A DNA stretch of 64,000 nt from Oscillospiraceae bacterium (GTDB lineage Bacteria; Bacillota; Clostridia; Oscillospirales; Oscillospiraceae). The position numbers were made by a program, and so were the translations under genes. The notes beneath the pieces are model-generated. The model ran no database searches, was not told the origin of the DNA, and worked only from the letters and a program-made list of their open reading frames with translations. Where the stretch lies: contig JAZRVW010000037.1 in NCBI GenBank assembly GCA_045599385.1, positions 53-64,052 on the forward strand, written 5' to 3'. Below are positions 1-64,000 of the stretch, piece after piece (positions within the stretch are counted from its first letter, which is position 1; every line of letters begins with the position of its first letter).

Positions 1-122
1 TTATAGTCATTTCTGACTTTAAAGAACCCTTTTCTGGTGCTTATTTTAGCATAAGCTTTGTTCTTACATTATCTAATTTTCAAGGTACACTCTTGCCGAC
101 CTGTTGAGCGGTCAGCTTTTAC

Positions 123-151
123 ACATTAGCACAAAGGAGCATACTTGTCAA
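123..151 (-). promoter_or_regulatory. sigma-70-type promoter reading leftwards out of the window
   Basis: Minus strand reads TTGACA-17 nt-TAATGT. A ~115-nt leader follows, then an ATG at 10..8 whose ORF leaves the window. Confidence 0.35.
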
Positions 152-392
152 GAACTTTTTTCAATTTCCTGAGAAATTTTTATTGTTCACGGCATAAACA
201 CCCTTGCCTAAAGTGCTTAGTCAGTATACAACGCCATTCGTCTTTTGTCAACACCATTTTGATGTTTTTTTCAAACATTTTTGAGGTAAATTTGTAACTT
301 CTAAATCTTGTGTTTTCGCGGCAAAAACTACCACAAAATAGCCATGAGATTGCGTTCTGTTCCGCCGCGAACTTTTCAAAATTTCTGTTGTT

Positions 393-875
393 TTACTCAA
401 GAATGGTTATTCCCATTTCTCCGATAAAGGGTACAGGCTCCATCTTATTTGCGACGGCTTTTTTGGCATTCAGTAACGCCAGTACAGCCGCTGTAATTCC
501 GCAGGCTTTCTTGAGGGGCTTGCCGATAATGGGGATTTTTTTGAATACATTCGTAGCCACATCAAAGATAAACAGCAGGCACGCCTGATTTGCGTGATAA
601 TTTATCAGTTCGTTGCCCTTGCTCTTTACAAAATAAGTATAAAGGAACGCAGGACCGAGATAGCTTGCCGCAGCAATCCAGCGGTTGTTGTCAAGCTTGA
701 GAACATCCTTCAAATCATTCTCGTCTTTATCTGAGACACTATCCATTACCTGCTGGAAGGCATTGATAAAAGGATTTTCGTCATAAACATCTTGCTCTCC
801 GGGCTTCCAACCGCAGCTGATGCACATTTTTCCGCCGTCGGGAATATAAGAACCACATTTGGGACATTTATTCAT
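393..875 (-). CDS. zinc-ribbon membrane protein, unknown function
   Basis: N-terminal CPKCG-x10-CISCG zinc ribbon followed by hydrophobic helices. AAAGGGGAG SD lies 6 nt before the ATG. Confidence 0.75.
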   Translation of the reverse strand: MNKCPKCGSYIPDGGKMCISCGWKPGEQDVYDENPFINAFQQVMDSVSDKDENDLKDVLKLDNNRWIAAASYLGPAFLYTYFVKSKGNELINYHANQACLLFIFDVATNVFKKIPIIGKPLKKACGITAAVLALLNAKKAVANKMEPVPFIGEMGITILE

Positions 876-956
876 TGTCTGCTCCCCTTTTTATGTACGG
901 CGCATTGCGCCGAAAATTTTTGTTATATTATATATTATGACTGCGCATTTTTCAAG

Positions 957-1625
957 TCATGCGCAAAATCTGTGGCTTCCGATCGTCATAAGGTAGGGAC
1001 GTGACCATATCCACGAGCTTGTGGCAGTTGCAGGATTGAAATAATATATCGCGCCGCCGGTTGGATCGTAGCCGTTTAAAGCTTCTCGTGCAGCGCGGTA
1101 TGCGCTGTCGGAAATCGGCTGATTGAACTGACCGTCATTCAGGCAGGAAAATGCTCCGTTCTGATAAATCACGCCCGAAATACTGTTTGGGAATGAGGAG
1201 TGTTCAACTCGGTTGAGTACAACTGCGCCTACAGCCACTTGCCCGATATATGGCTCTCCCCTTGCCTCTGCGGAAATCAGCCTTGCGAGCAGATATACGT
1301 CGCCTTCGCTTGCGCCGCCGCCCGATGCTTCATATATGCCCATCGCGGCAAGCGTCTGCTTTCCCGCAACACCGTCTACCGAGAGTCCGTTTGAGCGCTG
1401 AAAATACTTCACGGCACTTTCGGTTTTGCTTCCGAATATTCCGTCAACGCTTCCCGTATAATAACCCCAACTTTTCAGCCGTGTCTGAATCTGCGTCACG
1501 GTAGGACCCGTGGAGCCGCGTTTATATGCCGCCGCGTCTGCAGACTGGGCAAGTGCAATCAGCAGTATATTTACGGCAAAAACAAGCGCTATCGCAAGAA
1601 TAAGCTTTTTTCTTTTTACACTCAA
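957..1625 (-). CDS. sleB: SleB-like spore cortex-lytic cell wall hydrolase
   Basis: Signal anchor, peptidoglycan-binding repeat (GPTVTQIQTRLKSWGYYTGSVDGIFGSKTESAVKYFQ) and C-terminal SleB/Hydrolase_2 region (LLARLISAEARGEPY..GAVVLNRV). Start set at TTG 1625 behind a GAGGAAG SD; the ORF stays open to TTG 1664. Confidence 0.8.
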   Translation of the reverse strand: MSVKRKKLILAIALVFAVNILLIALAQSADAAAYKRGSTGPTVTQIQTRLKSWGYYTGSVDGIFGSKTESAVKYFQRSNGLSVDGVAGKQTLAAMGIYEASGGGASEGDVYLLARLISAEARGEPYIGQVAVGAVVLNRVEHSSFPNSISGVIYQNGAFSCLNDGQFNQPISDSAYRAAREALNGYDPTGGAIYYFNPATATSSWIWSRPYLMTIGSHRFCA

Positions 1626-1732
1626 AGTATCACTTCCTCTGGTTATATTCTGCTTATTCCGCAATAATTGTATGCAAAGAAAAAAATACCTGAATGCCGA
1701 AGCATTCAGGTATTTTAAATTCAGTTAAGGTA

Positions 1733-2527
1733 TCAGTTGAGAACCTTGATGATGTGGCGGGGGCAGATGTCGGAGCAATGGCCGCACTGAACGCACTTGG
1801 AGACGTTGATCTTTGCGAGATTGTTCTCAACAACGATTGCGTCAGCAGGGCATTCCTTCTGGCACTTCATGCAGCCGATGCAGCCTGCGTCACAAGCCTT
1901 CATTACAACAGCGCCCTTGTCGCAGCTGGAGCATGCGGGCATAACGTGCTGCTCGTAAGGAATGAGCTTGACAATCTTCTTGGGGCAGGCATTGACACAG
2001 TTGCCGCAGCCTACGCACTGCTCACGGTCGACCTTTGCAACACCGTTTTCGATGTGCATTGCGCCGAACTGGCAGGCGTTTACACAGTTGCCGAGGCCGA
2101 TGCAGGCGAAGCGGCAATCCATGTTGCTCTTACCGCCGAACAGCATTGCTGCCTGGCAGTTCTGGGGTCCCTTGTAGTTGAAGCGCTTGACAGCCTTGTC
2201 ATCGGTGCCGGAGCAGGGAACAAATGCGACCATTTTGACAGAATCGCCTGCGGAAACGCCCATGATCTCTGCGATCTTTGCAGCGCCCTCTTCGCCTGCG
2301 GCAACGCACTTGTTGACAGGTGCTTCGCCCTTTGCTACAGCAGCGGCATAGCCGTCACAGCCAGCGAAGCCGCAGCCGCCGCAGTTTGCGCCGGCCAGGC
2401 ATTCACGAACTGCTGCCTGCTTGGGATCAACTTCAACATAGAAAATCTTAGATGCAATTGCGAGGATTGCACCGAACGCGGCGCCCATAACGCCGAGAAC
2501 GAGGACAGCATAAAGAACATATTCCAT
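1733..2527 (-). CDS. rnfB: Rnf electron transport complex subunit B
   Basis: N-terminal TM helix, CGGCGFAGC cluster motif and several CxxCxxCxxxCP ferredoxin motifs (CVGCGNCVNACP, CIGCMKCQKECP, CVQCGHCSDICP). Last gene of the rnfCDGEAB order. Confidence 0.93.
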   Translation of the reverse strand: MEYVLYAVLVLGVMGAAFGAILAIASKIFYVEVDPKQAAVRECLAGANCGGCGFAGCDGYAAAVAKGEAPVNKCVAAGEEGAAKIAEIMGVSAGDSVKMVAFVPCSGTDDKAVKRFNYKGPQNCQAAMLFGGKSNMDCRFACIGLGNCVNACQFGAMHIENGVAKVDREQCVGCGNCVNACPKKIVKLIPYEQHVMPACSSCDKGAVVMKACDAGCIGCMKCQKECPADAIVVENNLAKINVSKCVQCGHCSDICPRHIIKVLN

Positions 2528-2542
2528 AATATCGTCCTCCTA

Positions 2543-3148
2543 TTATACGGGAATGCTCATACCGCTGAAGCCCATGAATGCAAGAGCAAGCAGGGATGCG
2601 GTTACGAGGCAGATGGGGAAGCCTTCGAAGCTTTCGGGGTACTCTGCAAACTGAACGCGCTCACGGACAGAGGCGAACAGAACGATGGCCAGCATGAAGC
2701 CGAGGCCGCCGGTGATACCGTAGACAGTGGACTCGAGGAAGTTGTAGCCGTTCTGAACGTTCAGAAGGACAACACCGAGAACTGCGCAGTTGGTGGTGAT
2801 CAGGGGCAGGTAAATGCCCAGTGCGGAGTACAGGGAAGGAATGGACTTCTTCAGGAACATCTCAACAAACTGAACAAGAGCTGCGATAACCAGAATGAAA
2901 GCGAGGGTCTGGAGGAACTCCAGATTAATGCCGAGAATGCTGGTTTCTGCAACAAGGATATATGTATTTACTACATAGCAGATTGCAGATGCGAGGCCCA
3001 TAACGAAGGTAACTGCGAGGCCCATACCGATTGCGGTATCAACCTTGGAGGAGCAGCCCAGGAAGGGGCAGCAGCCGAGGAACTGGGAGAAGATAAAGTT
3101 GTTTATCAGAATTGCTCCCAGAGAAATGGTAATAATACTGGATAACAT
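2543..3148 (-). CDS. rnfA: Rnf complex subunit A
   Basis: Polytopic 201-aa protein with RnfA/NqrE-type N-terminus (ILINNFIFSQFLGCCPFLG). Confidence 0.93.
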   Translation of the reverse strand: MLSSIITISLGAILINNFIFSQFLGCCPFLGCSSKVDTAIGMGLAVTFVMGLASAICYVVNTYILVAETSILGINLEFLQTLAFILVIAALVQFVEMFLKKSIPSLYSALGIYLPLITTNCAVLGVVLLNVQNGYNFLESTVYGITGGLGFMLAIVLFASVRERVQFAEYPESFEGFPICLVTASLLALAFMGFSGMSIPV

Positions 3149-3795
3149 TACTTATCTTCCTCCTTCTTTGCTTTCTTTTCTTCGGACTTCTTCAGTGCAA
3201 ACTGCATTGCTGCAATCAGGCAGCCGAGAGTGAGGAAGCCGCCGAAGGGCATGGTGAGGAGCATTGCGCCCTGGAAGTTTTCGCCAAAGACTGCAATGCC
3301 TTCGCCGCCGTTGAGCAGGCCGCCGCCGAAGGTGCCCTTGCCGAGAAGCTCACGGATAAGGCACATGATGGTAAGAACTACGGTGTAGCCAAGACCCTGG
3401 AAGATGCCGTCCAGTGCAGATGCGCCGACGGAATTCTTTGCTGCAAATGCTTCGGCACGGCCGATGATGATGCAGTTAACAACAATCAGGGGAATGAATA
3501 CGCCCAGGGATTCGCTCAGTGCAGGAAGGAATGCCTTAAGGACATAGTCAACGATGGTGACGAAGCCTGCAATGATAACTACGAAAACTGCGATACGGAT
3601 ATCGTTGGGGATAATCTTACGCAGTGCGGAAATAACGATGTTGCAGCAGGTCAGAATGATCAGAACGGAAATGCCCATGCCCAGACCGTTGAACAGGCTG
3701 GTGGTGATTGCCATTGTGGAGCACATACCGAGAAGCTGAACGAGAACGGGGTTATTGGTAATAAGGCCGTCCTTGAATTGTTTTTTAACGTTCAT
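3148..3795 (-). CDS. rnfE: Rnf complex subunit E
   Basis: RnfE/NqrD signature NNPVLVQLLGMCSTMAITT. Polytopic protein with a 1-nt overlap with rnfA. Confidence 0.93.
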   Translation of the reverse strand: MNVKKQFKDGLITNNPVLVQLLGMCSTMAITTSLFNGLGMGISVLIILTCCNIVISALRKIIPNDIRIAVFVVIIAGFVTIVDYVLKAFLPALSESLGVFIPLIVVNCIIIGRAEAFAAKNSVGASALDGIFQGLGYTVVLTIMCLIRELLGKGTFGGGLLNGGEGIAVFGENFQGAMLLTMPFGGFLTLGCLIAAMQFALKKSEEKKAKKEEDK

Positions 3796-3808
3796 CAGTC
3801 AGACCTCC

Positions 3809-4369
3809 TTAACCCATATTTGCGACAAAATCAATTGCCGCTGCTACACTGCGGGTGACTGCCTTGGAAGTGATGGTTGCGCCGGAAATTGCCTCAACCT
3901 CGCCCTTTTCCTTGGTGATGAAGCAGTTGGTTGCGTCCTTGCCGACAAGCTGGTCCTTGAAGTAGGGCTTGCTTGCCTCTGCGCCGAGGCCTGAGGTTCC
4001 AGCGCTGGAAACAATTGCGATGCCGGTGCAGGTGCCGGTTTCTGCGTCAACGCCGATGGCGGTGAGAACCTTGCCCTGAGAGCCGGAGGTTTCACATTCC
4101 ACAACGTAGGTCTTGCCGTCTTCCGCGACAGTATACTTAACGATTGTGATCTTTGCACCGTTGACATCTACGGTATCGCCGACATCAACAGCCTTAAGAG
4201 GATCAATTTTTACGCCTTCGGGCATGACTGCCTTGTAGGCTTCTTCGGTAGTCTTTGCATTGTTTTTGGCAATGGGATCCTTGGTGATCATATAAACACC
4301 GCCGAGGATACCTGCAACAACAGCAGAGACGAGGAACAGAATGAGAGCAAGCTTCAGAATTTTATTCAT
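3809..4369 (-). CDS. rnfG: Rnf complex subunit G (FMN-binding)
   Basis: N-terminal TM anchor and C-terminal FMN-attachment motif SGATITSKAV. Confidence 0.9.
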   Translation of the reverse strand: MNKILKLALILFLVSAVVAGILGGVYMITKDPIAKNNAKTTEEAYKAVMPEGVKIDPLKAVDVGDTVDVNGAKITIVKYTVAEDGKTYVVECETSGSQGKVLTAIGVDAETGTCTGIAIVSSAGTSGLGAEASKPYFKDQLVGKDATNCFITKEKGEVEAISGATITSKAVTRSVAAAIDFVANMG

Positions 4370-5403
4370 GCCTTTGCCTCCTTCTTTGCGGCTTTCTTTG
4401 CAGCCTTGAGGTCTGCCTTGGAAACGCCGAACTGACGGCCGCGGGTTCCCTTATCAATTGCCCATGCGCACAGGTTCATGATAAGGATTGCGAAGGTGAC
4501 ACCTTCGGGGAAGCCGCCGAAGTAACGGATAAGAACGGTCAGAGCGCCGCAGCCGAAGCCGTAGAGGAGCTGGCCGTTAAGAGTTACGGGGCTGCTGGAA
4601 TAGTCGGTTGCCATGAAGATGGCGCCCAGGAACAGACCGCCGGTGAGGAGGTTGCACATCATCCAGTCAAAGTTGGTGTAGCCTTCCCTGCCGAACGCGA
4701 GGGTAAGAACTGCAACGGTGCCGATGTAGGCAACGGGAATGCGCCAGTTGATGACCTTCTTAATCAGCAGGTATGCGCCGCCGACGAGAAGAGCAAGGGC
4801 GCTGATTTCGCCGATACTGCCGGGCATATTGCCGATGAACATGTCCATATAGCCGTAGGTATTGCTGACTGCATCTGCTGCCTTGTCTTTCATGAGGCTC
4901 AGAGGAGTTGCCATGGAAGCGCCGTCAACAAACACATTTGCAGCCTTGGGCATTGCGTTGGGAACTGCCCAGTCGGTCATGATCTTAGTCCAGGAGAAGA
5001 ACAGGAATGCACGGCCTGCAAGTGCGGGGTTGACAAAGTTCTTGCCGAGACCGCCGTAAAGCTGCTTGACAATGATAATGCCGAAGAATGCGCCAATAAC
5101 GGGCATCCACAGGGGTGCATTGGAGGGGAGAGTGAGAACCAGCAGAATGCCGGTGACACATGCGGAAAGGTCGCCGATGGAGCCGGGCTTCTTCATGAGC
5201 TTGCGGTAGCCCCACTCAAAGAACACGGCGGAAAGAACGGAAACTGCAAGCAGTGCCAGAACGCGTGCTCCGAACTGCCATACGCCGACAGCGATGGCGG
5301 GAACCAGAGCGATGATAACGTCCAGCATGATGTTGGAGGTACCGGTCTTGGTTCTTACCTGAGGCTGGTAGGAAGCGTCAAAGGTATATTCTCTTGCTTT
5401 CAC
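4366..5403 (-). CDS. rnfD: Rnf complex subunit D
   Basis: NqrB/RnfD-type polytopic protein (FMATDYSSSP region). 4-nt overlaps with both neighbours. Confidence 0.92.
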   Translation of the reverse strand: MKAREYTFDASYQPQVRTKTGTSNIMLDVIIALVPAIAVGVWQFGARVLALLAVSVLSAVFFEWGYRKLMKKPGSIGDLSACVTGILLVLTLPSNAPLWMPVIGAFFGIIIVKQLYGGLGKNFVNPALAGRAFLFFSWTKIMTDWAVPNAMPKAANVFVDGASMATPLSLMKDKAADAVSNTYGYMDMFIGNMPGSIGEISALALLVGGAYLLIKKVINWRIPVAYIGTVAVLTLAFGREGYTNFDWMMCNLLTGGLFLGAIFMATDYSSSPVTLNGQLLYGFGCGALTVLIRYFGGFPEGVTFAILIMNLCAWAIDKGTRGRQFGVSKADLKAAKKAAKKEAKA

Positions 5404-6761
5404 TTGTTTTCAGCCTCCTTTTTTGCAGCTTCTTCTGCGGCCTTGCGAGCCTTCTCTTCTGCGGCCTTTGCGGCGAAGAGGAGCTTTGCGGTCTTGAAGG
5501 AGTGGGTCAGCGGCATTCTGCCGGGGCAGTTGTAGGAGCAGCTGCCGCACTCGAAGCAGTCAAGAATGTGGTACTTCTTCATGTTCTCGAAGTCACCCTT
5601 CTTGAAGTAGTTGTACATATAAACGGGTTCAAGACCCATGGGGCATACGGTAATGCACTTACCGCAGCGGATGCAGGTGGGATTCTCAACAGTGCGGTCC
5701 TCTTCCTCGGTGAAGAACAGGATACCTGCGGTACCCTTAACGTTTACTGCATCAAGTCCGGTGCAGATGAGGCCCATCATAGGTCCGCCCAGAACGATCT
5801 TCTTGGGGGTCTTGATGAAGCCGCCGCACTGCTCGGCGATGTAGCTGAAGGAGGTACCGATACGGCACTGAAGGTTGTAGGGCTTGTTGACAGCGGTGCC
5901 GCCAACGGTGAGGATACGCTCATAGCAGGGAACGCCTTCATAGCATGCTCTGTAAATTGCGTATGCGGTCTGAGTGCTGATTACGTTGCAGCCCACATCA
6001 GCGGGAAGCTTTCCGGGGGGAACCTCACGGTTGGTGATTGCCTTGATCTGCATTTTCTCAGCGCCCTGGGGATACTTTACGTCCTCGGGAACGATTTCAA
6101 TGCCGTACTGTGCGGGATTGAAGGAGTTGAGCAGGTCGATTGCGTCCTGCTTGTTCTTCTCAATGCCGTAGTAGGCCTTGTCCAGTCCGCAGGCAATGCG
6201 TGCCACCTGAATACCCTTGAGGAGTTCTTCGGGGTGGAGCTTCATTGTCCAGTGGTCGCCGTTGAGGTAGGGCTCACATTCAGCACCGTTGCAGATGAGG
6301 GTGTCGACCTTGCCGACGCCGCCCTTGAGCTTGAATGCGGTGGGGAACATTGCGCCGCCCATGCCGACGATGCCGGCCTCGCGGAGTCTGGTGAAGATTG
6401 CTTCGGGATCCTTCAGCTCTTCTTCGGTCAGAGGAGCGAGATCCTTGCAGGGAGTATCCTGGAAGTCGTTTTCGATAACGATTGCAGGAATAAGGTCACC
6501 CAGAGGATGAAGTCTGGGCTCGATTTTGATGACCTTGCCGGATACGGGAGAATGTACGGGAGCGCAGACGGGAGCAGTGTTGTCACCGATCTTCTGGCCC
6601 ATCGTTACATAATCACCGACAGCCACGATGGGCTGGCAGGGTGCACCGATATGCTGTGCCATGGGCACAACAACTTCTTTGGGCGGAGTAACGACGACTA
6701 CCTCTTCCTGAGGAGCCTTCATATAATTGGGATGTACGCCGCCACGGAACTTATAGGGCAT
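5400..6761 (-). CDS. rnfC: Rnf complex subunit C
   Basis: MPYKFRGGVHP N-terminus, GMGGAMFPT nucleotide-binding motif and two 4Fe-4S motifs (CIRCGKCITVCP, CFECGSCSYNCP). Start chosen at ATG 6761, 8 nt after GAGAGG. ATG 6767 is possible; the ORF-track start at 6875 is an unlikely extension. Confidence 0.92.
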   Translation of the reverse strand: MPYKFRGGVHPNYMKAPQEEVVVVTPPKEVVVPMAQHIGAPCQPIVAVGDYVTMGQKIGDNTAPVCAPVHSPVSGKVIKIEPRLHPLGDLIPAIVIENDFQDTPCKDLAPLTEEELKDPEAIFTRLREAGIVGMGGAMFPTAFKLKGGVGKVDTLICNGAECEPYLNGDHWTMKLHPEELLKGIQVARIACGLDKAYYGIEKNKQDAIDLLNSFNPAQYGIEIVPEDVKYPQGAEKMQIKAITNREVPPGKLPADVGCNVISTQTAYAIYRACYEGVPCYERILTVGGTAVNKPYNLQCRIGTSFSYIAEQCGGFIKTPKKIVLGGPMMGLICTGLDAVNVKGTAGILFFTEEEDRTVENPTCIRCGKCITVCPMGLEPVYMYNYFKKGDFENMKKYHILDCFECGSCSYNCPGRMPLTHSFKTAKLLFAAKAAEEKARKAAEEAAKKEAENK

Positions 6762-7038
6762 TTGCATCACCTCTCTATTTTTTGACAACCTTAAATATAC
6801 CATAAACGAAAGTTTGTGTCTACCTTCATTGTTCATGTTTTCGTCATTTTTCCGTTCAATTTTACGTTTTTCCATGTCAAATAATTAACAATTATGTATT
6901 ATTTTGTACAATAATTAACTAACTTTACAGTATCCTTATTTTGTGTAATCTTTTGCGCGGCATTAAATAGGGCTTTACCGGCGGAGTATAAATGTTGTAT
7001 AGTATATACATTAATAATTATGCGCGGAGGTTACGCTT

Positions 7039-8724
7039 ATGCTTACTCCCTGGGGCGAAAAGCTTGACAGAAGCAATGTGCTTACGGAATATCCCCGTCC
7101 GCAGATGGTGCGCGGCGGCTATGTGAATTTAAACGGCGAATGGGATTACGCCTTCACGGTTGACGGCGTTGAGCCTGACGAGTGGGACGGAAAGATTCTT
7201 GTCCCCTTCTCTCCCGAGTGTGAGCTTTCGGGCGTCGGGCGTATTCTTCGTCCCGGCGAGTATCTGTGGTATCACCGCGAATTTACGCTCCCCGAGCACA
7301 AGGGCAGAGTTCTGCTCCATTTCGGCGCCGTTGACCAGATTTGCACGGTATATTTAAATAATGTAGAGATATGCAGTCACGTGGGCGGTTATCTGCCCTT
7401 TGAGTGCGATATCACCGAGGCGCTTTGCGAGGTAAACCGCCTTGTTGTCTGCGTTATGGACGACTCCGACACGAGCTATCACTCCCGCGGAAAGCAGAAA
7501 TTCAAGCGCGGCGGAATATGGTACACTCCACAGAGCGGCATTTGGCAGACCGTATGGTGCGAGTGCGTTCCCGATGATTATATAAAAGCACTCCGCATTA
7601 CCCCCGATTTCGACGCCGCCTCTGTTCAAATCTCTGCGGAAACCGTCGGCAGCTCCCCTGCCGCTGCGATATTTGAAGGGAAAGAGTATCCCCTGCCCGC
7701 CGTAATCCCCGTTCCCGATTTTGAGGCCTGGACTCCCGACAACCCGAAGCTCTATGATTTTTCCGTCATTTGCGGCAAGGACAAGGTGGACAGTTACTTT
7801 GCCATGCGCAAGTTCTCCGTTGAAAAAGGCGCCGACGGAATAAAGCGTCTTTTCATCAACGGCTCTCCCCTCTTCCACAACGGAATGCTCGACCAGGGCT
7901 ACTGGTCTGACGGTATGTACACAGCCCCCTCCGACGAGGCGATGATTTTCGATATTCAGACCGCTAAGGACATGGGCTTTAATATGCTGCGCAAGCACAT
8001 CAAGGTTGAGCCTCTTCGCTGGTATTATCACTGCGACCGCCTGGGTATGCTGGTATGGCAGGATATGATTAACGGCGGCGGACGGTACAGTCCCGTCATT
8101 GTATCCGCGCCGCTTGTTACGGGCATTCATCTGAAGGATAATCATTACAGGCTCTTCGCCCGCAATGATGCCGAGGGCAGAGTTCAGTATGAGCTTGAGC
8201 TTCGCCAGATGATTAAGCACCTTTACAACTGCCCCTGCATTGCCATGTGGGTACCCTTCAATGAGGGTTGGGGACAGTTCGACTCCGCAAAAATCTGCGG
8301 CATTATCCGCAGCCTCGACAGCACCCGCACCATTGACCATGCTTCAGGCTGGCACGACCAGAAAATCGGGGACATCAAGAGTCTGCACGTTTACTTCAGA
8401 AAGTACGTTCACAAGCAGGACAAGCTGGGCCGCGCCGTTCTTCTCACCGAATTCGGCGGCTACAACTACTACTGCGAGGGTCATTGCTTCGGCAAGCGGG
8501 ATTTCGGATACAGAAAGCTCAAAAGCATTGAGGCACTCACGGAGGATTTGAGAAAGCTTTATTCAGAGCAGATTAAGCCCGCATACGAAAAGGGGCTTGC
8601 CGCCGCGGTTTACACTCAGGTTTCCGACGTTGAGGACGAGGTGAACGGACTCATCACCTATGACAGAAGGATTGTAAAAATAAAACCCGAAACAATGAAA
8701 GACATTATTTCCGTGGATAAATAA
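7039..8724 (+). CDS. glycoside hydrolase family 2 protein (beta-galactosidase/glucuronidase-like)
   Basis: GH2 sugar-binding N-terminus and TIM-barrel motifs (VPFNEGWGQ acid/base region, LTEFGG nucleophile region). GGAGG SD present. Confidence 0.85.
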   Translation: MLTPWGEKLDRSNVLTEYPRPQMVRGGYVNLNGEWDYAFTVDGVEPDEWDGKILVPFSPECELSGVGRILRPGEYLWYHREFTLPEHKGRVLLHFGAVDQICTVYLNNVEICSHVGGYLPFECDITEALCEVNRLVVCVMDDSDTSYHSRGKQKFKRGGIWYTPQSGIWQTVWCECVPDDYIKALRITPDFDAASVQISAETVGSSPAAAIFEGKEYPLPAVIPVPDFEAWTPDNPKLYDFSVICGKDKVDSYFAMRKFSVEKGADGIKRLFINGSPLFHNGMLDQGYWSDGMYTAPSDEAMIFDIQTAKDMGFNMLRKHIKVEPLRWYYHCDRLGMLVWQDMINGGGRYSPVIVSAPLVTGIHLKDNHYRLFARNDAEGRVQYELELRQMIKHLYNCPCIAMWVPFNEGWGQFDSAKICGIIRSLDSTRTIDHASGWHDQKIGDIKSLHVYFRKYVHKQDKLGRAVLLTEFGGYNYYCEGHCFGKRDFGYRKLKSIEALTEDLRKLYSEQIKPAYEKGLAAAVYTQVSDVEDEVNGLITYDRRIVKIKPETMKDIISVDK

Positions 8725-8751
8725 GGCTGTTACAGTTTTTTCACATCTAAC

Positions 8752-8825
8752 CTGTCATTCTGAGCGAAGCGAAGAATCCCCTATTACGATGGGAGATTCT
8801 TCGTCGTTCCTCCTCAGAATGACAG
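8752..8825. repeat. REP-like imperfect palindrome
   Basis: CTGTCATTCTGAGCGAAGCGAAGAATCCCC ... GGGAGATTCTTCGTCGTTCCTCCTCAGAATGACAG. The outer 13-nt arms are perfect. Confidence 0.7.
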
Positions 8826-8878
8826 CATTTTCAGATAATATTTTTATTTTAAGCTTATAAAAAATATGTAAAGTTCGC

Positions 8879-8907
8879 TTGACATTTCCGCTTTGCTGTG
8901 CTATATT
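8879..8907 (+). promoter_or_regulatory. sigma-70 promoter of the XRE regulator operon
   Basis: TTGACA-17 nt-TATATT, about 40 nt upstream of the TTG start. Confidence 0.6.
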
Positions 8908-8947
8908 CGGATTGTAAAGTGAGCTTTACTTTTTTGGAGGCGATTAT

Positions 8948-9148
8948 TTGAAAAACCTTGTCGAGCAAAAGCGAAAGGAGCTGGGTTACACGCAGCAGCA
9001 GCTGGCCACCGCTCTGGGCGTATCCCGTCAGACCATAATTTCGCTTGAAAACGGAAAATACAATCCCTCAATTCTCCTTGCCCACAGCATTGCAAAGCTG
9101 TTCGGCGCAAGCATCGAGGAGATTTTCATATTTGAGGAGGGCGACTAA
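8948..9148 (+). CDS. XRE-family helix-turn-helix transcriptional regulator (66 aa)
   Basis: HTH signature LGYTQQQLATALGVSRQTIISLENGKYNPS. TTG start 7 nt after GGAGG. Confidence 0.85.
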   Translation: MKNLVEQKRKELGYTQQQLATALGVSRQTIISLENGKYNPSILLAHSIAKLFGASIEEIFIFEEGD

Positions 9149-9565
9149 ATGAAACTCAAATCACAGAAGCTCTACGGAATAATTCTGATTATTATAGGCG
9201 TTGTACTTGAAGCGCTGTTTATTATTCTTCAGGAATTCAGCTACAAGGGCGGCGTTATCTGCGGCATGGGCAGCTGCTTCATATTCATAGGTCTGCTTTA
9301 TCTTCTGCGTTACAGAAGGCTGTCCAAAAACGAGGAAAAGGCAGCGGACTACGATGCCGCCGTCACCGACGAGCGCACGGCGTTCATCGTATCAAAGGCC
9401 CGCTCCGTCACCTTCTACATCTGCGTTTTCGCACAGCTCATCGCAAGTCTTGTGTGTATGCTTTTCCTTGACCAGAAGCTTGTCGGCGAGGTTCTGGCCT
9501 TCCTCACCTGCTTTCAGTGTATTCTGTACTACGTCATTCTCGTTATATTAAATAAGAAGTTCTGA
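9149..9565 (+). CDS. small 4-TM membrane protein co-transcribed with the XRE regulator
   Basis: Abuts the regulator stop codon and has four hydrophobic segments. The small-XRE plus membrane-protein pairing is common in Firmicutes. Confidence 0.7.
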   Translation: MKLKSQKLYGIILIIIGVVLEALFIILQEFSYKGGVICGMGSCFIFIGLLYLLRYRRLSKNEEKAADYDAAVTDERTAFIVSKARSVTFYICVFAQLIASLVCMLFLDQKLVGEVLAFLTCFQCILYYVILVILNKKF

Positions 9566-9580
9566 TTACGGATAAGAAAA

Positions 9581-9610
9581 ACTCCCGATGCAGTGCATCG
9601 GGAGTTTTTC
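9581..9610 (+). terminator. rho-independent terminator
   Basis: ACTCCCGATGCAgtGCATCGGGAGT stem followed by TTTTT. Confidence 0.8.
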
Positions 9611-9789
9611 TTATAATAGTTCATGCCTTTTTGCCGTTTAAGTAAGTGATGATTAATTCGGCAAGAGCAGGCTGCGAGATATTTTGAGTTCCAAAAAGGC
9701 ATCTTTTTCGCAGGAATACTTTGTGTATTTCAAGAAAAAGTAACGCATTTGGGGCTCAAAAGGTCCGCAGAATGCCGAAGGCAAATTAA

Positions 9790-10437
9790 TCAGCGCTTAC
9801 TCAGGAATTTCCATACAAATGCCGCAATTGCGCCGCCCACCAGAGGAGCAAGAATGAATACCCATACGCAAGAGAGTGCATCGCCGCCGACGAAAAGTGC
9901 GGGGCCGAAGCTGCGGGCGGGGTTGACGGAGGTTCCGGTGAAGGGAATGCCAATGAGGTGTACCAGAGTCAGAGAAAGACCGATTACAAGGCCTGCGACC
10001 TTGCCGTTTTCGGTTTTGCTGGTTACGCCCAGAATTGCAAGCACAAAGATGAAGGTCAGCACAACTTCAATGAGGAAGGAAGCGCATACATTGCCTTCAT
10101 ACAGTCCGTTGGTGCCGAGGGTGGAGTCTGCTCCGAGGAGAGCATAGAGAACCGCGGCGCCTGCGATTGCGCCCGCAAACTGTGCGACAACATAGCCGAT
10201 GAAGTCCTTGAAGGACATTCCGCCGTTGATGAGAACGCCGAGAGATACTGCGGGGTTAATATGGCAGCCGGAGATATTGCCGATGGAGTAGGCCATTGCA
10301 ACGATTACAAGGCCGAAGGCAAGTGCGGTTGCAATATAACCTGCTTCGGGGAATACGCAGCCCGTTACGGCGGCAACGCCGCAGGCTACTGCTACCAGCA
10401 CGAAGGTGCCGATAAATTCTGCTACATACTTTTTCAT
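9790..10437 (-). CDS. MIP-family aquaporin/glycerol-facilitator channel
   Basis: Two NPA boxes (HINPAVS, SVNPARS) and six TM segments. AGGAGG SD present. Confidence 0.9.
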   Translation of the reverse strand: MKKYVAEFIGTFVLVAVACGVAAVTGCVFPEAGYIATALAFGLVIVAMAYSIGNISGCHINPAVSLGVLINGGMSFKDFIGYVVAQFAGAIAGAAVLYALLGADSTLGTNGLYEGNVCASFLIEVVLTFIFVLAILGVTSKTENGKVAGLVIGLSLTLVHLIGIPFTGTSVNPARSFGPALFVGGDALSCVWVFILAPLVGGAIAAFVWKFLSKR

Positions 10438-10465
10438 TGTTTTTCCTCCTATTATTGATTAAAAT

Positions 10466-11059
10466 TTAAAAAATAAACATCTGGTCCTTCTGTTCGCGGA
10501 TTTTCTTTGTCCAGCACTTGTGGCACATGGCAATATAGCTGTCGTTGCCGCCCAGGAACACCTGGTCGCCCTCGGTGATGACTCGGCCGTTTTCGTCAAT
10601 TCTTGCGTTGACGGTTGCCTTTCTGCCGCAGGCGCAGACGGTTTTAATTTCGGTTATGGAGTCCGCAAGCTCCATAAGTCTGCGGGCACCGGGGAAGAAA
10701 TGGGTCAGGAAGTCGGTGCGCAGACCGAAGCAAAGCACGGGAATGCCGTCGTCATCAACAATCTCGCGAAGCTGGTCAATCTGCTCAGGGGTAAAGAACT
10801 GAGCCTCGTCGGCGATGATGACATCGTGTCTGCCTGCCTTGCGGTACTCCTTCAGTATATTCTGGTCGGGAGTGATTATCTGAGCCTTCTGCTCAAGTCC
10901 GATGCGGCTTTTGATTATGTCCGCGCCGTCGCGTGTATCCACGCTGGGCTTGATGAGCCATACGCTCATGCCGAGCTCCTCATAATTGAACTTTGTTATG
11001 AGTGCCTGCGCGGTTTTGGAGGAGCCCATTGCTCCGTACTTAAAATATAACTTGGCCAT
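10466..11059 (-). CDS. tdk: thymidine kinase
   Basis: P-loop GAMGSSKT and C-terminal zinc motif CACGRKAT..CHKC. Confidence 0.93.
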   Translation of the reverse strand: MAKLYFKYGAMGSSKTAQALITKFNYEELGMSVWLIKPSVDTRDGADIIKSRIGLEQKAQIITPDQNILKEYRKAGRHDVIIADEAQFFTPEQIDQLREIVDDDGIPVLCFGLRTDFLTHFFPGARRLMELADSITEIKTVCACGRKATVNARIDENGRVITEGDQVFLGGNDSYIAMCHKCWTKKIREQKDQMFIF

Positions 11060-11088
11060 AGCTTATCCTTACATTTAAATATATAGGC

Positions 11089-11706
11089 TTACCTGTTCAG
11101 ATGTGCTCTTACTCTCTGAAGCACCATTTCAAGCGCGACCTGATTGTGTCCGCCCTCGGGAATTATTACGTCGGCCTTGCGCTTGGAGGGCTCGACAAAC
11201 TGCTCGTGCATGGGCTTTACGGTGGTGAGGTACTGGTTAACAACGCTTTCAAGGCTTCTGCCGCGGTCACGCACATCGCGCACAATTCTGCGGAGGATTC
11301 TGACGTCCGCATCGGTGTCAACAAAAATCTTGATGTCCATAAGGTCGCAGAGCTCGTTGTTTTCAAAAATCAGGATACCCTCAACGATTATGACCTTTGC
11401 GGGCTTCACGGTTATTGTTTTTGCGGCGCGGTCATGGATTGTGTAATCGTATGTAGGGCTGAAAACCGTTTCCCCGTTTTTGAGCTTTTTGATGTCTGAA
11501 ATCATAAGCTCGGTGTCAAAGGCGTCGGGGTGGTCGTAGTTGAGCTTTGAGCGCTCCTCATAGCTCATGCTGTGGTGGGCCTTATAGTAGTTATCATGGT
11601 AAATAACGCTGACCTCGCCGCCGAAGTTCTGCATGATTTTTCTTGTGATTGTGGTTTTGCCGCTTCCCGTACCGCCTGCTATACCTATTACAATTATATC
11701 GCTCAT
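11089..11706 (-). CDS. udk: uridine kinase
   Basis: GIAGGTGSGKTT P-loop and a Udk-length (205 aa) collinear sequence. Confidence 0.92.
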   Translation of the reverse strand: MSDIIVIGIAGGTGSGKTTITRKIMQNFGGEVSVIYHDNYYKAHHSMSYEERSKLNYDHPDAFDTELMISDIKKLKNGETVFSPTYDYTIHDRAAKTITVKPAKVIIVEGILIFENNELCDLMDIKIFVDTDADVRILRRIVRDVRDRGRSLESVVNQYLTTVKPMHEQFVEPSKRKADVIIPEGGHNQVALEMVLQRVRAHLNR

Positions 11707-11831
11707 TCACATACTCTCCCACAATATCTTATTTATTGTGTATATTCTATCACAATTTGTCGGCGCTTGCAATTTGACTTTTATATAAATTTTGCTATAA
11801 TTTAATCAATCTTACTTCAGGAGGAATATTT

Positions 11832-12554
11832 ATGGCTACTCCGCATATCAAAGCCGAAAAGGGCGACTTCGCAAAAACCGTTCTCATGCCCGGCGATCCC
11901 CTGCGTTCTAAAATGATTGCAGAAAATTTCCTTGAAAATCCCGTACTCGTCAACAACGTCCGTGGTGTTCAGGGCTATACCGGCACCTGGAAGGGTGTTC
12001 CCGTTTCCGTCATGGCCTCCGGCATGGGCATGCCCGCCATCGGCATCTACAGCTATGAGCTGTTCAATTTCTTTGACGTTGACAACATCATCCGCGTAGG
12101 CTCCTGCGGTGCGTATCCCGATGATATAAAGCTCATGGACCTCATTGCAGCCCAGGCCGCCTGCACTGACTCCGATTACGCCCATCAGTATGAGCTCAAC
12201 GGCACCTTCGCCCCCATTGCAGACTACACGCTTCTTTCCGAAGCGGTGGAAGCCGCAAAGGAAAAGGGCATTGACATGAAGGTCGGCAACATTTTCTCCA
12301 GCGACAATTTCTATGCCCCCTCCGGCTGTGACAGTCATGACAAATGGCGCAGCATGGGCGTGCTGGGTACCGAAATGGAATCCGCCGCACTGTATATGAA
12401 CGCCGCTTACGCCGGCAAGCGTGCTCTGTGCATCTGCACCGTCACCGACCACCTTTACCGCGATGAAGCCCTTTCTTCCGAGGACCGTCAGCTGTCTCTG
12501 ACGCAGATGATTGAGGTTGCGCTGGACACCGCCGTAAGAATGGCCAAGTATTGA
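11832..12554 (+). CDS. deoD: purine nucleoside phosphorylase, DeoD type
   Basis: MATPHI..GDPLRSKMIAENFLE..MASGMGMPA..TEMESAALY. AGGAGG SD present. Confidence 0.93.
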   Translation: MATPHIKAEKGDFAKTVLMPGDPLRSKMIAENFLENPVLVNNVRGVQGYTGTWKGVPVSVMASGMGMPAIGIYSYELFNFFDVDNIIRVGSCGAYPDDIKLMDLIAAQAACTDSDYAHQYELNGTFAPIADYTLLSEAVEAAKEKGIDMKVGNIFSSDNFYAPSGCDSHDKWRSMGVLGTEMESAALYMNAAYAGKRALCICTVTDHLYRDEALSSEDRQLSLTQMIEVALDTAVRMAKY

Positions 12555-12605
12555 TTTACATAATTTTATTTTTGGCGATAATATACCTGAATTTACATTT
12601 TGTTC

Positions 12606-12635
12606 TTGCTTTAGCGCAATATGAAGTGTTATAAT
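12606..12635 (+). promoter_or_regulatory. promoter of the BMP lipoprotein gene (extended -10)
   Basis: TTGCTT-18 nt-TATAAT with TGn immediately upstream of the -10. Confidence 0.5.
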
Positions 12636-12645
12636 GCAGGCAGTA

Positions 12646-12664
12646 TGGGTAATTTATATACCCA
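12646..12664 (+). promoter_or_regulatory. candidate operator palindrome
   Basis: TGGGTAatttataTACCCA dyad 10-30 nt downstream of the -10 box. Confidence 0.3.
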
Positions 12665-12702
12665 AGAATTTGTGAAAACAAAATTTATACGGAGGAAAAA
12701 AA

Positions 12703-13836
12703 ATGAAAAGATTTCTCGCACTGATGCTCGCACTGTGCATGGTCTTTGCTCTCTGCGCTTGCGGCGGCGATGACGGCAGCAAGAAGGACGGCAAGGCAGA
12801 AGGCGGCGAAGATGCCGTTGCAAAAGTTGCAATGATCACCGACTACGGCGACATCACCGACCAGTCCTTTAACCAGACCACCTATGAAGCATGCAAAGCG
12901 TTCTGCGCAGACAACGGTCTTGACTTCACTTACTACAAGCCCGCTTCCGACTCCGACGCTGACCGTGTTGCAATGATCGACAAGGCAGTTGCTGACGGCT
13001 ACAACGTAATAGTAATGCCCGGCTATGCATTTGCAAACGCCATCAAGGAAGCTGCTCCCAACTACCCCGATGTTAAGTTCTTTGCACTTGACGTCGGCGA
13101 AGGCGACTTCGGCGATTGGACTCTCCCCGAAAACGTATTCTCCGCTGTTTACCAGGAAGAGCTCTGCGGCTACATGGCTGGCTACGCAGCTGTTAAGCTC
13201 GGCTACAAGCAGCTCGGCTTCCTCGGCGGCATGGCAGTTCCCGCAGTTGTTCGTTACGGCTATGGCTTCGTTCAGGGCGTTAACGCAGCAGCAGAGGAGC
13301 TCGAAATTGCTGATCAGGTCAGCGTAAAGTACGTTTACGGCAACACCTTCGGACCCGACCCCGCAGTTAAGGCAGTTATGGATACCTGGTTCGGCGCAGG
13401 CACCGAGGTCGTATTCGCATGCGGCGGCGGTATCTACATCTCCGCAGCAGAAGCAGCCAAGGACGCAGGTGCAAAGATCATCGGCGTTGACGTTGACCAG
13501 GCTGGCATCATCGACGGCCAGTACGGCGAAGGCATGACCGTTACTTCCGCAATGAAGGGTCTTGCAGCAACCGTTAACACCGTTCTTGCTGATATCGTTG
13601 CAGGCAACTGGGACAACTACTCCGGCAAGATCTCCACTCTGGGTCTCGTATCCGAAGTTCCCGCTGAGAACTACGTTCAGATCGCTGGCTCCACCCAGTT
13701 CGGCGAAGGCTTCACCGCTGATGACTACGCAGCACTCGTTGCAGCAATGTTCTCCGGCGATGTAACCGTTTCCGCTGACATTGAGGCTATGCCCGAAGTA
13801 TCTGTCAAGGTTGAGACCTTCGACAACATTCTGTAA
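12703..13836 (+). CDS. BMP-family nucleoside-binding lipoprotein (NupN/PnrA-like ABC substrate-binding protein)
   Basis: Lipobox LALCAC|GG and a Bmp-family body, followed by the cognate ATPase and two permeases. Confidence 0.88.
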   Translation: MKRFLALMLALCMVFALCACGGDDGSKKDGKAEGGEDAVAKVAMITDYGDITDQSFNQTTYEACKAFCADNGLDFTYYKPASDSDADRVAMIDKAVADGYNVIVMPGYAFANAIKEAAPNYPDVKFFALDVGEGDFGDWTLPENVFSAVYQEELCGYMAGYAAVKLGYKQLGFLGGMAVPAVVRYGYGFVQGVNAAAEELEIADQVSVKYVYGNTFGPDPAVKAVMDTWFGAGTEVVFACGGGIYISAAEAAKDAGAKIIGVDVDQAGIIDGQYGEGMTVTSAMKGLAATVNTVLADIVAGNWDNYSGKISTLGLVSEVPAENYVQIAGSTQFGEGFTADDYAALVAAMFSGDVTVSADIEAMPEVSVKVETFDNIL

Positions 13837-13857
13837 TTCACAAGTTTACAATCCATT

Positions 13858-13890
13858 AGACAGACGGGATTTATCCCGTCTGTCTTTTTT
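13858..13890 (+). terminator. rho-independent terminator
   Basis: AGACAGACGGGAtttaTCCCGTCTGTCT stem followed by TTTTT. Confidence 0.8.
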
Positions 13891-13987
13891 GTTGCTGTTT
13901 ATGCGGCAAAAAAGCAGATATTGTGAGCTGAACTATATTTCTCACCGATATTTTGTGTTTTTTCTCCTAATTTTGATAATATTTGAT

Positions 13988-14016
13988 TTGCATTGTAGGC
14001 TTTACTAATGTATAAT
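13988..14016 (+). promoter_or_regulatory. internal promoter for ABC ATPase/permease genes
   Basis: TTGCAT-17 nt-TATAAT. The -10 box overlaps the ORF-track ATG at 14015, which argues against that start. Confidence 0.5.
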
Positions 14017-14053
14017 GTTTTCGTATATGTTCACGAAAGGGGAGATATTTGTT

Positions 14054-15598
14054 TTGGAACAGGCATATGCAATTGAAATGCTGCATATTACCAAGCGCTT
14101 TCCCGGCATCATCGCAAACGATGATATAACGCTTCAGCTCAAAAAGGGCGAGATTCACGCTCTTCTCGGCGAAAACGGTGCGGGCAAGAGCACACTTATG
14201 AGTGTTTTGTTCGGACTTTATCAGGCAGAAGAGGGTATTATTAAAAAGGACGGCAAGGAAGTCAAGATAAACGACCCCAACGACGCCAACGACCTTGGCA
14301 TCGGCATGGTGCATCAGCACTTCAAGCTCGTTGAGTGCTTCACCGTTCTTGATAACATCATTCTCGGCGATGAGCCCGTTTCCAAGGGCGGCTTCCTCAA
14401 AAAAGACGAGGCCCGGAAGAAAGTCGTTGAGCTCTCCGAGAAATACGGCCTCATGGTTGATCCCGATGCTTACATCGAGGACATCACCGTCGGCATGCAG
14501 CAGAGGACCGAAATCCTCAAGATGCTCTACCGCGATAATGAGATCCTCATTTTCGACGAACCTACCGCAGTTCTGACTCCCCAGGAGATTGAGGAGCTCA
14601 TGCAGATTATGAAGAACCTTGCCGCAGAGGGCAAGTCCATTCTCTTCATTTCCCACAAGCTCAACGAGATTATGGAGGTTGCCGACCGCTGCAGCGTTCT
14701 CCGCAAGGGCAAGTACATCGGCACCGTTGACATTGCCTCCACCACCAAGGAAGAGCTTTCACGCATGATGGTCGGTCGTGACGTTGAATTTGCCGTTCAC
14801 AAGGAAGAAGCAAAAATCGGCGACGTCATTCTGGACGTTCAGGGTCTCACCGTGGCCTCCAAAGCCCACGCCAACAACGCCGTAAAGGACGTTTCCTTCC
14901 AGGTGCGCGCAGGCGAAATCGTCTGTATCGCAGGTATCGACGGCAACGGTCAGACCGAGCTGGTTTACGGTCTTACAGGTCTTGAAACTCCCAAGTCCGG
15001 CAAGGTCACTCTCAACGGCAGGGACATTTCCCATGACTCGATCCGTCGCCGCAACACACACGGCATGAGCCACATTCCCGAAGACCGCCACAAGCACGGT
15101 CTCGTTCTGGACTACTCCCTGGAGTACAACATGGTGCTTCAGCGCTACTTTGAGTCCGACTTTGTTTCCAAGCTCGGCTTCCTGAAGCGCAAAAATATCC
15201 GCGAATATTCCGACAGACTTATTGAGCAGTACGACGTCCGCTCCGGTCAGGGCTCCATCACCGTCGCACGCAGTATGTCCGGCGGCAATCAGCAGAAAGC
15301 CATCATCGCCCGCGAGGTTGATAAGAATCCCGACCTTCTCGTTGCGGTTCAGCCCACCCGCGGCCTTGACGTCGGCGCAATTGAGTTTATCCACAAGAAG
15401 CTGGTTGAGCAGCGTGACGCAGGTCATGCCGTTCTGCTGGTATCCCTGGAGCTTGAAGAGGTCATGAGCGTTCCCGATCGCATTCTTGTCATGTACGAGG
15501 GCGAAATCGTCGGTGAGCTTGACCCCAAGACTACCACTGTTGAAGAGCTGGGTCTCTACATGGCCGGTGCAAAGAAGGAGGTCAAAGCTGATGAATAA
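14054..15598 (+). CDS. nucleoside/sugar ABC transporter ATP-binding protein (duplicated ATPase, NupO-like)
   Basis: Two ABC cassettes (Walker A GENGAGKST and GIDGNGQTE; signatures VGMQQR, MSGGNQQK). Start taken as TTG 14054, 9 nt after AAAGGGGAG. The ORF is open from 14015. Confidence 0.9.
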   Translation: MEQAYAIEMLHITKRFPGIIANDDITLQLKKGEIHALLGENGAGKSTLMSVLFGLYQAEEGIIKKDGKEVKINDPNDANDLGIGMVHQHFKLVECFTVLDNIILGDEPVSKGGFLKKDEARKKVVELSEKYGLMVDPDAYIEDITVGMQQRTEILKMLYRDNEILIFDEPTAVLTPQEIEELMQIMKNLAAEGKSILFISHKLNEIMEVADRCSVLRKGKYIGTVDIASTTKEELSRMMVGRDVEFAVHKEEAKIGDVILDVQGLTVASKAHANNAVKDVSFQVRAGEIVCIAGIDGNGQTELVYGLTGLETPKSGKVTLNGRDISHDSIRRRNTHGMSHIPEDRHKHGLVLDYSLEYNMVLQRYFESDFVSKLGFLKRKNIREYSDRLIEQYDVRSGQGSITVARSMSGGNQQKAIIAREVDKNPDLLVAVQPTRGLDVGAIEFIHKKLVEQRDAGHAVLLVSLELEEVMSVPDRILVMYEGEIVGELDPKTTTVEELGLYMAGAKKEVKADE

Positions 15599-16856
15599 AG
15601 AGAAACGTTCCCTCCTGAAGAACGACGGAATTCAGTCCTTCATAGCATCTATTATCTGCATAGTTCTGGGTCTTTTCCTTGGCTACATCGTTCTGCTGTT
15701 CATAAACGCCGATGGTGCAGGAAACGCGATCACCAGTCTTATCAAGAACTTCTTCAACTACCCCAATGAGCAGGTCGCTATGAAATACTTCGGCAACACC
15801 CTGGTGAAGACCGCTCCCCTGCTTATGTGCTCTCTGTCTATTCTGTTTGCATATAAGGTCGGTCTCTTCAACATCGGCGTTGCAGGTCAGTATGCCGCCG
15901 GCGCAGGCGTCTGCATCTACGCAGCTCTGGCACTTAATATGCCCTGGTGGGCCTGCATGCTTCTCGGTATGCTGGCAGGTGCCGTTCTCGGTGCCATCAG
16001 CGGTATTCTCAAATCCTACTGCAACGTTAACGAGGTCATCTCGGGCATCATGCTCAACTGGATCACCCTCTATGCCATGAATGACCTGCTGAGCAAGGTC
16101 AAGGAGCCCACCAGCCCCTACACCGTACATATCGAAGGTGTGAACCCCGAGGCTATTATCCCCACTATGGGTCTTGACACGCTCTTTACCAACAACCGCT
16201 ACGTGACCATCGCAATTCCCATTTCCATTCTTCTGGCTTTTGCAATTTATATTATAATGGAAAAGACCAAGTTCGGTTACGAGCTGAAGGCCACCGGCTT
16301 CAACAAAAACGCTGCCAAGTACTGCGGCATGGCCGGTAACCGCAACACCATTCTCACCCTCCTCATCGGCGGTGCTCTGGCAGGTCTCGGTGCAGGACTC
16401 TTCTACCTCACCGGCTTTGAGCAGTGGTCCTGCGGTCAGGCTTCCGTTCCCGCCATGGGCTTCAACGGCATTGCCGCCGCCTTCCTGGGCGGACTTAACC
16501 CCATTGGCGCCATTTTCTCCTCTTACTTTATCCAGCACATCACCGTGGGCGGTGCATACGTTGACAAGTCCATGTACTGCTCCCAGATCTCTGATCTTAT
16601 CTCCTCCATCATCATCTACCTCTGTGGCTTCGTTCTCTTCATGAAGTACTTCATGAACAACTGCATTGATAAGTCCGAGGAGCGCAAGGCAGCACGCAAA
16701 AAGAACAATTCTAAAGTTAAAGCTGTCACTGAGGCCGCTGAAGAAGCAGTTGCGATTGCAAATAATAATCTCGCCGAAGCAGAATCTTCCGAGAAAGAAG
16801 AGGCTGAACCCGCATTAACTGTTGCAGAAAATACCGACGGAGGTGACGAGAAATGA
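15591..16856 (+). CDS. ABC transporter permease (NupP-like)
   Basis: ATG 15591 lies 10 nt after AAGGAGG and overlaps the ATPase stop. Polytopic protein with a ~65-aa acidic/Ala-rich C-terminal tail. Confidence 0.88.
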   Translation: MNKEKRSLLKNDGIQSFIASIICIVLGLFLGYIVLLFINADGAGNAITSLIKNFFNYPNEQVAMKYFGNTLVKTAPLLMCSLSILFAYKVGLFNIGVAGQYAAGAGVCIYAALALNMPWWACMLLGMLAGAVLGAISGILKSYCNVNEVISGIMLNWITLYAMNDLLSKVKEPTSPYTVHIEGVNPEAIIPTMGLDTLFTNNRYVTIAIPISILLAFAIYIIMEKTKFGYELKATGFNKNAAKYCGMAGNRNTILTLLIGGALAGLGAGLFYLTGFEQWSCGQASVPAMGFNGIAAAFLGGLNPIGAIFSSYFIQHITVGGAYVDKSMYCSQISDLISSIIIYLCGFVLFMKYFMNNCIDKSEERKAARKKNNSKVKAVTEAAEEAVAIANNNLAEAESSEKEEAEPALTVAENTDGGDEK

Positions 16857-17791
16857 CATTACTTATTCAGTACACCATTCTTTACGCGTCAGTTCTTATT
16901 CTCGTTGCACTGGGCGGTTGCTTTGCCGAGCACTCCGGTGTCATAAACCTGGGTCTTGAAGGCATCATGGTCATGGGCGCTTTGGGCGGTGCTCTGGCAA
17001 TGAAATATCTTGAGGGAAGCTCCCCCATCGTTATTGTGCTGGTCACCATTCTGGCGGCTGCCGTAACCGGCATGATATTCTCCGCCCTGCTGGCCGTTGC
17101 CTGCATTAACTTCAAGGCTGACCAGACCATAGTCGGTACCGCGCTGAACATGCTGGGTCTTGCCGCAGCAACGGTTATTGTCAAGGCCATCAACACCGCA
17201 GAAAATCCCGATAACGTTTCCTCCACCATCCAGTATATCTCCCAGAAGGAAGCTTTCGTGGAAAGACTGGGCGGCTTTGACTTCAACTGGCTCATGCTGG
17301 TGGCACTCATTGCCCTCATCGTATCATTTGTAACTCTTTACAAGACCCGCTTCGGTCTGCGTCTCATGGCCTGCGGCGAGCATCCCCAGGCTGCTGACTC
17401 CGTGGGTATCAACGTCTATAAGATGCGCTGGTCCGGCGTTCTCATCTCCGGCATTCTTGGCGGTCTCGGCGGCATCATGTACATCATTGCCGGCGCAAGC
17501 GAATGGAAATTCGAGGCGGGCGTTGCCGGCTTCGGCTTCCTGTCTCTTGCAGTTATGATTTTCGGCCAGTGGAAGCCCCACAGAATTGCTTTGGCTGCTC
17601 TTCTCTTCGGTCTTTTCAGAGCTCTCGCCAGCGTATATTCCGGCTTCGACTTCCTGCTGGATCTGCACATTTCCGGCTCCATCTACAAGATGATGCCCTA
17701 CATCATTTCCCTTATTGTTCTCGCTCTCACCTCCAAGCGCTCCCGCGCTCCGAAGGCAGAAGGCATACCCTACGAAAAGGGAATGCGATAA
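16853..17791 (+). CDS. ABC transporter permease (NupQ-like)
   Basis: 4-nt overlap with the preceding permease. Polytopic 312-aa protein. Confidence 0.88.
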   Translation: MTLLIQYTILYASVLILVALGGCFAEHSGVINLGLEGIMVMGALGGALAMKYLEGSSPIVIVLVTILAAAVTGMIFSALLAVACINFKADQTIVGTALNMLGLAAATVIVKAINTAENPDNVSSTIQYISQKEAFVERLGGFDFNWLMLVALIALIVSFVTLYKTRFGLRLMACGEHPQAADSVGINVYKMRWSGVLISGILGGLGGIMYIIAGASEWKFEAGVAGFGFLSLAVMIFGQWKPHRIALAALLFGLFRALASVYSGFDFLLDLHISGSIYKMMPYIISLIVLALTSKRSRAPKAEGIPYEKGMR

Positions 17792-17811
17792 AGATTATCA
17801 CAAACCAAAAA

Positions 17812-17844
17812 AGAACTCCATCTCAACGAGATGGAGTTCTTTTA
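17812..17844. terminator. bidirectional terminator between convergent genes
   Basis: AGAACTCCATCTcaacgAGATGGAGTTCT stem flanked by an A-run and a T-run. Confidence 0.75.
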
Positions 17845-17852
17845 ATATTCTT

Positions 17853-18314
17853 TTATATTGCGGAACCAACGGAGATAACGCCGAAGGTTACCGCCAGAAC
17901 GATGAGCCCCGCAATCAGCACGCCGAGGAGTATGGCAGGCAGCGCGTCCTTCAGCCGCATGTTAAGCAGTGATGCCACCAGTGCACCCGTCCATGCGCCT
18001 GTACCCGGCAGCGGAATTGCAACCAGAATCAGCAGACCCCAGAAGCTGTAGGCCCTCACCTGCTGGGCCTTTTCCTCGCCCTTGCGTTCAAGCCATGAAG
18101 TGAATTTTAAAAGGATATTGTGTTCTTTCAGCCATTCGATAATCTTGCGGGTAAGCAGAATAAGAAACGGTATAGGCAGCATGTTGCCCACAGCGCCAAT
18201 AACGTATGCAAACCACGGGTCAAGTCCATTGGCAACGCCAACGGGTATGGCTCCTCGTATCTCCAGCACGGGCAAAAGCGACGTGCCGAAGGTATATAGG
18301 ATTGCTTTCAGCAT
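17853..18314 (-). CDS. small multidrug export-like membrane protein (COG2426 family)
   Basis: Signature N-terminus LLPVLEIRGAIPVG and four TM segments. Confidence 0.75.
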   Translation of the reverse strand: MLKAILYTFGTSLLPVLEIRGAIPVGVANGLDPWFAYVIGAVGNMLPIPFLILLTRKIIEWLKEHNILLKFTSWLERKGEEKAQQVRAYSFWGLLILVAIPLPGTGAWTGALVASLLNMRLKDALPAILLGVLIAGLIVLAVTFGVISVGSAI

Positions 18315-18334
18315 TATTTATCTCCGATGTTAAT

Positions 18335-18976
18335 TTATGAGAAGTTTATTGATGCCATGGCCTCACGGCAATAATGGTTGAAGCGGCGCTCACGCTCAAG
18401 AGTTGTACTGTCCATGTGACCGGGGTACACCTCGTAGTCACCGGGCAGGTCGCAGAGCTTTTTCAGAGAACGCAGTTCGCTGCGGAAGCCTCCGCCGGGC
18501 AGGTCGGTTCTGCCGCAGGAGCCGCGGAACAGCGTATCGCCTGTGAACAGCACGTCCTTTTCGGACTTGTCATCGCCGCAGAGAAGAGTCACGCTTCCCG
18601 GCGTATGACCGGGAGTTGCGATAACACCGAAGCGGATACTGCCCACCTTTATGATGTCGCCCTCATCGTAGTATCTTCCGCCTTCAGGCATCTTGTACTT
18701 GATACCGCTCATACCGACCTCGTAGCCTTCGTCACGTGGGTTGATATAAAGAATGGCGCCCGTTTCCTCCATCACAGTCTCCACAGCACCCACATGGTCA
18801 TAGTGGCCGTGGGTGAGCAGAATGGTGGTGCATCTGAGCTTGTTGCTTTCAATGTAATCAAGAATAGTATTGCTTTCATCGCCGGGGTCAATAACTGCAC
18901 ATTCAAGGGTATCCTCGTCAGTGACGATGTAACAGTTGGTCTCAAGCTGGCCTACGGGCAGAGTTTTTATAAGCAT
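18335..18976 (-). CDS. MBL-fold metallo-hydrolase
   Basis: HGHYDH (HxHxDH) motif, later His/Asp ligands (GHTPGS, GD..F) and a glyoxalase-II-like length. Confidence 0.88.
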   Translation of the reverse strand: MLIKTLPVGQLETNCYIVTDEDTLECAVIDPGDESNTILDYIESNKLRCTTILLTHGHYDHVGAVETVMEETGAILYINPRDEGYEVGMSGIKYKMPEGGRYYDEGDIIKVGSIRFGVIATPGHTPGSVTLLCGDDKSEKDVLFTGDTLFRGSCGRTDLPGGGFRSELRSLKKLCDLPGDYEVYPGHMDSTTLERERRFNHYCREAMASINFS

Positions 18977-18977
18977 A

Positions 18978-19421
18978 TTAAAGCTCCTTTGTATCGAGAA
19001 TGATTGTTACCGGACCGTCGTTAATGGATTCTACCTTCATTTCAGCGCCGAATTCACCCGTTCCGACCTTGAAGCCTCTCGCCTCGCACTCGGCAATGAC
19101 CTTTTCGTAAAGGGGAATTGCCTTTTCGGGACGTGCGGCCTTTGAGAAGCCGGGGCGTCGTGATTTGCAGTCGGCAAACAGCGTAAACTGGCTTATTATC
19201 AGAAGCTCGGCACCTGCATCGGCGGGATTGACATTCATCTTGCCTGCTTCATCATGGAATATGCGCAGGCCGCAGATTTTATCCGCAATTTTTACAGCGT
19301 CCTTTTCCTCGTCGTCCTGATGCACACCGAGAAGAATAAGGAAGCCCTTTCCTATACTGCTTTTGACCTTTCCGTCTATTGCGACAGAGGCGCGGTCAAC
19401 GCGGGTGAGTACTGCTCTCAA
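18978..19421 (-). CDS. dtd: D-aminoacyl-tRNA deacylase
   Basis: SQFTLFAD and GEFGAEM motifs in a 147-aa protein. TTG start behind a GGAGGTTGAGGA SD. Confidence 0.92.
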   Translation of the reverse strand: MRAVLTRVDRASVAIDGKVKSSIGKGFLILLGVHQDDEEKDAVKIADKICGLRIFHDEAGKMNVNPADAGAELLIISQFTLFADCKSRRPGFSKAARPEKAIPLYEKVIAECEARGFKVGTGEFGAEMKVESINDGPVTIILDTKEL

Positions 19422-19428
19422 TGTATCC

Positions 19429-21672
19429 TCAACCTCCGTTTCGGTTGACCTCGCTGACGCCGCTTATGGACGACAGCTTGTTCATAACCGTTCTGAGCTC
19501 GTCGATGTTCCTGATTTCCAGACCTATATTCACAATGGAGCGTCCGCCCTCAACATCTCTTGCATTGAGGGAGCGTACCTTTGCGTTCAGGGAATTGAGC
19601 GCTGTGGCAATGTCCATGACAAGACCGCTGCGTTCATGGGATACAACCAGAATGCTGGTTGTATAAATCTCGCTTGTGTGCTCTGCCCAGCCCACTTCAA
19701 TCCAGCGTCCCAGGTCTTCGGGATTGTCATTGCGTCTGAGGTAATTCTCGCATTCCCTGCGATGAATGGAAACGCCCTGACCTCTGGTTATATAGCCGAT
19801 TATATCGTCACCCGGTACGGGCGTGCAGCATCGGGAGAATTTAATAAGGCAGTTGTCAAGTCCCTCCACCAGTATTCCATGTACGGGACGGAGATTTTTC
19901 TTTGCCTGGGTTTCTCTGCGCTCCGCCGCCTCCGTAACCTTTTCAAGAACTGTTTTCTTGTCTGCGGAGTGGTGAATACGCGCCAGCTCGTCCTTCATGC
20001 GATTTACGGTACGGGTTGCGGTCATGCCGCCGTAACCGATTGCCGCATACATCTCCTCAAGGGAGGGGCAGGCGATTTTCTTCAGCAGTATGGGCAGAAC
20101 TTCCTCGTCGTTCACGTCCTCAGGACTCAGACCGCGGTTTTTCAGCTCAGCCTCAAATATTTCACGTCCGCGGGTTATATTCTCCTCGCGGCGTTCCTTC
20201 TTGAACCACTGCTTGATTTTTGTGCGGGCGGAGCCGCTTTTTGCAATGTTCAGCCAGTCACGACTGGGGCCCGGTGCATTTTTGGCTGTGCGCACCTCAA
20301 CAATGTCGCCGTTCTGCAGGACATGGTCAAAGGTCACTATTCTGCCGTTTACCGACGCGCCCACCATGCTGTTGCCGACAGCGGAGTGAATGCTGTAGGC
20401 AAAGTCAATGGGGGTTGCGCCTGCGGGCAGATTTATTACGTCGCCTTTGGGTGAGAAAACGAATACCTCATCGGCGAACATATCGATTTTCAGATTGTGG
20501 AAAAAGTCGGTTGCATCGGATTCCTGCTGGCTTTCGAGGAGCCTGCGAACCCATGCGAATTTGTCCTCGTCGCCCGTCTTTATTGCGCTGTCGCCCATCT
20601 TGTATTTCCAGTGGGCAGCAATGCCGTATTCGGCGGTATGGTGCATGCTCCAGGTTCTTATCTGCACCTCAAAGGGAATACCCTCGGAGCCGATTACCGT
20701 TGTATGCACGCTCTGATACATATTGGGCTTAGGTGTGGAAATATAATCCTTGAATCTGCCCGGCACGGGTTTAAACATATCGTGAATAATACCCAGCACA
20801 TTGTAGCAATCGGGCATGGTGTCAACGATTACGCGGAAAGCGCAGAGGTCAAAAATTCCGTTTATGTCCAGCTTCTGCGCATACATCTTTCTGTAGATGC
20901 TGTATATGTGCTTTATGCGGCTGTAGATCGTTACCTGCAGACCTTCCTCGGTCAGACGGGTTTTGATTTTCTCCTCCATCTTGGCCATAAAGTCCACAAG
21001 CGTGTCCATGCGTGAATCGAGAGTATCCGTAATTTCCTTATAGCCTGCGGGGTCAAGATACATGAGCGCAAGGTCCTCAAGCTCCCATTTTGCTCTCTGC
21101 ATACCGAGGCGATGGGCAATGGGTGCGTAGATTTCCATGGTTTCAAGGGATTTTGAGCGCTGCTTTTCCTCAGTCTGATAGGCCATTGTGCGCATATTGT
21201 GCAGACGGTCGGCAATCTTGATGAGGATAACGCGGATATCCTTCGCCATTGCCATGAGCATCTTACGCAGGTTTTCCATCTGCTCGTCTTCCTTGCTGGT
21301 GTACTGCACACGTGTAAGCTTGGTAACGCCCTCGACGATATCCGCAACGGGCTCACCGAACTGTCGGGCTATGTCCGCATAGCCAAGCTCGGTGTCCTCA
21401 ATAACATCGTGAAGCAATGCCGCAACTATGGAGTCCTCGTCAAGTCCCATGTCAACGGAGATGTCGGCTGCCGCCACGCAATGAGTCACATAGGGTGAGC
21501 CGTCACGGCGCAGCTGTCCCGAATGGGCAAGGCAGGCGGTATCATAGGCAGCACGTATTCTGCCCATGTCCATGTCAACGCCGCTGTTCTTTATTTTGTT
21601 TTCAAGGCTTGCGTACATCACATCGGGGTCTTTGATGCCGCACTCCTCAACGTTTGCTCTGTTGTCGTCCAT
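19429..21672 (-). CDS. relA: bifunctional (p)ppGpp synthetase/hydrolase
   Basis: HD hydrolase motif (HDVIEDT), RelA/SpoT synthetase region (GRFKDYI), and TGS and ACT C-terminal domains. Confidence 0.94.
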   Translation of the reverse strand: MDDNRANVEECGIKDPDVMYASLENKIKNSGVDMDMGRIRAAYDTACLAHSGQLRRDGSPYVTHCVAAADISVDMGLDEDSIVAALLHDVIEDTELGYADIARQFGEPVADIVEGVTKLTRVQYTSKEDEQMENLRKMLMAMAKDIRVILIKIADRLHNMRTMAYQTEEKQRSKSLETMEIYAPIAHRLGMQRAKWELEDLALMYLDPAGYKEITDTLDSRMDTLVDFMAKMEEKIKTRLTEEGLQVTIYSRIKHIYSIYRKMYAQKLDINGIFDLCAFRVIVDTMPDCYNVLGIIHDMFKPVPGRFKDYISTPKPNMYQSVHTTVIGSEGIPFEVQIRTWSMHHTAEYGIAAHWKYKMGDSAIKTGDEDKFAWVRRLLESQQESDATDFFHNLKIDMFADEVFVFSPKGDVINLPAGATPIDFAYSIHSAVGNSMVGASVNGRIVTFDHVLQNGDIVEVRTAKNAPGPSRDWLNIAKSGSARTKIKQWFKKERREENITRGREIFEAELKNRGLSPEDVNDEEVLPILLKKIACPSLEEMYAAIGYGGMTATRTVNRMKDELARIHHSADKKTVLEKVTEAAERRETQAKKNLRPVHGILVEGLDNCLIKFSRCCTPVPGDDIIGYITRGQGVSIHRRECENYLRRNDNPEDLGRWIEVGWAEHTSEIYTTSILVVSHERSGLVMDIATALNSLNAKVRSLNARDVEGGRSIVNIGLEIRNIDELRTVMNKLSSISGVSEVNRNGG

Positions 21673-21675
21673 AGC

Positions 21676-23688
21676 TTAGTTTCTTGCCTTCAGTTTTTTT
21701 ATTAGCTCAGAATCCTCAAGATTTACCTTTGGAGAATTTGCAATCATTTCAGCGCCGAAAATGCTGTCCCGCTCAGGCGCTCTCAGCAGTCTGAGCTCAC
21801 GCAGCGCGAGAAGGCACAGGCAGAATTTTTCGGGTTCTACCCCTGCGGGACACTGGCGCATAAGCCCCTCAAGGTCTTCCGCAACCTTTCCGCCCTCGGA
21901 CTCAAGACGCCGCCACACTCTGACAAAGCTCGGACGGTCGGGGCAATAGACCGCCGCTTCATCATAGGGAATTTCCCCGCACAGCATGGTGCTGCACAGC
22001 GCCTTCGCGTTGTGGCGCTTCATCGCCACAATCTGAAGCTGAACGCTGCTGCGGAAGCGAAATTCGTTAATCTGCGGAGTAAAGGCAATATCAACGCAGT
22101 CGCCCTCTGATACGCCAAGCTCCGCTTCCGTGTGTGAGAAGTACACGCATTCGAAATACTGTCCTCTGTAGCTTATATTCATACGCAGATGGCGGCCTCC
22201 GCCGATGGAGGAAAGCTTTTCAAGGCGCGCTCCGTTTATGCAGAGAACCGGTCTCGGATTTCCGCTGCCGAAGGGCTCCATGAGATTCAGCGCCTCAACA
22301 CCCTCCATGCTGAGCAGCGACGGGTCGGTTATGCTCAGGTCGCAGTTGAGTGTGGGCAGCTCTTCCGTACGGTTTTCTCTGTAATATTCCGCAAATGCGC
22401 GGCAGAAGCCGTCAATCTTATCCCTGCGGATATTAAGTCCCGCGGCAAGCGCGTGACCGCCGAAGCCTTCAAGATGGTCAGAGCAGGCAGACAGCGCGTC
22501 AAATATATTGAAACCGCCGTAGCTTCGGCATGAGCCCTTGCCCTTTTCGCCGTCAATGCAAATCATAATTGTTGGCATTGCGTACTGCTCCGCAAGCTTT
22601 GACGCCGCGATGCCGATAACGCCCTGATGCCACTTGTCACTCGAAAGCACAATGGGTGCGTCCTTATCGCAGTTTTCCATCATAACGCAGGCGTCCTGCC
22701 AGATTCCCGTTTCAAGTGCCTGGCGGCGACGGTTGAGCTCACACAGCTCTGCCGCAAGCTCGGCCGCTTCTTTTTCGTCCCGGGTCATGAGCAGACGGCA
22801 GGCCACGGAAACACAGCCGAGGCGTCCGGCCGCATTCAGTCGCGGTGCAAGGCTGAAGCCTATTGTCGAGGAGGAAATCTTTCTGTCCGCAACACCGGAT
22901 TCACGCAGAAGCGCGGCAATGCCGGGGCGCGTCGCAGTTTCGATTTTTTCAAGTCCGGTACGGACAATATATCTGTTTTCGCCCACAAGCGGAACAACGT
23001 CTGCAACGGTGCCTATTGCCGCAATATCGGCATAGCGCTCAATTGCCATCGTGCTTTCACCCTCAACGGCGCACACAAGCTTAAGCGCAACGCCTACGCC
23101 TGCAAGGTCCTTGTTGGGATATGCGCAGGAATCCTGCTTCGGATCAATTACTGCGGCAGCAACCGGGAGAGTCTGCTCACGACATTCATGGTGGTCGGTG
23201 ATGATGAGGTCAACACCGATTTCGGCGGCATAGTCCGCCTCTTCAGCCGCGGTAATACCGCAGTCAACGCTGATAATAAGGCTAACGCCCTTTTTCTTCA
23301 GCGCAAGAATGGCGTCCTTGTTAAGACCGTAGCCCTCTTCAATTCGGTCGGGAATGTAGGGAAAGCAGGTCAGTCCCTTTGAGCGCAGCCAGTCGGTGAG
23401 AAGGCAGGTTGATGTAATACCGTCAACGTCATAGTCGCCGTAAACGGCAACGGCTTCCACGGCTTCTACTGCCCTTTTTATTCTCTCAACCGCCTGAGGC
23501 ATACCCTTCATGAGCATAGGATTCTCAAGCGTTTCCGCGCCTCCCTTAAGGAAGCTCTCCGCTGCGGCAGGCTCAGAAATGCCTCGGATTTTCAGCAGTG
23601 CGGCAAGCAGGGGCTTATAGCCCGCAGCAAGCAGCGCCGCCGGAATTTCCGTCGCCGCATTTGCGATTTTCCATTTACTGTAATTCAT
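21676..23688 (-). CDS. recJ: single-stranded-DNA-specific exonuclease RecJ
   Basis: DHH motifs (DYDVDGITS, ITDHHE) and DHHA1 motif GGHALAAG. ATG 23688 chosen; TTG 23694 is equally open. Confidence 0.9.
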   Translation of the reverse strand: MNYSKWKIANAATEIPAALLAAGYKPLLAALLKIRGISEPAAAESFLKGGAETLENPMLMKGMPQAVERIKRAVEAVEAVAVYGDYDVDGITSTCLLTDWLRSKGLTCFPYIPDRIEEGYGLNKDAILALKKKGVSLIISVDCGITAAEEADYAAEIGVDLIITDHHECREQTLPVAAAVIDPKQDSCAYPNKDLAGVGVALKLVCAVEGESTMAIERYADIAAIGTVADVVPLVGENRYIVRTGLEKIETATRPGIAALLRESGVADRKISSSTIGFSLAPRLNAAGRLGCVSVACRLLMTRDEKEAAELAAELCELNRRRQALETGIWQDACVMMENCDKDAPIVLSSDKWHQGVIGIAASKLAEQYAMPTIMICIDGEKGKGSCRSYGGFNIFDALSACSDHLEGFGGHALAAGLNIRRDKIDGFCRAFAEYYRENRTEELPTLNCDLSITDPSLLSMEGVEALNLMEPFGSGNPRPVLCINGARLEKLSSIGGGRHLRMNISYRGQYFECVYFSHTEAELGVSEGDCVDIAFTPQINEFRFRSSVQLQIVAMKRHNAKALCSTMLCGEIPYDEAAVYCPDRPSFVRVWRRLESEGGKVAEDLEGLMRQCPAGVEPEKFCLCLLALRELRLLRAPERDSIFGAEMIANSPKVNLEDSELIKKLKARN

Positions 23689-23780
23689 ATACAAACACTA
23701 CTTTATTTTAATTTATTATTAAAATATTGTATCAAATATTATCGCATTGTGCAAGTGTCCGAAGGGCATTTCCGTAATTA

Positions 23781-23809
23781 TTGACAATCTTAACGCGTAA
23801 TGATAAAAT
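23781..23809 (+). promoter_or_regulatory. tRNA-Leu promoter
   Basis: TTGACA-17 nt-TAAAAT, ending 11 nt before the tRNA 5' end. Confidence 0.6.
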
Positions 23810-23820
23810 GCTAGAAGCGT

Positions 23821-23906
23821 GCCGGTGTGGTGGAATGGTAGACACGGCGGACTTAAAATCCTCTGGGGGCTTCTCCGTACCGGTTCGAGTCCGGTCACCG
23901 GCACCA
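23821..23906 (+). tRNA. tRNA-Leu (anticodon UAA), CCA encoded
   Basis: Acceptor GCCGGTG/CACCGGC, anticodon loop CTTAAAA, long variable arm, T-loop GGTTCGAGTCC and a 3' ACCA. Confidence 0.88.
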
Positions 23907-23911
23907 AAAAT

Positions 23912-23941
23912 AAGGACAGCCAAAAGGCTGTCCTTATTTTT
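23912..23941 (+). terminator. tRNA-Leu terminator
   Basis: AAGGACAGCCaaaaGGCTGTCCTT stem followed by ATTTTT. Confidence 0.8.
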
Positions 23942-23942
23942 G

Positions 23943-24026
23943 GTGCGCACTTCGTGCGCCTTTTATCCGCTTCGCTCAATTTGTTCGAGAGGGGATAACC
24001 AATCCCCTCTCGTGCTCTCCCCATGC
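23943..24026 (+). repeat. tRNA-trailing structured repeat, copy 1 (full, short loop)
   Basis: GTGCGCACttcGTGCGC hairpin, ATCCGCTTCGCTCAATTT, GAGAGGGG-8 nt-CCCCTCTC hairpin, GTGCTCTCCCCATGC. Shares 18-nt and 24-nt identical blocks with 33846..34041. Confidence 0.75.
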
Positions 24027-24090
24027 TGAATTCAGCATGGGCGCATTTGATTAATCATTTGGTACAGCTATAAAATAGTGCTCTCTTTTT

Positions 24091-24140
24091 CGTGCGCACT
24101 TCGTGCGCCTTTTATCCGCTTCTCACACTATCCCCATGCG
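24091..24140 (+). repeat. tRNA-trailing structured repeat, copy 2 (internally deleted)
   Basis: CGTGCGCACTTCGTGCGCCTTTTATCCGCTTC is identical to copy 1. The central hairpin is replaced by TCACACTA, then TCCCCATGCG follows. Confidence 0.7.
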
Positions 24141-24236
24141 CAACGAACTTCCGCCTCGCAAAATATACCGAAAGCTGTAGCTCTTTTACGTTCTCCATCG
24201 TATATTAAGATGTAAGAACTAATGGAGGTATCAAAA

Positions 24237-24419
24237 ATGAAAAACAGAGAAAACTACGAAAGCCCGAGCAGTAAGATGTCGGAATTAAGCGAGGATAAGC
24301 TGAGCCTGGTCTTCGGCGGCACCGAAGACCATAGCATTCTTCCCGGTGGGAGTGAATTTTGGCACTCATGGAACCCGAACTTTGTTGTGCCCGAACAAAA
24401 TTTACCTTGTTGGCAATAA
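24237..24419 (+). CDS. candidate double-glycine-leader peptide precursor (60 aa)
   Basis: GGAGG SD 8 nt before the ATG. The leader MSELSEDKLSLVFGG fits the L(-12)S(-11)..L(-7)..V(-4)..G(-2)G(-1) consensus. The 32-aa Trp-rich core is TEDHSILPGGSEFWHSWNPNFVVPEQNLPCWQ. A dedicated terminator lies downstream. Confidence 0.55.
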   Translation: MKNRENYESPSSKMSELSEDKLSLVFGGTEDHSILPGGSEFWHSWNPNFVVPEQNLPCWQ

Positions 24420-24537
24420 TAAACTTCCCATGAAAGCTAAGGAAGAACTCAGCAATCTCTCAAGCTCTTCTCATGCTTTCCTGATTTAACCTGATATTAG
24501 CGATTTTGAAGACGATTGGTGATAGCAGAACAAATAT

Positions 24538-24569
24538 AAAAAGAGTGCGGGTACACCCGCACTCTTTTT
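24538..24569 (+). terminator. rho-independent terminator of the peptide gene
   Basis: AGAGTGCGGGtacaCCCGCACTCT stem followed by TTTT. Confidence 0.8.
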
Positions 24570-24633
24570 ATATGGTAATAATCAGATATTTGTTGTATAA
24601 TACATATAACTAACATCACCTAAGGAGAACTCC

Positions 24634-25794
24634 GTGAAAGCAGTCAAACGAATCATCGCGCTTGCCGCGGCCGCACTATTGCTGGCTTTTGCTTTTAATA
24701 TCGGTTCTGTTCGTGATTACGTGCTTGATGCCGGTTCCTCCGTTTTGCGCAGCATCGGTATTTCCACCCCCGGCGACCGTCCTTCGCAGGAAGAGGTCAT
24801 GGCAAAAATCACAGAACAGATAAAAGCCTACCGCACAACCGTTAAGCTTGAAAACATTGATTCCGACACGGCTGTCACTGCCTTTAAAGCCGTTTTCAAG
24901 GAGCACCCCGAATTTTTCTGGATTGGTGGCGGATACACCTGTACCCAACGCACCGCTGCCGACGGAAGCTGCAAAACAGAGCTTGCGCTCTCATTAAATT
25001 TTGACGCCGAAAGTATTCCAGAAATGGATTCCCGATTCCGCGAGGCCGTCAGCGCCGTTACATCTCAGGTCAGCGCAGGCAGCTCGGATTATGAAAAAGC
25101 TCTTTTCGCCCATGACTACATCATTGACAACTGCGATTATGATTTTGAGCTGAGCGGCAGCATTTCCGCAGGCGCTGAGGAGTTTGACCGTTCAGGCATC
25201 ACCGCCTACGGCTGCCTTATAAATCACCTTGCCGTATGCTCGGGCTACACAGCCGCATTTCAGGTGCTTATGAATGAGCTCGGTGTTGAAGGCGGACGCA
25301 CCGAGGGTGTTGCGGGAAACGACGGCACAATCAACAACCACGTCTGGAATTACATCACCCTTGACGGTGAAAACTATTATATTGATGTCACCTGGGACGA
25401 CCTGGGCTTTGACGGTGCGCCTGCTCCCGCAGGGAATCAGCTTTCCCACAGATACTTCTGCGTTACGGGCAGCGAGCTTTACAAAAGCCACAGTCTCGAT
25501 GAGGGTGAATCCGACGCAGGCTGCGTGGCAACAAAATATAATTACCATATATACAACAAATATTACCTCAGCGCATACGATTTCGACTCCGTCAGCGAGC
25601 TTATCGACGCTCAGTTCGGAAGCGGCATCATGGAGGTAAAGTTTTCCTCATCAGGAGAATTGCAGCAAGCCTGCAGCGATTTATTCGAAAGCAACCGCGT
25701 ATTCAGCATTCCTTCTATAAGGTCAGGCGGCTACCGTTCCGTATGGCACAGCGAATGCGAGGACTGCTGCGTTCTCACACTATGGGTTGAATAG
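24634..25794 (+). CDS. secreted/anchored transglutaminase-like (papain-fold) domain protein
   Basis: N-terminal signal anchor and a Cys-His-Asp transglutaminase core (LAVCSGYTAAF, NHVWNYI, YIDVTWDD). GTG start behind AAGGAG. Confidence 0.8.
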   Translation: MKAVKRIIALAAAALLLAFAFNIGSVRDYVLDAGSSVLRSIGISTPGDRPSQEEVMAKITEQIKAYRTTVKLENIDSDTAVTAFKAVFKEHPEFFWIGGGYTCTQRTAADGSCKTELALSLNFDAESIPEMDSRFREAVSAVTSQVSAGSSDYEKALFAHDYIIDNCDYDFELSGSISAGAEEFDRSGITAYGCLINHLAVCSGYTAAFQVLMNELGVEGGRTEGVAGNDGTINNHVWNYITLDGENYYIDVTWDDLGFDGAPAPAGNQLSHRYFCVTGSELYKSHSLDEGESDAGCVATKYNYHIYNKYYLSAYDFDSVSELIDAQFGSGIMEVKFSSSGELQQACSDLFESNRVFSIPSIRSGGYRSVWHSECEDCCVLTLWVE

Positions 25795-25803
25795 TACATT
25801 TCA

Positions 25804-25835
25804 AACCTGCATACTGATTAGTATGCAGGTTTTTA
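25804..25835 (+). terminator. rho-independent terminator
   Basis: AACCTGCATACTgattAGTATGCAGGTT stem followed by TTT. Confidence 0.8.
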
Positions 25836-26112
25836 TTATGATAATTATTTATCAATCCGTTAACTGTCTTCACACCGCATTGTGCAGAAACAGCCATGTT
25901 TTTTACTTTCAGCAGACCGATAAGTGAGCCTTTAGTCCGAGTTTTATGCTTAAACCCCGTTCCGACAAAATTGCCCGTATAAGTTTTTGTAAAGACATTA
26001 ATCGTCCGTGTTAATGCTGAGTTAATTTCACGGGCTATCTATTGTATTCTTAATTTTTACTATTAAAATGTAATCACAAAAACGCTTCGGCGTAATAAAA
26101 GGAGAGAAAACT

Positions 26113-27567
26113 ATGGAAACTAAACGTGAGGGTTTTGGCTCCAACTTTGGTTTTATCATGGCCGCTGTAGGTTCCGCAGTAGGTCTTGGTAACATCTGGG
26201 GCTTCCCCTACAAAATGGGCAACAACGGCGGCTTCGCCTTCCTGCTCGTTTACCTCTGCCTCGCAATCTTCGTCGGTCTCGCAGTTATGGTCGGCGAGCT
26301 GGCAATCGGTCGTAAGACCGGCAAGAGCCCCATTGCAGCATACCGCGCAATGAGCAAGAAGTTCACCTGGATGGGCTACATAGCAGTTGCAGTTCCCTTC
26401 CTCGTTCTCTGCTTCTACTTCGTCCTCGGCGGTATGGTCATGCGTTTCGCAGGCGGCTACCTGCTGTCCATGTTCGGTGCAAGCACCGAAACTGCATGGA
26501 ACGTTGCAAGCACCGCTGACTTCTACGGAATGTTCCGTAACAACGGCATGAGCATGGTCATCTGGACCGCAGTTTTCATTGCACTGAACGCATTCATCGT
26601 ATCCCGCGGCGTTGGCGGCGGCATCGAAAAGTTCTGCAACATCGGTATGCCCTGTCTCTTCGTTATCCTCATCGTCTGCATCGTTTACGTTGCATTCCAG
26701 CCCGGTGCAGTTGAAGGCTACAAGTTCATGTTCGGCTTCAATGTTGATCCTCTTAAGGACAACTTCATCGGTGTTCTGAAGACCGCTGCAGGTCAGATGT
26801 TCTTCTCCCTGTCTCTCGGCATGGGCGCTATCATCACTTACGGTTCTTACCTTGCAAAGGGTGAGAAGCTCCAGAAGAACGCAGTCATCATCGTTATCAT
26901 GGATACCATGGTAGCAATCATGGCAGGTATGATCGTACTTCCCGGCTGCGCAGCATTCGGCATCGACTACGGCAGCGGCCCCAGCCTCCTCTTCGCTTCC
27001 ATGCAGGCTGTATTTACCAAAATGGGCGGCTTCATCGGCAACCTCATGGGCTTCCTGTTCTACTTCCTCGTCTTCATCGCAGCAATCTCCTCCTCCATGT
27101 CCCTGCTCGAGGCTATTACCGCTGCACGTGTTGACGCAAACGTGGAAAAGGGCAAGGCTCCCAAGCGCGCAAAGACCGCAATCATCTTTGCACTCATTAT
27201 CTTCTTCTTCTGCCTGCCCACCGCACTTGACGGTATCGGCATGAGCCAGGCAAACGGCGCAACCATCAACACTCCCGCTGACATCGTCGGCATCGTTCCC
27301 GATGCAGACGGTCATATCCCCATGTGGTCTGACTGCTGGCTTGACTTCTATGACCTGCTGTCTGAAGGTATTCTGATGCCTCTCGGTGCAATGATCATGG
27401 CATTCGCAATCGGCTGGATTTGGAAGATTGACGTTGTCATCGAAGAGGCTGAACAGTGCGGCAACAAGTTCTGGGGCAAGGGCTTCTTCAACCTGTGCTA
27501 CAAGTTCATCACTCCTATCGGCATGGCATTCGTTCTGTACGGTCAGATAGTTGACTTCTTTGTCTGA
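26113..27567 (+). CDS. sodium-dependent transporter, SNF (neurotransmitter:sodium symporter) family
   Basis: N-terminal signature GFIMAAVGSAVGLGNIWGFPY, about 12 TM segments. AAAGGAGAG SD present. Confidence 0.9.
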   Translation: METKREGFGSNFGFIMAAVGSAVGLGNIWGFPYKMGNNGGFAFLLVYLCLAIFVGLAVMVGELAIGRKTGKSPIAAYRAMSKKFTWMGYIAVAVPFLVLCFYFVLGGMVMRFAGGYLLSMFGASTETAWNVASTADFYGMFRNNGMSMVIWTAVFIALNAFIVSRGVGGGIEKFCNIGMPCLFVILIVCIVYVAFQPGAVEGYKFMFGFNVDPLKDNFIGVLKTAAGQMFFSLSLGMGAIITYGSYLAKGEKLQKNAVIIVIMDTMVAIMAGMIVLPGCAAFGIDYGSGPSLLFASMQAVFTKMGGFIGNLMGFLFYFLVFIAAISSSMSLLEAITAARVDANVEKGKAPKRAKTAIIFALIIFFFCLPTALDGIGMSQANGATINTPADIVGIVPDADGHIPMWSDCWLDFYDLLSEGILMPLGAMIMAFAIGWIWKIDVVIEEAEQCGNKFWGKGFFNLCYKFITPIGMAFVLYGQIVDFFV

Positions 27568-27588
27568 TACCCGATATGAAATTTAAAA

Positions 27589-27617
27589 ACAGACCTGCTT
27601 CGGCAGGTCTGTTTTTT
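27589..27617 (+). terminator. rho-independent terminator
   Basis: ACAGACCTGCttcgGCAGGTCTGT stem followed by TTTTT. Confidence 0.85.
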
Positions 27618-27704
27618 ATCATGTTAACATAATTTTAAACTTCAGCAAATTATGTTTTAAATATGTACTATAATAATTTATTTTAGTTATTTAATTATTT
27701 TTTA

Positions 27705-27733
27705 TTGACAACGTGTTTCTAAAATGTTACTAT
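27705..27733 (+). promoter_or_regulatory. promoter of a 37-aa small ORF
   Basis: TTGACA-17 nt-TACTAT with an upstream TGn, in an AT-rich spacer. Confidence 0.5.
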
Positions 27734-27779
27734 AATGGTGGAAATAGTCAAAAACACATTTTTTTAGGAGGAAATATCC

Positions 27780-27893
27780 ATGGAACTTATCACCAGCATT
27801 TATGCACTTTTCCGCTATATCATTATTACTTACGAACCCGACTCCGCTGACGAATTTGCTGCACTCGATGCACTTGTCGGCTACAAAGGCTAA
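27780..27893 (+). CDS. small ORF (37 aa), unknown function
   Basis: TAGGAGG SD 8 nt before the ATG. Product is MELITSIYALFRYIIITYEPDSADEFAALDALVGYKG. It has its own promoter and terminator. It is below the 60-aa track cutoff. Confidence 0.45.
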   Translation: MELITSIYALFRYIIITYEPDSADEFAALDALVGYKG

Positions 27894-27908
27894 GAGCTGA
27901 AAAACACT

Positions 27909-27940
27909 AAAACAGACCTGCATTTTGCGGGTCTGTTTTT
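27909..27940 (+). terminator. rho-independent terminator
   Basis: CAGACCTGCatttGCGGGTCTG stem followed by TTTTT. Confidence 0.75.
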
Positions 27941-28053
27941 ATTTGCTTAAAATCTGATATTAATGTATAAATTTCTTAACACCATGTTAACGTCTTAATA
28001 TGTTATACTTGTATCGCATTAAGGCGGAATTTGACTGTTTCGGGTGAAATACT

Positions 28054-29136
28054 ATGAAAATTTTGCGCTCAGGTACTAAACCTCCTTTTAAACGCACGCT
28101 TCGCAACTGGCTGATTCTCTTTGCCGTACTTGGTGCCGCATGGATTCTTTGCACGGTAATCGGCACTGCGGGATCTACTGACGATTACTATGTTGCGTTT
28201 ATATTCGTACTTGCCGTACTTGTTATCTCCCTCCTTACAGACGGATACTTTTACGGTATTCTCGCATCGCTTGTCAGCGTTCTCGGCGTCAACTGGGCAT
28301 TCACCTATCCGTACATGGAGCTAAACTTCACAATATACGGATACCCCACCACGTTTATTACAATGCTTGCCGTATCGCTTGTAATTTCAACTCTGACTAC
28401 CCGTATTCGCGAGCATGAGAAGCTCAAGCACGAAAGCGAGCAGGCAGAGCTCCGCGCAAGCCTTCTCCGCTCCATTTCCCATGACCTGCGCACGCCTCTT
28501 ACATCTATCATCGGCTCCATAAGCACAGTAATTGATGAGCCAAACATCAGCACTAAACAGCGCAACAGTCTGCTTTACGGGGCAAAGTCCGACGCGGAAT
28601 GGCTGATACGCATGGTTGAAAATCTTCTGTCCATAACGCGAATCAGCGGCACCGAGGATACGGAAATCATTAAGTCCCCGGAAATGCTGGAGGAAATCAT
28701 CGGTGAATGCTCCGCAAATTTCAAGAAGCGCAATCCGGGCGTAAATCTTAAGGTTTCGGTTCCCGAGGATTTCATCATGGTTGAAGTTGATGCCATGCTC
28801 GTTGAGCAGGTTATTATGAATCTTCTTGAAAACTCCGTGCATCACGCGAAAACCGCTTCAGAAATTAAGCTCAGCGCCTTTTCCGACGGCGGTTTCGCGC
28901 ACATTGTGGTTTCCGACAACGGCGTGGGTATCGACCCTGCAATAATAGATGACTTGTTCAAGGGTCAGATTTCACCTACCGACAACAACAAATTCCGCGG
29001 CATAGGACTTGCAGTCTGCAAGACCATAGTCAACGCTCACAATGGAGAAATCTTTTTCCGCAACAGTGACGCAGGCGGTGCCGTTTTTGAATTCACATTA
29101 CCTATGGAGGTCGCAAACGATGAATATCAGGGATAA
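28054..29136 (+). CDS. sensor histidine kinase, KdpD C-terminal (DUF4118-HisKA-HATPase) type
   Basis: 4-TM DUF4118-like N-terminus, H-box SISHDLRTPLTSI, N box LLENSVHHA, G boxes DNGVGI and FRGIGLAVC. No KdpD N-terminal sensor domain. Confidence 0.88.
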   Translation: MKILRSGTKPPFKRTLRNWLILFAVLGAAWILCTVIGTAGSTDDYYVAFIFVLAVLVISLLTDGYFYGILASLVSVLGVNWAFTYPYMELNFTIYGYPTTFITMLAVSLVISTLTTRIREHEKLKHESEQAELRASLLRSISHDLRTPLTSIIGSISTVIDEPNISTKQRNSLLYGAKSDAEWLIRMVENLLSITRISGTEDTEIIKSPEMLEEIIGECSANFKKRNPGVNLKVSVPEDFIMVEVDAMLVEQVIMNLLENSVHHAKTASEIKLSAFSDGGFAHIVVSDNGVGIDPAIIDDLFKGQISPTDNNKFRGIGLAVCKTIVNAHNGEIFFRNSDAGGAVFEFTLPMEVANDEYQG

Positions 29137-29827
29137 AATTCTTATTGTTGAAGATGAGCGAAGCATAACAAATTTTCTGAAAACGATTCTCGTTTCCAAT
29201 GACTACGACGTTATCATTGCCCGCTCGGGTGCAGAGGCATATTCCATGATTACCTCGCACTGTCCGGACCTTATCGTACTTGACCTGGGTTTGCCCGATA
29301 TTGACGGTCTGCAGATTATCAAATCCGTGCGTGAATGGACTCTGCTTCCCATTGTAGTTGTTTCCGCGCGCTCTCACGAGCGCGACAAGGTTGAGGCGCT
29401 TGACTTAGGCGCAGATGACTACATCACGAAGCCCTTCGGCGCAGGCGAGCTTCTTGCGCGCATACGCACCGCAATCCGCCACACCCGCACGGGACTTGCA
29501 AACGAAACAATCGCCACAACGGGCAAGTTCAAGGCAGGCGACCTTGAGATTGACTATGACAAGCATCAGGTATTTGTAAACGGTGTCAATGCGGGGCTTA
29601 CGCAGAACGAATATAAAATCGTTGCGCTTCTGGGCAAATGCGCAGGCAAGGTGCTGACCTATGACTACATAATCAAGGAGCTGTGGGGACCCGGTACCAG
29701 AGGCAACAATCAGAGTCTCCGTGTCCACATGGCAAATATCCGCCGCAAGATTGAAAAGAACCCCGGTGAACCCGAATATATCTTCACCGAAATCGGTGTG
29801 GGCTACCGCATGATTGAGTCCGATTAA
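29120..29827 (+). CDS. OmpR-family response regulator (KdpE-like)
   Basis: ATG 29120 lies 9 nt after GGAGG and overlaps the HK stop. Receiver motifs ILIVEDE and DLIVLDLGLPDIDG, plus a winged-helix C-terminus. Confidence 0.9.
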   Translation: MNIRDKILIVEDERSITNFLKTILVSNDYDVIIARSGAEAYSMITSHCPDLIVLDLGLPDIDGLQIIKSVREWTLLPIVVVSARSHERDKVEALDLGADDYITKPFGAGELLARIRTAIRHTRTGLANETIATTGKFKAGDLEIDYDKHQVFVNGVNAGLTQNEYKIVALLGKCAGKVLTYDYIIKELWGPGTRGNNQSLRVHMANIRRKIEKNPGEPEYIFTEIGVGYRMIESD

Positions 29828-29907
29828 TTTACGTTTAGTTTATAAATTCATCAGATAACATGGTATAATGGTTTTGCTGTTATACCATGTTTTTATAGGG
29901 GGATAAA

Positions 29908-30816
29908 ATGTCCAAAAGTATTCTCAAGGAACACGTTTTTCCGTTAATAATGATTCTTGCGGGTGCCGTCATAGCGGCCTTCTCCATTGAATGCTTCCTG
30001 CTGCCCAACACCATTCTCGACGGCGGCGTAACTGGCACAAGCATGATAATCAACAAACTCGCAGGGCTTCCCCTGAGTATTCTTATTGTTGTAATAAACA
30101 TTCCGTTTTTCGTTGTAGGCTTCAAGGCCCTCGGCAAGCGATTTCTGCTTCGCGCCGTAATCGCCATCGCCGTGTTTTCCTCCATGCTGGAGGTTTTCGC
30201 CGTAATGGAGCCAATTACGGATTCCGAGCTTCTTGCCGTTGTCTTCGGCGGAGTAATTCTCGGCGTTGGTGTCGGACTTGTCCTGCGCTTCGGCGGCTGT
30301 CTTGACGGCACCGAAATTGCCGCCATGCTTCTTTCAAAAAAGCTCGGCATGTCAACGGGCGGCATCATCTTTGCTTTCAATATAGTCATATATTCCGTTG
30401 CAGGCTTCTGCTTTGACTGGACCAGCGCAATGTACTCCCTCCTCACCTACTTTATCACCTTCAAGATAATCGACCTTGTGGAAGTCGGCATGGAGGGTGC
30501 AAAGGCCGCCATGATTATCACGGAAAATGCCGATGTGCTTGCCGACACCATATACAGCAGGCTCGGACGCACCTGCACCTTCATTTCTGCGGAAGGTCTT
30601 GTCAGCGGCAGCAGAAAAACCGTTTTGTACTGTGTAATCACCCGCGTTGAAGTCAATGAGTTCAAGCGCATTATCCGTGACGCTGACGTTTCCGCCTTTG
30701 TAACCATATCCGAGGTATCCGAAATTCTCGGCAATCACATCAAGAAAAGCTCACCCGCAAATAAAGAAAAGTCATTGACAAAAGAGGCCTCAGCCGCTAC
30801 CATAGAAACGAAATAA
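29908..30816 (+). CDS. YitT-family membrane protein (DUF2179 C-terminal domain)
   Basis: Duplicated YitT membrane repeats and a soluble DUF2179-like C-terminus. Confidence 0.8.
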   Translation: MSKSILKEHVFPLIMILAGAVIAAFSIECFLLPNTILDGGVTGTSMIINKLAGLPLSILIVVINIPFFVVGFKALGKRFLLRAVIAIAVFSSMLEVFAVMEPITDSELLAVVFGGVILGVGVGLVLRFGGCLDGTEIAAMLLSKKLGMSTGGIIFAFNIVIYSVAGFCFDWTSAMYSLLTYFITFKIIDLVEVGMEGAKAAMIITENADVLADTIYSRLGRTCTFISAEGLVSGSRKTVLYCVITRVEVNEFKRIIRDADVSAFVTISEVSEILGNHIKKSSPANKEKSLTKEASAATIETK

Positions 30817-30839
30817 ACTATATGCGGGGGTAAAGAACC

Positions 30840-31325
30840 ATGGATTTGCGCACAAGCAAGGAAAATTATTATCTTGATATTGCCGACGCTGTTCTGCAGC
30901 GCTCCACCTGTCTGCGCCGTATGTACGGTGCAATCATTGTCCGCAACGACGAAATCATTTCCACGGGCTATAACGGAGCTCCCCGCGGCAGAATCAACTG
31001 CACCGATGCAGGCCGCTGCGCACGTCAGGAGCTTAAAATTCCCTCAGGCGAGCGCTATGAGCTCTGCCGCAGCGTTCACGCCGAGGCAAACGCAATCATC
31101 TCCGCCTCACGCCGTGACATGATCGGCGCAACGCTGTACCTTGTAGGGCGCGACGCGCAGACGCATGAGCTTTTAAAGGACGCAACAAGCTGCTCCATGT
31201 GTCGCCGCCAGGTCATCAATGCGGGCATCGCAAAGGTAATTATCCGCAGCGGCGAAAAGACATTCAAAATCGTCGATGTTGAAGAGTGGGTAAAAAACGA
31301 CGATTCTCTGTTCTGGACAGAATAA
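30840..31325 (+). CDS. comEB: dCMP deaminase (ComEB-type cytidine/deoxycytidylate deaminase)
   Basis: Zinc motifs HAEANAI and SCSMCRRQV, 161 aa. Confidence 0.88.
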   Translation: MDLRTSKENYYLDIADAVLQRSTCLRRMYGAIIVRNDEIISTGYNGAPRGRINCTDAGRCARQELKIPSGERYELCRSVHAEANAIISASRRDMIGATLYLVGRDAQTHELLKDATSCSMCRRQVINAGIAKVIIRSGEKTFKIVDVEEWVKNDDSLFWTE

Positions 31326-31380
31326 TTAGCAAAAATCAAACGGCTGAAAGAGTTTCTCTTTCAGCCGTTTTTGCTTTGGT

Positions 31381-31629
31381 TTATTTCCATCTTTTAAGTG
31401 TCGGGAACAGTTTTTGGCAATGCGCCTTCATCTCTTCATTGCTCATGCCCGCCTGTGCGCCGTACTGTGAGCACATTTCTATGTATTCCTCCATGGATAC
31501 ATCGTCGATGAACTCACCCTTCACATAGCAGTATTTGCAGTAATCATTACTGAGGCTTCCGTCCTTTTCAGTACCCCACTGCTCATCTGAAGCAATGGGC
31601 ATACCGCAGCTCTGGCAAACTTTTTCCAT
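31381..31629 (-). CDS. putative zinc-ribbon domain protein (Zn_ribbon_2-like)
   Basis: CQSCGMP...YCKYCY cysteine pairs and a C-terminal LFPTLKRWK. Its SD lies at the 3' end of the upstream gene. Confidence 0.8.
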   Translation of the reverse strand: MEKVCQSCGMPIASDEQWGTEKDGSLSNDYCKYCYVKGEFIDDVSMEEYIEMCSQYGAQAGMSNEEMKAHCQKLFPTLKRWK

Positions 31630-31641
31630 ACTGTTTCTCCT

Positions 31642-32430
31642 TTATCCGTTCTTCAGCTTTTCGATTTCCATTGCAATGCTCTGGCAAAGCTGCGTTCTTT
31701 CGTTGAAAAGCCGTGTAAGCTCCGCCGCCTCACCGCTTCCGCCGCTGAAGTCCAGCTCCTCAAGAGTGTGGGTTTCAAGCTCCTCAAGCTTAAGGCGGCA
31801 GGCTTCAAGATGCTTTGCCGTACGGCGTTCGCGTTCTTCGGCTTCCGTAAATATGTTGTACAGCTCGCAGAACTCTTCCTCGCGGGCTTTTATGCTTTCC
31901 TCGTCATCTGCTTTGTATTTTGCCAAAATACCGTTGCGGCACTTCTCAGCCGTCCTTGACTTATCAACATTCTTTCTGTAGCCCAGCGCCATCAATGCAC
32001 CAAGCACCGCAAAAACAGTTGTTTCCCACAGCGTAGGCTTGCTGAATACGGCGCCTGCTACGGCAAATACTATGGCCAGCGCCCATATTGCGATAACGGG
32101 CCAGAGTCTGTTATTGCGCTCCGCGCATTTTTTCAGCTCAAGCGACTCTTTAACGTCAGCCTCAACCTCAGCGTGTACCTCCTCAGGCTCACGCTGACCT
32201 ATTACGCAGCTGCAGAGAGCGGCTCTGCAGGCATCGCGTGTGTCATCTGCCTTCTCATGCTCGATATTGGCTTCGTTAAATTCCGCACGCGTATTGCGTA
32301 GATTTGCCAGCGCATCTTTACGTATCTGCTTGCGGCTTTCCTGCATCTCCGCAGCTATGCGCTCGCAGTCCGCTTTGCACTTATCAAGCTCGGCTTCCAG
32401 TACCGCGATTTTTGTTTCCTTATCCGTCAT
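31642..32430 (-). CDS. coiled-coil protein with central 2-TM hairpin, unknown function
   Basis: Heptad-rich charged N- and C-terminal regions flank WPVIAIWALAIVFAVAGAVF / TTVFAVLGALMALGY. ATGA overlap with the ymdB stop. Confidence 0.7.
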   Translation of the reverse strand: MTDKETKIAVLEAELDKCKADCERIAAEMQESRKQIRKDALANLRNTRAEFNEANIEHEKADDTRDACRAALCSCVIGQREPEEVHAEVEADVKESLELKKCAERNNRLWPVIAIWALAIVFAVAGAVFSKPTLWETTVFAVLGALMALGYRKNVDKSRTAEKCRNGILAKYKADDEESIKAREEEFCELYNIFTEAEERERRTAKHLEACRLKLEELETHTLEELDFSGGSGEAAELTRLFNERTQLCQSIAMEIEKLKNG

Positions 32431-33200
32431 GTGAGTCTAATTCCCTCCGCTTTCAGACATCTGCCGCTTTCGGAGTCGATCTCAAACACGCAGCCCTCAA
32501 GCTTTGCGGGGCCGCCTGCGGAGTCGTAGCGCTGAGGAGGATCGCCGAGGAATTTGCCGATTGACTGCTCGGGCTCGATTCCGATGACGGAGTTGATTGC
32601 GCCCGTCATACCCAGGTCGGTGATGTAGCCCGTACCCTTGGGAAGCACGCAGGCATCGGAGGTCTGAACATGGGTGTGGGTACCCCAGACCGCGCTGGCT
32701 CTGCCGTCAAGCAGGAAGCCCATGGCGCGCTTTTCGCTTGTGCCTTCGGCATGGAAGTCCACAAGGATAATTTTTTCGCGGATTTCCTCCATGTAGCCGT
32801 CGGCAATGACGAAGGGGTTGTCGGTGTTTGTGTCAAGTGTAAAATGTCCCATAAGGTTCATGACGCAGACATCGCCGAAATCGGTTTTGAAAACCTCAAG
32901 TCCGCGTCCCGGGCATTGAGGGGCGCAGTTTGCAGGGCGCAGAATGCGCTTGCGCTCCTCAAGATAAGGCCGCAGCTCCGTGCGCGTCCATGTGTGGTTG
33001 CCCAGGGTAATTACATCAGCGCCTGCCCGAAAAATCGCATCGGCCTGACGGGGAGTAACTCCCACAACGTTGGCGTTTTCGCCGTTCACAACGCAGAAGC
33101 TTATGCCCAGCTCCTGCTTTATTCTTTTAAGATTTTTGGTGATATATTCGAGTCCCGGTTCGCCGCAGACATCGCCCACCGCCAAGATTTTTATATTCAT
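32427..33200 (-). CDS. ymdB: YmdB-family metallophosphoesterase (TIGR00282 type)
   Basis: MNIKILAVGDVCGEPG, GNHTW and GTHTHV motifs. Confidence 0.9.
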   Translation of the reverse strand: MNIKILAVGDVCGEPGLEYITKNLKRIKQELGISFCVVNGENANVVGVTPRQADAIFRAGADVITLGNHTWTRTELRPYLEERKRILRPANCAPQCPGRGLEVFKTDFGDVCVMNLMGHFTLDTNTDNPFVIADGYMEEIREKIILVDFHAEGTSEKRAMGFLLDGRASAVWGTHTHVQTSDACVLPKGTGYITDLGMTGAINSVIGIEPEQSIGKFLGDPPQRYDSAGGPAKLEGCVFEIDSESGRCLKAEGIRLT

Positions 33201-33299
33201 AAAAAAGCTGCCTTTCGTGGATTCATACGGTTATTATAGCATAACTTTCACTGCTGTATCAAAACATTTTGGAGATAATATGTTACGGAGGTGTAAACA

Positions 33300-33467
33300 A
33301 TGCACAAAACAAACTTTCTCGTAGGAATGGGCATCGGCGTGGCAGTAGGAAGCTGTGCCGGCGCGATGCTTAAATCGGGCAAAAAGAGCCCCAAGAACGT
33401 TGTAAGCAAAACTCTCAAAACCATGGGTGACGTAGTCGAAGCTGTGTCAAGCTCCATGGGCATGTAA
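33300..33467 (+). CDS. small membrane protein (55 aa), YtxH/Gly-zipper-like
   Basis: GGAGGTG SD 6 nt before the ATG. Product is MHKTNFLVGMGIGVAVGSCAGAML + a basic/amphipathic tail. Preferred over the antisense 71-aa track ORF. Confidence 0.55.
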   Translation: MHKTNFLVGMGIGVAVGSCAGAMLKSGKKSPKNVVSKTLKTMGDVVEAVSSSMGM

Positions 33468-33495
33468 ATTTTTCTGCAAAAAAGCCAAAAAGCTC

Positions 33496-33524
33496 TTGCA
33501 TTTCAGTTCCCGCTGTGCTATATT
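33496..33524 (+). promoter_or_regulatory. tRNA-Arg promoter
   Basis: TTGCAT-17 nt-TATATT, 20 nt before the tRNA. Confidence 0.55.
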
Positions 33525-33544
33525 ATTTAGGCGCTAAGCAATAA

Positions 33545-33621
33545 GCGCCGCTAGCTCAGCTGGATAGAGCGTCTGGCTACGGACCAGAAGGTCAGGGGTT
33601 CGAATCCCTTGCGGCGTGCCA
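33545..33621 (+). tRNA. tRNA-Arg (anticodon ACG), CCA encoded
   Basis: GCGCCGC acceptor (G1-U72), D-arm GCTCAGCTGGATAGAGC, anticodon loop CTACGGA, T-loop GGGGTTCGAATCCCTT and a 3' GCCA. Confidence 0.9.
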
Positions 33622-33628
33622 AGAAAAA

Positions 33629-33655
33629 ATCCTCCACCACGGTGGAGGATTTTTT
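33629..33655 (+). terminator. tRNA-Arg terminator
   Basis: ATCCTCCACCacGGTGGAGGAT stem followed by TTTTT. Confidence 0.8.
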
Positions 33656-33786
33656 CTTCATTGTCCAAGGGATTCGAACCCGAAAGGGTCGGCACGTTTA
33701 GAAAACAGTCCGGTGGACTGTTTTTAGTGCCGAGGTGCGCAGAAGCTATGCCTTGGGCACGGCAGATTTGCGCAGCAAAGCTGCTA

Positions 33787-33806
33787 AATCCCTTGCGGCG
33801 TGCCAA
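33787..33806 (+). repeat. 20-nt direct duplicate of the tRNA-Arg 3' end
   Basis: AATCCCTTGCGGCGTGCCAA is identical to 33603..33622 and is again followed by a terminator hairpin (ACACCCATCCaatcGGATGGGTGT). Confidence 0.85.
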
Positions 33807-33845
33807 ATAAAAACACCCATCCAATCGGATGGGTGTTTTTATTTG

Positions 33846-34041
33846 GCCGCGCGCAAGGCGCGGTAAAATCCGCTTCGCTCAATTTTTGCGAGAGGGGCAA
33901 AAGAGTCAAACCGAAGCCCAGCGAAGCGGGTTCGGTTTGAAGAGGAAGAACAACGCTGTCGGTCGATGGCATTCCGCTTACGGAATGCCGTGACCTTTCA
34001 GCGTTGTTCTGACGAAATCCCCTCTCGTGCTCTCCCCATGC
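33846..34041 (+). repeat. tRNA-trailing structured repeat, copy 3 (with ~125-nt nested-hairpin cargo)
   Basis: Same framework as 23943..24026: GC hairpin, ATCCGCTTCGCTCAATTT, GAGAGGGG...TCCCCTCTCGTGCTCTCCCCATGC. Here the GAGAGGGG/CCCCTCTC stem encloses three further hairpins. Confidence 0.75.
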
Positions 34042-34167
34042 AAGTCATTTTCCCGAAAGGGTCGGCATCAAATCATGCTAAAACATTTTTGTTAAAAAAG
34101 CTCACCGCCTATAACATGGCGGTGAGCTTTTTATCATATTATCAGGTGTAGAATGTGCACATTCCGG

Positions 34168-34464
34168 TTATTCGACTGTCAGGATATCGCAGAAGCCCGT
34201 AATCTCAAAAATTTCCATGATGTCCTCATTCACGTTTATGAGCTTCATGCTTCCCTGCTTGTTCATGCGCTTCTGTGCCGCCAGCAAAACGCGGAGGCCT
34301 GCAGAGGATATGTACTCAAGCTCCTTGAAGTCAAATTCAAGCTCCGTGATTTCGTCAAGCTCATTCAGCAGCATCTCGTCAAGCTCAGGTGCGGTTGTGG
34401 TGTCAAGTCTGCCGGTAAGGGCAAGGCTCATCTTGTTTTCTTCTTTATTCTTTGCAATTACCAT
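34168..34464 (-). CDS. STAS-domain anti-sigma-factor antagonist (SpoIIAA/RsbV-like)
   Basis: STAS fold with the phosphorylatable-Ser motif LEYISSAGLRVL. ATG 34464 lies 6 nt after AGGAGA, 21 nt (34465..34485) downstream of the phosphatase/kinase stop. Confidence 0.88.
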   Translation of the reverse strand: MVIAKNKEENKMSLALTGRLDTTTAPELDEMLLNELDEITELEFDFKELEYISSAGLRVLLAAQKRMNKQGSMKLINVNEDIMEIFEITGFCDILTVE

Positions 34465-34484
34465 ATCATTTCTCCTTTGCAAAA

Positions 34485-37304
34485 TCAGTACAGCTTCTTG
34501 ATTGTCAGAATATTCTTTCCGTTTTCATACTTGTATTTCATATCGTCCATGGTTTTCTTTACGACGAAGATACCGAGACCGCCGATAGAGCGCTCCTCAG
34601 CCGTCAGGCTGGTGTCAGGGTCGGTGTTTGTCAGCGGGTTATAGGGTACTCCCTCGTCCTCAAAGCGCAGGTAAACGCATCTCGGCTCTTCCTTGGCGAT
34701 GAACTTCAATGCCACGGGACCGCGTTTTCCCGTATAAGCATATTTTACGATATTGCTGAATATTTCGTCAATCGCAACGCAGATCTGCATTGTGGATTTC
34801 ATGGGGAAGTCAAGCTTTTCAAGCTCGGTTTCAACAAACTCCGTTACAGCGGGAATATTTTCAATTGTTGCCTCTTCAAAGCGTATTGAAGGAACGGGAG
34901 GCTCGCCGATGTATTTCAGTGCAACCATAGTTATATCATCAAACTGGGGAGCTTCGCCCACGAATTCATCAACATCGCTCTTGACGAATTTGCACAGCTG
35001 CTCCATATTTTCAAATTCGCGGGAATTTACTGCATTCAGCAGACGTTCCTCACCATAAAGCTCGTTGTCGGCATTTGTTGCCTCGGTCACGCCGTCGGTA
35101 TAGAGATAAATGACATCGCCGGGGACAAGCTGAAGCTCCTGGGTCTTATACTTAAAGCCCTCAATGCCTGCAAGGACAAAGCCCGCCCGTGAGCGAAGAT
35201 ACTCGAAGCTGCCGTCGGCATGGCGTACAAGAGGCGGATTGTGGCCTGCGTTTGCAAACTGCAGAAGACCTGAATCAAGGTTCATGCTGCCCTGCCATGC
35301 GGTTACGAACATTCCCGCATCGTTGCCCTCGCACAGCGCATTGTTGCCCATTGTGAAAACATCGCTGAGCGGAGCGTCCATTTCCGTAAGTGTCTTGAGC
35401 TCGGTCTTTGCGCGCATCATAAACATTGCGGCGGGGATTCCCTTGCCCGACACGTCGGCGACAAGGACGTTCAGCGTGTTGTCCGTCAAATAGAAGTCGT
35501 AGAAGTCGCCGCCGACTTCCCTTGCGGGATTCATAATCGCGTAAATATCAAAATCCTTGCGCTTGGGAAATGCGGGGAAAACGTTCGGAAGTGCCGATGC
35601 CTGAATGCTCTTGGCAAATTCAAGCTCTGCGTCAATTCTCGCGGCAGCCTCGTCAATATACCGCTTCAGAGTATCAACCGTTGCGTTGATATCGTCCGAC
35701 AGCGAGGCAAATTCACGGTTAGTACGGACATTGACAACCTCGTCCAGATCACCGCCCGTGATTTTTGCCAGCGACTTGTTGACATCGGTAATGCGGTTTA
35801 CGACAACCTTCTTAATCAGCATGTATATAAGTCCGAACAGAACCGCAAATATAATAATTTCAAGGAATACGTTTACATACAGGGAAACGTCACGTTCGTT
35901 CAGCGCCTCTTGCTCAGGCAGAACGGATACAATGTAGTACCCTTCGGAAACGCAGTAGCTTGCGCGGCACATTTCTTTGTTAATCGAGGTTATAACGGTA
36001 GCGCCCGCATCATGCTTAACAAGCTCTTCAACATCTTCATTCAGCGTTCCCGAATCAATTGTCTTCGGTGAACTGATAACCTCAAAGTTTTCGTTGACTA
36101 TAAGAATATAGCCCGTTTTTCCCACATGGTCATTCTTTGTAAGGTCAACAACCTCATTATCAATGTACGCCTGAAGATGTTCGGCATCGTAGCCGACCTG
36201 AACAAAGCCGCTGTCAGTGCTGACGCCTGCATATTTTCTTATGCTGTTCTGCTCACCTGCTGTGGGAGTTGCATTCATGCGGTAGCCCTGAACGTACTCG
36301 GTCTCTCCTCTTGTCAGACACATGAAGCCTTTGGATTCCTCATAATCTGCGGCATTTGCTCCGATGTTTTCGCTTACGGAGCTGTCCGTTACCGTTCCGC
36401 TGAGGTCAAAGATGTTGACTTCGGCAACACCGTAAGCTTCCGCAATCTCATTTAAATCTTCATATTCTGTTCTTTTCGCAATTTCGCGGGTTATATTCAG
36501 GAGATTTTTGTTCGACGCGTCTTCAATGTCCTGGGCGGTGCCGTCAATGGCAAGGGAAAGCAGCGAATCCGCCTGGTCATCTGCAATTTTGTTCTGAAGC
36601 TTGAATACGAAGAAGGTGGATATGCAGAAGGCAAATGCAACCGCAACCAGCAGCCAGCGCTGTATTGTCTGGGAAATACGGGTGCCCTTCTTTTTCTTTT
36701 CCTTTGAAATATCACCGGCAAGCAGCGCCACCGTGACGGCTGCGAGGAATACCGACAAGCCGTTTGCTGTGACCATAGGAATTGTGCAGGACCTGATGAC
36801 GTCCATAGCCGCATCGGGACTCGCCATGTTTGTGACAAAAACCATGGTAACATGAAAAACTTCCATTACAACGCCGATTGCAAAGGAAATCACCCAGCCC
36901 GGTCTTCTGTCCTCAAACATATATTTGCGCAGTGCCGCGGAATATATACCTGCGAACATAGTTGAAACCGTGCAGGCAACGCGGGTAAAGGTACCGATGC
37001 CCCATGCTACCGCGATCCATCTCTCCGCCGCACCGATTACACCTGCAATCAGGCCCGCAGGCGCACCGAAGAGAAGACCCGCGATAAGAACCGCGGCATC
37101 TCGGCAGTTTACCTGCGCTCCGTTCATGGGTATGCCCCATTCGGTGCCGACAATCGCCAGCGCACCGAATAATACACCGTAAATCGTCTGCTTGACCCAG
37201 CGGCTTAATTTACCGAAAGCCGTTTTTTTGTCGAGCTGATACAGCACTACCGCGGCAATGACCGGCAGCATTACTGCTATTGACAGTTTCATATATGAAG
37301 TCAT
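34485..37304 (-). CDS. multidomain sensor: 5TM-LYT membrane module, Cache-like sensor, HAMP, SpoIIE/PP2C phosphatase, RsbW/SpoIIAB-like kinase (HATPase)
   Basis: LytS-type 5TM N-terminus (NCRDAAVLIAGLLFGAPAGL). Extracytoplasmic ~240 aa between TMs. HAMP (VVNRITDVNKSLAKITGGDLD). PP2C motifs (REVGGDFYDF, LVADVSGKG, LYTDGVTEA). C-terminal anti-sigma kinase-like domain (AIDEIFSNIVKYAY..GGLGIFVVKK). Start ATG 37304 lies behind AGGAGA. Confidence 0.85.
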   Translation of the reverse strand: MTSYMKLSIAVMLPVIAAVVLYQLDKKTAFGKLSRWVKQTIYGVLFGALAIVGTEWGIPMNGAQVNCRDAAVLIAGLLFGAPAGLIAGVIGAAERWIAVAWGIGTFTRVACTVSTMFAGIYSAALRKYMFEDRRPGWVISFAIGVVMEVFHVTMVFVTNMASPDAAMDVIRSCTIPMVTANGLSVFLAAVTVALLAGDISKEKKKKGTRISQTIQRWLLVAVAFAFCISTFFVFKLQNKIADDQADSLLSLAIDGTAQDIEDASNKNLLNITREIAKRTEYEDLNEIAEAYGVAEVNIFDLSGTVTDSSVSENIGANAADYEESKGFMCLTRGETEYVQGYRMNATPTAGEQNSIRKYAGVSTDSGFVQVGYDAEHLQAYIDNEVVDLTKNDHVGKTGYILIVNENFEVISSPKTIDSGTLNEDVEELVKHDAGATVITSINKEMCRASYCVSEGYYIVSVLPEQEALNERDVSLYVNVFLEIIIFAVLFGLIYMLIKKVVVNRITDVNKSLAKITGGDLDEVVNVRTNREFASLSDDINATVDTLKRYIDEAAARIDAELEFAKSIQASALPNVFPAFPKRKDFDIYAIMNPAREVGGDFYDFYLTDNTLNVLVADVSGKGIPAAMFMMRAKTELKTLTEMDAPLSDVFTMGNNALCEGNDAGMFVTAWQGSMNLDSGLLQFANAGHNPPLVRHADGSFEYLRSRAGFVLAGIEGFKYKTQELQLVPGDVIYLYTDGVTEATNADNELYGEERLLNAVNSREFENMEQLCKFVKSDVDEFVGEAPQFDDITMVALKYIGEPPVPSIRFEEATIENIPAVTEFVETELEKLDFPMKSTMQICVAIDEIFSNIVKYAYTGKRGPVALKFIAKEEPRCVYLRFEDEGVPYNPLTNTDPDTSLTAEERSIGGLGIFVVKKTMDDMKYKYENGKNILTIKKLY

Positions 37305-37481
37305 ATATACTCTCCTATGGGTTATGTTGAAAGCTGAACATATTTGCAATACTATATCATTATAATTATATAATACCATATAAAAAAACACAAGAGGAAA
37401 CGCCATATTAAGTACGGCACACGGAATGCAGCTTTATACTAATCTCCGATAATAAATAAAAAAGTGCCCTTGGGCACTTTT

Positions 37482-38258
37482 TTATTTAAGCTTTACTATC
37501 TTTTTTTCCGAATATGCCTTAAGCTGCGCTATGCCTCCGCCGAGGGAAACGGCGCGGAAAATCTCATCCTTGCATTCGGGCTTCCAGTACGTTCCCGCAA
37601 GGGCCGTCACGTTTGTGTTTCTCCAGCCCTCCGCAATCATGGGCGTTGAGGAGCCTGCGATAACCACCTTCTCCGCATTTGCGCACATCTCCAGAAGTCC
37701 GTCAATGCTGCCGTTAATGGTGCTTGAACCCGTGATTATAACCTTATTGCAAAGGGGCAGAAGCTCTTCCTCAAGCTCTGTGGGCAGAACTCTGTCATCT
37801 CCATAATAGGAGAAAACTCCCTGGTCAAATATATGCAGTTTCCCCACTTTGCCCATTAATTGCTTAGCAATTGGTTTTATAAGCCCCACCATTCCCACAA
37901 CATCGTTTTCGGCGGGGTTCATTCCGAAGGCATCGGAGCTGTCATCGTCCACAACATCGGGCATGAGCGAAGCAGCCGCAGTCAGCACAGCGTCACCGAT
38001 TGCACGGCGCACATCGTCCGTTCCCCCGACATATAGCTCTGCCGCCTCTTCTGCGGGAGCGCCGATTAAATCCGCGGCAAAGCCGAAGGCGGCGCACTCA
38101 GGCGGAAGCTCATTGCGCAGTATATATGAAACGCCTATACTGCCGTCGCTGAGTCTGCAGGCCGCAAGCGATATGCCGATGACAATATCGTCCACCGTTT
38201 TACCCGTAAGATATGGTCTTGCGGCATTAAGTATCTGATTTTTCACGGAGTTTTTCAT
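37482..38258 (-). CDS. DUF4213/DUF364 Rossmann-like protein (putative chelatase-like, unknown function)
   Basis: N-terminus IGISLAACRLSDGSIGVSY and a C-terminal Rossmann-like half typical of DUF364. ATG 38258 lies 7 nt after GGGGAG. Confidence 0.7.
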   Translation of the reverse strand: MKNSVKNQILNAARPYLTGKTVDDIVIGISLAACRLSDGSIGVSYILRNELPPECAAFGFAADLIGAPAEEAAELYVGGTDDVRRAIGDAVLTAAASLMPDVVDDDSSDAFGMNPAENDVVGMVGLIKPIAKQLMGKVGKLHIFDQGVFSYYGDDRVLPTELEEELLPLCNKVIITGSSTINGSIDGLLEMCANAEKVVIAGSSTPMIAEGWRNTNVTALAGTYWKPECKDEIFRAVSLGGGIAQLKAYSEKKIVKLK

Positions 38259-38419
38259 ATTGTTTCTCCCCTTTTCATACATAAAGATTAACACACGGCA
38301 GACGTTTTTACAACAAATTGTACGCAGAAGCGGACTTTTATATAAAGCGTCAATTGACATTGCGGTAATATTAAACTATTCTAATAAGGTAATATATACT
38401 CGAAAAGAGGCTGTTTATC

Positions 38420-39667
38420 ATGATAATGGATTGTGAGAAATACATAGGCAAATGCGTCTGCGGCAGAGAGCACGTACTTGAAACCAAGCTTGTTGTCGTG
38501 GAGTCCGGCGCAATAAAGAGCTTTGAAAAGTACATGGCCGATGTCGGTCTTGCAGGTAAAAAAAGAGCCGTGGTTTACGACTCCGTTATCTATAAGCTCA
38601 CCGAGGGCAAGCACGTTTTTGCCGACCAGGAAATCGTACTCGAGTCCCAGGGGCTTCGCGCAGAGGACGTTCTCATTGAGGACATGATGGCAAAGCTGGA
38701 CAGTGACATTGAGGTCATTGTGGCCTACGGCGCAGGCACCATCATGGACTTCGGCCGCTACCCTGCATATAAGCTGGGCATTCCCTTTGTGGCAATTCCC
38801 ACCCTTGCCTCCTCCGACGGCTTCACCGCCAACATCTGCTCCGCAATCATAAACGGTCAGAAAAAGAGCACTCCCATGTGCGCTCCCGTTCTCGTTGTCA
38901 CCGACCTTGACATTATAAGCGGCGCTCCTGCACGTCTTGTTTCCAGCGGCATAAACGACATCCTTGCAAAGTACATCTCCCTTGTGGACTGGAAAATCGC
39001 GAAAATCGTTGACGGCGAATACTTCTGCCCCATGGTTTGCGAGCTTGCGCAGGAGGCTCTTGACATTATGCGCGAGGCAGCCGACAAGTACGCCGCAACG
39101 GGCGTTGCAGACCACGAGGCCATGACCATGGCCCAGATGAAGAGCGGACTCACCATGCAGCTTCTCAACCACTCCCGTGCCGCCAGCGGTGCCGAGCATC
39201 TCATGGCTCACCTTGTGGAGATGCACCCTCCCCGCTTTGAAGAGGCCGAGGGCATTCACGGTGAATGCGTCGGTGTCGGCACCTTTGCCTGCGTGAAGAA
39301 GTATCACGAGCTTGCGGCAAAGGGAACGCCCAAGGCCAAGGCCTTTCAGCCTCTGACTGACGAGTGGATTACCGAAAAGTTCGGTGAAAATCTGGCCGCG
39401 GGCATCATTAAGGAAAACGCTGAGGACATTCTCGGCACCTTCGACCCGCAGAACATCGTCGACCACTGGGACGAAATCAAGGCGCTTATTGATGAAATTC
39501 CTCCCGTTGAGGAAATGGAAGCTCTGTACAATGCCTGCAGCTGCAAATATCTTCCCGAGCATGTGGGCATCAAGCCCGAGCTTTCCGAGGAAATGCTCAC
39601 CATTTCCGCCGCAATCCGCAACCGCCTTACCCTTATCCGCATGATGAGAGTTCTTGATTTTGAATAA
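38420..39667 (+). CDS. iron-containing alcohol dehydrogenase-fold protein, sn-glycerol-1-phosphate dehydrogenase (AraM/EgsA)-like
   Basis: Fe-ADH/DHQS-like fold. GAGTIMDFGRY glycine motif, D..H..H metal ligands (SSDGF, GAEHLMAHLVEMH, HGECVG). Confidence 0.7.
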   Translation: MIMDCEKYIGKCVCGREHVLETKLVVVESGAIKSFEKYMADVGLAGKKRAVVYDSVIYKLTEGKHVFADQEIVLESQGLRAEDVLIEDMMAKLDSDIEVIVAYGAGTIMDFGRYPAYKLGIPFVAIPTLASSDGFTANICSAIINGQKKSTPMCAPVLVVTDLDIISGAPARLVSSGINDILAKYISLVDWKIAKIVDGEYFCPMVCELAQEALDIMREAADKYAATGVADHEAMTMAQMKSGLTMQLLNHSRAASGAEHLMAHLVEMHPPRFEEAEGIHGECVGVGTFACVKKYHELAAKGTPKAKAFQPLTDEWITEKFGENLAAGIIKENAEDILGTFDPQNIVDHWDEIKALIDEIPPVEEMEALYNACSCKYLPEHVGIKPELSEEMLTISAAIRNRLTLIRMMRVLDFE

Positions 39668-39676
39668 GCGAAACAA

Positions 39677-39717
39677 AAAGCCGCTGTCTATATCACTGGA
39701 CGGCGGCTTTATTTTTT
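39677..39717 (+). terminator. rho-independent terminator
   Basis: AAAGCCGC..GTC/GAC..GCGGCTTT stem followed by ATTTTTT. Confidence 0.7.
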
Positions 39718-39850
39718 CTTAAACTTTTTGAACAATTTAATGTATTTTGTGGAATAATGCAAAAAATTTTCAATATGTTGTAATATTACGCAAATAGTCG
39801 CGTCATTAAGGGTGAAAGCAATAATAAATCACGAAAAGGAGGACATAACA

Positions 39851-39916
39851 ATGGTCGGCTTCGTAGTAGCAAATTGGCTTTTCTGGGAAGTATTTGTTCA
39901 GTTCATCGTTTTCTGA
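39851..39916 (+). CDS. micro-ORF 1 (21 aa, aromatic/hydrophobic)
   Basis: AAAGGAGG SD exactly 8 nt before the ATG. Product is MVGFVVANWLFWEVFVQFIVF. Paralogous to micro-ORF 2. Confidence 0.45.
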   Translation: MVGFVVANWLFWEVFVQFIVF

Positions 39917-39966
39917 TTTAACACCCCATCATAATTAGTTTATTATTTTTATAGGAGGAAAGACAA

Positions 39967-40035
39967 ATGATTAAACTCGGTTGGCTCGGCTTCAAGCTTG
40001 CAAACTTCATTTTCTGGGACATCATTGTTTTCTGA
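39967..40035 (+). CDS. micro-ORF 2 (22 aa, aromatic/hydrophobic)
   Basis: TAGGAGG SD exactly 8 nt before the ATG. Product is MIKLGWLGFKLANFIFWDIIVF. Shares the AN[WF][LI]FW[ED] core and the IVF* end with ORF 1. Confidence 0.45.
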   Translation: MIKLGWLGFKLANFIFWDIIVF

Positions 40036-40044
40036 TTTTGAATA

Positions 40045-40077
40045 AAAAAGGCCGTTCCGAAAGGAACGGTCTTTTTT
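40045..40077 (+). terminator. terminator of the micro-ORF unit
   Basis: GGCCGTTCCgaaaGGAACGGTC stem followed by TTTTTT, 10 nt after the ORF 2 stop. Confidence 0.8.
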
Positions 40078-40084
40078 ACGGTAT

Positions 40085-40121
40085 CAAAAAATATCCACAC
40101 CTCTCGGTGTGGATATTTTTT
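40085..40121. terminator. bidirectional terminator hairpin
   Basis: ATATCCACACctctcgGTGTGGATAT stem flanked by an A-run and a T-run. Lies just downstream of the minus-strand 48-aa ORF. Confidence 0.75.
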
Positions 40122-40123
40122 AT

Positions 40124-40270
40124 TTACAGTCTGTTGTCGCGGTCAAGGCTGTCATAGTGTGCCATCATGGGCTTTTCCAAAGCTTTTACAAGCTTTGTGT
40201 CCAGATTGCACCAGTAAATGACCTGAGTGGCAAGGAAGGCTGCGCCGAGAGCGATAAATATTTTTTTCAT
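40124..40270 (-). CDS. small membrane-anchored protein (48 aa)
   Basis: GAGGA SD 7 nt before the ATG. Product is MKKIFIALGAAFLATQVIYWC + a polar tail. Followed by a terminator. Below the track cutoff. Confidence 0.5.
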   Translation of the reverse strand: MKKIFIALGAAFLATQVIYWCNLDTKLVKALEKPMMAHYDSLDRDNRL

Positions 40271-40454
40271 AATACAATCCTCAAAAACAAAATATCAAAC
40301 CTCGTAGAGTTTCGCGTCCGCAGATGCGAAATAAATTTCAATCATTTTTTGCCGCGACATGTGCGTGGCAAAAAATACTTCTCGCGAGCAAACGTGCGAG
40401 CGAAGCGAGTGCAAGCCTCTCTCGTGGAAGTGCTTGCACTTTCACGAAATATTT

Positions 40455-41990
40455 TTACCAGCTTTCGTCATCGTCAAACTCAATGAGGGTGGGGTCAACG
40501 GGCTCCGCGTTCAGAACGGTGGACATGAAGGTGTTCACGTCACCGCGCATATCGCGGCGTGAGATGGAGGTGGGCTCCATGAGGTCCTGACGCACCTTGC
40601 AGAGCTTTGCTCCGCGCTTTCTCGCGCTTTCCTCGAACAGTCCGTTCATGGCGCCGACGCCCTTGCAGGAAATCTGGTCGAAGAGAATTACGAAGTCACA
40701 GTTGAACTCATCGTAGCAGCGCCACATATCGTCAATCATTACCTCGTAGCCGCCCTTGGTGTGAGCGCGCATGGTGGAGGTCTGAACCATATTGGCAATG
40801 CCCATCAGCATACTGTCGCGGGAGGAGGTGTCAATGAGCTGGGAGCCGTGAACGTCAATCATTTCAATGACGCTTTCAACGCCCCAGGCGTTCATAACCC
40901 AGTTGTTGAAGTTTGCATAGTTGTTGGCTGGAGTGTTCCAGATAACAGCGCGGTAGCGGATATCCTTCTTGCACTTGCCCGAGGCAACTTCCTTTGCGAG
41001 AATCTTATTGACCTTGCGGTCATTCGCAACGCCGCGTGGGTCAACGCAGATTACCTGATGCTCAAAAATTCTGTACATCCATGTGGAAGAACCCGTGTGG
41101 GGCGGGAACTTGGTGCGGTTAAACTCCCACTTCTCGAACTTGAGTTTCTGTTCCTCGTTCCAGTTTTCGCAGGCAGCCTTCAGCGCGTCCCAATCGTACT
41201 TCATGCCGAGCTTCTCTTCCAGCCACTGAATTGCGGAGAGAAGTTCCTCAACGGCGTAATCCTGAACCTCGTCCTGCAGCCAGCGCAGAGGAACGTTCAG
41301 CGGGTGGGTTTCAAGGCCGTGGCGGCGGTCCTGAACGGCGGTGGTCATGATACTGCCGTCGCAGGGCATGTTGCAGGTCAGCATGCAGGCGCCGATTTTG
41401 GGGTAGTCGTCGTCAATGGCAACGCCTGCCTCAAAGGAGGGCAGCGGGCACACATCTGCGGGCAGACCGCGCAGTTCGGATTCGTTTATGTAATGTGTGG
41501 TGCTGTGCTGATTGATAAGGGAGGGCAGATAAACGGGAATCATCTGATAGAGAATGGTCTTGGCCTCGGGGAAGCCTGCGGTGACCAGGGCGGGAACAAG
41601 CTCGTCCATGCAGATGATTTTTTTACTCAGCTCCTCGGCCTTCTTGCTGCCGGGGTGCAGATACGCATCGGCGGAAAGGATTGTGTCAAGGTATTCGGTG
41701 ACAACGTCGGTAAGCAGCATGAAGTTGTTTCTGCCGCCGCGTAGCGCTGCACCGCGGAAGCCTTCGCAGCTGCGGTCAAAGAAGGAGGGAACGGTGAGAT
41801 AGGTGAACATCCAGCGGTATCTGAAAATTGCCTTGACGTTCTGCACGGGGTGGCCGAGAGCCCATTTTATAAGCTTGTACCAGAGCTTGCACCACATTGC
41901 ATAGTCATAAGCCGAATCCTTTATGCCGCGCCATTCACGGAACTTGTAAATACCCGTTTTGGGCTGCATATTTTTGCCCATGTTTTTCAT
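40455..41990 (-). CDS. 2-hydroxyacyl-CoA dehydratase family protein (HgdA/D-component-like, 511 aa)
   Basis: HGD-D-family collinearity with Cys ligand regions (ACMLTCNMPCDG, FDQISCKG). ATGA overlap with the upstream partner. GGGGGAGAG SD present. Confidence 0.78.
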   Translation of the reverse strand: MKNMGKNMQPKTGIYKFREWRGIKDSAYDYAMWCKLWYKLIKWALGHPVQNVKAIFRYRWMFTYLTVPSFFDRSCEGFRGAALRGGRNNFMLLTDVVTEYLDTILSADAYLHPGSKKAEELSKKIICMDELVPALVTAGFPEAKTILYQMIPVYLPSLINQHSTTHYINESELRGLPADVCPLPSFEAGVAIDDDYPKIGACMLTCNMPCDGSIMTTAVQDRRHGLETHPLNVPLRWLQDEVQDYAVEELLSAIQWLEEKLGMKYDWDALKAACENWNEEQKLKFEKWEFNRTKFPPHTGSSTWMYRIFEHQVICVDPRGVANDRKVNKILAKEVASGKCKKDIRYRAVIWNTPANNYANFNNWVMNAWGVESVIEMIDVHGSQLIDTSSRDSMLMGIANMVQTSTMRAHTKGGYEVMIDDMWRCYDEFNCDFVILFDQISCKGVGAMNGLFEESARKRGAKLCKVRQDLMEPTSISRRDMRGDVNTFMSTVLNAEPVDPTLIEFDDDESW

Positions 41991-43183
41991 TTCTTCTCTC
42001 CCCCTTCCTGAATCTTCTTGATTTCAAGGCTTTCGACGAAGGCCTGAACACGAGTTGCCAGCTGACCTGAGCCGCGGACAACATATTCACGGTCTATGCC
42101 GAGCGTGGGAACGCCGTATTCCTCACGCAGAATCTGGGTGTTTAGCATACGCTCGTAGCCCCAGAAGTCACAGAACTTCGCCTGCTCGTAGATTATGCCG
42201 TCGGCCTTGTATTCATCAACCAGATACTTTGCGTAGTCCCTGCGCTGCTGAATTTTCTCAGCGGACATGAAGCGGGGACACATATTGGTTTCGAGGTAGT
42301 TTCTGCAAACCTGAGTCAGTGCGCTTTCCTCGTCATTGAGGATAATCTTCTGTCTGCCGGGGAAGGTGCCGAAGCAGTATCGGTCGGCAACAACGTAGCA
42401 GCGGTTGTTCTCAAGGATTTCGGAGAAGGCGTAATCATCAAGCTCGCTGCCGATAACAACAACTCTTGCTCTCCACTTATTTGCGGGGTCGGGTTTGCGC
42501 TTTTTGAGCTCCGCAAGGGTTTCCTTGAGGTAAGGCAGAATGAGGTAAGTCGGGCAGAGATAGCTTGCAATAGAGATGATGTGGAACTCTCTCGGAGTGA
42601 TGACGGGGTTGTCTGCCTTGCGCAGCTCGCACATTTCCTCGAAAACCTCGCACATCTCGTTGTGGAGCTTAATTGCCTCGCGTATGGACTCATCGGAGAA
42701 GTCAACGCCGAATTTTTCCTCAAGGGGCTTTATAAAGCGAAGCTTTATCTGCTCCTCATAAAGCTTCAGGCCGTGGTCGGAAAGCTTCAGCGGAGAATCG
42801 ATTATGCCGTAGTCGAACTTTTTATTGTTCACAAGCTCAAGCTCATGGATATTTTCGACCACACGCACCATCTGCTGACAGGTATCGGAGGAGGCGTAGA
42901 AGTCAAGGAAGTTATAGCCGCCCTCGAAGGCACGCTCAAACAGAGCGCGGACGTAGCCGCAGATGAAGCTTGTCATGTAATACTGGCTGATATCCAGCGA
43001 GCCCGTGTTGGGTGCGCTGAGGCGGACGCTGAAGGCATTGCCGCAGTTAAACAGAGCTTCGGGTATGTAGTAGCAGGAATAGCCCACCGCCACTTTGCCG
43101 TCAGCCTTGGCCTTTTGAACAAGCTCGTTGTTTGCCGATTCAAGAAGCTGTTCAAAATAGTGGATATATTTCAGGTCTTTCAT
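41987..43183 (-). CDS. 2-hydroxyacyl-CoA dehydratase family protein (HgdB-like, 398 aa)
   Basis: HGD-D-family N-terminus (VAVGYSCYYIPEALF..) paired with the 511-aa subunit. Confidence 0.78.
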   Translation of the reverse strand: MKDLKYIHYFEQLLESANNELVQKAKADGKVAVGYSCYYIPEALFNCGNAFSVRLSAPNTGSLDISQYYMTSFICGYVRALFERAFEGGYNFLDFYASSDTCQQMVRVVENIHELELVNNKKFDYGIIDSPLKLSDHGLKLYEEQIKLRFIKPLEEKFGVDFSDESIREAIKLHNEMCEVFEEMCELRKADNPVITPREFHIISIASYLCPTYLILPYLKETLAELKKRKPDPANKWRARVVVIGSELDDYAFSEILENNRCYVVADRYCFGTFPGRQKIILNDEESALTQVCRNYLETNMCPRFMSAEKIQQRRDYAKYLVDEYKADGIIYEQAKFCDFWGYERMLNTQILREEYGVPTLGIDREYVVRGSGQLATRVQAFVESLEIKKIQEGGEKK

Positions 43184-43228
43184 AATTTCCCACCAATCTT
43201 AAAAAATTATCCGTTTAAAGATGTTAAT

Positions 43229-43257
43229 ATAGTAGCACAAAAAACAGTTATTTTCAA
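43229..43257 (-). promoter_or_regulatory. promoter of the dehydratase pair
   Basis: Minus strand reads TTGAAA-17 nt-TACTAT with an upstream TGn. Confidence 0.45.
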
Positions 43258-43301
43258 CAACAGCTACAATTATAAAATATACAAATTCTGCATATTTGCA
43301 T

Positions 43302-43340
43302 AAAAAATCCCCCGAAAGCGATAGTTTTTGGGGGATTTTT
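43302..43340 (-). terminator. dut terminator
   Basis: ATCCCCC...GGGGGAT stem with a T-run on the minus strand, directly after the dut stop. Confidence 0.7.
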
Positions 43341-43342
43341 AT

Positions 43343-43777
43343 TCACTTGAGTCCGGACGAGCCGAAGCCGCCCTCTCCGCGTTCGGTTTCGTCAAGAGAT
43401 TGGGCTTCAACAAATTCGGTATCGAAAACGGGCTTTACCGTGAGCTGAGCAATACGCATGCCCTTTGTTATCTGAAAATCGGCATCGCTGTGGTTTATAA
43501 GAATAACCTTAACCTCGCCGCGATATCCCGCATCAACTGTTCCGGGAGCATTCAGAACGGTGATTCCGTTTTTTGCGGCAAGTCCGCTGCGGGGACGCAC
43601 CTGAGCCTCGGTTCCTTTGGGAAGCGCAATGCTTATGCCCGTGCCGACTGCGCCGTAGGCATGAGCCTTCAGCAGATAATCCTCGCAGGAGTAAAGGTCA
43701 AAGCACGCATCGTCCTCATGGGCGCGCTTCGGTGCCTGCGCATCGTCATTAAGCTTTATGAATTTTACAGTGTACAT
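43343..43777 (-). CDS. dut: dUTP diphosphatase
   Basis: Motifs AHEDDACFDL, PRSGLAAKNGITVLN, GTVDAGYRGE and C-terminal ERGEGGFGSSG. ATG 43777 lies 5 nt after GGAGG. Confidence 0.92.
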   Translation of the reverse strand: MYTVKFIKLNDDAQAPKRAHEDDACFDLYSCEDYLLKAHAYGAVGTGISIALPKGTEAQVRPRSGLAAKNGITVLNAPGTVDAGYRGEVKVILINHSDADFQITKGMRIAQLTVKPVFDTEFVEAQSLDETERGEGGFGSSGLK

Positions 43778-43900
43778 GGCTTCCTCCGAAAAAATTTCTG
43801 CTTCAAGTATAACCTGACAAAAGAAAATCTGCAAGCAAATGTGTTTCATTTTTTGTAAGTATGTGATATATTGGGTTTATCAAATATTCCGGAGGCAGCT

Positions 43901-44845
43901 ATGGATTTTTTAAGACTGCTTGAAAGCATACGTATGCCATGGCTGGACAGCATAATGTCCGCCGTTACAGAGCTTGGCAGCGAAACAGTTTTTATTGCAA
44001 TCGGCATCATTATTTTCTGGTGCGTCAGCAAGCGTCAGGGCTATTATCTTCTTACCGTCGGCTTTCTCGGAACGCTGGGAAACCAGTTTATGAAGCTATG
44101 GTTCCGCATTCCGCGTCCCTGGGTGCTTGACCCGAACTTCACCATCGTTGAATCCGCCCGTGCAGGCGCCACGGGTTATTCCTTCCCCTCGGGACACTCT
44201 CAGAGCGTTGTGGGAATTCTCGGTGTCGTCGCCCTCAGCAATAAGCAGAAGTGGCTTCGCGCACTGTGCATAGTGCTCATGCTCCTTGTTCCATTCTCGA
44301 GAATGTACCTGGGCGTACATACTCCCCTTGACGTTGGCGTGGGCGCAGGCGGCGCACTTCTGCTGGTTTTCCTCATGTACCCCATGTTCAAAACCGATGA
44401 GCGTGCCGACAAATTTACCCCCTGGGTAATCATTGTGCTTATTCTCTCTGCCGCTGCCTACCTCATTTTCTGCCTCTGCTACAATTTCCCCGCAGAAGTT
44501 TACAATGACCCCGACGAAAATCTCATTCACGGCACCAAGAACGCCTTCACCATTCTGGGCTCGGGTGTTGCTCTTCTTCTCGCTTTCTTTTTTGAAAAGA
44601 AATATGTTCGCTTTGAAACAAAGGCTACCTTCCTCGGCAACGTACTTAAGGTTGTGCTGGGTCTCGGTCTTCTCCTGGGTATCAGAGTCGTTCTCAAGGC
44701 TCCCCTGCTTGCGCTCTTTAACGGCAGCGAGATTGCCTCCGCGGTACGCTACTTCCTCGTTGTCTTCGTCGGCGGCGCAATCTGGCCCATGACCTTCCCG
44801 TTCTTCGCAAAGCTCGGTGCAAAAAAAGACTCTGAAAAGGTGTGA
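43901..44845 (+). CDS. PAP2-family phosphatase (membrane)
   Basis: KLWFRIPRP, PSGHS and SRMYLGVHTPLDV motifs. ATG 43901 lies behind GGAGG. Confidence 0.88.
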   Translation: MDFLRLLESIRMPWLDSIMSAVTELGSETVFIAIGIIIFWCVSKRQGYYLLTVGFLGTLGNQFMKLWFRIPRPWVLDPNFTIVESARAGATGYSFPSGHSQSVVGILGVVALSNKQKWLRALCIVLMLLVPFSRMYLGVHTPLDVGVGAGGALLLVFLMYPMFKTDERADKFTPWVIIVLILSAAAYLIFCLCYNFPAEVYNDPDENLIHGTKNAFTILGSGVALLLAFFFEKKYVRFETKATFLGNVLKVVLGLGLLLGIRVVLKAPLLALFNGSEIASAVRYFLVVFVGGAIWPMTFPFFAKLGAKKDSEKV

Positions 44846-44849
44846 GCTT

Positions 44850-45182
44850 ATGGCTATGAATTTCAAGGATATTTTTAACCGCCTTCACGAGAGCGGTGAG
44901 GGTACCATAAACATTCAGGACGTCATTCCCTCAAGCGGAAAAACCGTCTGGACCTTCGGCAGAAGCTCTGAGTGCGACTTTGTGTATCCCGTTGACAAGG
45001 TTTCGCGGACGCACTTTAAGATACAGCTTATTGACGGACACTACTACATCACCGACCTCGGCTCCACAAACGGCACCTTTGTAAACGGCAAGCCCGTTCT
45101 CCGCATGGAGCGCATATTCTCCGGCGATGTCATCAGCATGGGCTCAACCGATATTGTATTTGACGCCAATCTGCTTATATAA
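44850..45182 (+). CDS. stand-alone FHA-domain protein
   Basis: GRSSECDF..VSRTHF..DLGSTNGTFVNG FHA signature. Confidence 0.85.
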   Translation: MAMNFKDIFNRLHESGEGTINIQDVIPSSGKTVWTFGRSSECDFVYPVDKVSRTHFKIQLIDGHYYITDLGSTNGTFVNGKPVLRMERIFSGDVISMGSTDIVFDANLLI

Positions 45183-45183
45183 C

Positions 45184-45221
45184 GAAAAGACTGATTTGCT
45201 TTTGCAAATCAGTCTTTTTTT
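45184..45221. terminator. bidirectional terminator between convergent genes
   Basis: AGACTGATTTGCttttGCAAATCAGTCT stem flanked by an A-run and a T-run. Confidence 0.8.
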
Positions 45222-45859
45222 GTAAATATTCTCTTTTTCGCCATGATGATGCCCGTTGTGATGAGCGCAAGCTCCGCCGCAACGAAAACCCACACAAGCG
45301 GCTCGGTAAAGTCCAGCTTGTTTCCGATTACGGTGTAGCACAGAAACTGTGGAATCATGGCAAGCATGGTACCCGAGATGTAAACTCCGTAGGGCGCACG
45401 CATGAGTCCGTAGAGCACGCCCTGCACCTCAGACTGAAGGTGAAGCGCGTGGGTGATAAAGGAAAGCGTGAAGAAGTTTTCACCTGCATTGCGGAAATAG
45501 GGCGCAAGCTTCGGATTTTTCTCCATGACGCCCTCAAAGCTTATACCCTTTGAGTACCGTCCCACCAGATATGAGGCGGTCATGCACAGCACGGTACCGA
45601 CGGCGTTTATGAGTATTGCGGGACCGATTCCGAATACAAGCGCCGCGCCGATTGCGATTGCGGCATAGGGCACGCCGAAGGAAAAGCCCTTGAGCAGATA
45701 CAGCGCCATTATCACAATCAGGGCGGTGAGCTTGTTATCCCGCACGGCTGTTATTATTTTTTGCACATCAAGCCTTCCCGTAACAAGCAGAATCACCACC
45801 ACGGCGGCAATCCCGAGCATGATTACAAGAGGCAGATAGTTCTTTAATTTCTTACCCAT
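45209..45859 (-). CDS. TVP38/TMEM64 (VTT/DedA-related) family membrane protein
   Basis: Polytopic 216-aa protein with a VTT-like core (FGVPYAAIAIGAALVFG..YLVGRY). Confidence 0.65.
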   Translation of the reverse strand: MGKKLKNYLPLVIMLGIAAVVVILLVTGRLDVQKIITAVRDNKLTALIVIMALYLLKGFSFGVPYAAIAIGAALVFGIGPAILINAVGTVLCMTASYLVGRYSKGISFEGVMEKNPKLAPYFRNAGENFFTLSFITHALHLQSEVQGVLYGLMRAPYGVYISGTMLAMIPQFLCYTVIGNKLDFTEPLVWVFVAAELALITTGIIMAKKRIFTKKD

Positions 45860-46425
45860 TAAAAGCTCAGTATCTCCAGATGTTCAAGCAGTATCTTAAG
45901 GCCGATGAGAATAAGCACAATGCCGCCGAGAAGCTCAGCCTTTGACTTGTACTTCATTCCGAAAGCATTGCCCACCGCAACGCCGATTGCGGAAAGCACG
46001 AAGGTGGTTACGCCGATGAGCAGCGCAGCAGTGAAAATGTTCACGTTGAGGAATGCGAAGGTAATTCCCACGGCAAGCGCGTCAATGCTGGTGGCAACTG
46101 CCATGGGCAGCATAGCTCTGAAGCCGAAGGAGCTGTCAACCTCGTCATCGTCACCGCCAAGCGCTTCCTTTATCATGTTTGCGCCGATGATGCCGAGAAG
46201 GACGAAGGCAATCCAATGGTCAATGCTGACAATGAATTTTTCGAATTTGAAGCCCAGCAGGAAACCGATTACGGGCATGAGCGCCTGAAATCCGCCGAAG
46301 TATGCACCTGCTATAAGACTGTGCTTTACCTGAAGTCTGCTCACGGAAAGTCCCTTGCAGATTGAAACCGCAAATGCGTCCATGCTCAGCGCCACGGCAA
46401 TTAAAAACAAATCCAGAAAATCCAT
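45859..46425 (-). CDS. mntP: manganese efflux pump MntP
   Basis: Duplicated DUF204 repeats (LSMDAFAVS / TSIDALAVG), 188 aa. Confidence 0.88.
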
Positions 46426-46619
46426 GTATTTCTCCCATCGTATGTTTGCAGAATTAAATTATACCAATACGCTCCTGCTGTCAAGTAATCCGCAGGGCTG
46501 TTTAATATTTAACCTTTGTTGTAAAAAGCTTTATTACATGATATATTAATGTAGTTGTCGTATATCGGCAGAAAATATATCTCCACTACACGCCAGTAGT
46601 GGGAAAGGAAGTAATTATA

Positions 46620-48044
46620 ATGAACAAAGCAGACAAAACAATGGACAAAATCGTTGCACTGTGCAAAAACCGCGGTTTTGTGTACGCAGGCAGTGAAATC
46701 TACGGCGGACTCGCAAACTCCTGGGACTACGGCCCTCTGGGTGTTGAGTTCAAGAACAACGTCAAGAAGGCATGGCTGAAAAAGTTCGTGCAGGAAAGCC
46801 CCTACAACGTGGGTCTTGACGCCGCCATCATCATGAATCCTCAGACCTGGGTCACCACCGGTCACGTTTCCAGCTTCTCCGATCCTCTGCTGGACTGCAA
46901 GGCCTGCAAGGCACGTCACCGCGCAGACAAGCTCATCGGCGAGGTTCACGGTGAAGTCAATGTCGACGCCATGAGCTTTGATGAAATGGACGACTTCATC
47001 GCATCGCACGAGGATATCCTCTGCCCCGTTTGCGGCAAGCACGACTTCACACCTATCCGCAAGTTCAACCTCATGTTCAAAACTGCCATCGGCGTTACCG
47101 AGGACTCAAGCTCCACCTGCTATCTCCGTCCCGAGACTGCCCAGGGCATTTTCGTAAACTTTGGAAATATCGCACGTACCACCCGCAAAAAGCTGCCCTT
47201 CGGCGTTTGCCAGGTAGGCAAAGCCTTCCGCAATGAGATCACCCCGGGCAACTTCACCTTCCGCACCCGTGAATTTGAGCAGATGGAATGCGAGTTTTTC
47301 TGCAAGCCCGGCACCGACCTTGAGTGGTTTGCCTACTGGAAAGACTACTGCAAAAACTGGCTGCTTTCTCTCGGCATCAAGGAGGAAAACCTCCGTCTGC
47401 GCGACCATGAGCCTGCAGAGCTTGCCTTCTACTCCCGCGCAACCACCGATATTGAATACGCCTTCCCGTTCACTGACTGGGGTGAGCTCTGGGGCATCGC
47501 AGACCGCACCGATTACGACCTCGGTCGTCATCAGGAGGCCTCCGGCAAGGATCTGACCTACTTCGACCAGGAGACTAATGAGCACTACATTCCCTACGTA
47601 ATCGAGCCCTCTCTGGGCTGTGACCGTGTTGCTCTGGCCTTCCTCTGCGAAGCTTACGACGAGGAGGTCGTCGGTCACGACAAGAAGGGCAACGATGATG
47701 TACGCACCGTTCTGCACCTGCATCCCGCTCTTGCTCCCTTCAAGTGCGCAATCCTGCCCCTTTCCAAGAAGGAAATTCTCACCGGTCCCGCAATGGAGCT
47801 TTATCAGGAGCTGAGCAAGTACTTCATGGTTGACTATGACGAAACCGGCTCCATCGGCAAGCGCTACCGCCGTGAAGATGAAATCGGCACTCCCTTCTGC
47901 ATCACCTTTGACTTCAACACCGTGGGCACCGATACCGACGTTGCCGACAACTGCGTAACCATTCGTGAGCGCGACAGCATGGAGCAGGTTCGTATTCCCA
48001 TCTCCGAGGTCAAGGCGTATATCGAAGAGCGCGTTCAGTTCTGA
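46620..48044 (+). CDS. glyQS: glycine--tRNA ligase (alpha2 type)
   Basis: [16 protein letters not shown]-terminus and class II motifs ([21 protein letters not shown]). ATG 46620 lies behind GGAAAGGAAG. Confidence 0.93.
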
Positions 48045-48047
48045 GTT

Positions 48048-48389
48048 ATGACAGGTCAGGAATTCGTTAAAAAAATCGGTCCGGTGGGCTGTGTCATATT
48101 CCTGCTGATAACCGTTGGATTTTTAATAATATGCTTCAAGCCCGCCACCCATTCCGTTGAGGGCTATGAGGCGCCTCACGATTCGGATTACTACGCTCAG
48201 CACATTGACGAGCTGAAAACCGAGCTTGAGGGAAATTTCATTCCGCTTGTTGAGGGCGTGACCGGCTGTGCGCTTGAGGGCAGTCAGGTCAGGCTCAGCA
48301 TTCAGGAGGAAAACTTTCCCGATGTCGTAAACGGAATCACATATTACTACGATAAAGAATTATTTATTTTTGAAAAGGTGACTAAATAA
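48048..48389 (+). CDS. hypothetical membrane-anchored protein
   Basis: One N-terminal TM (VGCVIFLLITVGFLIICF). Tightly packed between glyQS and nadE, with a TAATG junction. Confidence 0.6.
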   Translation: MTGQEFVKKIGPVGCVIFLLITVGFLIICFKPATHSVEGYEAPHDSDYYAQHIDELKTELEGNFIPLVEGVTGCALEGSQVRLSIQEENFPDVVNGITYYYDKELFIFEKVTK

Positions 48390-50272
48390 TGAAAGACGGA
48401 TTTATCAAGGTAGCCGCTGCTTCCCCCATGATAAAGGTCGCAGACACCGACTACAATGCCGACCGCGTCATTGAGTGCATCAAGGACGCCGAGGCAAAGG
48501 GCGTTAAGCTCATCGTATTTCCCGAGCTGACCCTCACGGGCTGCTCCTGCTATGATCTTTTCCAGCACAGAACTATCCTCAAGGGTGCTGAAAAGGCACT
48601 GGACAAGGTCGTTGCCGCCACCGAAGGCATGGACGTCATGGCCATCGTAGGTCTGCCCTACGCAATTGACGGCACGGCGCTTTACAGCGTTGCCGCTGTT
48701 GTTTACAACGGCGAGCTGCTGGGCATGGTGCCACGCACCGAGGTCAGCGGCACAAAATTCCAGAGCTGCTCCGACGGAACAGGCTTTGCCAATAATAAAG
48801 ACGCGATCATCACCTCACGTCTGGTATTCGTTCACAGCGAAATTCCCGAGCTGAAGGTCGCGGTGGAACTGGGCAATGACGCAAATGCCATCTGCGCCCC
48901 CGTAAACAAGGCCGTTCTGAACGGTGCAACCGTTATCGCATCTCTTGCCTCCTTCCCCGCAACTGTTTCCAGCACCGACGACGCCATGCAGAGCCTTAAG
49001 TTCCGTTCCAAGAATCTCATGGCAGGCATCGTCATGGCGGCTCCCGGCAAGGGCGAAAGCTCCACGGACAACGTTTTCAGCGGTCTGTGCGCAGTAGCCG
49101 AAAACGGCGTTATCCTCGCCGCAGAGGAAAAGGAAAACAGCCTTGCAATTTCCGAGATCGACGTTGAATATCTCTGCAATATGCGCCGCAAGAGCGGTCA
49201 GTTTACAGGGCTTCACAATCCCGTCGAATCCCTCACTGCCTACTGGGGCGGTGAACTTACCGACACCGTGCTTACCCGCACCTACCGCAAGCTTCCCCAG
49301 CTTCCCGAGTTTGAGAAGGACATGGGTAAGTATTGCCGACGCATGATTGACATTCAGGTTTCCGCCCTTGTAAAGCGCATGACCTACGCAGGTCTTGACC
49401 ACTGCGTTGTGGGCATCTCCGGAGGTGTTGACAGCACTCTCTGCGTTATGATATGCGCAATGGCAATGAAGAAGATGGGCCTGCCCAGCACCAACGTTGT
49501 TGCCTGCACTCTGCCCTGCTTCGGCACCTCCAGCCGCACCAAGTCTAACGCAATCATCGTTGCGGAGCAGGTTGGCGCCGAGGTTCGCGTAATCGATATC
49601 GGCGAAAGTGTATACAAGCACTTTGACGACATCGGCCACGCACACGACGACTACTCCATTGCCTTCGAAAACGCACAGGCACGTGAGCGCACCCAGGTGC
49701 TCATGGACATTGCCAACAAGGTAAACGGCCTTGACGTAGGCACCGAGGATCTCTCCGAGTTTGTTGACGGCTGGTGCACCTACAACGGCGACCACACCTC
49801 CATGTACGACGTTAACATGGGTCTTACCAAGACTCAGGTACGCGCAAACGTGCGCTACATCGCACAGAAGACCGAGGACAAGGTGCTTGCCGATGCTCTG
49901 TGGGACGTTCTGGACTGCCCCGTAACTCCCGAGCTTCTGCCCATCACCAACGATGAAATCGAGCAGAAGAGCGAGGAAAACGTAGGCTCCTACTCCCTGC
50001 AGGACTTCTTCACCCACAAGATTGCAATCTGCGGCTTCTCCCCCGCAAAGACTCTGCGCCTTGCAAAGCTTACCTGGAGCGACGAGTTCTCCGACGAGGA
50101 GCTTGTGAAGTGGCTCACAAGCTACTGCAAGCGCTTCTTCAGCCAGCAGTTCAAGCGCAGCTGCCTCATGGACGGTCCCGCAGTCGAGGACTTCTCCGTT
50201 TCCCCCAGAAACGGCTTCCTTATCCCCTCCGATGCGGAAAACACCCTTTTCCTCAAGAGCATCGAGGAATAA
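48389..50272 (+). CDS. nadE: glutamine-dependent NAD+ synthetase
   Basis: N-terminal CN-hydrolase domain (LIVFPELTLTGCSC) and C-terminal PP-loop synthetase (GISGGVDST). Confidence 0.92.
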   Translation: MKDGFIKVAAASPMIKVADTDYNADRVIECIKDAEAKGVKLIVFPELTLTGCSCYDLFQHRTILKGAEKALDKVVAATEGMDVMAIVGLPYAIDGTALYSVAAVVYNGELLGMVPRTEVSGTKFQSCSDGTGFANNKDAIITSRLVFVHSEIPELKVAVELGNDANAICAPVNKAVLNGATVIASLASFPATVSSTDDAMQSLKFRSKNLMAGIVMAAPGKGESSTDNVFSGLCAVAENGVILAAEEKENSLAISEIDVEYLCNMRRKSGQFTGLHNPVESLTAYWGGELTDTVLTRTYRKLPQLPEFEKDMGKYCRRMIDIQVSALVKRMTYAGLDHCVVGISGGVDSTLCVMICAMAMKKMGLPSTNVVACTLPCFGTSSRTKSNAIIVAEQVGAEVRVIDIGESVYKHFDDIGHAHDDYSIAFENAQARERTQVLMDIANKVNGLDVGTEDLSEFVDGWCTYNGDHTSMYDVNMGLTKTQVRANVRYIAQKTEDKVLADALWDVLDCPVTPELLPITNDEIEQKSEENVGSYSLQDFFTHKIAICGFSPAKTLRLAKLTWSDEFSDEELVKWLTSYCKRFFSQQFKRSCLMDGPAVEDFSVSPRNGFLIPSDAENTLFLKSIEE

Positions 50273-50315
50273 TAAAATACGAAAAAAATACACCCTGCAA
50301 CAGCAGGGTGTATTT

Positions 50316-51065
50316 TTATTTATAGATTTCCGCATTAACGAAGATGCGGTCTTTTCGGCTCCTTCCGCCCTCGGCACCAACGACTCCCTTTCCGCAGCCG
50401 CGGAGCGAGATAACATCGCCCTCATGCACGGGGGCATCGGTCTTCATGCACTGGGAATAGTTGAGGCTGGCATCTCCTGCGGAGATATAGCCCGCGGCGC
50501 TTGTGCGGGAGAGACCAAACATTCCCGCAACCACCGCGTCAAAGCGCAGAGATTTCACCGAAAAGCTCACGTGCTTCACCTTGCGCTCGGGTGCCGTGAG
50601 CTCTGAAAGGGAGATTTTGCTCATCTTCACGCCGTATCGCCCTACTTTGTCGAGGCTGTCCAGCAGATGACGCTCCACGGAGGGCAGGCAGAAAATTTCC
50701 GCCGTGTCGCCCTTTACCCATATATCACCCAGCCATTCACGCTTTATGCCGAGACCGAGTATTGCGCCCATATAGTCGCGGTGGCCCGGCTCACCGAAGC
50801 CCGCTTTTGCACGCAGGACTACTATGTTATCCGAGGTAGTGATTTCCTCCTTTTCCGCATAAAATGGCAGGAAGAAGGCCACCTTGCGCTCGCACTCCTC
50901 ATGACCTCCGAACAGCAGCATATTGCAGTCTGGAGTGTATTTTGCCCACTGCAAAAGCGCATACTGCTCCGCGGGTGTGAGAAAATTCGTATGGGTGACG
51001 GTGGACTGCTTTTCGCATCTTGCGCGCAAATCCTCCGCACGTTTTAAAAGCTCATCGTTTTCCAT
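50316..51065 (-). CDS. ylmH: YlmH-type RNA-binding S4-domain protein
   Basis: Collinear with B. subtilis YlmH (HRDYMGAILGLGIKRE, SLRFDAVVAG, GDVISLRGCGK). Its start overlaps the upstream GTPase-NYN gene by 14 nt. Confidence 0.85.
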   Translation of the reverse strand: MENDELLKRAEDLRARCEKQSTVTHTNFLTPAEQYALLQWAKYTPDCNMLLFGGHEECERKVAFFLPFYAEKEEITTSDNIVVLRAKAGFGEPGHRDYMGAILGLGIKREWLGDIWVKGDTAEIFCLPSVERHLLDSLDKVGRYGVKMSKISLSELTAPERKVKHVSFSVKSLRFDAVVAGMFGLSRTSAAGYISAGDASLNYSQCMKTDAPVHEGDVISLRGCGKGVVGAEGGRSRKDRIFVNAEIYK

Positions 51066-53568
51066 CTGTATATTCCGATATCTGTTCCAGAGTATATTTG
51101 AGTTCGTTTACAAATTCGCCGCTTGACATACGCAGAACGCCGCTTCGCAGAGCCGAAAGGCGAATGAGTGAGTCGTTTGTCACAACGCGCACGGCATAGT
51201 TTTTGCCGATGTCATTGGCAAGCTTTTCGATGTACATATCGCCCGTTTCGTTTTCCTTTGTATAGACAACGTGCACCTTTCCGCTGTCGAACTTTTCACC
51301 CATATTGCCCTGCACCTTGTAGCCGTCGAAAACAAGCACAAGCTCACAGTCCCTGAAGCCGCGGTAGCTTCGCAGCATATCAAGAAGCTTTTCTCTCGCA
51401 TCGTCAAGGCTGCGCTTTGCCGTTTCCTTTAAATCGTCCCAGCCGAAAATGACATTGTAGCCGTCGATGATGAGGTATTCACGCTTTGAGGGCGCGACAA
51501 GGTAATCACCGCTTTGCACGCTTGCGGGTTTTGAGTATTCCCGTCTGCGTATTGGACCGAATTCCCGCTCCATTATGGCTTCAAGCTCTTTATCGTCGAT
51601 GCTGAAATTCCTCGGGCGGTGAACGGGCGCGGCTTCCTTTACTCTGCCGAAGCCCGTGTCGATGTGCATATAGCTTTCGACCTCACTCCACTTAATATTC
51701 ACTCCTGCACCGTGGGAGCAGAAGACGGAGTCGGGGGTGTTTTCAAGGTCGGCTTCGGGATTATAGGCAAGCTCCTCAACGACCTTTTCCGCGTTGTGAC
51801 AGGGATAGTAGCCGTCAAGACGGCAGGAAATTCTGCCTTTGCCGTGGGAACAGCCCATAAGAAGCGAGGCATAGCCGTTCATCTCCGAAACGGGCGCAAG
51901 TCCGAACACAACGGAGTTTCCGTTTGCGTCGGTTTCCGTATCGAAGCTTCCGCTCATGGCGCGCACATCGCTTATGACGCGTCCTATGAGCTCGGGAGGA
52001 ACTTCTATGCGGAATGAATACCATGGCTCAAGAAGAATGCTCTCCGCCTTCATAAGTCCCTGACGCACGCCGCGGTAAACAGCCTGACGGAAATCTCCGC
52101 CCTCTGTATGCTTTGGGTGGGCTCTGCCCGCGATGAGCGTTATTTTCATGTCCGTAATCGGCGAACCCGTCAGTACTCCGAGATGCTTTTTCTCGTAAAG
52201 ATGCGTCAGAATGAGATTCTGCCAGTTGCGGTCAAGCTCGTCCTCGGGGCAGTCGGAACAGAACACAAGACCCGCTCCCCTCTCCAGAGGTTCAAGGGCA
52301 AAATGCACCTCGGCATAGTGGCGCAGAGGCTCAAAATGACCCACGCCCTCCACGGCACCTCCGATTGTTTCGCGGTACATAATTCCGCCGTGGTCGATGC
52401 TCACGTCCATGTCAAAGCGCTCTCTGATAATGTCCGTGAGTATCTCCGTCTGCACCTCGCCCATGAGCTGAATGCGTATTTCCCGAAGCTGTTCGTTCCA
52501 CACAAGGCGCAGAAGCGGGTCCTCGTCCTCAAGCACACGGAGCTTCTGAAGGGCTGTGCGTGGGTCGCTGCCCTTCGGCAGATTGACGCGGTAGGCAAGC
52601 ACGGGCTCAAGCTCGGGGCTGTCGCCGTTTTCCTCAAAGCCGAGGCCCTGACCGATATAGGTTTCCGAAAGTCCCTGCACGGCGCAGACGGTGCCTGCCG
52701 TGACCTCCTCGGCGCTTTCATACTTCGCGCCCGAATATATTCTGATGCCGTTTATTTTTTCCTCAACTGGCTTTCCGTTTCTGTCAGGATACCTCAGGGT
52801 GCTTTTTATTTTCAGACTGCCGCCCGTTATCTTCATGCAGGTGAGGCGGTTGCCCTGATTATCCCGCATCATTTTATAAACTCTCGCGCCGAAGACCTCG
52901 GGGTACGCAGGCTCGGCGGTGTAGTTTTCAAGGCACTCTATAAGGCTGTCCACGCCATCAAGCTTAAGTCCCGAACCAAAGAGCATGGGAAAAAGCTTTC
53001 TTTCGCGGATAAGCCGCGTTATATCGGCATTGGAAACGGTGCCGCTTTCCATATAACTCTCCAGCGCCTCATCATCGCACATGGCGATGCTTTCCGTATC
53101 GGAAAGCTCCGTGCAGCGTCCGTCAAGCCGCGTCTTTATATCCGCAAGGACAGCCGCTTTATCGCAGGTATCTATGTCCATCTTTGTTACAAACACAAAG
53201 GTCGGAACATTATGCTTTTGCAGCAGACGCCACAGAGTTTCCGTGTGGGCCTGCACGCCGTCGGTGCCCGAAATCACAAGCAGGGCGTAGTCCAGCACCT
53301 GCAATGTGCGCTCCGTTTCCGCGGAGAAGTCAACGTGCCCCGGCGTGTCAAGGAGGCACAGCTCCATTTGGTCGGTACGGAGCTGCGCCTGCTTTGAAAA
53401 TATGGTTATTCCCCTCTGACGCTCAAGCTCGTGGGTGTCAAGGGCGGTGTCGCGGTGGTCAACTCTGCCGAGCTTACGGATACTTCCGCAGGCATACAGC
53501 AAAGCCTCGGATAAGGTGGTCTTGCCCGCGTCCACATGGGCAAGCACACCGAGTACAAGTTTTTTCAT
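51052..53568 (-). CDS. TetM/EF-G-like translational GTPase fused to a C-terminal Rae1/YacP-type NYN ribonuclease domain
   Basis: G motifs AHVDAGKTT, RGITI, DTPGH and TKMD, with domains II-V collinear with TetM to about aa 640. The C-terminal ~150 aa match YacP/Rae1 motifs (IIDGYNVIFGW, LVFDGYK, YTKENETGDMYIEKLA, VVTNDS). GAGGA SD present. Confidence 0.85.
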   Translation of the reverse strand: MKKLVLGVLAHVDAGKTTLSEALLYACGSIRKLGRVDHRDTALDTHELERQRGITIFSKQAQLRTDQMELCLLDTPGHVDFSAETERTLQVLDYALLVISGTDGVQAHTETLWRLLQKHNVPTFVFVTKMDIDTCDKAAVLADIKTRLDGRCTELSDTESIAMCDDEALESYMESGTVSNADITRLIRERKLFPMLFGSGLKLDGVDSLIECLENYTAEPAYPEVFGARVYKMMRDNQGNRLTCMKITGGSLKIKSTLRYPDRNGKPVEEKINGIRIYSGAKYESAEEVTAGTVCAVQGLSETYIGQGLGFEENGDSPELEPVLAYRVNLPKGSDPRTALQKLRVLEDEDPLLRLVWNEQLREIRIQLMGEVQTEILTDIIRERFDMDVSIDHGGIMYRETIGGAVEGVGHFEPLRHYAEVHFALEPLERGAGLVFCSDCPEDELDRNWQNLILTHLYEKKHLGVLTGSPITDMKITLIAGRAHPKHTEGGDFRQAVYRGVRQGLMKAESILLEPWYSFRIEVPPELIGRVISDVRAMSGSFDTETDANGNSVVFGLAPVSEMNGYASLLMGCSHGKGRISCRLDGYYPCHNAEKVVEELAYNPEADLENTPDSVFCSHGAGVNIKWSEVESYMHIDTGFGRVKEAAPVHRPRNFSIDDKELEAIMEREFGPIRRREYSKPASVQSGDYLVAPSKREYLIIDGYNVIFGWDDLKETAKRSLDDAREKLLDMLRSYRGFRDCELVLVFDGYKVQGNMGEKFDSGKVHVVYTKENETGDMYIEKLANDIGKNYAVRVVTNDSLIRLSALRSGVLRMSSGEFVNELKYTLEQISEYTDGKR

Positions 53569-53580
53569 TTGCTTATCCTC

Positions 53581-53743
53581 ATACTAATACCTAATAAAAA
53601 CATTCAATTAGAAGCGGTGTGATTTCCGCCATGCTGCGTTGAAGCCCTTGGAAATACATAGCCAGTATTCCCTGCGGTCTTCGCCTTGCCTGGCAAAAAT
53701 CATCCTCGCTTCATTCTTAAAGCTTTTTATTAGGTATTAGTAT
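53581..53743. repeat. 163-bp palindromic element with perfect 20-bp terminal inverted repeats (MITE/REP-like or leader structure)
   Basis: ATACTAATACCTAATAAAAA (53581..53600) and its exact reverse complement (53724..53743). The core has further imperfect dyad symmetry. Confidence 0.8.
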
Positions 53744-53760
53744 CAGTTAAAGTTATAATT

Positions 53761-53789
53761 ATTATATAGGATTATTACTCTTCAATCAA
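53761..53789 (-). promoter_or_regulatory. promoter of the GTPase-NYN/ylmH operon
   Basis: Minus strand reads TTGATT-17 nt-TATAAT, about 18 nt upstream of the palindromic element. Confidence 0.5.
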
Positions 53790-53845
53790 GTTTTGCTATT
53801 TTCTTTTTACTCATTCTGTGTTAAATTGATGCTTGAGGTGATTTT

Positions 53846-54781
53846 GTGAAAATCGCGCTTATTGTTATTGGAATACTGGTTATTGCGGTTATTGCCGTGG
53901 GCTTCGTTTTCGTAGGCATTCTCATTAAAAGGGATAAGCCGAAGCCCAGTTCAGACGGAAATTTTCTCTCTCCCCTGCTTGAGCCTACGGGGGCGGAGCT
54001 ACTCGCCTACAACGCGACGAAATTCAAGAAGTTCAACGCGCTTCCCACGGAGGACGTTTTCATCGAAACGCATGACGGACTTAAGCTCACCGGCAAGCTT
54101 CTCAGAGGCACGGAGGACATTACCGTCATCTGCTGCCACGGCTACAAATCCGCACCCGTTTTTGACTTCTGCGCCATTTCGGAGATGTACATTGAAAAGG
54201 GCTATTCCCTGCTGTTTCCCCACATGCGCGCCCACGGCGAAAGCGAGGGTAAATACATAGGCTTCGGCGTTCTCGACGCCCACGATGTGCGGCGCTGGGT
54301 GAATAAAATTGAGGAGCTTTTCCCGGGAAACGATATATTCCTCCACGGCGTAAGCATGGGCGCCACCTCGGTGCTGAACTCCGCCGACCTTTTCCACAAC
54401 GGCGAGGTCAGCGGCATCATCGGCGACTGCGGCTTCACCTGCCCCCACGATGTTTTCTGCCACCTCATCGGCAGAATGTATCATCTGCCCCGCTTCCCCT
54501 TCATCGCAGCCTTTGAGTTTGCGAATATGCTCGTGGCAAAATACGATTTTCACACCTTTGACGTGCGCTATGCGCTGTATGATTCCGTGGTGCCCTGCGC
54601 CTACATCTGCGGCACGGAGGATAAATTCATTCCCACTGACATGGCGCAGAGCATTGCCGAACGCTGCGTGGAAAGCATGATTGTTCAGGGCGGCGGTCAT
54701 GCGGCATCATACATGCTTGAAACGGAAAAATACAGGGAACTTGTTTATAACTTCATTGACAAATATCGGAGGAAATACTGA
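53846..54781 (+). CDS. alpha/beta hydrolase with N-terminal membrane anchor
   Basis: Nucleophile elbow GVSMGA, with Asp/His regions downstream. GTG start behind GAGGTG. Confidence 0.82.
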   Translation: MKIALIVIGILVIAVIAVGFVFVGILIKRDKPKPSSDGNFLSPLLEPTGAELLAYNATKFKKFNALPTEDVFIETHDGLKLTGKLLRGTEDITVICCHGYKSAPVFDFCAISEMYIEKGYSLLFPHMRAHGESEGKYIGFGVLDAHDVRRWVNKIEELFPGNDIFLHGVSMGATSVLNSADLFHNGEVSGIIGDCGFTCPHDVFCHLIGRMYHLPRFPFIAAFEFANMLVAKYDFHTFDVRYALYDSVVPCAYICGTEDKFIPTDMAQSIAERCVESMIVQGGGHAASYMLETEKYRELVYNFIDKYRRKY

Positions 54782-56208
54782 TGGCTAAAGAGAAAAAAGG
54801 CATCGGCGCTCTTAACTGGACTCTGCTTCTGGTTATCGGCTTCACCGCACAGATTGCATGGGTAATCGAAAACAACTGGTTTGCAAACTTCCTTTACTCC
54901 GACTTCGGCGCACAGCTCGGCGTTGTCACAGCAATGACAATATGCTCCGCCACCGCCACAACCTTTTCGGCGCTGTTTTTCGGAACAATGTCCGACCGCA
55001 TGGGCTCACGTAAAAAGCTTATCGTTTGGGGCTCAATCCTCTGGGGCATCTTCACCATTGCCTTCGGACTTACCCACTACCTCAGAAGCGCAATTTACAA
55101 TGACGTAATGCTTATCGGCGTTACCATTGTCGCCGCCGACACGATCATGAGCTTCTTCGGCTCCATGGCAAACGACGCGGGCTACAACGCATGGTACGCG
55201 GACATGATGGACGACTCCAACAGCGGTCAGATAGGCACCGTTGCCGCAACACTCCCCGTCATCGGTACTCTCGTGGGTACTCTCGTGGGCGGTATGTTCG
55301 TTTCGGGCTTCGCCACCGCGGAAAATCCCCAGCTTGGCTACATCGTATTCTTCTCCGTTGTGGGCGTTCTCACCATCATCATCGGCATCGTCTGCGCATT
55401 TCTGCTCAAGGACGCGCCCACGCTCAAGCCCGTTAAAGAGGGTTCATTCTGGAAACAGTTCGGCTCCACCTTTAACTTCAAACGCTTTGTTTCCAACAAG
55501 GAGCTTGCCCTTGTTTTCCTCACCCTCTGCGTTTTCTTCATCGGCTACAACTGCTACTTCATTCACATCATGAACTGGATGAACTACACCCTCGGCTTTA
55601 CTGACCCCAGCCTTATTCTCGGAATCCCCCTTATTCTCGCAATGGTGCTGTCCCTTCCCTTCATCAAGATAATCAACAACAAAAAGGTACCCTCCGTTGC
55701 GCTGTTTGCCGTTCTTCTCAGCATTGTCGGCTGTATTTACATTTTCTTTTTTGTGGGAAATAACGCCGCGTCCTTTGACACAGAAAACGCTCTCAACATC
55801 GCAAAGAACTGGCCCTGCTTCATCGGCATCATCATGGTTGGCATGGGCTACGTTGTGTTCATGCAGTCCATGACCGTATGGATGAAGCGCCTCTACCCCG
55901 AGGAGCACCGCGGTCAGTTTGAGGGTATCCGCATCATGTTCTTCGTTTTCTTCCCCATGGTTGCAGGTCCTCTGCTTGCCGACCCTATCTGCCGCGCCTT
56001 CGGCGACAAGGTATATCAGGTTGTTGAAAACGGCAACCTCATCTTTGTCACCGCTGACAAGGCAAGCGCCATGGGCTATGACATCACTCAGATTGCCGAG
56101 GGTTATCTCCCCGTCAACGAGCTGTTCATTGCCGCCGCAATCGTCAGCGCCCTGTGCCTCATTCCCATGGCAAAGGCCGCAAAGCTTTATAAAGAGAGAA
56201 ACAAGTAA
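54781..56208 (+). CDS. MFS transporter
   Basis: About 12 TM segments and an MFS loop motif (GTMSDRMGSRKK). TGATG junction with the hydrolase gene. Confidence 0.82.
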   Translation: MAKEKKGIGALNWTLLLVIGFTAQIAWVIENNWFANFLYSDFGAQLGVVTAMTICSATATTFSALFFGTMSDRMGSRKKLIVWGSILWGIFTIAFGLTHYLRSAIYNDVMLIGVTIVAADTIMSFFGSMANDAGYNAWYADMMDDSNSGQIGTVAATLPVIGTLVGTLVGGMFVSGFATAENPQLGYIVFFSVVGVLTIIIGIVCAFLLKDAPTLKPVKEGSFWKQFGSTFNFKRFVSNKELALVFLTLCVFFIGYNCYFIHIMNWMNYTLGFTDPSLILGIPLILAMVLSLPFIKIINNKKVPSVALFAVLLSIVGCIYIFFFVGNNAASFDTENALNIAKNWPCFIGIIMVGMGYVVFMQSMTVWMKRLYPEEHRGQFEGIRIMFFVFFPMVAGPLLADPICRAFGDKVYQVVENGNLIFVTADKASAMGYDITQIAEGYLPVNELFIAAAIVSALCLIPMAKAAKLYKERNK

Positions 56209-56216
56209 GCTGCAGC

Positions 56217-56252
56217 AAAAAGTCCCCCGTCACATGACGGGGGACTTTTTTA
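56217..56252 (+). terminator. rho-independent terminator
   Basis: AGTCCCCCGTCacatGACGGGGGACT stem followed by TTTTTT. Confidence 0.85.
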
Positions 56253-56256
56253 TTAT

Positions 56257-56286
56257 GCGGAACGGTCAAGACCGTTCCCTACCGTG
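56257..56286 (+). repeat. REP copy A
   Basis: GCGGAACGGTCAAGACCGTTCCCTACCGTG. Overlaps the RAYT stop codon. Confidence 0.8.
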
Positions 56287-56755
56287 CTGCGATATAGAGT
56301 TCATCGGTCTGCCACTTGGCAGGATTTTCGTCAATATACTGCCATATTTCCCGATAAGCCGCATCGTTTCGGATTATACTGTCATAGAATGATTTCTGCC
56401 ATACTTCAATATCCGGGATAAGCTGATGTATCTTTCTGGCAACGCCTGATTTATATTGTCCGATTACCGTTGACAGTGTAGGGAACGGTCTTGACCGTTC
56501 CGAACCGTCGCAGCCGATGCTCAGCATCGCATGAATATGATTCGGCATTATCACGTATTTGTCCACCGCAACGCCATCGAAATGAGAGGTAATATCAAGA
56601 AGATCGTTTTCTGCAATTTTGCCAAATTCGTTCAGGCTGTCGGGTTCACCGAAAATGCACATCTTGTTGTGCGTGCATATCGTAACAAAATAATAATTCT
56701 CACTTGAATAGTCAAAGCCCTTCAAACGTTGGCGTTTTCTTTCCGGCAGTTCCAT
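56279..56755 (-). CDS. REP-associated tyrosine transposase (RAYT, IS200/IS605 Y1 HUH family)
   Basis: YYFVTICTH beta-strand, HUH motif PNHIHAML and a Tyr helix YREIWQYIDENP. About 158 aa, similar in size and layout to E. coli RayT. Flanked by REP copies. ATG 56755 lies behind AAAGGA. Confidence 0.82.
   Translation of the reverse strand: MELPERKRQRLKGFDYSSENYYFVTICTHNKMCIFGEPDSLNEFGKIAENDLLDITSHFDGVAVDKYVIMPNHIHAMLSIGCDGSERSRPFPTLSTVIGQYKSGVARKIHQLIPDIEVWQKSFYDSIIRNDAAYREIWQYIDENPAKWQTDELYIAAR
56477..56501 (-). repeat. REP copy B, inside the RAYT coding sequence
   Basis: Exact 25-nt CGGAACGGTCAAGACCGTTCCCTAC on the minus strand, in frame, encoding SERSRPFPTL. Confidence 0.8.
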
Positions 56756-56767
56756 TGTTTTTCCTTT

Positions 56768-56792
56768 CGGAACGGTCAAGACCGTTCCCTAC
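56768..56792 (+). repeat. REP copy C
   Basis: Exact 25-nt unit, 13 nt upstream of the RAYT start. Confidence 0.8.
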
Positions 56793-56812
56793 TGTGTACG
56801 GTGCGGGATTTG

Positions 56813-56837
56813 CGGAACGGTCAAGAACGTTCCCTAC
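56813..56837 (+). repeat. REP copy D
   Basis: 25-nt unit with one mismatch (AAGAAC instead of AAGACC). Confidence 0.75.
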
Positions 56838-56846
56838 CGTGTGCGG

Positions 56847-57671
56847 TTATATTTTGCCGCCTATGATTTTATACAGGGTTTTCGCAACGCCGAAATCATC
56901 GTTTGTTTCGCAGACGTAATCCGCGGATTCGCGGCAATACTGTGTGCCGTTTTTCACCGAAACGCCCAGCCCCGCGAAAATCAGCATATCCGCATCGTTA
57001 TCGCCGTTGCCGAAGGCGGCGACATTTTCGGGAGAAACACCCAATTTGCCGCACAGCCAGCGCAGAGCCTTGCCCTTGCCCGCATCGGCGGCGGCAAACT
57101 CCACAAGGCGCGGCGAGGAGCTTGTGACATAGGCGCCCTCTATCAGTCTGCCCTTTGCATAGGTTTCCGCCTTTACATCGGGCGTAGGGCAGATAATGTC
57201 TATGCTGTCAAGGCGGTTAATATTCTCCGCAATGCACGAGCGCATATCCGCAACGGGCTTGCGTGTTGTCTGCACATAGCTTATATATGCCTCGCTGCAG
57301 CCGTATTTTACGGGGTTTTCCATGTACTCCTTAAGGCAGTAGGGCTGACCCTCGATGAAGCACTCAAACATGGCGTCGGGAAACGCATCAAGAATTGCCT
57401 GTGCCACCTTTTCGGGAATGGTTCGGGAATAAATGCGCTCAGCCGTCTTTGCCATTTCAACTGCCGAGCCGTTGGAGGTTATGGCGTAATTAACGCCCTC
57501 GATTTCAAGTATTCTTTTCGGAAGCGAGGTAAAGGCTCTGCCAGAGGCGACCACAATTTCAATGCCCGCTTTTGCGGTTTCAATGAGGGCGGCGTAGGTT
57601 TCCTCCGCCAGCGTGGAATCGGATTTCAGCGTTGTGTCGTCAAGGTCAAGTGCCACAAGTTTAATGTTCAT
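56847..57671 (-). CDS. Cof-type HAD-IIB family hydrolase
   Basis: LVALDLDDT motif I, VVASGR motif II and GNGDNDADM motif III/IV. Confidence 0.9.
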   Translation of the reverse strand: MNIKLVALDLDDTTLKSDSTLAEETYAALIETAKAGIEIVVASGRAFTSLPKRILEIEGVNYAITSNGSAVEMAKTAERIYSRTIPEKVAQAILDAFPDAMFECFIEGQPYCLKEYMENPVKYGCSEAYISYVQTTRKPVADMRSCIAENINRLDSIDIICPTPDVKAETYAKGRLIEGAYVTSSSPRLVEFAAADAGKGKALRWLCGKLGVSPENVAAFGNGDNDADMLIFAGLGVSVKNGTQYCRESADYVCETNDDFGVAKTLYKIIGGKI

Positions 57672-57700
57672 ATTATCACCGCTTTGATTTTACCATTTGC

Positions 57701-57729
57701 TTGACGAAAGGGCAATTATATTTTATAAT
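57701..57729 (+). promoter_or_regulatory. promoter of the cobalamin-riboswitch unit
   Basis: TTGACG-17 nt-TATAAT. Confidence 0.6.
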
Positions 57730-57734
57730 TTTGG

Positions 57735-57930
57735 CATATATCGGGCTGTTCAGGGAAATGGAAGTGAAAATCTTCCGCGAGGCCGTCACTGTGATTTGCT
57801 TTTTACAATAAGTCAGAATGCCTGCTCAGCGTGCCGCACAAAGTAAACTACGGACCCTGGTTGACTTTTATTCTGCCCTGATAGAACTCTTCTTGGCTTT
57901 GTGTGGACTTCCGACCACATTCAGTAAAGG
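57735..57930 (+). promoter_or_regulatory. cobalamin (B12) riboswitch
   Basis: Conserved core CAGGGAAatGGAAGTGAAAATCTTCCGCG..GGCCGTCACTGT and B12-box-like AAGTCAGAATGCCTGC. Ends at the SD of the downstream gene. Confidence 0.75.
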
Positions 57931-57942
57931 AGAGTATTTTTT

Positions 57943-58356
57943 ATGAAGAAAAACAAAAAAACAATCATTGCGGTCATTCTGCTGGCTGTTCTTATTGCCG
58001 CTGCTGTGCTGGTATGGCACTTCTTCGGTCCAAACAAAGAAGCAAACAGCTTTGACAAGGAAATCACCGTCACCGTTATCCATGGCGATGGCGCTCAGAA
58101 GGACTTCGTCATCGGCACCAATGAGGAAAACCTGCGCGGCGCTCTTGAGCAGGAAAAGCTCATAGAGGGCGATGAGGGTGAGTTCGGGCTTTTCATCACC
58201 TCCGTTGACGGCGAAGCCGCCGATGCCTCGGCTGAGGAGTGGTGGTGCGTTTGTGACGGCGAAGGAAATATGCTCATGTCAAGCGTTGACGGCACGGTCA
58301 TAAACGACGGCGACAGCTTTCAGATAGTACTCAAGACGGGTTATGATGAGTTCTAA
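57943..58356 (+). CDS. DUF4430 (transcobalamin-like) domain protein, membrane-anchored
   Basis: N-terminal TM and a DUF4430-like body (GLFITSVDG..WWCVCDGEG..DGDSFQIV). Sits under the B12 riboswitch. Confidence 0.75.
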   Translation: MKKNKKTIIAVILLAVLIAAAVLVWHFFGPNKEANSFDKEITVTVIHGDGAQKDFVIGTNEENLRGALEQEKLIEGDEGEFGLFITSVDGEAADASAEEWWCVCDGEGNMLMSSVDGTVINDGDSFQIVLKTGYDEF

Positions 58357-58840
58357 GCCTACTGTAAAGGAGATTGCCCTTCTGGCAATTATGGCCGCCC
58401 TGATGTTCGCCTCCCAGGTGGTCATGGCATCGCTTCCGAACATTCACATCGTGGCTCTGCTGATTATTCTCACCACCTTTATGTTCGGCTGGAAAGCTAT
58501 GTACTCAGTGGTGGTATTCATCATTCTTGAGGGGCTCATGTTCGGCTTCGGCCCCTGGTGGTTCGGCTATATCATCGCATGGCCTCTGCTCGTTATCGTC
58601 ACCGTTATTTTCAGGGCAAACACGGCGCCGCTTTTCTGGGCAGTTATTTCGGGACTTCACGGGCTTTTCTTCGGCGCACTCTGCGCCGTTCCCCAAATTT
58701 TCATTCTCGGGGGAAAAGGCGCTTTCGCCTGGTGGGTAAGCGGCATTCCCTTTGACCTTATCCACTGCGCAGGCAATTTCGTGCTTGCGCTGGTGCTGAT
58801 TTCGCCTCTGCGCAGGCTGACCGAAAAACTTATGAAATGA
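58343..58840 (+). CDS. ECF-type S component-like membrane protein (putative cobalamin-specific, CbrT-like)
   Basis: 165 aa with about 5-6 TM segments. Overlaps the DUF4430 gene by 14 nt. The riboswitch context suggests a corrinoid substrate. Confidence 0.6.
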   Translation: MMSSKPTVKEIALLAIMAALMFASQVVMASLPNIHIVALLIILTTFMFGWKAMYSVVVFIILEGLMFGFGPWWFGYIIAWPLLVIVTVIFRANTAPLFWAVISGLHGLFFGALCAVPQIFILGGKGAFAWWVSGIPFDLIHCAGNFVLALVLISPLRRLTEKLMK

Positions 58841-58872
58841 AAAAAATCCACTCGCTATGCGAGTGGATTTTT

Positions 58873-59781
58873 TCAGCACATGAGGTTTATTCTGCGGTGC
58901 AGAATTTTTATATCAAAGGTGCCTTCAAGCGTCTGCTGCTCGCCGTCAACGTTCCAGTCAAACGGCTCGTCGGTGGTTATTGTCATTCCCGAACAGCGAC
59001 AGAATTTTGTGAATTTCATATTGGGGTCATTGTTTTTGAGCGCCTTGTAGAGCTTATTCAGCTCCGGCTTTGAGTTTGGCTTCAGGATAAGCGCAATCTC
59101 AAACAGTCCGTCATCGGCGATGACCGGCTGGCGAAAGCTTTTGAGAAGCTTTTCCGCAATGTTGCAGGAGGAGGCGGTTACACCGAAGAGGAAATCCCCC
59201 TCAAACTCCTCGCCGTCCATTTCAATCTTCAGATGATTGCTGCGCAGGCGGTTCAAGTCCATGAGCGCGCCGAGGATATATGCCTTGCCGCCCAGATAGT
59301 TTTTAAGGCTCTGGGGCGTTGTGTATGCCTGCCATGTGAAAGCGCCGAACTCGGCGGAGTTTATAAAATACTTATTGCCGATTGCGCCGATGTCAATGGC
59401 CTTTATCTCGCCCTCGACAATATTTTTTGCCGCCTCGAGAATGTCCTTGGAAAGTCCGTGGTACTCGGCAAAGTCATTGGTGCTTCCGCAGGGAATATAG
59501 CCCACCTTGGTTTTGAGACCGGCGTCTATTATACCCGTTATGGTTTCGTTCAGCGTTCCGTCACCGCCGCTGCAGCAGATTATATCATAATCCTTGCCGT
59601 AGGCCATGACGTACTTTGTCGCGTCCTCTTTTTCCATAGTCGGAAAGACCGTTACCTTATATCCGCCCTTCGTAAACACCGCGAGAACTTCGGCAAGGTT
59701 TTTCTCAATTGCCTTTTTGCCTGCCACGGGGTTTACTATGAACATCATCTTTTTTTCAAGCTTTGTAATTATTTCTGACAT
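58873..59781 (-). CDS. diacylglycerol kinase-family lipid kinase (YegS/DagK type)
   Basis: FIVNPVAGKK and CCSGGDGTLNE motifs. Start ATG 59781 chosen; ATG 59748 and the longer track ORF are alternatives. Confidence 0.85.
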   Translation of the reverse strand: MSEIITKLEKKMMFIVNPVAGKKAIEKNLAEVLAVFTKGGYKVTVFPTMEKEDATKYVMAYGKDYDIICCSGGDGTLNETITGIIDAGLKTKVGYIPCGSTNDFAEYHGLSKDILEAAKNIVEGEIKAIDIGAIGNKYFINSAEFGAFTWQAYTTPQSLKNYLGGKAYILGALMDLNRLRSNHLKIEMDGEEFEGDFLFGVTASSCNIAEKLLKSFRQPVIADDGLFEIALILKPNSKPELNKLYKALKNNDPNMKFTKFCRCSGMTITTDEPFDWNVDGEQQTLEGTFDIKILHRRINLMC

Positions 59782-59892
59782 TAAGCAATCACCCGTAATA
59801 CTGTTTGCGGATTTTCTGACGTATATCATTTTACTCCATTTGGAGAATAAAGGCAACTATAAGTTTGATTCAGGACGGTTATTAAACTTATT

Positions 59893-61023
59893 TTACGAGA
59901 TTTTTTCTACGGTATAGGTCTGCCGCAGTATTTCAAAGCCCGCACGAAACAGCGGATTCACCGTCCAGTAGCTTATTCCCGCAAGACCGTACTCGCTCAC
60001 AAGGGCAAGCCTCGCCTTCACGCTTCGGGCATCTTCAAACCAGACCTCACGCTGTTTTCCGTCCGCCGAAGTATATCTGAACCACGGTGCCTGGGCTGCG
60101 GTGTCAAACTTTATTTCCGCATAAACGGAGTCCGCGAGATTTGCCGCCGCCGCGTTTGAGATTACCGAGGCCGCGTTGCCCTGCTTCCAGGGCAGAGTCC
60201 AGCTGTAGCCGTAATTCGAGAAGCCCAGAAGGATTTTTCCAGCGGGGATTCGCGTTACGGCATAATCAAGCACCCTCCGCATGAGGTTTACGGGGGAAAC
60301 CGCCCTCGGCGATGAGTAGGTATAGCCCCACTCGTAAGTCATGAGAATTACCCTGTCGCAGTACTGTCCGTGAACGGCATAGTCAATGGCCTCATATATG
60401 AAGCCCTGCTGATTATCCGAGGTCTTCGGCGCAATGGCGGTGCTCAGAAAATAGCCCGCAGGGTGCAGGATTTCCGAGGCGCGCCGCAGGAAGTTGTTGT
60501 AGCTCTCGCGGTCATAGGGGTAGATGTACTCAAAATTAAAGTTTACTCCGAAATAGCCCTTCTGACGCAACAGCCGCAGCATATTATCAAAAAACCGGCT
60601 CTGCACCGCGTCATCGGTAAACAGCGCGTGGCTTATATCCCCCGAAAAGCCTCCGTTTGCGCCGATGTTCGTTACGGTAAGCAGGGGCATAACATTCTGC
60701 CCGTAGGCAGCGCTGATAAGGCTTTCATCACTTAATGGGATTATATTCCCCTCCGCGTCAGCGCGGTTTGAAAAGGGGCTGAAATACGTCAGATACGGCA
60801 GGCTTTCCCTCAGCGTTTCTGCCGAAATATTCGGATAGGCATAGCCGTTTACCTCGATTTCACCCGTCGGGCTGCTGTTGTCCGGAATGGCAAGCGCCTG
60901 CCCTATCGTGAGCCTTGAGGGGTCATTAAGCTGGTTTGTATAGGCTATGTTCTGTGACGGCACTCCCGTGCGTCGAGCTATGGAATACAGCGAGTCCCCG
61001 CGCTTTACAACATAAATGCTCAT
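59893..61023 (-). CDS. LysM + glycoside hydrolase family 18 protein (SleL/YaaH-like cortical-fragment lytic enzyme)
   Basis: N-terminal LysM (YVVKRGDSLYSIARRTGV..GQALAIP) and a GH18 barrel with a variant catalytic strip GVNFNFEY. Confidence 0.82.
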   Translation of the reverse strand: MSIYVVKRGDSLYSIARRTGVPSQNIAYTNQLNDPSRLTIGQALAIPDNSSPTGEIEVNGYAYPNISAETLRESLPYLTYFSPFSNRADAEGNIIPLSDESLISAAYGQNVMPLLTVTNIGANGGFSGDISHALFTDDAVQSRFFDNMLRLLRQKGYFGVNFNFEYIYPYDRESYNNFLRRASEILHPAGYFLSTAIAPKTSDNQQGFIYEAIDYAVHGQYCDRVILMTYEWGYTYSSPRAVSPVNLMRRVLDYAVTRIPAGKILLGFSNYGYSWTLPWKQGNAASVISNAAAANLADSVYAEIKFDTAAQAPWFRYTSADGKQREVWFEDARSVKARLALVSEYGLAGISYWTVNPLFRAGFEILRQTYTVEKIS

Positions 61024-61058
61024 ATCTTCACCTCACGGTATGATATGAGCATCTTTTA

Positions 61059-61523
61059 TTATATGTTCCTGCCGTTTAGTTTTGCCGAGATGAGCTCATC
61101 GCCGTCATAGCTGAGCTTCAGGGAGAAAAAGGGCTCGTCGCTGTCAAGCAGACGGAGGAATATTTTATCCCCCTCCCACAGCGTCAGCTTCATGAGCTCG
61201 GATTTTTTTATCCACTCAAGCTCACCCTCGCTGCATTCGCCGATTTCGCCCTCAAAGCCGTCGGCGGTGAACAGGTGCATGAACTCAGCTTCGCACTTTG
61301 TATTCACAAATGTGACGATGCCGCGATAGCGCCACGATGTAAGCTCAAGTCCGCTTTCCTCACGCACCTCGCGCAGCAGACACTCCTCGGGGCTTTCGTT
61401 TTCCTCGAATTTTCCGCCAAGACCTATCCACTTGTCTTTGTTGATATCGTTTTCCTTTTTCACACGATGGAGCATGAGATACTCATCGCCGCGTTCAATA
61501 TAGCAAAGAGTTGTGTTAAGCAT
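61059..61523 (-). CDS. NUDIX hydrolase (MutT-like)
   Basis: Nudix box GLGGKFEENESPEECLLREVREESGL. Confidence 0.88.
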   Translation of the reverse strand: MLNTTLCYIERGDEYLMLHRVKKENDINKDKWIGLGGKFEENESPEECLLREVREESGLELTSWRYRGIVTFVNTKCEAEFMHLFTADGFEGEIGECSEGELEWIKKSELMKLTLWEGDKIFLRLLDSDEPFFSLKLSYDGDELISAKLNGRNI

Positions 61524-61625
61524 TGCAATTTCCTCTTGTTGAATATACTGTATATATGTTATTATATCCTCAGTTACACAAATCTGACAAGCATATTTTT
61601 TATAGGGAGAAAGGGGTAACGAATA

Positions 61626-62882
61626 ATGAAATTAGATGCGTTAATAAACGCAAAAGACCGTGCCGCCCAATTCATGATGGACGACATCAAGATGATCTGC
61701 ACCACCATGCCCAAACGCGATCCGGGCTCCGAGGGTGAGAAGCAGGTTTGCGACTACTTCGCAAAGCTCTGCACAGAGGAATACGGCTGCGAAGAGGCTC
61801 ACGTTGAGTCCTTCAAGGAAAACCCCATGTCCTTCTTCGGCTGGATACGCTTTACCTTTACCATGACCATAGTTGCCGCCATTCTCTGCTTCTTCAAGGT
61901 CAAGGCGCTGGCGGCTGTATCTTTGGTGCTGTCTTTAGGCGGCTGGCTTCTGGCTCTGCTGCAATTCGGTATGTACCTCCCCATCGTTGACAGATTCTTC
62001 CCCGAAATGACCGGTCATAACGTGTGGGCAGTGAAGAAACCCAAGGGCGAGGTCAAGGCCCGTGTGCTCTTCTGCGGTCACTGCGACGCGGTTTGGGAAT
62101 GGCCCGTGAACTACGCATTAGGCGGCGTTTGCTTTGAAGGTCATCTTGTTATCTCCGCAATCGGCACCCTGTATTATCTGGCCGTTGCCATTATGATTCT
62201 CTGCGGCGCTGATCCCGAAACCGTCAAGTCCATGTGCCTCTGGGGTCTGCTGTTCATGCCCTTTGAAATCGGTATGTTCTTCATGTGGACATGGTGGGAC
62301 CCCCATCACGACAAGCGCAACATTGTTGACGGTGCAAACGACAACCTCTCCGGCTGCTACATGGGTCTTGCGGTACTCAAGGAGCTGAAGGAGCAGGGAA
62401 TCGAGCTGGAGCACACCGAGTTCGGCATTGTGAACGTGGGCTCCGAGGAGGCGGGTCTTCGCGGCTCCAAGGCATGGTGCAAGGCTCACAAGGGTGAGTT
62501 TGATGACGTGCCTACCTTTATTTATTCCTTTGACACCATTTTTGACCCCAAGTTCCTGCTGGCAAACTACCGTGACCTCAACGCCACGATTAAGACCGAC
62601 GAGGCTCTCGGCGACCTCTTCATGAAGAGTGCCGCGGAGCTGGGTATTCACTGCGGCAAGGGCGTTGTGCCTCCTCTGGGCGGTGCCACCGACGGTGCGG
62701 CCTTCTGTCAGGCGGGTATGCGTGCCTTCTCCGTTACAGGTCTTAATCACAAGCTGGAAAACTACTATCACACCAGACGCGATACATGGGACAACATGAA
62801 CAAGCAGGGTCTTGCGGATTGCTACGCGGTTTCCTGCAAGGTGCTGGAGTACATAGAAAACGGCTACATGGAAGGCAAATAA
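61626..62882 (+). CDS. M28-family metallopeptidase with embedded TM segments
   Basis: HCDAVWEW, NDNLSGC and GSEEAGLRGS metal-ligand motifs. Confidence 0.82.
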   Translation: MKLDALINAKDRAAQFMMDDIKMICTTMPKRDPGSEGEKQVCDYFAKLCTEEYGCEEAHVESFKENPMSFFGWIRFTFTMTIVAAILCFFKVKALAAVSLVLSLGGWLLALLQFGMYLPIVDRFFPEMTGHNVWAVKKPKGEVKARVLFCGHCDAVWEWPVNYALGGVCFEGHLVISAIGTLYYLAVAIMILCGADPETVKSMCLWGLLFMPFEIGMFFMWTWWDPHHDKRNIVDGANDNLSGCYMGLAVLKELKEQGIELEHTEFGIVNVGSEEAGLRGSKAWCKAHKGEFDDVPTFIYSFDTIFDPKFLLANYRDLNATIKTDEALGDLFMKSAAELGIHCGKGVVPPLGGATDGAAFCQAGMRAFSVTGLNHKLENYYHTRRDTWDNMNKQGLADCYAVSCKVLEYIENGYMEGK

Positions 62883-62887
62883 CACCC

Positions 62888-62920
62888 AAAAACCTCTCTG
62901 CAATGCAGAGAGGTTTTTTT
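62888..62920 (+). terminator. rho-independent terminator
   Basis: ACCTCTCTGCAaTGCAGAGAGGT stem followed by TTTTTT. Confidence 0.85.
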
Positions 62921-63083
62921 AGGCGCTTTGCTCCTGAAATTTTTCATCAGGTGATGAAAAAAACATGCTGTCAAAAAGCTTTGACTGTTATACTATCTTG
63001 TGCTATGATGTAATTAATAACCAATTTGTATGCTAACATGCACAACGTGGCTATGAAATATTAACGAAAGGGAGATAATCAGC

Positions 63084-63881
63084 ATGATAGACAACAAAAC
63101 AATTGTTATCACCGGCGCATCCAGCGGTATCGGCTTTGAAACGCTGAAGCTGCTCGCCAAAGGCAAGGGCAACAAAATTCTTGCCGTTGCACGCAAGCCC
63201 GAGAAACTTGAGGGCTTTGCATCAAACGTCATTCCCTTCGCAGCCGACGTCAGCAGCAAAGAGGGTGTCGACTCCATATTTGCAAAGGCAGAAGAGCTTT
63301 TCGGAAAAATTGACCTCTTCTTTGCAAATGCAGGCTTCCCCTATTATGAGGCTTATGACTACGTTGACTGGGACAGAATCGAAAAAATCTTCAACACCAA
63401 CACGCTGTCCCCCATCTATACATACGCAAAGTATGTTGAGCACCTCGGCGACAGAGAAGGTCACCTTGCAATGACCATTTCCGCCATGGGTCAGATGGCA
63501 ATGCCCGGCTACGCACTCTACGGCGCAACCAAGTTCGGTCTTGAGGGCTTCCAGCAGGGTATCCGCATTGAAATGCCCAAGAACCTCGCCATGACCTGCC
63601 TCTACCCCGTTTCCACTGCAACCAACTTCTTCAAGGTTGCCGCCGACGGCAAGAAGGTCGACAAGCCCTTCCCCGTTCAGAAGCCTCAGATCGTTGCAAA
63701 GAAGATGGTCAAGGCGCTTGAAAAGGGCAAGGAGAGCGTATTCCCCTGCGGTCTGTTCGTATTCGCAAAGCTGCTCATGGGTCACTGTCCTCCCGTACGC
63801 AGCTTCTACTGGGGCATGGAGCGCAAAAAGCTTGAGCGCCACCTGCTTAACACCCAGAACAAAAAGCTCAAAATAAAATAA
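63084..63881 (+). CDS. SDR-family oxidoreductase
   Basis: TGASSGIG cofactor motif and a YGATK (YxxxK) catalytic motif. Confidence 0.9.
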   Translation: MIDNKTIVITGASSGIGFETLKLLAKGKGNKILAVARKPEKLEGFASNVIPFAADVSSKEGVDSIFAKAEELFGKIDLFFANAGFPYYEAYDYVDWDRIEKIFNTNTLSPIYTYAKYVEHLGDREGHLAMTISAMGQMAMPGYALYGATKFGLEGFQQGIRIEMPKNLAMTCLYPVSTATNFFKVAADGKKVDKPFPVQKPQIVAKKMVKALEKGKESVFPCGLFVFAKLLMGHCPPVRSFYWGMERKKLERHLLNTQNKKLKIK

Positions 63882-63890
63882 ACATTAATA

Positions 63891-63921
63891 AAAATCAGCT
63901 GACAGATGTCAGCTGATTTTT
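63891..63921 (+). terminator. rho-independent terminator
   Basis: ATCAGCTGACagatGTCAGCTGAT stem followed by TTTT. Confidence 0.85.
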
Positions 63922-63936
63922 ATTTGTTGAAGGATA

Positions 63937-64000
63937 CGGATTGCCACGGCGTAAACGCCTCGCAATGACACAGGGAGTAGGCTTGTGCCGGCGGAACAGG
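63937..64000. repeat. REP-like imperfect palindrome, truncated by window edge
   Basis: GGATTGCCACGGCGTAAACGCCTCGCAATGAC dyad in intergenic DNA after the terminator. Confidence 0.4.

Follow-up and report, generated by a model that had tools for sequence, protein, structure and literature searches.

Within the 64,000-nucleotide stretch of Oscillospiraceae DNA analysed here (the window), two very short tandem reading frames raise the question of whether they are genes and, if so, what kind of peptide they encode and what controls them. ORF A (39851..39916) and ORF B (39967..40035), whose coordinates include the stop codons, lie on the plus strand together with all of the signals described below for their transcript, and specify 21 and 22 residues, respectively. 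The initial annotation had presented them as paralogues that share an AN[WF][LI]FW[ED] core and an IVF-stop ending, and both the sequence and the list of open reading frames bear this out. It had also placed a Shine-Dalgarno (SD) sequence, AGGAGG, at exactly 8 nt from each ATG, which we confirmed at 39837..39842 for ORF A and at 39953..39958 for ORF B; the SD of ORF B is kept in its orthologues in genomes G020 and G048. In the 64-kb window, the combination AGGAGG-N8-ATG has six matches where 0.38 would be expected, a count reached by none of 100 shuffles, and two of the six are those of ORF A and ORF B.

The flanks of the two ORFs define a separate transcript. An intrinsic terminator usable in both directions follows ORF B at 40044..40077, where A/T pairs extend a core stem at 40052-40069 to the outer limits. 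Such a terminator had been noted previously and is indeed present, whereas its reported distance of 10 nt from the stop codon is approximate, the extended stem beginning after 8 nt and the GC core after about 16 nt. In relatives, a terminator of different sequence stands at the same place. The gene upstream of ORF A has its own terminator at 39677-39710, and the next ORF downstream, 48 aa long (40124-40270) and equipped with a hairpin of its own at 40086-40121, is convergent. Because of this upstream terminator and the convergent orientation of the downstream gene, the A-B unit cannot be a leader for that gene, in agreement with the earlier view of an isolated unit that does not encode leader peptides. 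Ahead of ORF A, an ECF-sigma-type promoter was seen in the sequence, with a -35 element TGTAAT (39779..39784) that is common to relatives of the two ORFs in unrelated contexts and, 16 nt after it, a -10 element CGTC (39801..39804) that matches the PWM described below. The predicted start of the transcript lies near 39810. No ECF-type promoter element is present in the 50 nt between the stop of ORF A and the SD of ORF B, and no terminator was found between the two ORFs. Since ORF B has neither an ECF-type promoter of its own nor a terminator separating it from ORF A, the two belong to one unit, and the region is best explained as a single bicistronic transcript of about 270 nt composed of an ECF-type promoter, ORF A and ORF B each with its SD, and a terminator. 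A sigma-70-like site, TTAACA-17-TATTAT, also lies between the ORFs at window positions 39918-39946. Only 6 nt separate the end of its -10 element from the SD of ORF B, and a transcript from this site would therefore start approximately at the SD; the site is probably non-functional, a separate weak promoter for ORF B being possible.

Relatives of the two peptides were gathered by iterated profile searches in which each match was inspected. Members were found in 10 of 44 genomes of the genus, in one genome of another genus of the same family, and on 17 gut or animal metagenome contigs, several of them labelled human gut; all of the genomes compared are MAGs, in which non-detection of a member does not equal absence, and the orthologues counted are not independent observations. 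All members but the L074 copy are 18-24 aa long and have a GGAGG-type SD 6-8 nt upstream of the ATG, and a clear terminator follows in nearly every case. The motif originally proposed holds for both ORFs of the window, whereas the core of the family as a whole, K-[ILF]-A-x-[WF]-x-F-[WF]-[NDE]-x-[IVF], is wider, and most members have FDWP[FY] as their C-terminus where ORF A and ORF B end in IVF instead. The L074 copy (L074:2501-2566, metagenome contig ERZ808240 NODE-3566; …KIASWIFWNSIFDWPY) has no recognisable ATG/GTG/TTG start, SD or ECF promoter and may be decayed.

The genome from which the window derives (G000) holds exactly three copies: ORF A, ORF B and an 18-aa peptide of the FDWPF type on contig C5 (C5:22001-22054, minus strand; locus L055:1498-1554) behind an AGTAAT-N17-CGTA promoter. 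When the family HMM was run against the six-frame translation of this genome, the three copies were recovered with E values of about 1e-7 to 2e-8 (1.3e-7 for ORF A), while the next match had an E value of 1.4. The C5 peptide is identical to that of a copy in G048, the nearest relative, with one synonymous difference between the genes. G048 also has a locus syntenic to that of the window, with the same flanking genes, a single micro-ORF of the B type, and one bidirectional terminator between this micro-ORF and the convergent gene. An orthologue of ORF A was not found elsewhere and is absent from this syntenic locus. Because the G048 locus holds only a B-type ORF, we regard ORF B as the conserved orthologue and ORF A as a lineage-specific extra copy. 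A further ORF B orthologue, in G020, likewise encodes 22 aa and sits in a different genomic context.

The searches agreed with the earlier statement that the family was not a recognised one. Family peptides had no Pfam or NCBIfam match even at E <= 10, and a literature search returned no description of such peptides. A degenerate DNA pattern for AN[WF][LI]FW[ED], applied to 401 genomes of the order, gave one match outside the genus (G252) versus two for a control pattern, which is chance level. The B-type motif had no relatives in JGI metagenomes or IMG/VR, and the FDWP-type motif had none in IMG/VR. Weak HMM matches in other genera (G450, G513, G446 and G522) proved to be antisense stretches inside long genes and were discarded. 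At the loci that were retained, flanking genes differ nearly every time; those in G011 and G050 adjoin a two-component system, and no receptor (no shared TPR/HTH), exporter or other gene is consistently adjacent. The family consists of stand-alone micro-genes positioned at many different sites in the genomes of one gut Oscillospiraceae genus; they also occur in one other genus and in gut metagenomes.

We then considered whether the peptides, rather than the RNA, are what has been conserved. Nei-Gojobori counts within orthologue groups, which cover the members with orthologues and therefore leave ORF A outside, gave pN/pS values of 0.03-0.4 with pS of up to 0.8 (pN/pS 0.22-0.38 for ORF B), and substitutions are concentrated at third codon positions. 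The last 14 residues of the G020 peptide are identical to those of ORF B, and all five nucleotide differences in that stretch are synonymous. A DNA search of relatives aligned the window with G020 at 80 % identity over 39949-40036 only, that is, from the SD through the stop codon; while SD and ORF persist from lineage to lineage, the UTRs and terminators have been replaced by other sequences. The initial annotation had named two patterns that would speak against translated genes, namely frames broken by indels or stops, and SDs that pair internally in a structured ncRNA. Within orthologue groups, reading frame and ORF length are kept, with no stops and no frameshifts, and across 12 family transcripts there is no conserved SD pairing. 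In 11 of these 12, opening the SD costs 0.1-3.7 kcal/mol, at or below codon-shuffled controls. The exception is ORF A. In the predicted fold, its SD is paired with the Phe-rich 3' end of the ORF and needs 8.3 kcal/mol to open versus 4.8 +/- 1.3 in codon-shuffled controls; judging from this model, translation may be weaker for ORF A than for ORF B. Because changes are mostly synonymous, alignment is limited to the stretch from SD to stop and the SD is not sequestered, these are coding genes and not an RNA. Together with the HMM separation in G000, this confirms that ORF A and ORF B are real genes that standard callers miss, as had been proposed, and that they belong to a previously undescribed family of hydrophobic aromatic peptides of 18-24 residues in gut Oscillospiraceae, for which the substitution pattern shows purifying selection.

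The promoter provides a link between these scattered genes. When the 160 nt upstream of all family members were aligned, units in unrelated contexts were seen to have TG(C/T)AAT-N16-CGTC in common, the -35 element starting 67-99 nt before the ATG. ECF sigma promoters of Firmicutes, such as those of B. subtilis sigma-W, -M, -X and -V, are built in this way. Eight nucleotides at the -35 element of the window (TGTAATAT) are identical to the -35 of the promoter of an ECF sigma operon in the same genome. A PWM trained on sigma-gene promoters only was evaluated against a background of 355 upstream regions of G000. The window promoter scored 7.9 against a background maximum of 6.0; 12 of 18 family units scored above all 355 background regions, two further units fell in the top 1 % and three in the top 7-9 % of the background, and the unit from the other genus had no match to this sigma-trained matrix. 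The strict promoter pattern has five matches in G000 versus 2-10 in shuffles, which is no genome-wide enrichment, and the promoter argument therefore rests on where the matches lie and not on their number. Three of the five are not inside a long reading frame and have a gene downstream of them, namely those of the A-B unit, of the ECF sigma operon on contig C95 and of a purE-like gene. The last of these, 73 nt before a gene for a 162-aa product that starts like PurE, is a probable chance match. A TGTGATATAAT...CGTC site found in seven genomes before a gene whose product, by eye, starts like a Crp/Fnr-type regulator was set aside as an ordinary extended -10 sigma-A promoter and not an ECF promoter.

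The operon on contig C95 (C95:49-1778, locus L079) comprises a gene with a TTG start for a 186-aa ECF sigma factor and, overlapping it, a gene for a 372-aa protein. The sigma factor matches Sigma70_r2/r4 and TIGR02937, the latter being a generic ECF match only. The 372-aa protein has a single membrane pass, an RsgI-like central domain and a helical C-terminal domain, and from these features we read it as the putative anti-sigma factor. A strict promoter site lies 19 nt before the SD of the sigma gene. The operon is present in all 44 genomes of the genus, with orthologues of the sigma factor at 66-95 % identity, and TGT(G/A)AT-N16-17-CGTC is kept in all 30 orthologues fetched while the spacer varies; conserved elements around a varying spacer are the footprint of an autoregulated promoter. 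The promoter of the A-B unit matches this autoregulated promoter, which is the pattern by which membership of an ECF regulon is recognised. In terms of sequence, then, the promoter type of the family is that of the conserved ECF sigma/RsgI-like anti-sigma operon, and most copies carry it. On the strength of promoter similarity we infer that the C95-type sigma would be the one that transcribes the micro-genes. ECF sigmas with CGTC -10 elements are known to cross-recognise promoters; G000 has about five ECF-like sigmas, and the other four sigma genes have different -35 elements. Compared with the B. subtilis sigma-W/-M/-X/-V promoters (TGAAAC/TGCAAC/TGTAAC - N16-17 - CGTA/CGTC/CGAC), the architecture is the same, with an 'AAC/AAT' -35, a 16-17-nt spacer and a CGTC -10, and there, as here, the sigma/anti-sigma operon is autoregulated. 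However, the -35 described here ends in AAT or GAT where that of B. subtilis ends in AAC, and the anti-sigma has an RsgI-like central domain, unlike those of the B. subtilis systems.

The composition of the peptides bears on where they may act. Family peptides have GRAVY values of 0.2-1.8, 27-41 % aromatic residues and a net charge of -1 to +1; their Eisenberg moment at 100 degrees is 0.06-0.26 at a mean hydrophobicity of 0.3-0.76, and octanol energies summed on the Wimley-White scale are favourable, ranging from -3 to -12 kcal/mol. These predicted properties fit a short membrane-buried helix. They do not fit an amphipathic peptide of the PSM kind or a cationic one of the bacteriocin kind. They uphold the membrane character first suggested for ORF A and ORF B, in the form of uniform hydrophobicity. 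A length of 18-24 residues is, however, marginal for spanning a bilayer and counts against a membrane helix.

Taking composition and promoter together, we consider it somewhat better than an even chance that the family represents ECF-sigma-induced membrane micro-proteins with a conserved membrane partner, or the membrane itself, as their target in an envelope response. In such a pathway, an envelope signal would be sensed by the membrane anti-sigma, the ECF sigma would be released and the micro-genes would be transcribed, and their strong ribosome-binding sites would yield abundant peptide. The peptides would insert as short helices into the cytoplasmic membrane and act there, most likely by using the invariant A-x-W-x-F-[WF]-N...FDWP[FY] surface to bind a conserved partner in the membrane or, alternatively, by adjusting the membrane itself. 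Counting against this reading, toxins or signals would likewise be expected to vary in location and to be patchily distributed, as this family is (10 of 44 genomes). The closest functional analogy known to us is with small membrane proteins tied to ECF or two-component signalling, such as B. subtilis YhdK (sigma-M) and YxlD/YxlE (sigma-Y) and E. coli MgrB (PhoQ), the comparison made here being one of wiring. Like the family peptides, these are short and hydrophobic, with expression wired to envelope signalling, and they work through a protein partner in the membrane. They differ in being 47-100 aa long and usually encoded inside the operon of the regulator, whereas the present genes specify 18-24 aa and are stand-alone, scattered and patchy, with their own terminators; there is no sequence similarity between the two groups.

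Several other explanations were weighed against ECF-induced membrane micro-proteins. One is that an ECF-dependent small RNA is the functional product and the ORFs are incidental, or that the ORFs are simply due to chance. ECF sigmas do drive small RNAs such as MicA and RybB, and the full A-B transcript folds better than shuffled sequences (z = -4.2), although mostly owing to the terminator. The excess of synonymous over non-synonymous changes and the conserved block from SD to stop between replaced flanks speak against it, as do the SD results and an Rfam scan of 39400-40500 that, at E <= 10, returned only terminator-like matches far below gathering scores; we regard this explanation as highly improbable. 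The same degree of doubt attaches to a PSM-like cytolysin or leaderless bacteriocin secreted against other cells. The initial annotation had likened the unit to the S. aureus psm-alpha operon, with which it does have in common tandem ORFs of about 20 aa, individual SDs and one short transcript, and several leaderless bacteriocins are Trp-rich, as these peptides are. As a family assignment, however, the likeness fails on the low hydrophobic moment, as computed for the family peptides only, and on a net charge that is not cationic. PSMs are amphipathic helices under AgrA control with export by Pmt, whereas here neither a dedicated ABC exporter nor an immunity gene lies nearby, and viral contigs gave no match. 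A leaderless secreted pheromone of the SHP, ComS/XIP or PrgQ type would leave the cell and undergo trimming, after which the last 7-9 residues (for example NAIFDWPF) would be re-imported or sensed. Those precursors, at 17-25 aa without a classical leader and with a hydrophobic aromatic C-terminus, do resemble the family, in which an N-terminal Lys/Arg precedes such a C-terminus; FDWP[FY] is also similar to what we take to be the D-W-W motif of type II XIP peptides, and the G011 and G050 loci beside a two-component system would suit a signal. Nevertheless, genes of this type always stand beside their Rgg, ComR or PrgX receptor and are diversified into pherotypes, while the micro-genes have no consistently adjacent Rgg/RRNPP-type receptor or exporter and their C-terminus hardly varies between species or even between genera. 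Moreover, conservation extends over 16 residues and not just the last 7-9, and the promoter is of the ECF type and not a receptor-bound operator. A pheromone thus seems unlikely.

A stress-induced membrane toxin of type I (Ibs, TisB, Hok), the other assignment made at the outset, would depolarise the membrane of its producer when the ECF sigma fires and thereby stop growth or induce persistence, whether or not an RNA antitoxin exists. Tandem and multiple copies, patchy distribution and variable locations are in keeping with it, and stress-controlled promoters are known for TisB and DinQ. Its nearest counterpart is E. coli Ibs/Sib, in which very hydrophobic peptides of 18-19 aa are likewise encoded in multiple and tandem copies and escape gene callers. 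The predicted pairing of the ORF A SD with the 3' end of its ORF could be counted on the same side. Ibs genes are fully overlapped by the antisense Sib RNA and poorly translated, however, whereas the micro-genes have perfect SDs, accessible in 11 of 12 transcripts, behind an ECF-type promoter. A search for an antisense RNA across the two ORFs had been suggested; a scan of the minus strand with the sigma-70-type consensus showed no promoter-like site between 39773 and 40269, and in G048 the bidirectional terminator abuts the convergent gene and thereby leaves no room for a 3'-overlapping sRNA. The peptides also have no charged C-terminal tail, and the near invariance of FDWP[FY] suggests specific binding over generic membrane damage. 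The toxin assignment is consequently not upheld, and we hold a toxin to be unlikely.

Micro-genes of this family are not the only small ORFs behind such promoters. A genus-wide scan with the promoter pattern, followed by inspection of AT-rich matches, showed that the same promoter type precedes two other kinds of stand-alone small ORFs. One kind consists of acidic ORFs of 33-34 aa (…DEF[FY]WLD[IM][FI]FG…) at L121:129-230 (G008), L122:128-229 (G009) and L124:162-266 (G050). Each of these has its own terminator and a TG(C/T)AATAT-N14-CGTCTTTAT promoter, and the family has no NCBIfam match. The other kind, of 35-40 aa, belongs to a family of 32-40-aa small proteins with the consensus FILEQVQNVLFWTND..AII, which was detected in 15 of the 44 genus genomes and has about 20 cluster representatives in a library of 1.84 billion proteins and no Pfam match; an ECF-like promoter stands ahead of 9 of its 10 scorable copies. 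A member in G000 is an unannotated 40-aa ORF (protein P0001; C5:14656-14778, minus strand; locus L127:857-979) with its own terminator and a TGAAAC-N16-CGTC promoter. Between the N-terminal helix of this family and the micro-ORF core, V-x-N-x-[LI]-F-W can be aligned; at a profile-profile probability of 2.5 %, however, the similarity is not significant, and common descent of the two families is therefore not established. Larger genes were also encountered. On G000 contig C61 (C61:52493-53908; locus L143:190-1509), a gene for a 439-aa cell-wall protein with CAP and SLH domains follows TGAAATAT-N14-CGTCAT and may, judging from this one genome, be another gene controlled by this ECF sigma or by a related one. 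In G054 (L048), the micro-ORF lies directly upstream of an alpha/beta-hydrolase gene, and its apparent homologue on G000 contig C75 (C75:12744-13583; locus L144), recognised by eye from a similar N-terminus, has a weak ECF-like site of its own (TGCAATAAT…ACGTTT).

A bolder proposal, and one that we offer as rather unlikely, is that the regulon of a core ECF sigma/RsgI-like anti-sigma pair of gut Oscillospiraceae consists almost entirely of stand-alone micro-protein genes, from at least three families (18-24, 33-34 and 35-40 aa) with an aromatic 'Phi-F-W' core, the peptides being effectors or feedback elements of the pathway. Binding to the anti-sigma would be one example, and competition at the site-2 protease responsible for its cleavage another. 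Published work shows that small membrane proteins are degraded by RseP, the site-2 protease of E. coli (PMC10470546), and this makes feedback between ECF-induced micro-proteins and anti-sigma proteolysis conceivable. If correct, the proposal would describe a signalling circuit whose output is micro-proteins and not enzymes.

Proteins of fewer than 25 residues are almost never annotated, and the regulator is known for very few of them. Here, a family that gene callers overlook and that neither Pfam nor NCBIfam contains is linked, on the evidence of sequence, to a single conserved stress sigma, in a group of bacteria that is abundant in the human gut and poorly studied. If the output of this sigma should consist mainly of micro-proteins, it would represent an unusual design for an ECF pathway and a useful model for tiny membrane peptides.

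Follow-up and report, generated by a model that had tools for sequence, protein, structure and literature searches.

A two-gene operon occupies part of the window, i.e. the whole 64,000-nt stretch of the Oscillospiraceae contig JAZRVW010000037.1 that was analysed. Its first gene encodes a translational GTPase and a Rae1/YacP-type nuclease in a single reading frame, and its second gene encodes a homologue of YlmH. In the order of transcription, the features of the locus are as follows:

53761..53789, minus strand: promoter-like site TTGATT-17-TATAAT (consensus scan, 10/12 matches; a consensus match only)
53570..53745, minus strand: hairpin element of ~165 nt inserted in the 5' UTR, with 20-nt terminal inverted repeats at 53581-53600 and 53724-53743
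51052..53568, minus strand: fusion gene, 838 aa, Tet/EF-G-like translational GTPase, tether and Rae1/YacP NYN nuclease
52918..53556, minus strand: G domain, aa 5-217 (Pfam GTP_EFTU, 7e-49), with G1 AHVDAGKTT, G2 RGITI, G3 DTPGH (catalytic His78) and G4 TKMD
52657..52887, minus strand: domain II, aa 228-304 (Pfam EF-G_D2, 21.9 bits, just under the cut-off of 27)
52396..52608, minus strand: domain III, aa 321-391 (Pfam EFG_III, 31.2 bits against a cut-off of 27)
52042..52383, minus strand: domain IV, aa 396-509 (Pfam EFG_IV, 3e-17)
52087-52131, minus strand: family-specific tip loop of domain IV, AGRAHPKHTEGGDFR, aa 480-494
51790..52035, minus strand: domain V, aa 512-593 (Pfam EFG_C, 2e-16)
51658..51789, minus strand: aa 594-637, an extension at the C-terminal end of the GTPase body that is specific to the subfamily and has conserved Cys/His
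51478..51657, minus strand: tether, aa 638-697, with one conserved helix between two spacers that are variable and of low confidence
51541-51594, minus strand: the conserved tether helix, DKELEAIMEREFGPIRRR, aa 659-676 (AF2 helix 658-670; conservation profile and alignment)
51055..51477, minus strand: Rae1/YacP-type NYN endoribonuclease domain, aa 698-838 (Pfam NYN_YacP, 4e-40)
51052..51065, minus strand: 14-nt overlap, ATGGAAAACGATGA, with the TGA stop of the fusion and the ATG start of ylmH
50316..51065, minus strand: ylmH homologue, 249 aa, with N-terminal domain, YlmH RNA-binding domain and S4-like C-terminal domain
50284..50317, minus strand: terminator-like hairpin, 15-bp stem and T-run, directly 3' of ylmH

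Both reading frames and their overlap are exactly as an earlier note on this DNA had described them. A Pfam scan of the longer one also bore out its claim of a five-domain translational GTPase body followed by a YacP-type NYN domain, since GTP_EFTU, EFG_III, EFG_IV, EFG_C and NYN_YacP were all matched and EF-G_D2 narrowly missed its cut-off. NYN_YacP (PF05991) reached 137.8 bits against a gathering cut-off of 24.6 over aa 699-832, corresponding to positions 1-136 of the 166 in the profile. GTPase body and nuclease are truly joined in one frame: the uninterrupted fusion, 829-949 aa in length, was present in every one of the 80 loci that were fetched from the 288 at species level, and it recurs in the same single frame in more than 120 protein clusters, which are 62-100% identical. 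Thus, the frame is no assembly artefact, and the artificial joining of two genes, which the note had considered, is ruled out. The fusion is distributed over at least 288 species-level Clostridia genomes, where its neighbours are unrelated and variable housekeeping genes; the window has one copy of the gene, which lies outside variable islands and is vertically inherited. This combination of vertical distribution and variable neighbours points to a core role in the cell.

The first 637 residues form a complete Tet/EF-G-like translational GTPase, predicted to be catalytically intact, with the broad hallmarks of the EF2 family, i.e. G1-G4 with the catalytic His, and domains II-V in the order and fold of EF-G. 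Conservation was counted in an alignment of 83 full-length fusions, with some residue counts taken over 84 sequences. G1-G4 and His78 are invariant throughout the 83 fusions, except for the first position of G4, which is T, N or S. Even domain II shows beta-barrel strands in the AF2 model (pLDDT 79.9 for the fusion) and is covered by Foldseek matches to EF-G. The likeness to EF-G extends to the fold (Foldseek E ~1e-52), the intact GTPase centre and a domain IV His aligned with His573 of the Thermus thermophilus factor. In contrast to EF-G, however, the fusion has a G' insert of about half the size (~75 residues instead of ~149), distinct invariant domain IV loops and extra C-terminal modules, and it misses the EF-G cut-offs (TIGR00484, 279.5 vs 659.4; NF009381, 315.8 vs 583). 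The domain IV tip loop is nearly invariant, with H484, K486, H487, G491 and F493 present in 83/83 fusions and T488, E489, G490 and D492 in 82/83.

This GTPase body is assigned by its sequence to a distinct subfamily, which occurs in unfused form as well. A 644-aa 'translation factor GTPase family protein' of Ligilactobacillus salivarius UCC118 (pMP118) shares 49% identity along the full length of the body, Cys/His extension included, but has no nuclease and stops where the tether of the fusion starts. In the extension that the two share, C617, H619 and H635 occur in 84/84 sequences, and C590, slightly farther upstream and within EFG_C, in 82/84; AF2 confidence is low at aa 611-622. In the tip loop the unfused protein has S, V and V at the positions of H484, K486 and E489, and the three loops, AGRAHPKHTEGGDFR in the fusion, YGLYYSPVSTPADFR in Tet(M) and GGKASNVHTVGGDFR in the L. 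salivarius paralogue, all differ.

The C-terminal 140 residues are a Rae1-type NYN nuclease, likewise predicted to be catalytically intact. They align with the crystal structure of Bacillus subtilis Rae1/YacP (5MQ8/5MQ9, E=1.3e-19), confirming the motif-for-motif correspondence claimed before. The two proteins share the NYN_YacP domain, with ~34% identity to B. subtilis rae1, and four acidic residues: D702, D748, D777 and D799 align with B. subtilis D7, D53, D81 and D104 (alignment numbering) and are present in 83/83 fusions. Rae1 of B. subtilis, however, is a free protein of ~170 aa, whereas here the nuclease forms the C-terminal end of a GTPase of 838 aa and, relative to the profile, has a short C-terminal tail. 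The closest relatives of this module are all fused themselves or are fragments of fusions. In the AF2 model GTPase and nuclease are joined by a tether that is largely disordered apart from the one conserved helix (pLDDT <50 at aa 648-657 and 674-694), and its length varies from 60 to 115 aa across the family. The invariance of G1-G4, His78, the four acidic residues and the tip loop in the 83 fusions suggests that both activities, as well as probing of the A site, are under selection.

The downstream gene is a true YlmH homologue. YlmH_RBD (PF17774) scores 46.7 bits against a cut-off of 23 (4e-12), and residues 14-244 align with residues 23-252 of B. subtilis YlmH (8S1P, E=1.6e-24), making the protein collinear over all three domains. 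The S4 domain (PF01479) was not reported by Pfam at E<=0.01, but the region lines up with the S4 portion of the B. subtilis protein, and S4 scores 2.9e-4 in the ylmH homologue of another locus, L070. With 102 bits against a cut-off of 201.55, the protein is related to, but not a member of, the cyanobacterial Sll1252 equivalog TIGR03069. In B. subtilis, YlmH is an S4-domain RQC factor that supports alanine-tailing on 50S-peptidyl-tRNA complexes, and its gene belongs to the ylm operon, close to the dcw cluster (PMC11317155), whereas here ylmH is translationally coupled to the nuclease-GTPase fusion. This pairing does extend beyond the genome in which it was noticed, since ylmH adjoins the fusion in 46 of the 76 assessable loci. 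It is not, however, a trait of the whole fusion family: the paired loci form one monophyletic Oscillospiraceae-type clade in the tree, i.e. the coupling has a single origin, and it is absent from the other 30 loci, among them those of the cultured species Agathobacter rectalis and Monoglobus pectinilyticus. YlmH is thus not required for the basic function of the fusion. Stop and start codons overlap in 40 of the 46 paired loci, and the identical 14-nt geometry recurs in 31; together with the lack of an obvious SD, this suggests that YlmH synthesis depends on translation of the fusion. In the paired clade, aa 802-811, a canonical Rae1 segment beside the active site, are remodelled, which could alter specificity. 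The conserved pairing of the fusion with YlmH appears to be unreported in the literature.

An important question is what a nuclease could do at the end of such a GTPase. In established structures, domain IV of EF-G/Tet-type factors itself occupies the A site, and an NYN domain could therefore not be delivered there on the same ribosome, which speaks against the proposal in the earlier note that the GTPase is a delivery vehicle for an A-site mRNase. The premise of A-site cutting is also outdated, having been withdrawn by the authors of the Rae1 work themselves; in the 2025 revision the cut lies 12 nt upstream of the A-site codon on stalled ribosomes. In this fast-moving field Rae1 is now seen to act on ribosomes that have stalled or collided and to feed into tmRNA rescue (PMC12407103, PMC13622287), and a collision-rescue pathway tying it to collided ribosomes and tmRNA was proposed in a 2026 preprint (PMC13622287). 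Nor is the architecture new. Tet-like proteins with a YacP NYN domain were found in ten Clostridiales species by Atkinson 2015, with an RNase test proposed (PMC4342817), and the TetM-NYN_YacP fusion was noted by Matelska et al. 2017 (PMC5499597); both surveys report it without experiments.

We give an even chance to the reading that the operon encodes a ribosome-targeted Rae1, in which a GTP-gated carrier docking at the factor site would bring the nuclease on a flexible tether to stalled or collided ribosomes, co-expressed in one clade with an RQC factor. The GTPase in its GTP form would dock at the ribosomal factor-binding site, where the tip of domain IV would probe the A site or decoding centre of a ribosome unable to proceed, and docking would keep the tethered nuclease at high local concentration beside the mRNA. 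The nuclease would probably be positioned outside the A site, either on the mRNA entry side or where that ribosome meets a neighbouring collided one, the latter being the place to which cutting by free Rae1 is now assigned. GTP hydrolysis, stimulated by the ribosome, would then free the factor, and the cut would strand upstream ribosomes on a truncated message for tmRNA rescue. By analogy to B. subtilis Rae1, such cutting of mRNA at stalled or collided ribosomes would be expected to be translation-dependent. In the Oscillospiraceae-type clade, YlmH may be made by reinitiation on the same mRNA, and its role in RQC suggests that ribosome-associated quality control takes over what the event produces. 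In its most complete form, which we regard as tentative and rather improbable, the proposal is that fusion and co-translated YlmH are a self-contained stalled-ribosome module, with the GTPase reading the state of the A site and licensing a Rae1 cut outside it, and the resulting particles being passed to YlmH-dependent quality control.

Among the alternatives, a tetracycline ribosomal-protection protein whose accessory nuclease contributes to resistance comes to mind because the best NCBIfam match is the generic tet_protect model, because the fusion shares with Tet(M)/Tet(O) a five-domain EF-G-like body, a reduced G' insert and a one-piece collinear alignment, and because NCBI labels many members as 'TetM/TetW/TetO/TetS family'. 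It is nevertheless very improbable. The curated cut-offs are far from reached (NF012153, 379 vs 775; NF033148, the TetM/W model, 258.8 vs 1100; NF012155, 226.7 vs 1420), and identity to real Tet(M) is only 30%, as against the 49% to the unfused non-Tet paralogue. Residues Y506, S508 and P509 in Tet(M) domain IV reportedly dislodge tetracycline, a finding attributed to work by Donhofer in 2012 and Arenz in 2015, but Y506-Y507-S508-P509 aligns with A483-H484-P485-K486 in the fusion. The C-terminal extension is also ~40 residues longer than in Tet(M)/Tet(O), with its conserved Cys/His, and is followed by a nuclease. Finally, the gene is chromosomal, syntenic and vertically inherited with a clade-congruent tree, is not on mobile elements, and its carriers in the plasmid database are large non-mobilizable replicons. 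With sub-cut-off scores, absent loop residues and no patchy mobile-element distribution, identity with Tet(M/O/W/S/Q) was rejected; the fusion genes are almost certainly not TetM/TetW-family resistance proteins, and their routine annotation as such inflates gut resistome counts. It is hardly credible that the fusion is a nuclease of the defence or toxin type, acting in abortive infection by shutting down translation when the cell is infected or stressed. Nuclease-NTPase fusions are frequent in defence, the fusion of A. rectalis has a BrnT/BrnA toxin-antitoxin pair upstream of it and two 'Bacteriophage sp.' records carry the gene, but PADLOC gave no match for a defence system, the one 'phage' record examined is a mislabelled contig with bacterial housekeeping genes, and the gene is vertically inherited, present once in the window and outside variable islands.

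The target of the nuclease might also be rRNA or tRNA instead of mRNA, the GTPase bringing the NYN domain to the ribosome for maturation, turnover or shutdown. Established structures, which place the C-terminal end of Tet-type factors close to the 16S rRNA of the decoding centre, count in favour of such a target. So do the rRNA RNase activity raised by Atkinson 2015 (PMC4342817), the operon in which Bacilli have standalone yacP together with rlmB and Mini-III, which processes 23S (Matelska 2017, PMC5499597; rlmB adjacency was also observed here) and the discussed connection of YlmH with 50S biogenesis (PMC11317155). We consider it unlikely, however: the experimental work on Rae1 all shows translation-dependent mRNA cleavage, all Rae1 catalytic residues are conserved in the fusion, and a flexible tether of 60-115 residues is better suited to a substrate that moves than to a single fixed site in rRNA. 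Finally, the fusion may be a ribosome-associated nuclease whose neighbour ylmH is inherited synteny devoid of functional meaning, a possibility of low though appreciable probability. Any ancestral arrangement can persist in a monophyletic clade, the pairing arose once and is missing from the rest of the family, and ylmH occurs elsewhere in unrelated contexts, such as beside an ABC transporter in L070 or in the ylm/dcw cluster of B. subtilis. Yet 46 of the 48 assessable clade members have kept ylmH at fusion identities down to 54% while all other neighbours were reshuffled, the conserved overlap of stop and start codons would make YlmH synthesis depend on translation of the fusion, and both proteins are of ribosome-rescue pathways.

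Collision-dependent mRNA endonucleases that feed rescue, i.e. SmrB of E. coli and the eukaryotic Cue2 and NONU-1, as well as Hbs1-Dom34, with its translational GTPase engaging stalled ribosomes, resemble the ribosome-targeted Rae1 proposed here by functional analogy only, the folds of the endonucleases being unrelated (SMR vs NYN). In none of these systems do we know of a nuclease covalently joined to a translational GTPase. Rae1 fused to a factor-site GTPase, a natural and widely conserved arrangement in abundant gut Clostridia, offers a concrete and testable answer to how Rae1 recognizes stalled or collided ribosomes, and a handle for trapping the nuclease on ribosomes for structural work (GDPNP combined with a catalytic-dead mutant). 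If the proposal is true, this natural fusion shows that Rae1-type nucleases act on the ribosome from its factor-binding side. That translational coupling to YlmH has been conserved hints, at the genomic level, at coordinated mRNA cleavage and RQC, and a module of both would physically link the mRNA-cleavage/tmRNA and RQC branches of bacterial ribosome rescue.

As to the flanks of the operon, the promoter-like sequence is also conserved upstream of the orthologues at loci L001 and L002. The hairpin element in the 5' UTR, by contrast, is not part of the conserved system: it folds strongly as RNA (-80.2 kcal/mol, z=-10.8) and has no Rfam match, but is missing at the same position in the closest relative, L001, which carries a 79% identical copy elsewhere. 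At the other end of the operon, the terminator-like hairpin is faced by a NAD synthase gene that is convergent with ylmH.

The fusion gene and ylmH form an operon in which the two ORFs share 14 nt, exactly as the earlier note had read them from the sequence. Its layout in the window, with domains numbered along the 838-aa fusion protein, is as follows.

53789..53761, minus: promoter-like site (consensus match), 5' limit of the operon
51052..53568, minus: fusion ORF, 838 aa
50316..51065, minus: ylmH ORF, 249 aa
50317..50284, minus: strong terminator, predicted 3' limit of the operon
Fusion aa 5-217: GTP_EFTU (Pfam, 7e-49)
Fusion aa 228-304: EF-G_D2 (Pfam, marginally under cut-off)
Fusion aa 321-391: EFG_III (Pfam, exceeds cut-off)
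Fusion aa 396-509: EFG_IV (Pfam, exceeds cut-off)
Fusion aa 512-593: EFG_C (Pfam, exceeds cut-off)
Post-body element 1: variable spacer, low confidence
Post-body element 2, aa 659-676: conserved helix DKELEAIMEREFGPIRRR
Post-body element 3: second variable spacer
Post-body element 4, the NYN domain, aa 699-832: NYN_YacP (Pfam, 4e-40)

Four domains of the proposed five-domain GTPase body were matched outright. The motif correspondences drawn between the C-terminal module and Rae1/YacP are present, and the crystal structure of B. subtilis Rae1/YacP (5MQ8/5MQ9) aligns with the NYN part (E=1.3e-19). The 249-aa protein likewise proved to be the YlmH homologue it had been taken for, with a YlmH_RBD match in Pfam and an alignment of its residues 14-244 to B. 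subtilis YlmH (50S cryo-EM structure 8S1P, E=1.6e-24). Class II aminoacyl-tRNA synthetase, NAD synthase, alpha/beta-hydrolase and MFS transporter genes flank the operon in the window. An internal promoter or start that would yield a free NYN protein was rejected, as the promoter-like site at 51599..51572 merely coincides with codons of the conserved A-I-M motif; M666 in this region is replaced by Phe in the unpaired clade, i.e. in fusions without ylmH directly downstream.

The fusion is real. More than 120 protein clusters, 810-867 aa long and 62-100% identical, came out of a homology search, with an identical precomputed architecture throughout. When a single genome was scanned for every GTDB species, 288 matches were confirmed, of which 80 species-level loci were fetched; all 80 contain an uninterrupted fusion of 829-949 aa. 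With this single frame in loci and clusters alike, the idea that the fusion stems from a frameshift or a misjoined assembly was rejected. Its carriers are Clostridia, i.e. Oscillospiraceae/'Ruminococcaceae', Ca. Limivicinus, Lachnospiraceae (Anaerocolumna, Herbinix, Schaedlerella), Bianqueaceae and Ruminococcus; in the cultured carriers Agathobacter rectalis (933 aa) and Monoglobus pectinilyticus (862 aa) the gene resides on large non-mobilizable replicons. The fusion is inherited vertically, in a core-genome context. Across 83 aligned fusions the P-loop, RGITI, DTPGH (with the catalytic His78) and [T/N/S]KMD are invariant, and so are the conserved acidic residues of the NYN domain, D702, D748, D777 and D799; purifying selection acts on both enzymatic modules.

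Nearly all of the best 150 of about 1,200 NYN representatives (E<=1e-10) in a deep representative search are the C-terminal domain of a longer protein. Split or standalone relatives were rejected as 'Rosetta stone' evidence, since the nearest standalone-looking NYN proteins are fragments or frameshifted copies. In one fetched locus (L086, 3774-6525), GTPase and NYN are called separately in a shattered low-quality assembly with numerous fragmented genes; in another (L087, 5850-6060), they are called as separate genes because of a frameshift inside the tether region, and frame 0 passes through DKELEEIFLRTYGP into the NYN domain. A further locus, L088, is 100% identical in its DNA and hence represents the same data. 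Fragments from such split calls enter databases as 'NYN domain-containing protein, partial'. No second copy of rae1, ylmH or a Tet-like gene was found within the 64-kb window, and roughly 1 Mb of flanking sequence gave no further NYN copy; these negatives say nothing about whole genomes.

The GTPase body has an EF-G fold (AF2 mean pLDDT 79.9; top Foldseek matches EF-G, E ~1e-52) and shares a halved G' insert with Tet proteins. An HMM classification filed the fusion under 'Tet' (Atkinson 2015, PMC4342817), and NCBI often names its members Tet. It falls under every curated NCBIfam family cut-off, scoring 379 for tet_protect (NF012153, cut-off 775), 258.8 for TetM/W (NF033148, cut-off 1100) and 279.5 for EF-G (TIGR00484, cut-off 659.4). 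Identity to Tet(M) is 30%, but reaches 49% to an unfused 644-aa 'translation factor GTPase family protein' from an L. salivarius megaplasmid, whose C-terminus falls precisely at the point where the fusion's tether starts. The Tet(M) loop YGLYYSPVSTPADFR, in which Y506, S508 and P509 dislodge tetracycline, aligns to AGRAHPKHTEGGDFR in the fusion; the latter is almost invariant across the fusion family, and the unfused paralogue has a different loop again. In addition, the subfamily has its own C-terminal extension with conserved Cys/His (aa 594-637): within aa 590-635 (window ~51664-51801), C617, H619 and H635 are invariant, C590 is near-invariant and H591 occurs in about half of the members. 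Structure prediction has low confidence for this extension, which the unfused paralogue has as well; it may bind a metal or become ordered only on the ribosome. By these sequence features, i.e. missed cut-offs, relative identities, differing loop and extension, the fusion GTPase represents a distinct EF2-family subfamily and almost certainly not a resistance protein.

Fused and unfused members of this subfamily carry the NCBI label 'TetM/TetW/TetO/TetS family tetracycline resistance ribosomal protection protein', among them L082 (A. rectalis WP_306784676.1), P0004, L083 and many plasmid-database matches. Members so labelled lie well under the curated cut-offs and do not have the Tet loop residues; where gut resistome surveys count them, they are probably false positives. 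In L083 (4529-6920; Ligilactobacillus salivarius UCC118 megaplasmid pMP118), the gene for the unfused 644-aa protein adjoins rpsN (ribosomal protein S14) in divergent orientation, which may point to a function of the unfused form connected with the ribosome.

The tether measures 60-115 residues across the family; this anatomy fits a flexible leash rather than a rigid composite active site. Beyond the fourth catalytic Asp, tail lengths are bimodal, with 36-41 residues (including the window protein) versus 51-73; the tail of B. subtilis Rae1 has about 66, counted assuming a 170-aa protein. Short-tailed fusions do not have the last ~30 positions of the NYN_YacP profile. Eleven alignment columns cleanly split paired fusions, i.e. 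those with ylmH directly downstream, from unpaired ones, and six of these fall in aa 802-811 (window ~51136-51165), immediately past catalytic D799. Here, the canonical Rae1 pattern EQ..II.G..A (B. subtilis SDYTEQWAIFGQGA) is kept in unpaired fusions, whereas IR.SA.R..V replaces it in the paired clade. This divergence could be a plain clade signal or a surface altered along with ylmH coupling.

Of the fusion loci, 76 extend far enough downstream to be judged; ylmH directly follows the fusion in 46 of them, and no adjacent ylmH was found in the other 30. It overlaps the fusion stop codon at 40 of the 46 paired loci; in 31 loci this ATG...TGA overlap is exactly 14 nt, as in the window, and a Shine-Dalgarno sequence can seldom be recognised, which implies that ylmH translation would be coupled by reinitiation. 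In a neighbour-joining tree the paired loci form one clade; besides these 46, the descendants of its common ancestor comprise one truncated contig and two loci that have apparently lost ylmH. All other neighbours, most of them identified by eye from sequence, vary inside this clade (two-component system, peptidase T, MFS transporter, hydrolases); no further conserved partners were found, with neighbours including a VanW-like protein differing between loci. Nor was ylmH seen to belong to a nearby ylm/dcw cluster; in locus L070 it adjoins an ABC transporter gene. The coupling is a single well-retained innovation within an already-fused lineage. Thus, the pairing noticed in this one genome does extend beyond it, but does not characterise the fusion family at large.

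The architecture had been reported twice before (Atkinson 2015, PMC4342817; Matelska et al. 2017, PMC5499597). The earlier note was aware of no functional description of the fusion or of the pairing, and our literature search found no experimental study. Nor does the literature found mention the ylmH link, including the YlmH paper itself (PMC11317155). What is added here is a monophyletic, overlap-coupled partnership with ylmH and the non-Tet nature of the GTPase. YlmH works with RqcH on 50S-peptidyl-tRNA (PMC11317155), and according to a September 2026 preprint tmRNA tagging on collided ribosomes depends on Rae1 (PMC13622287). The idea of a GTPase delivering an mRNase to the A site has to be given up: the A-site model of Rae1 is explicitly retracted by its authors (PMC12407103), and the fusion's nuclease would have to act elsewhere because the GTPase's own domain IV would occupy that site. 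Overall, the earlier observation is confirmed and its interpretation partly supported.

We give about even chances to a general model in which a GTPase docking at the factor site carries a Rae1-type nuclease to an arrested ribosome. This model builds on a flexible tether between two catalytic modules, both of them intact, and on a nearly invariant, putatively A-site-probing domain IV loop, as well as on vertical core-genome inheritance and, in one clade, conserved coupling to an RQC factor. With the GTPase docked at the factor site of the arrested ribosome, the most economical cut would fall in the mRNA on the side where it enters the bound ribosome; if two ribosomes have collided, this would be the stretch emerging from the leading one, i.e. 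the cutting place of free Rae1. GTP hydrolysis would time release. Alternatively, the NYN nuclease could target rRNA or tRNA, which we consider unlikely. A genuine tetracycline protection protein is highly improbable, with curated cut-offs missed and the Tet(M) loop residues replaced, and a defence nuclease, for which PADLOC gave no match, is more improbable still. Whichever of these applies, the adjacency of ylmH might be functionally meaningless, a view we find doubtful, if less so than an rRNA or tRNA target.

Two gut-virome records labelled 'UNVERIFIED: Bacteriophage sp.' (MT835563.1, our locus L085, and MT835514.1) encode full-length fusions. One of the two, MT835563.1, was examined. It is full of housekeeping genes of bacterial type, among its products NAD(P)H-hydrate dehydratase, DAP epimerase and a citrate transporter, so this contig is bacterial and mislabelled, and on this record a phage-borne copy was rejected. 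Locus L018 (CAVFGM010000149.1) is labelled 'Bacteroidaceae bacterium', yet has an Oscillospiraceae-type fusion-ylmH operon with typical flanks and is probably a mis-binned contig.

No Rfam family matched upstream of the fusion operon, and a regulatory leader or attenuator was rejected, the 5' UTR hairpin being a lineage-specific inserted repeat. This element of ~165 nt (window 53570-53745, minus) has 20-nt perfect terminal inverted repeats ATACTAATACCTAATAAAAA, folds as RNA with -80.2 kcal/mol (z=-10.8) and borders the Shine-Dalgarno sequence with its 3' arm. The closest relative, L001, does not have it at the equivalent site but carries a copy with 79% identity at 8025-8185, downstream of ylmH, and L023 has a partial one. 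The element resembles a lineage-specific mobile repeat of the MITE/REP type.
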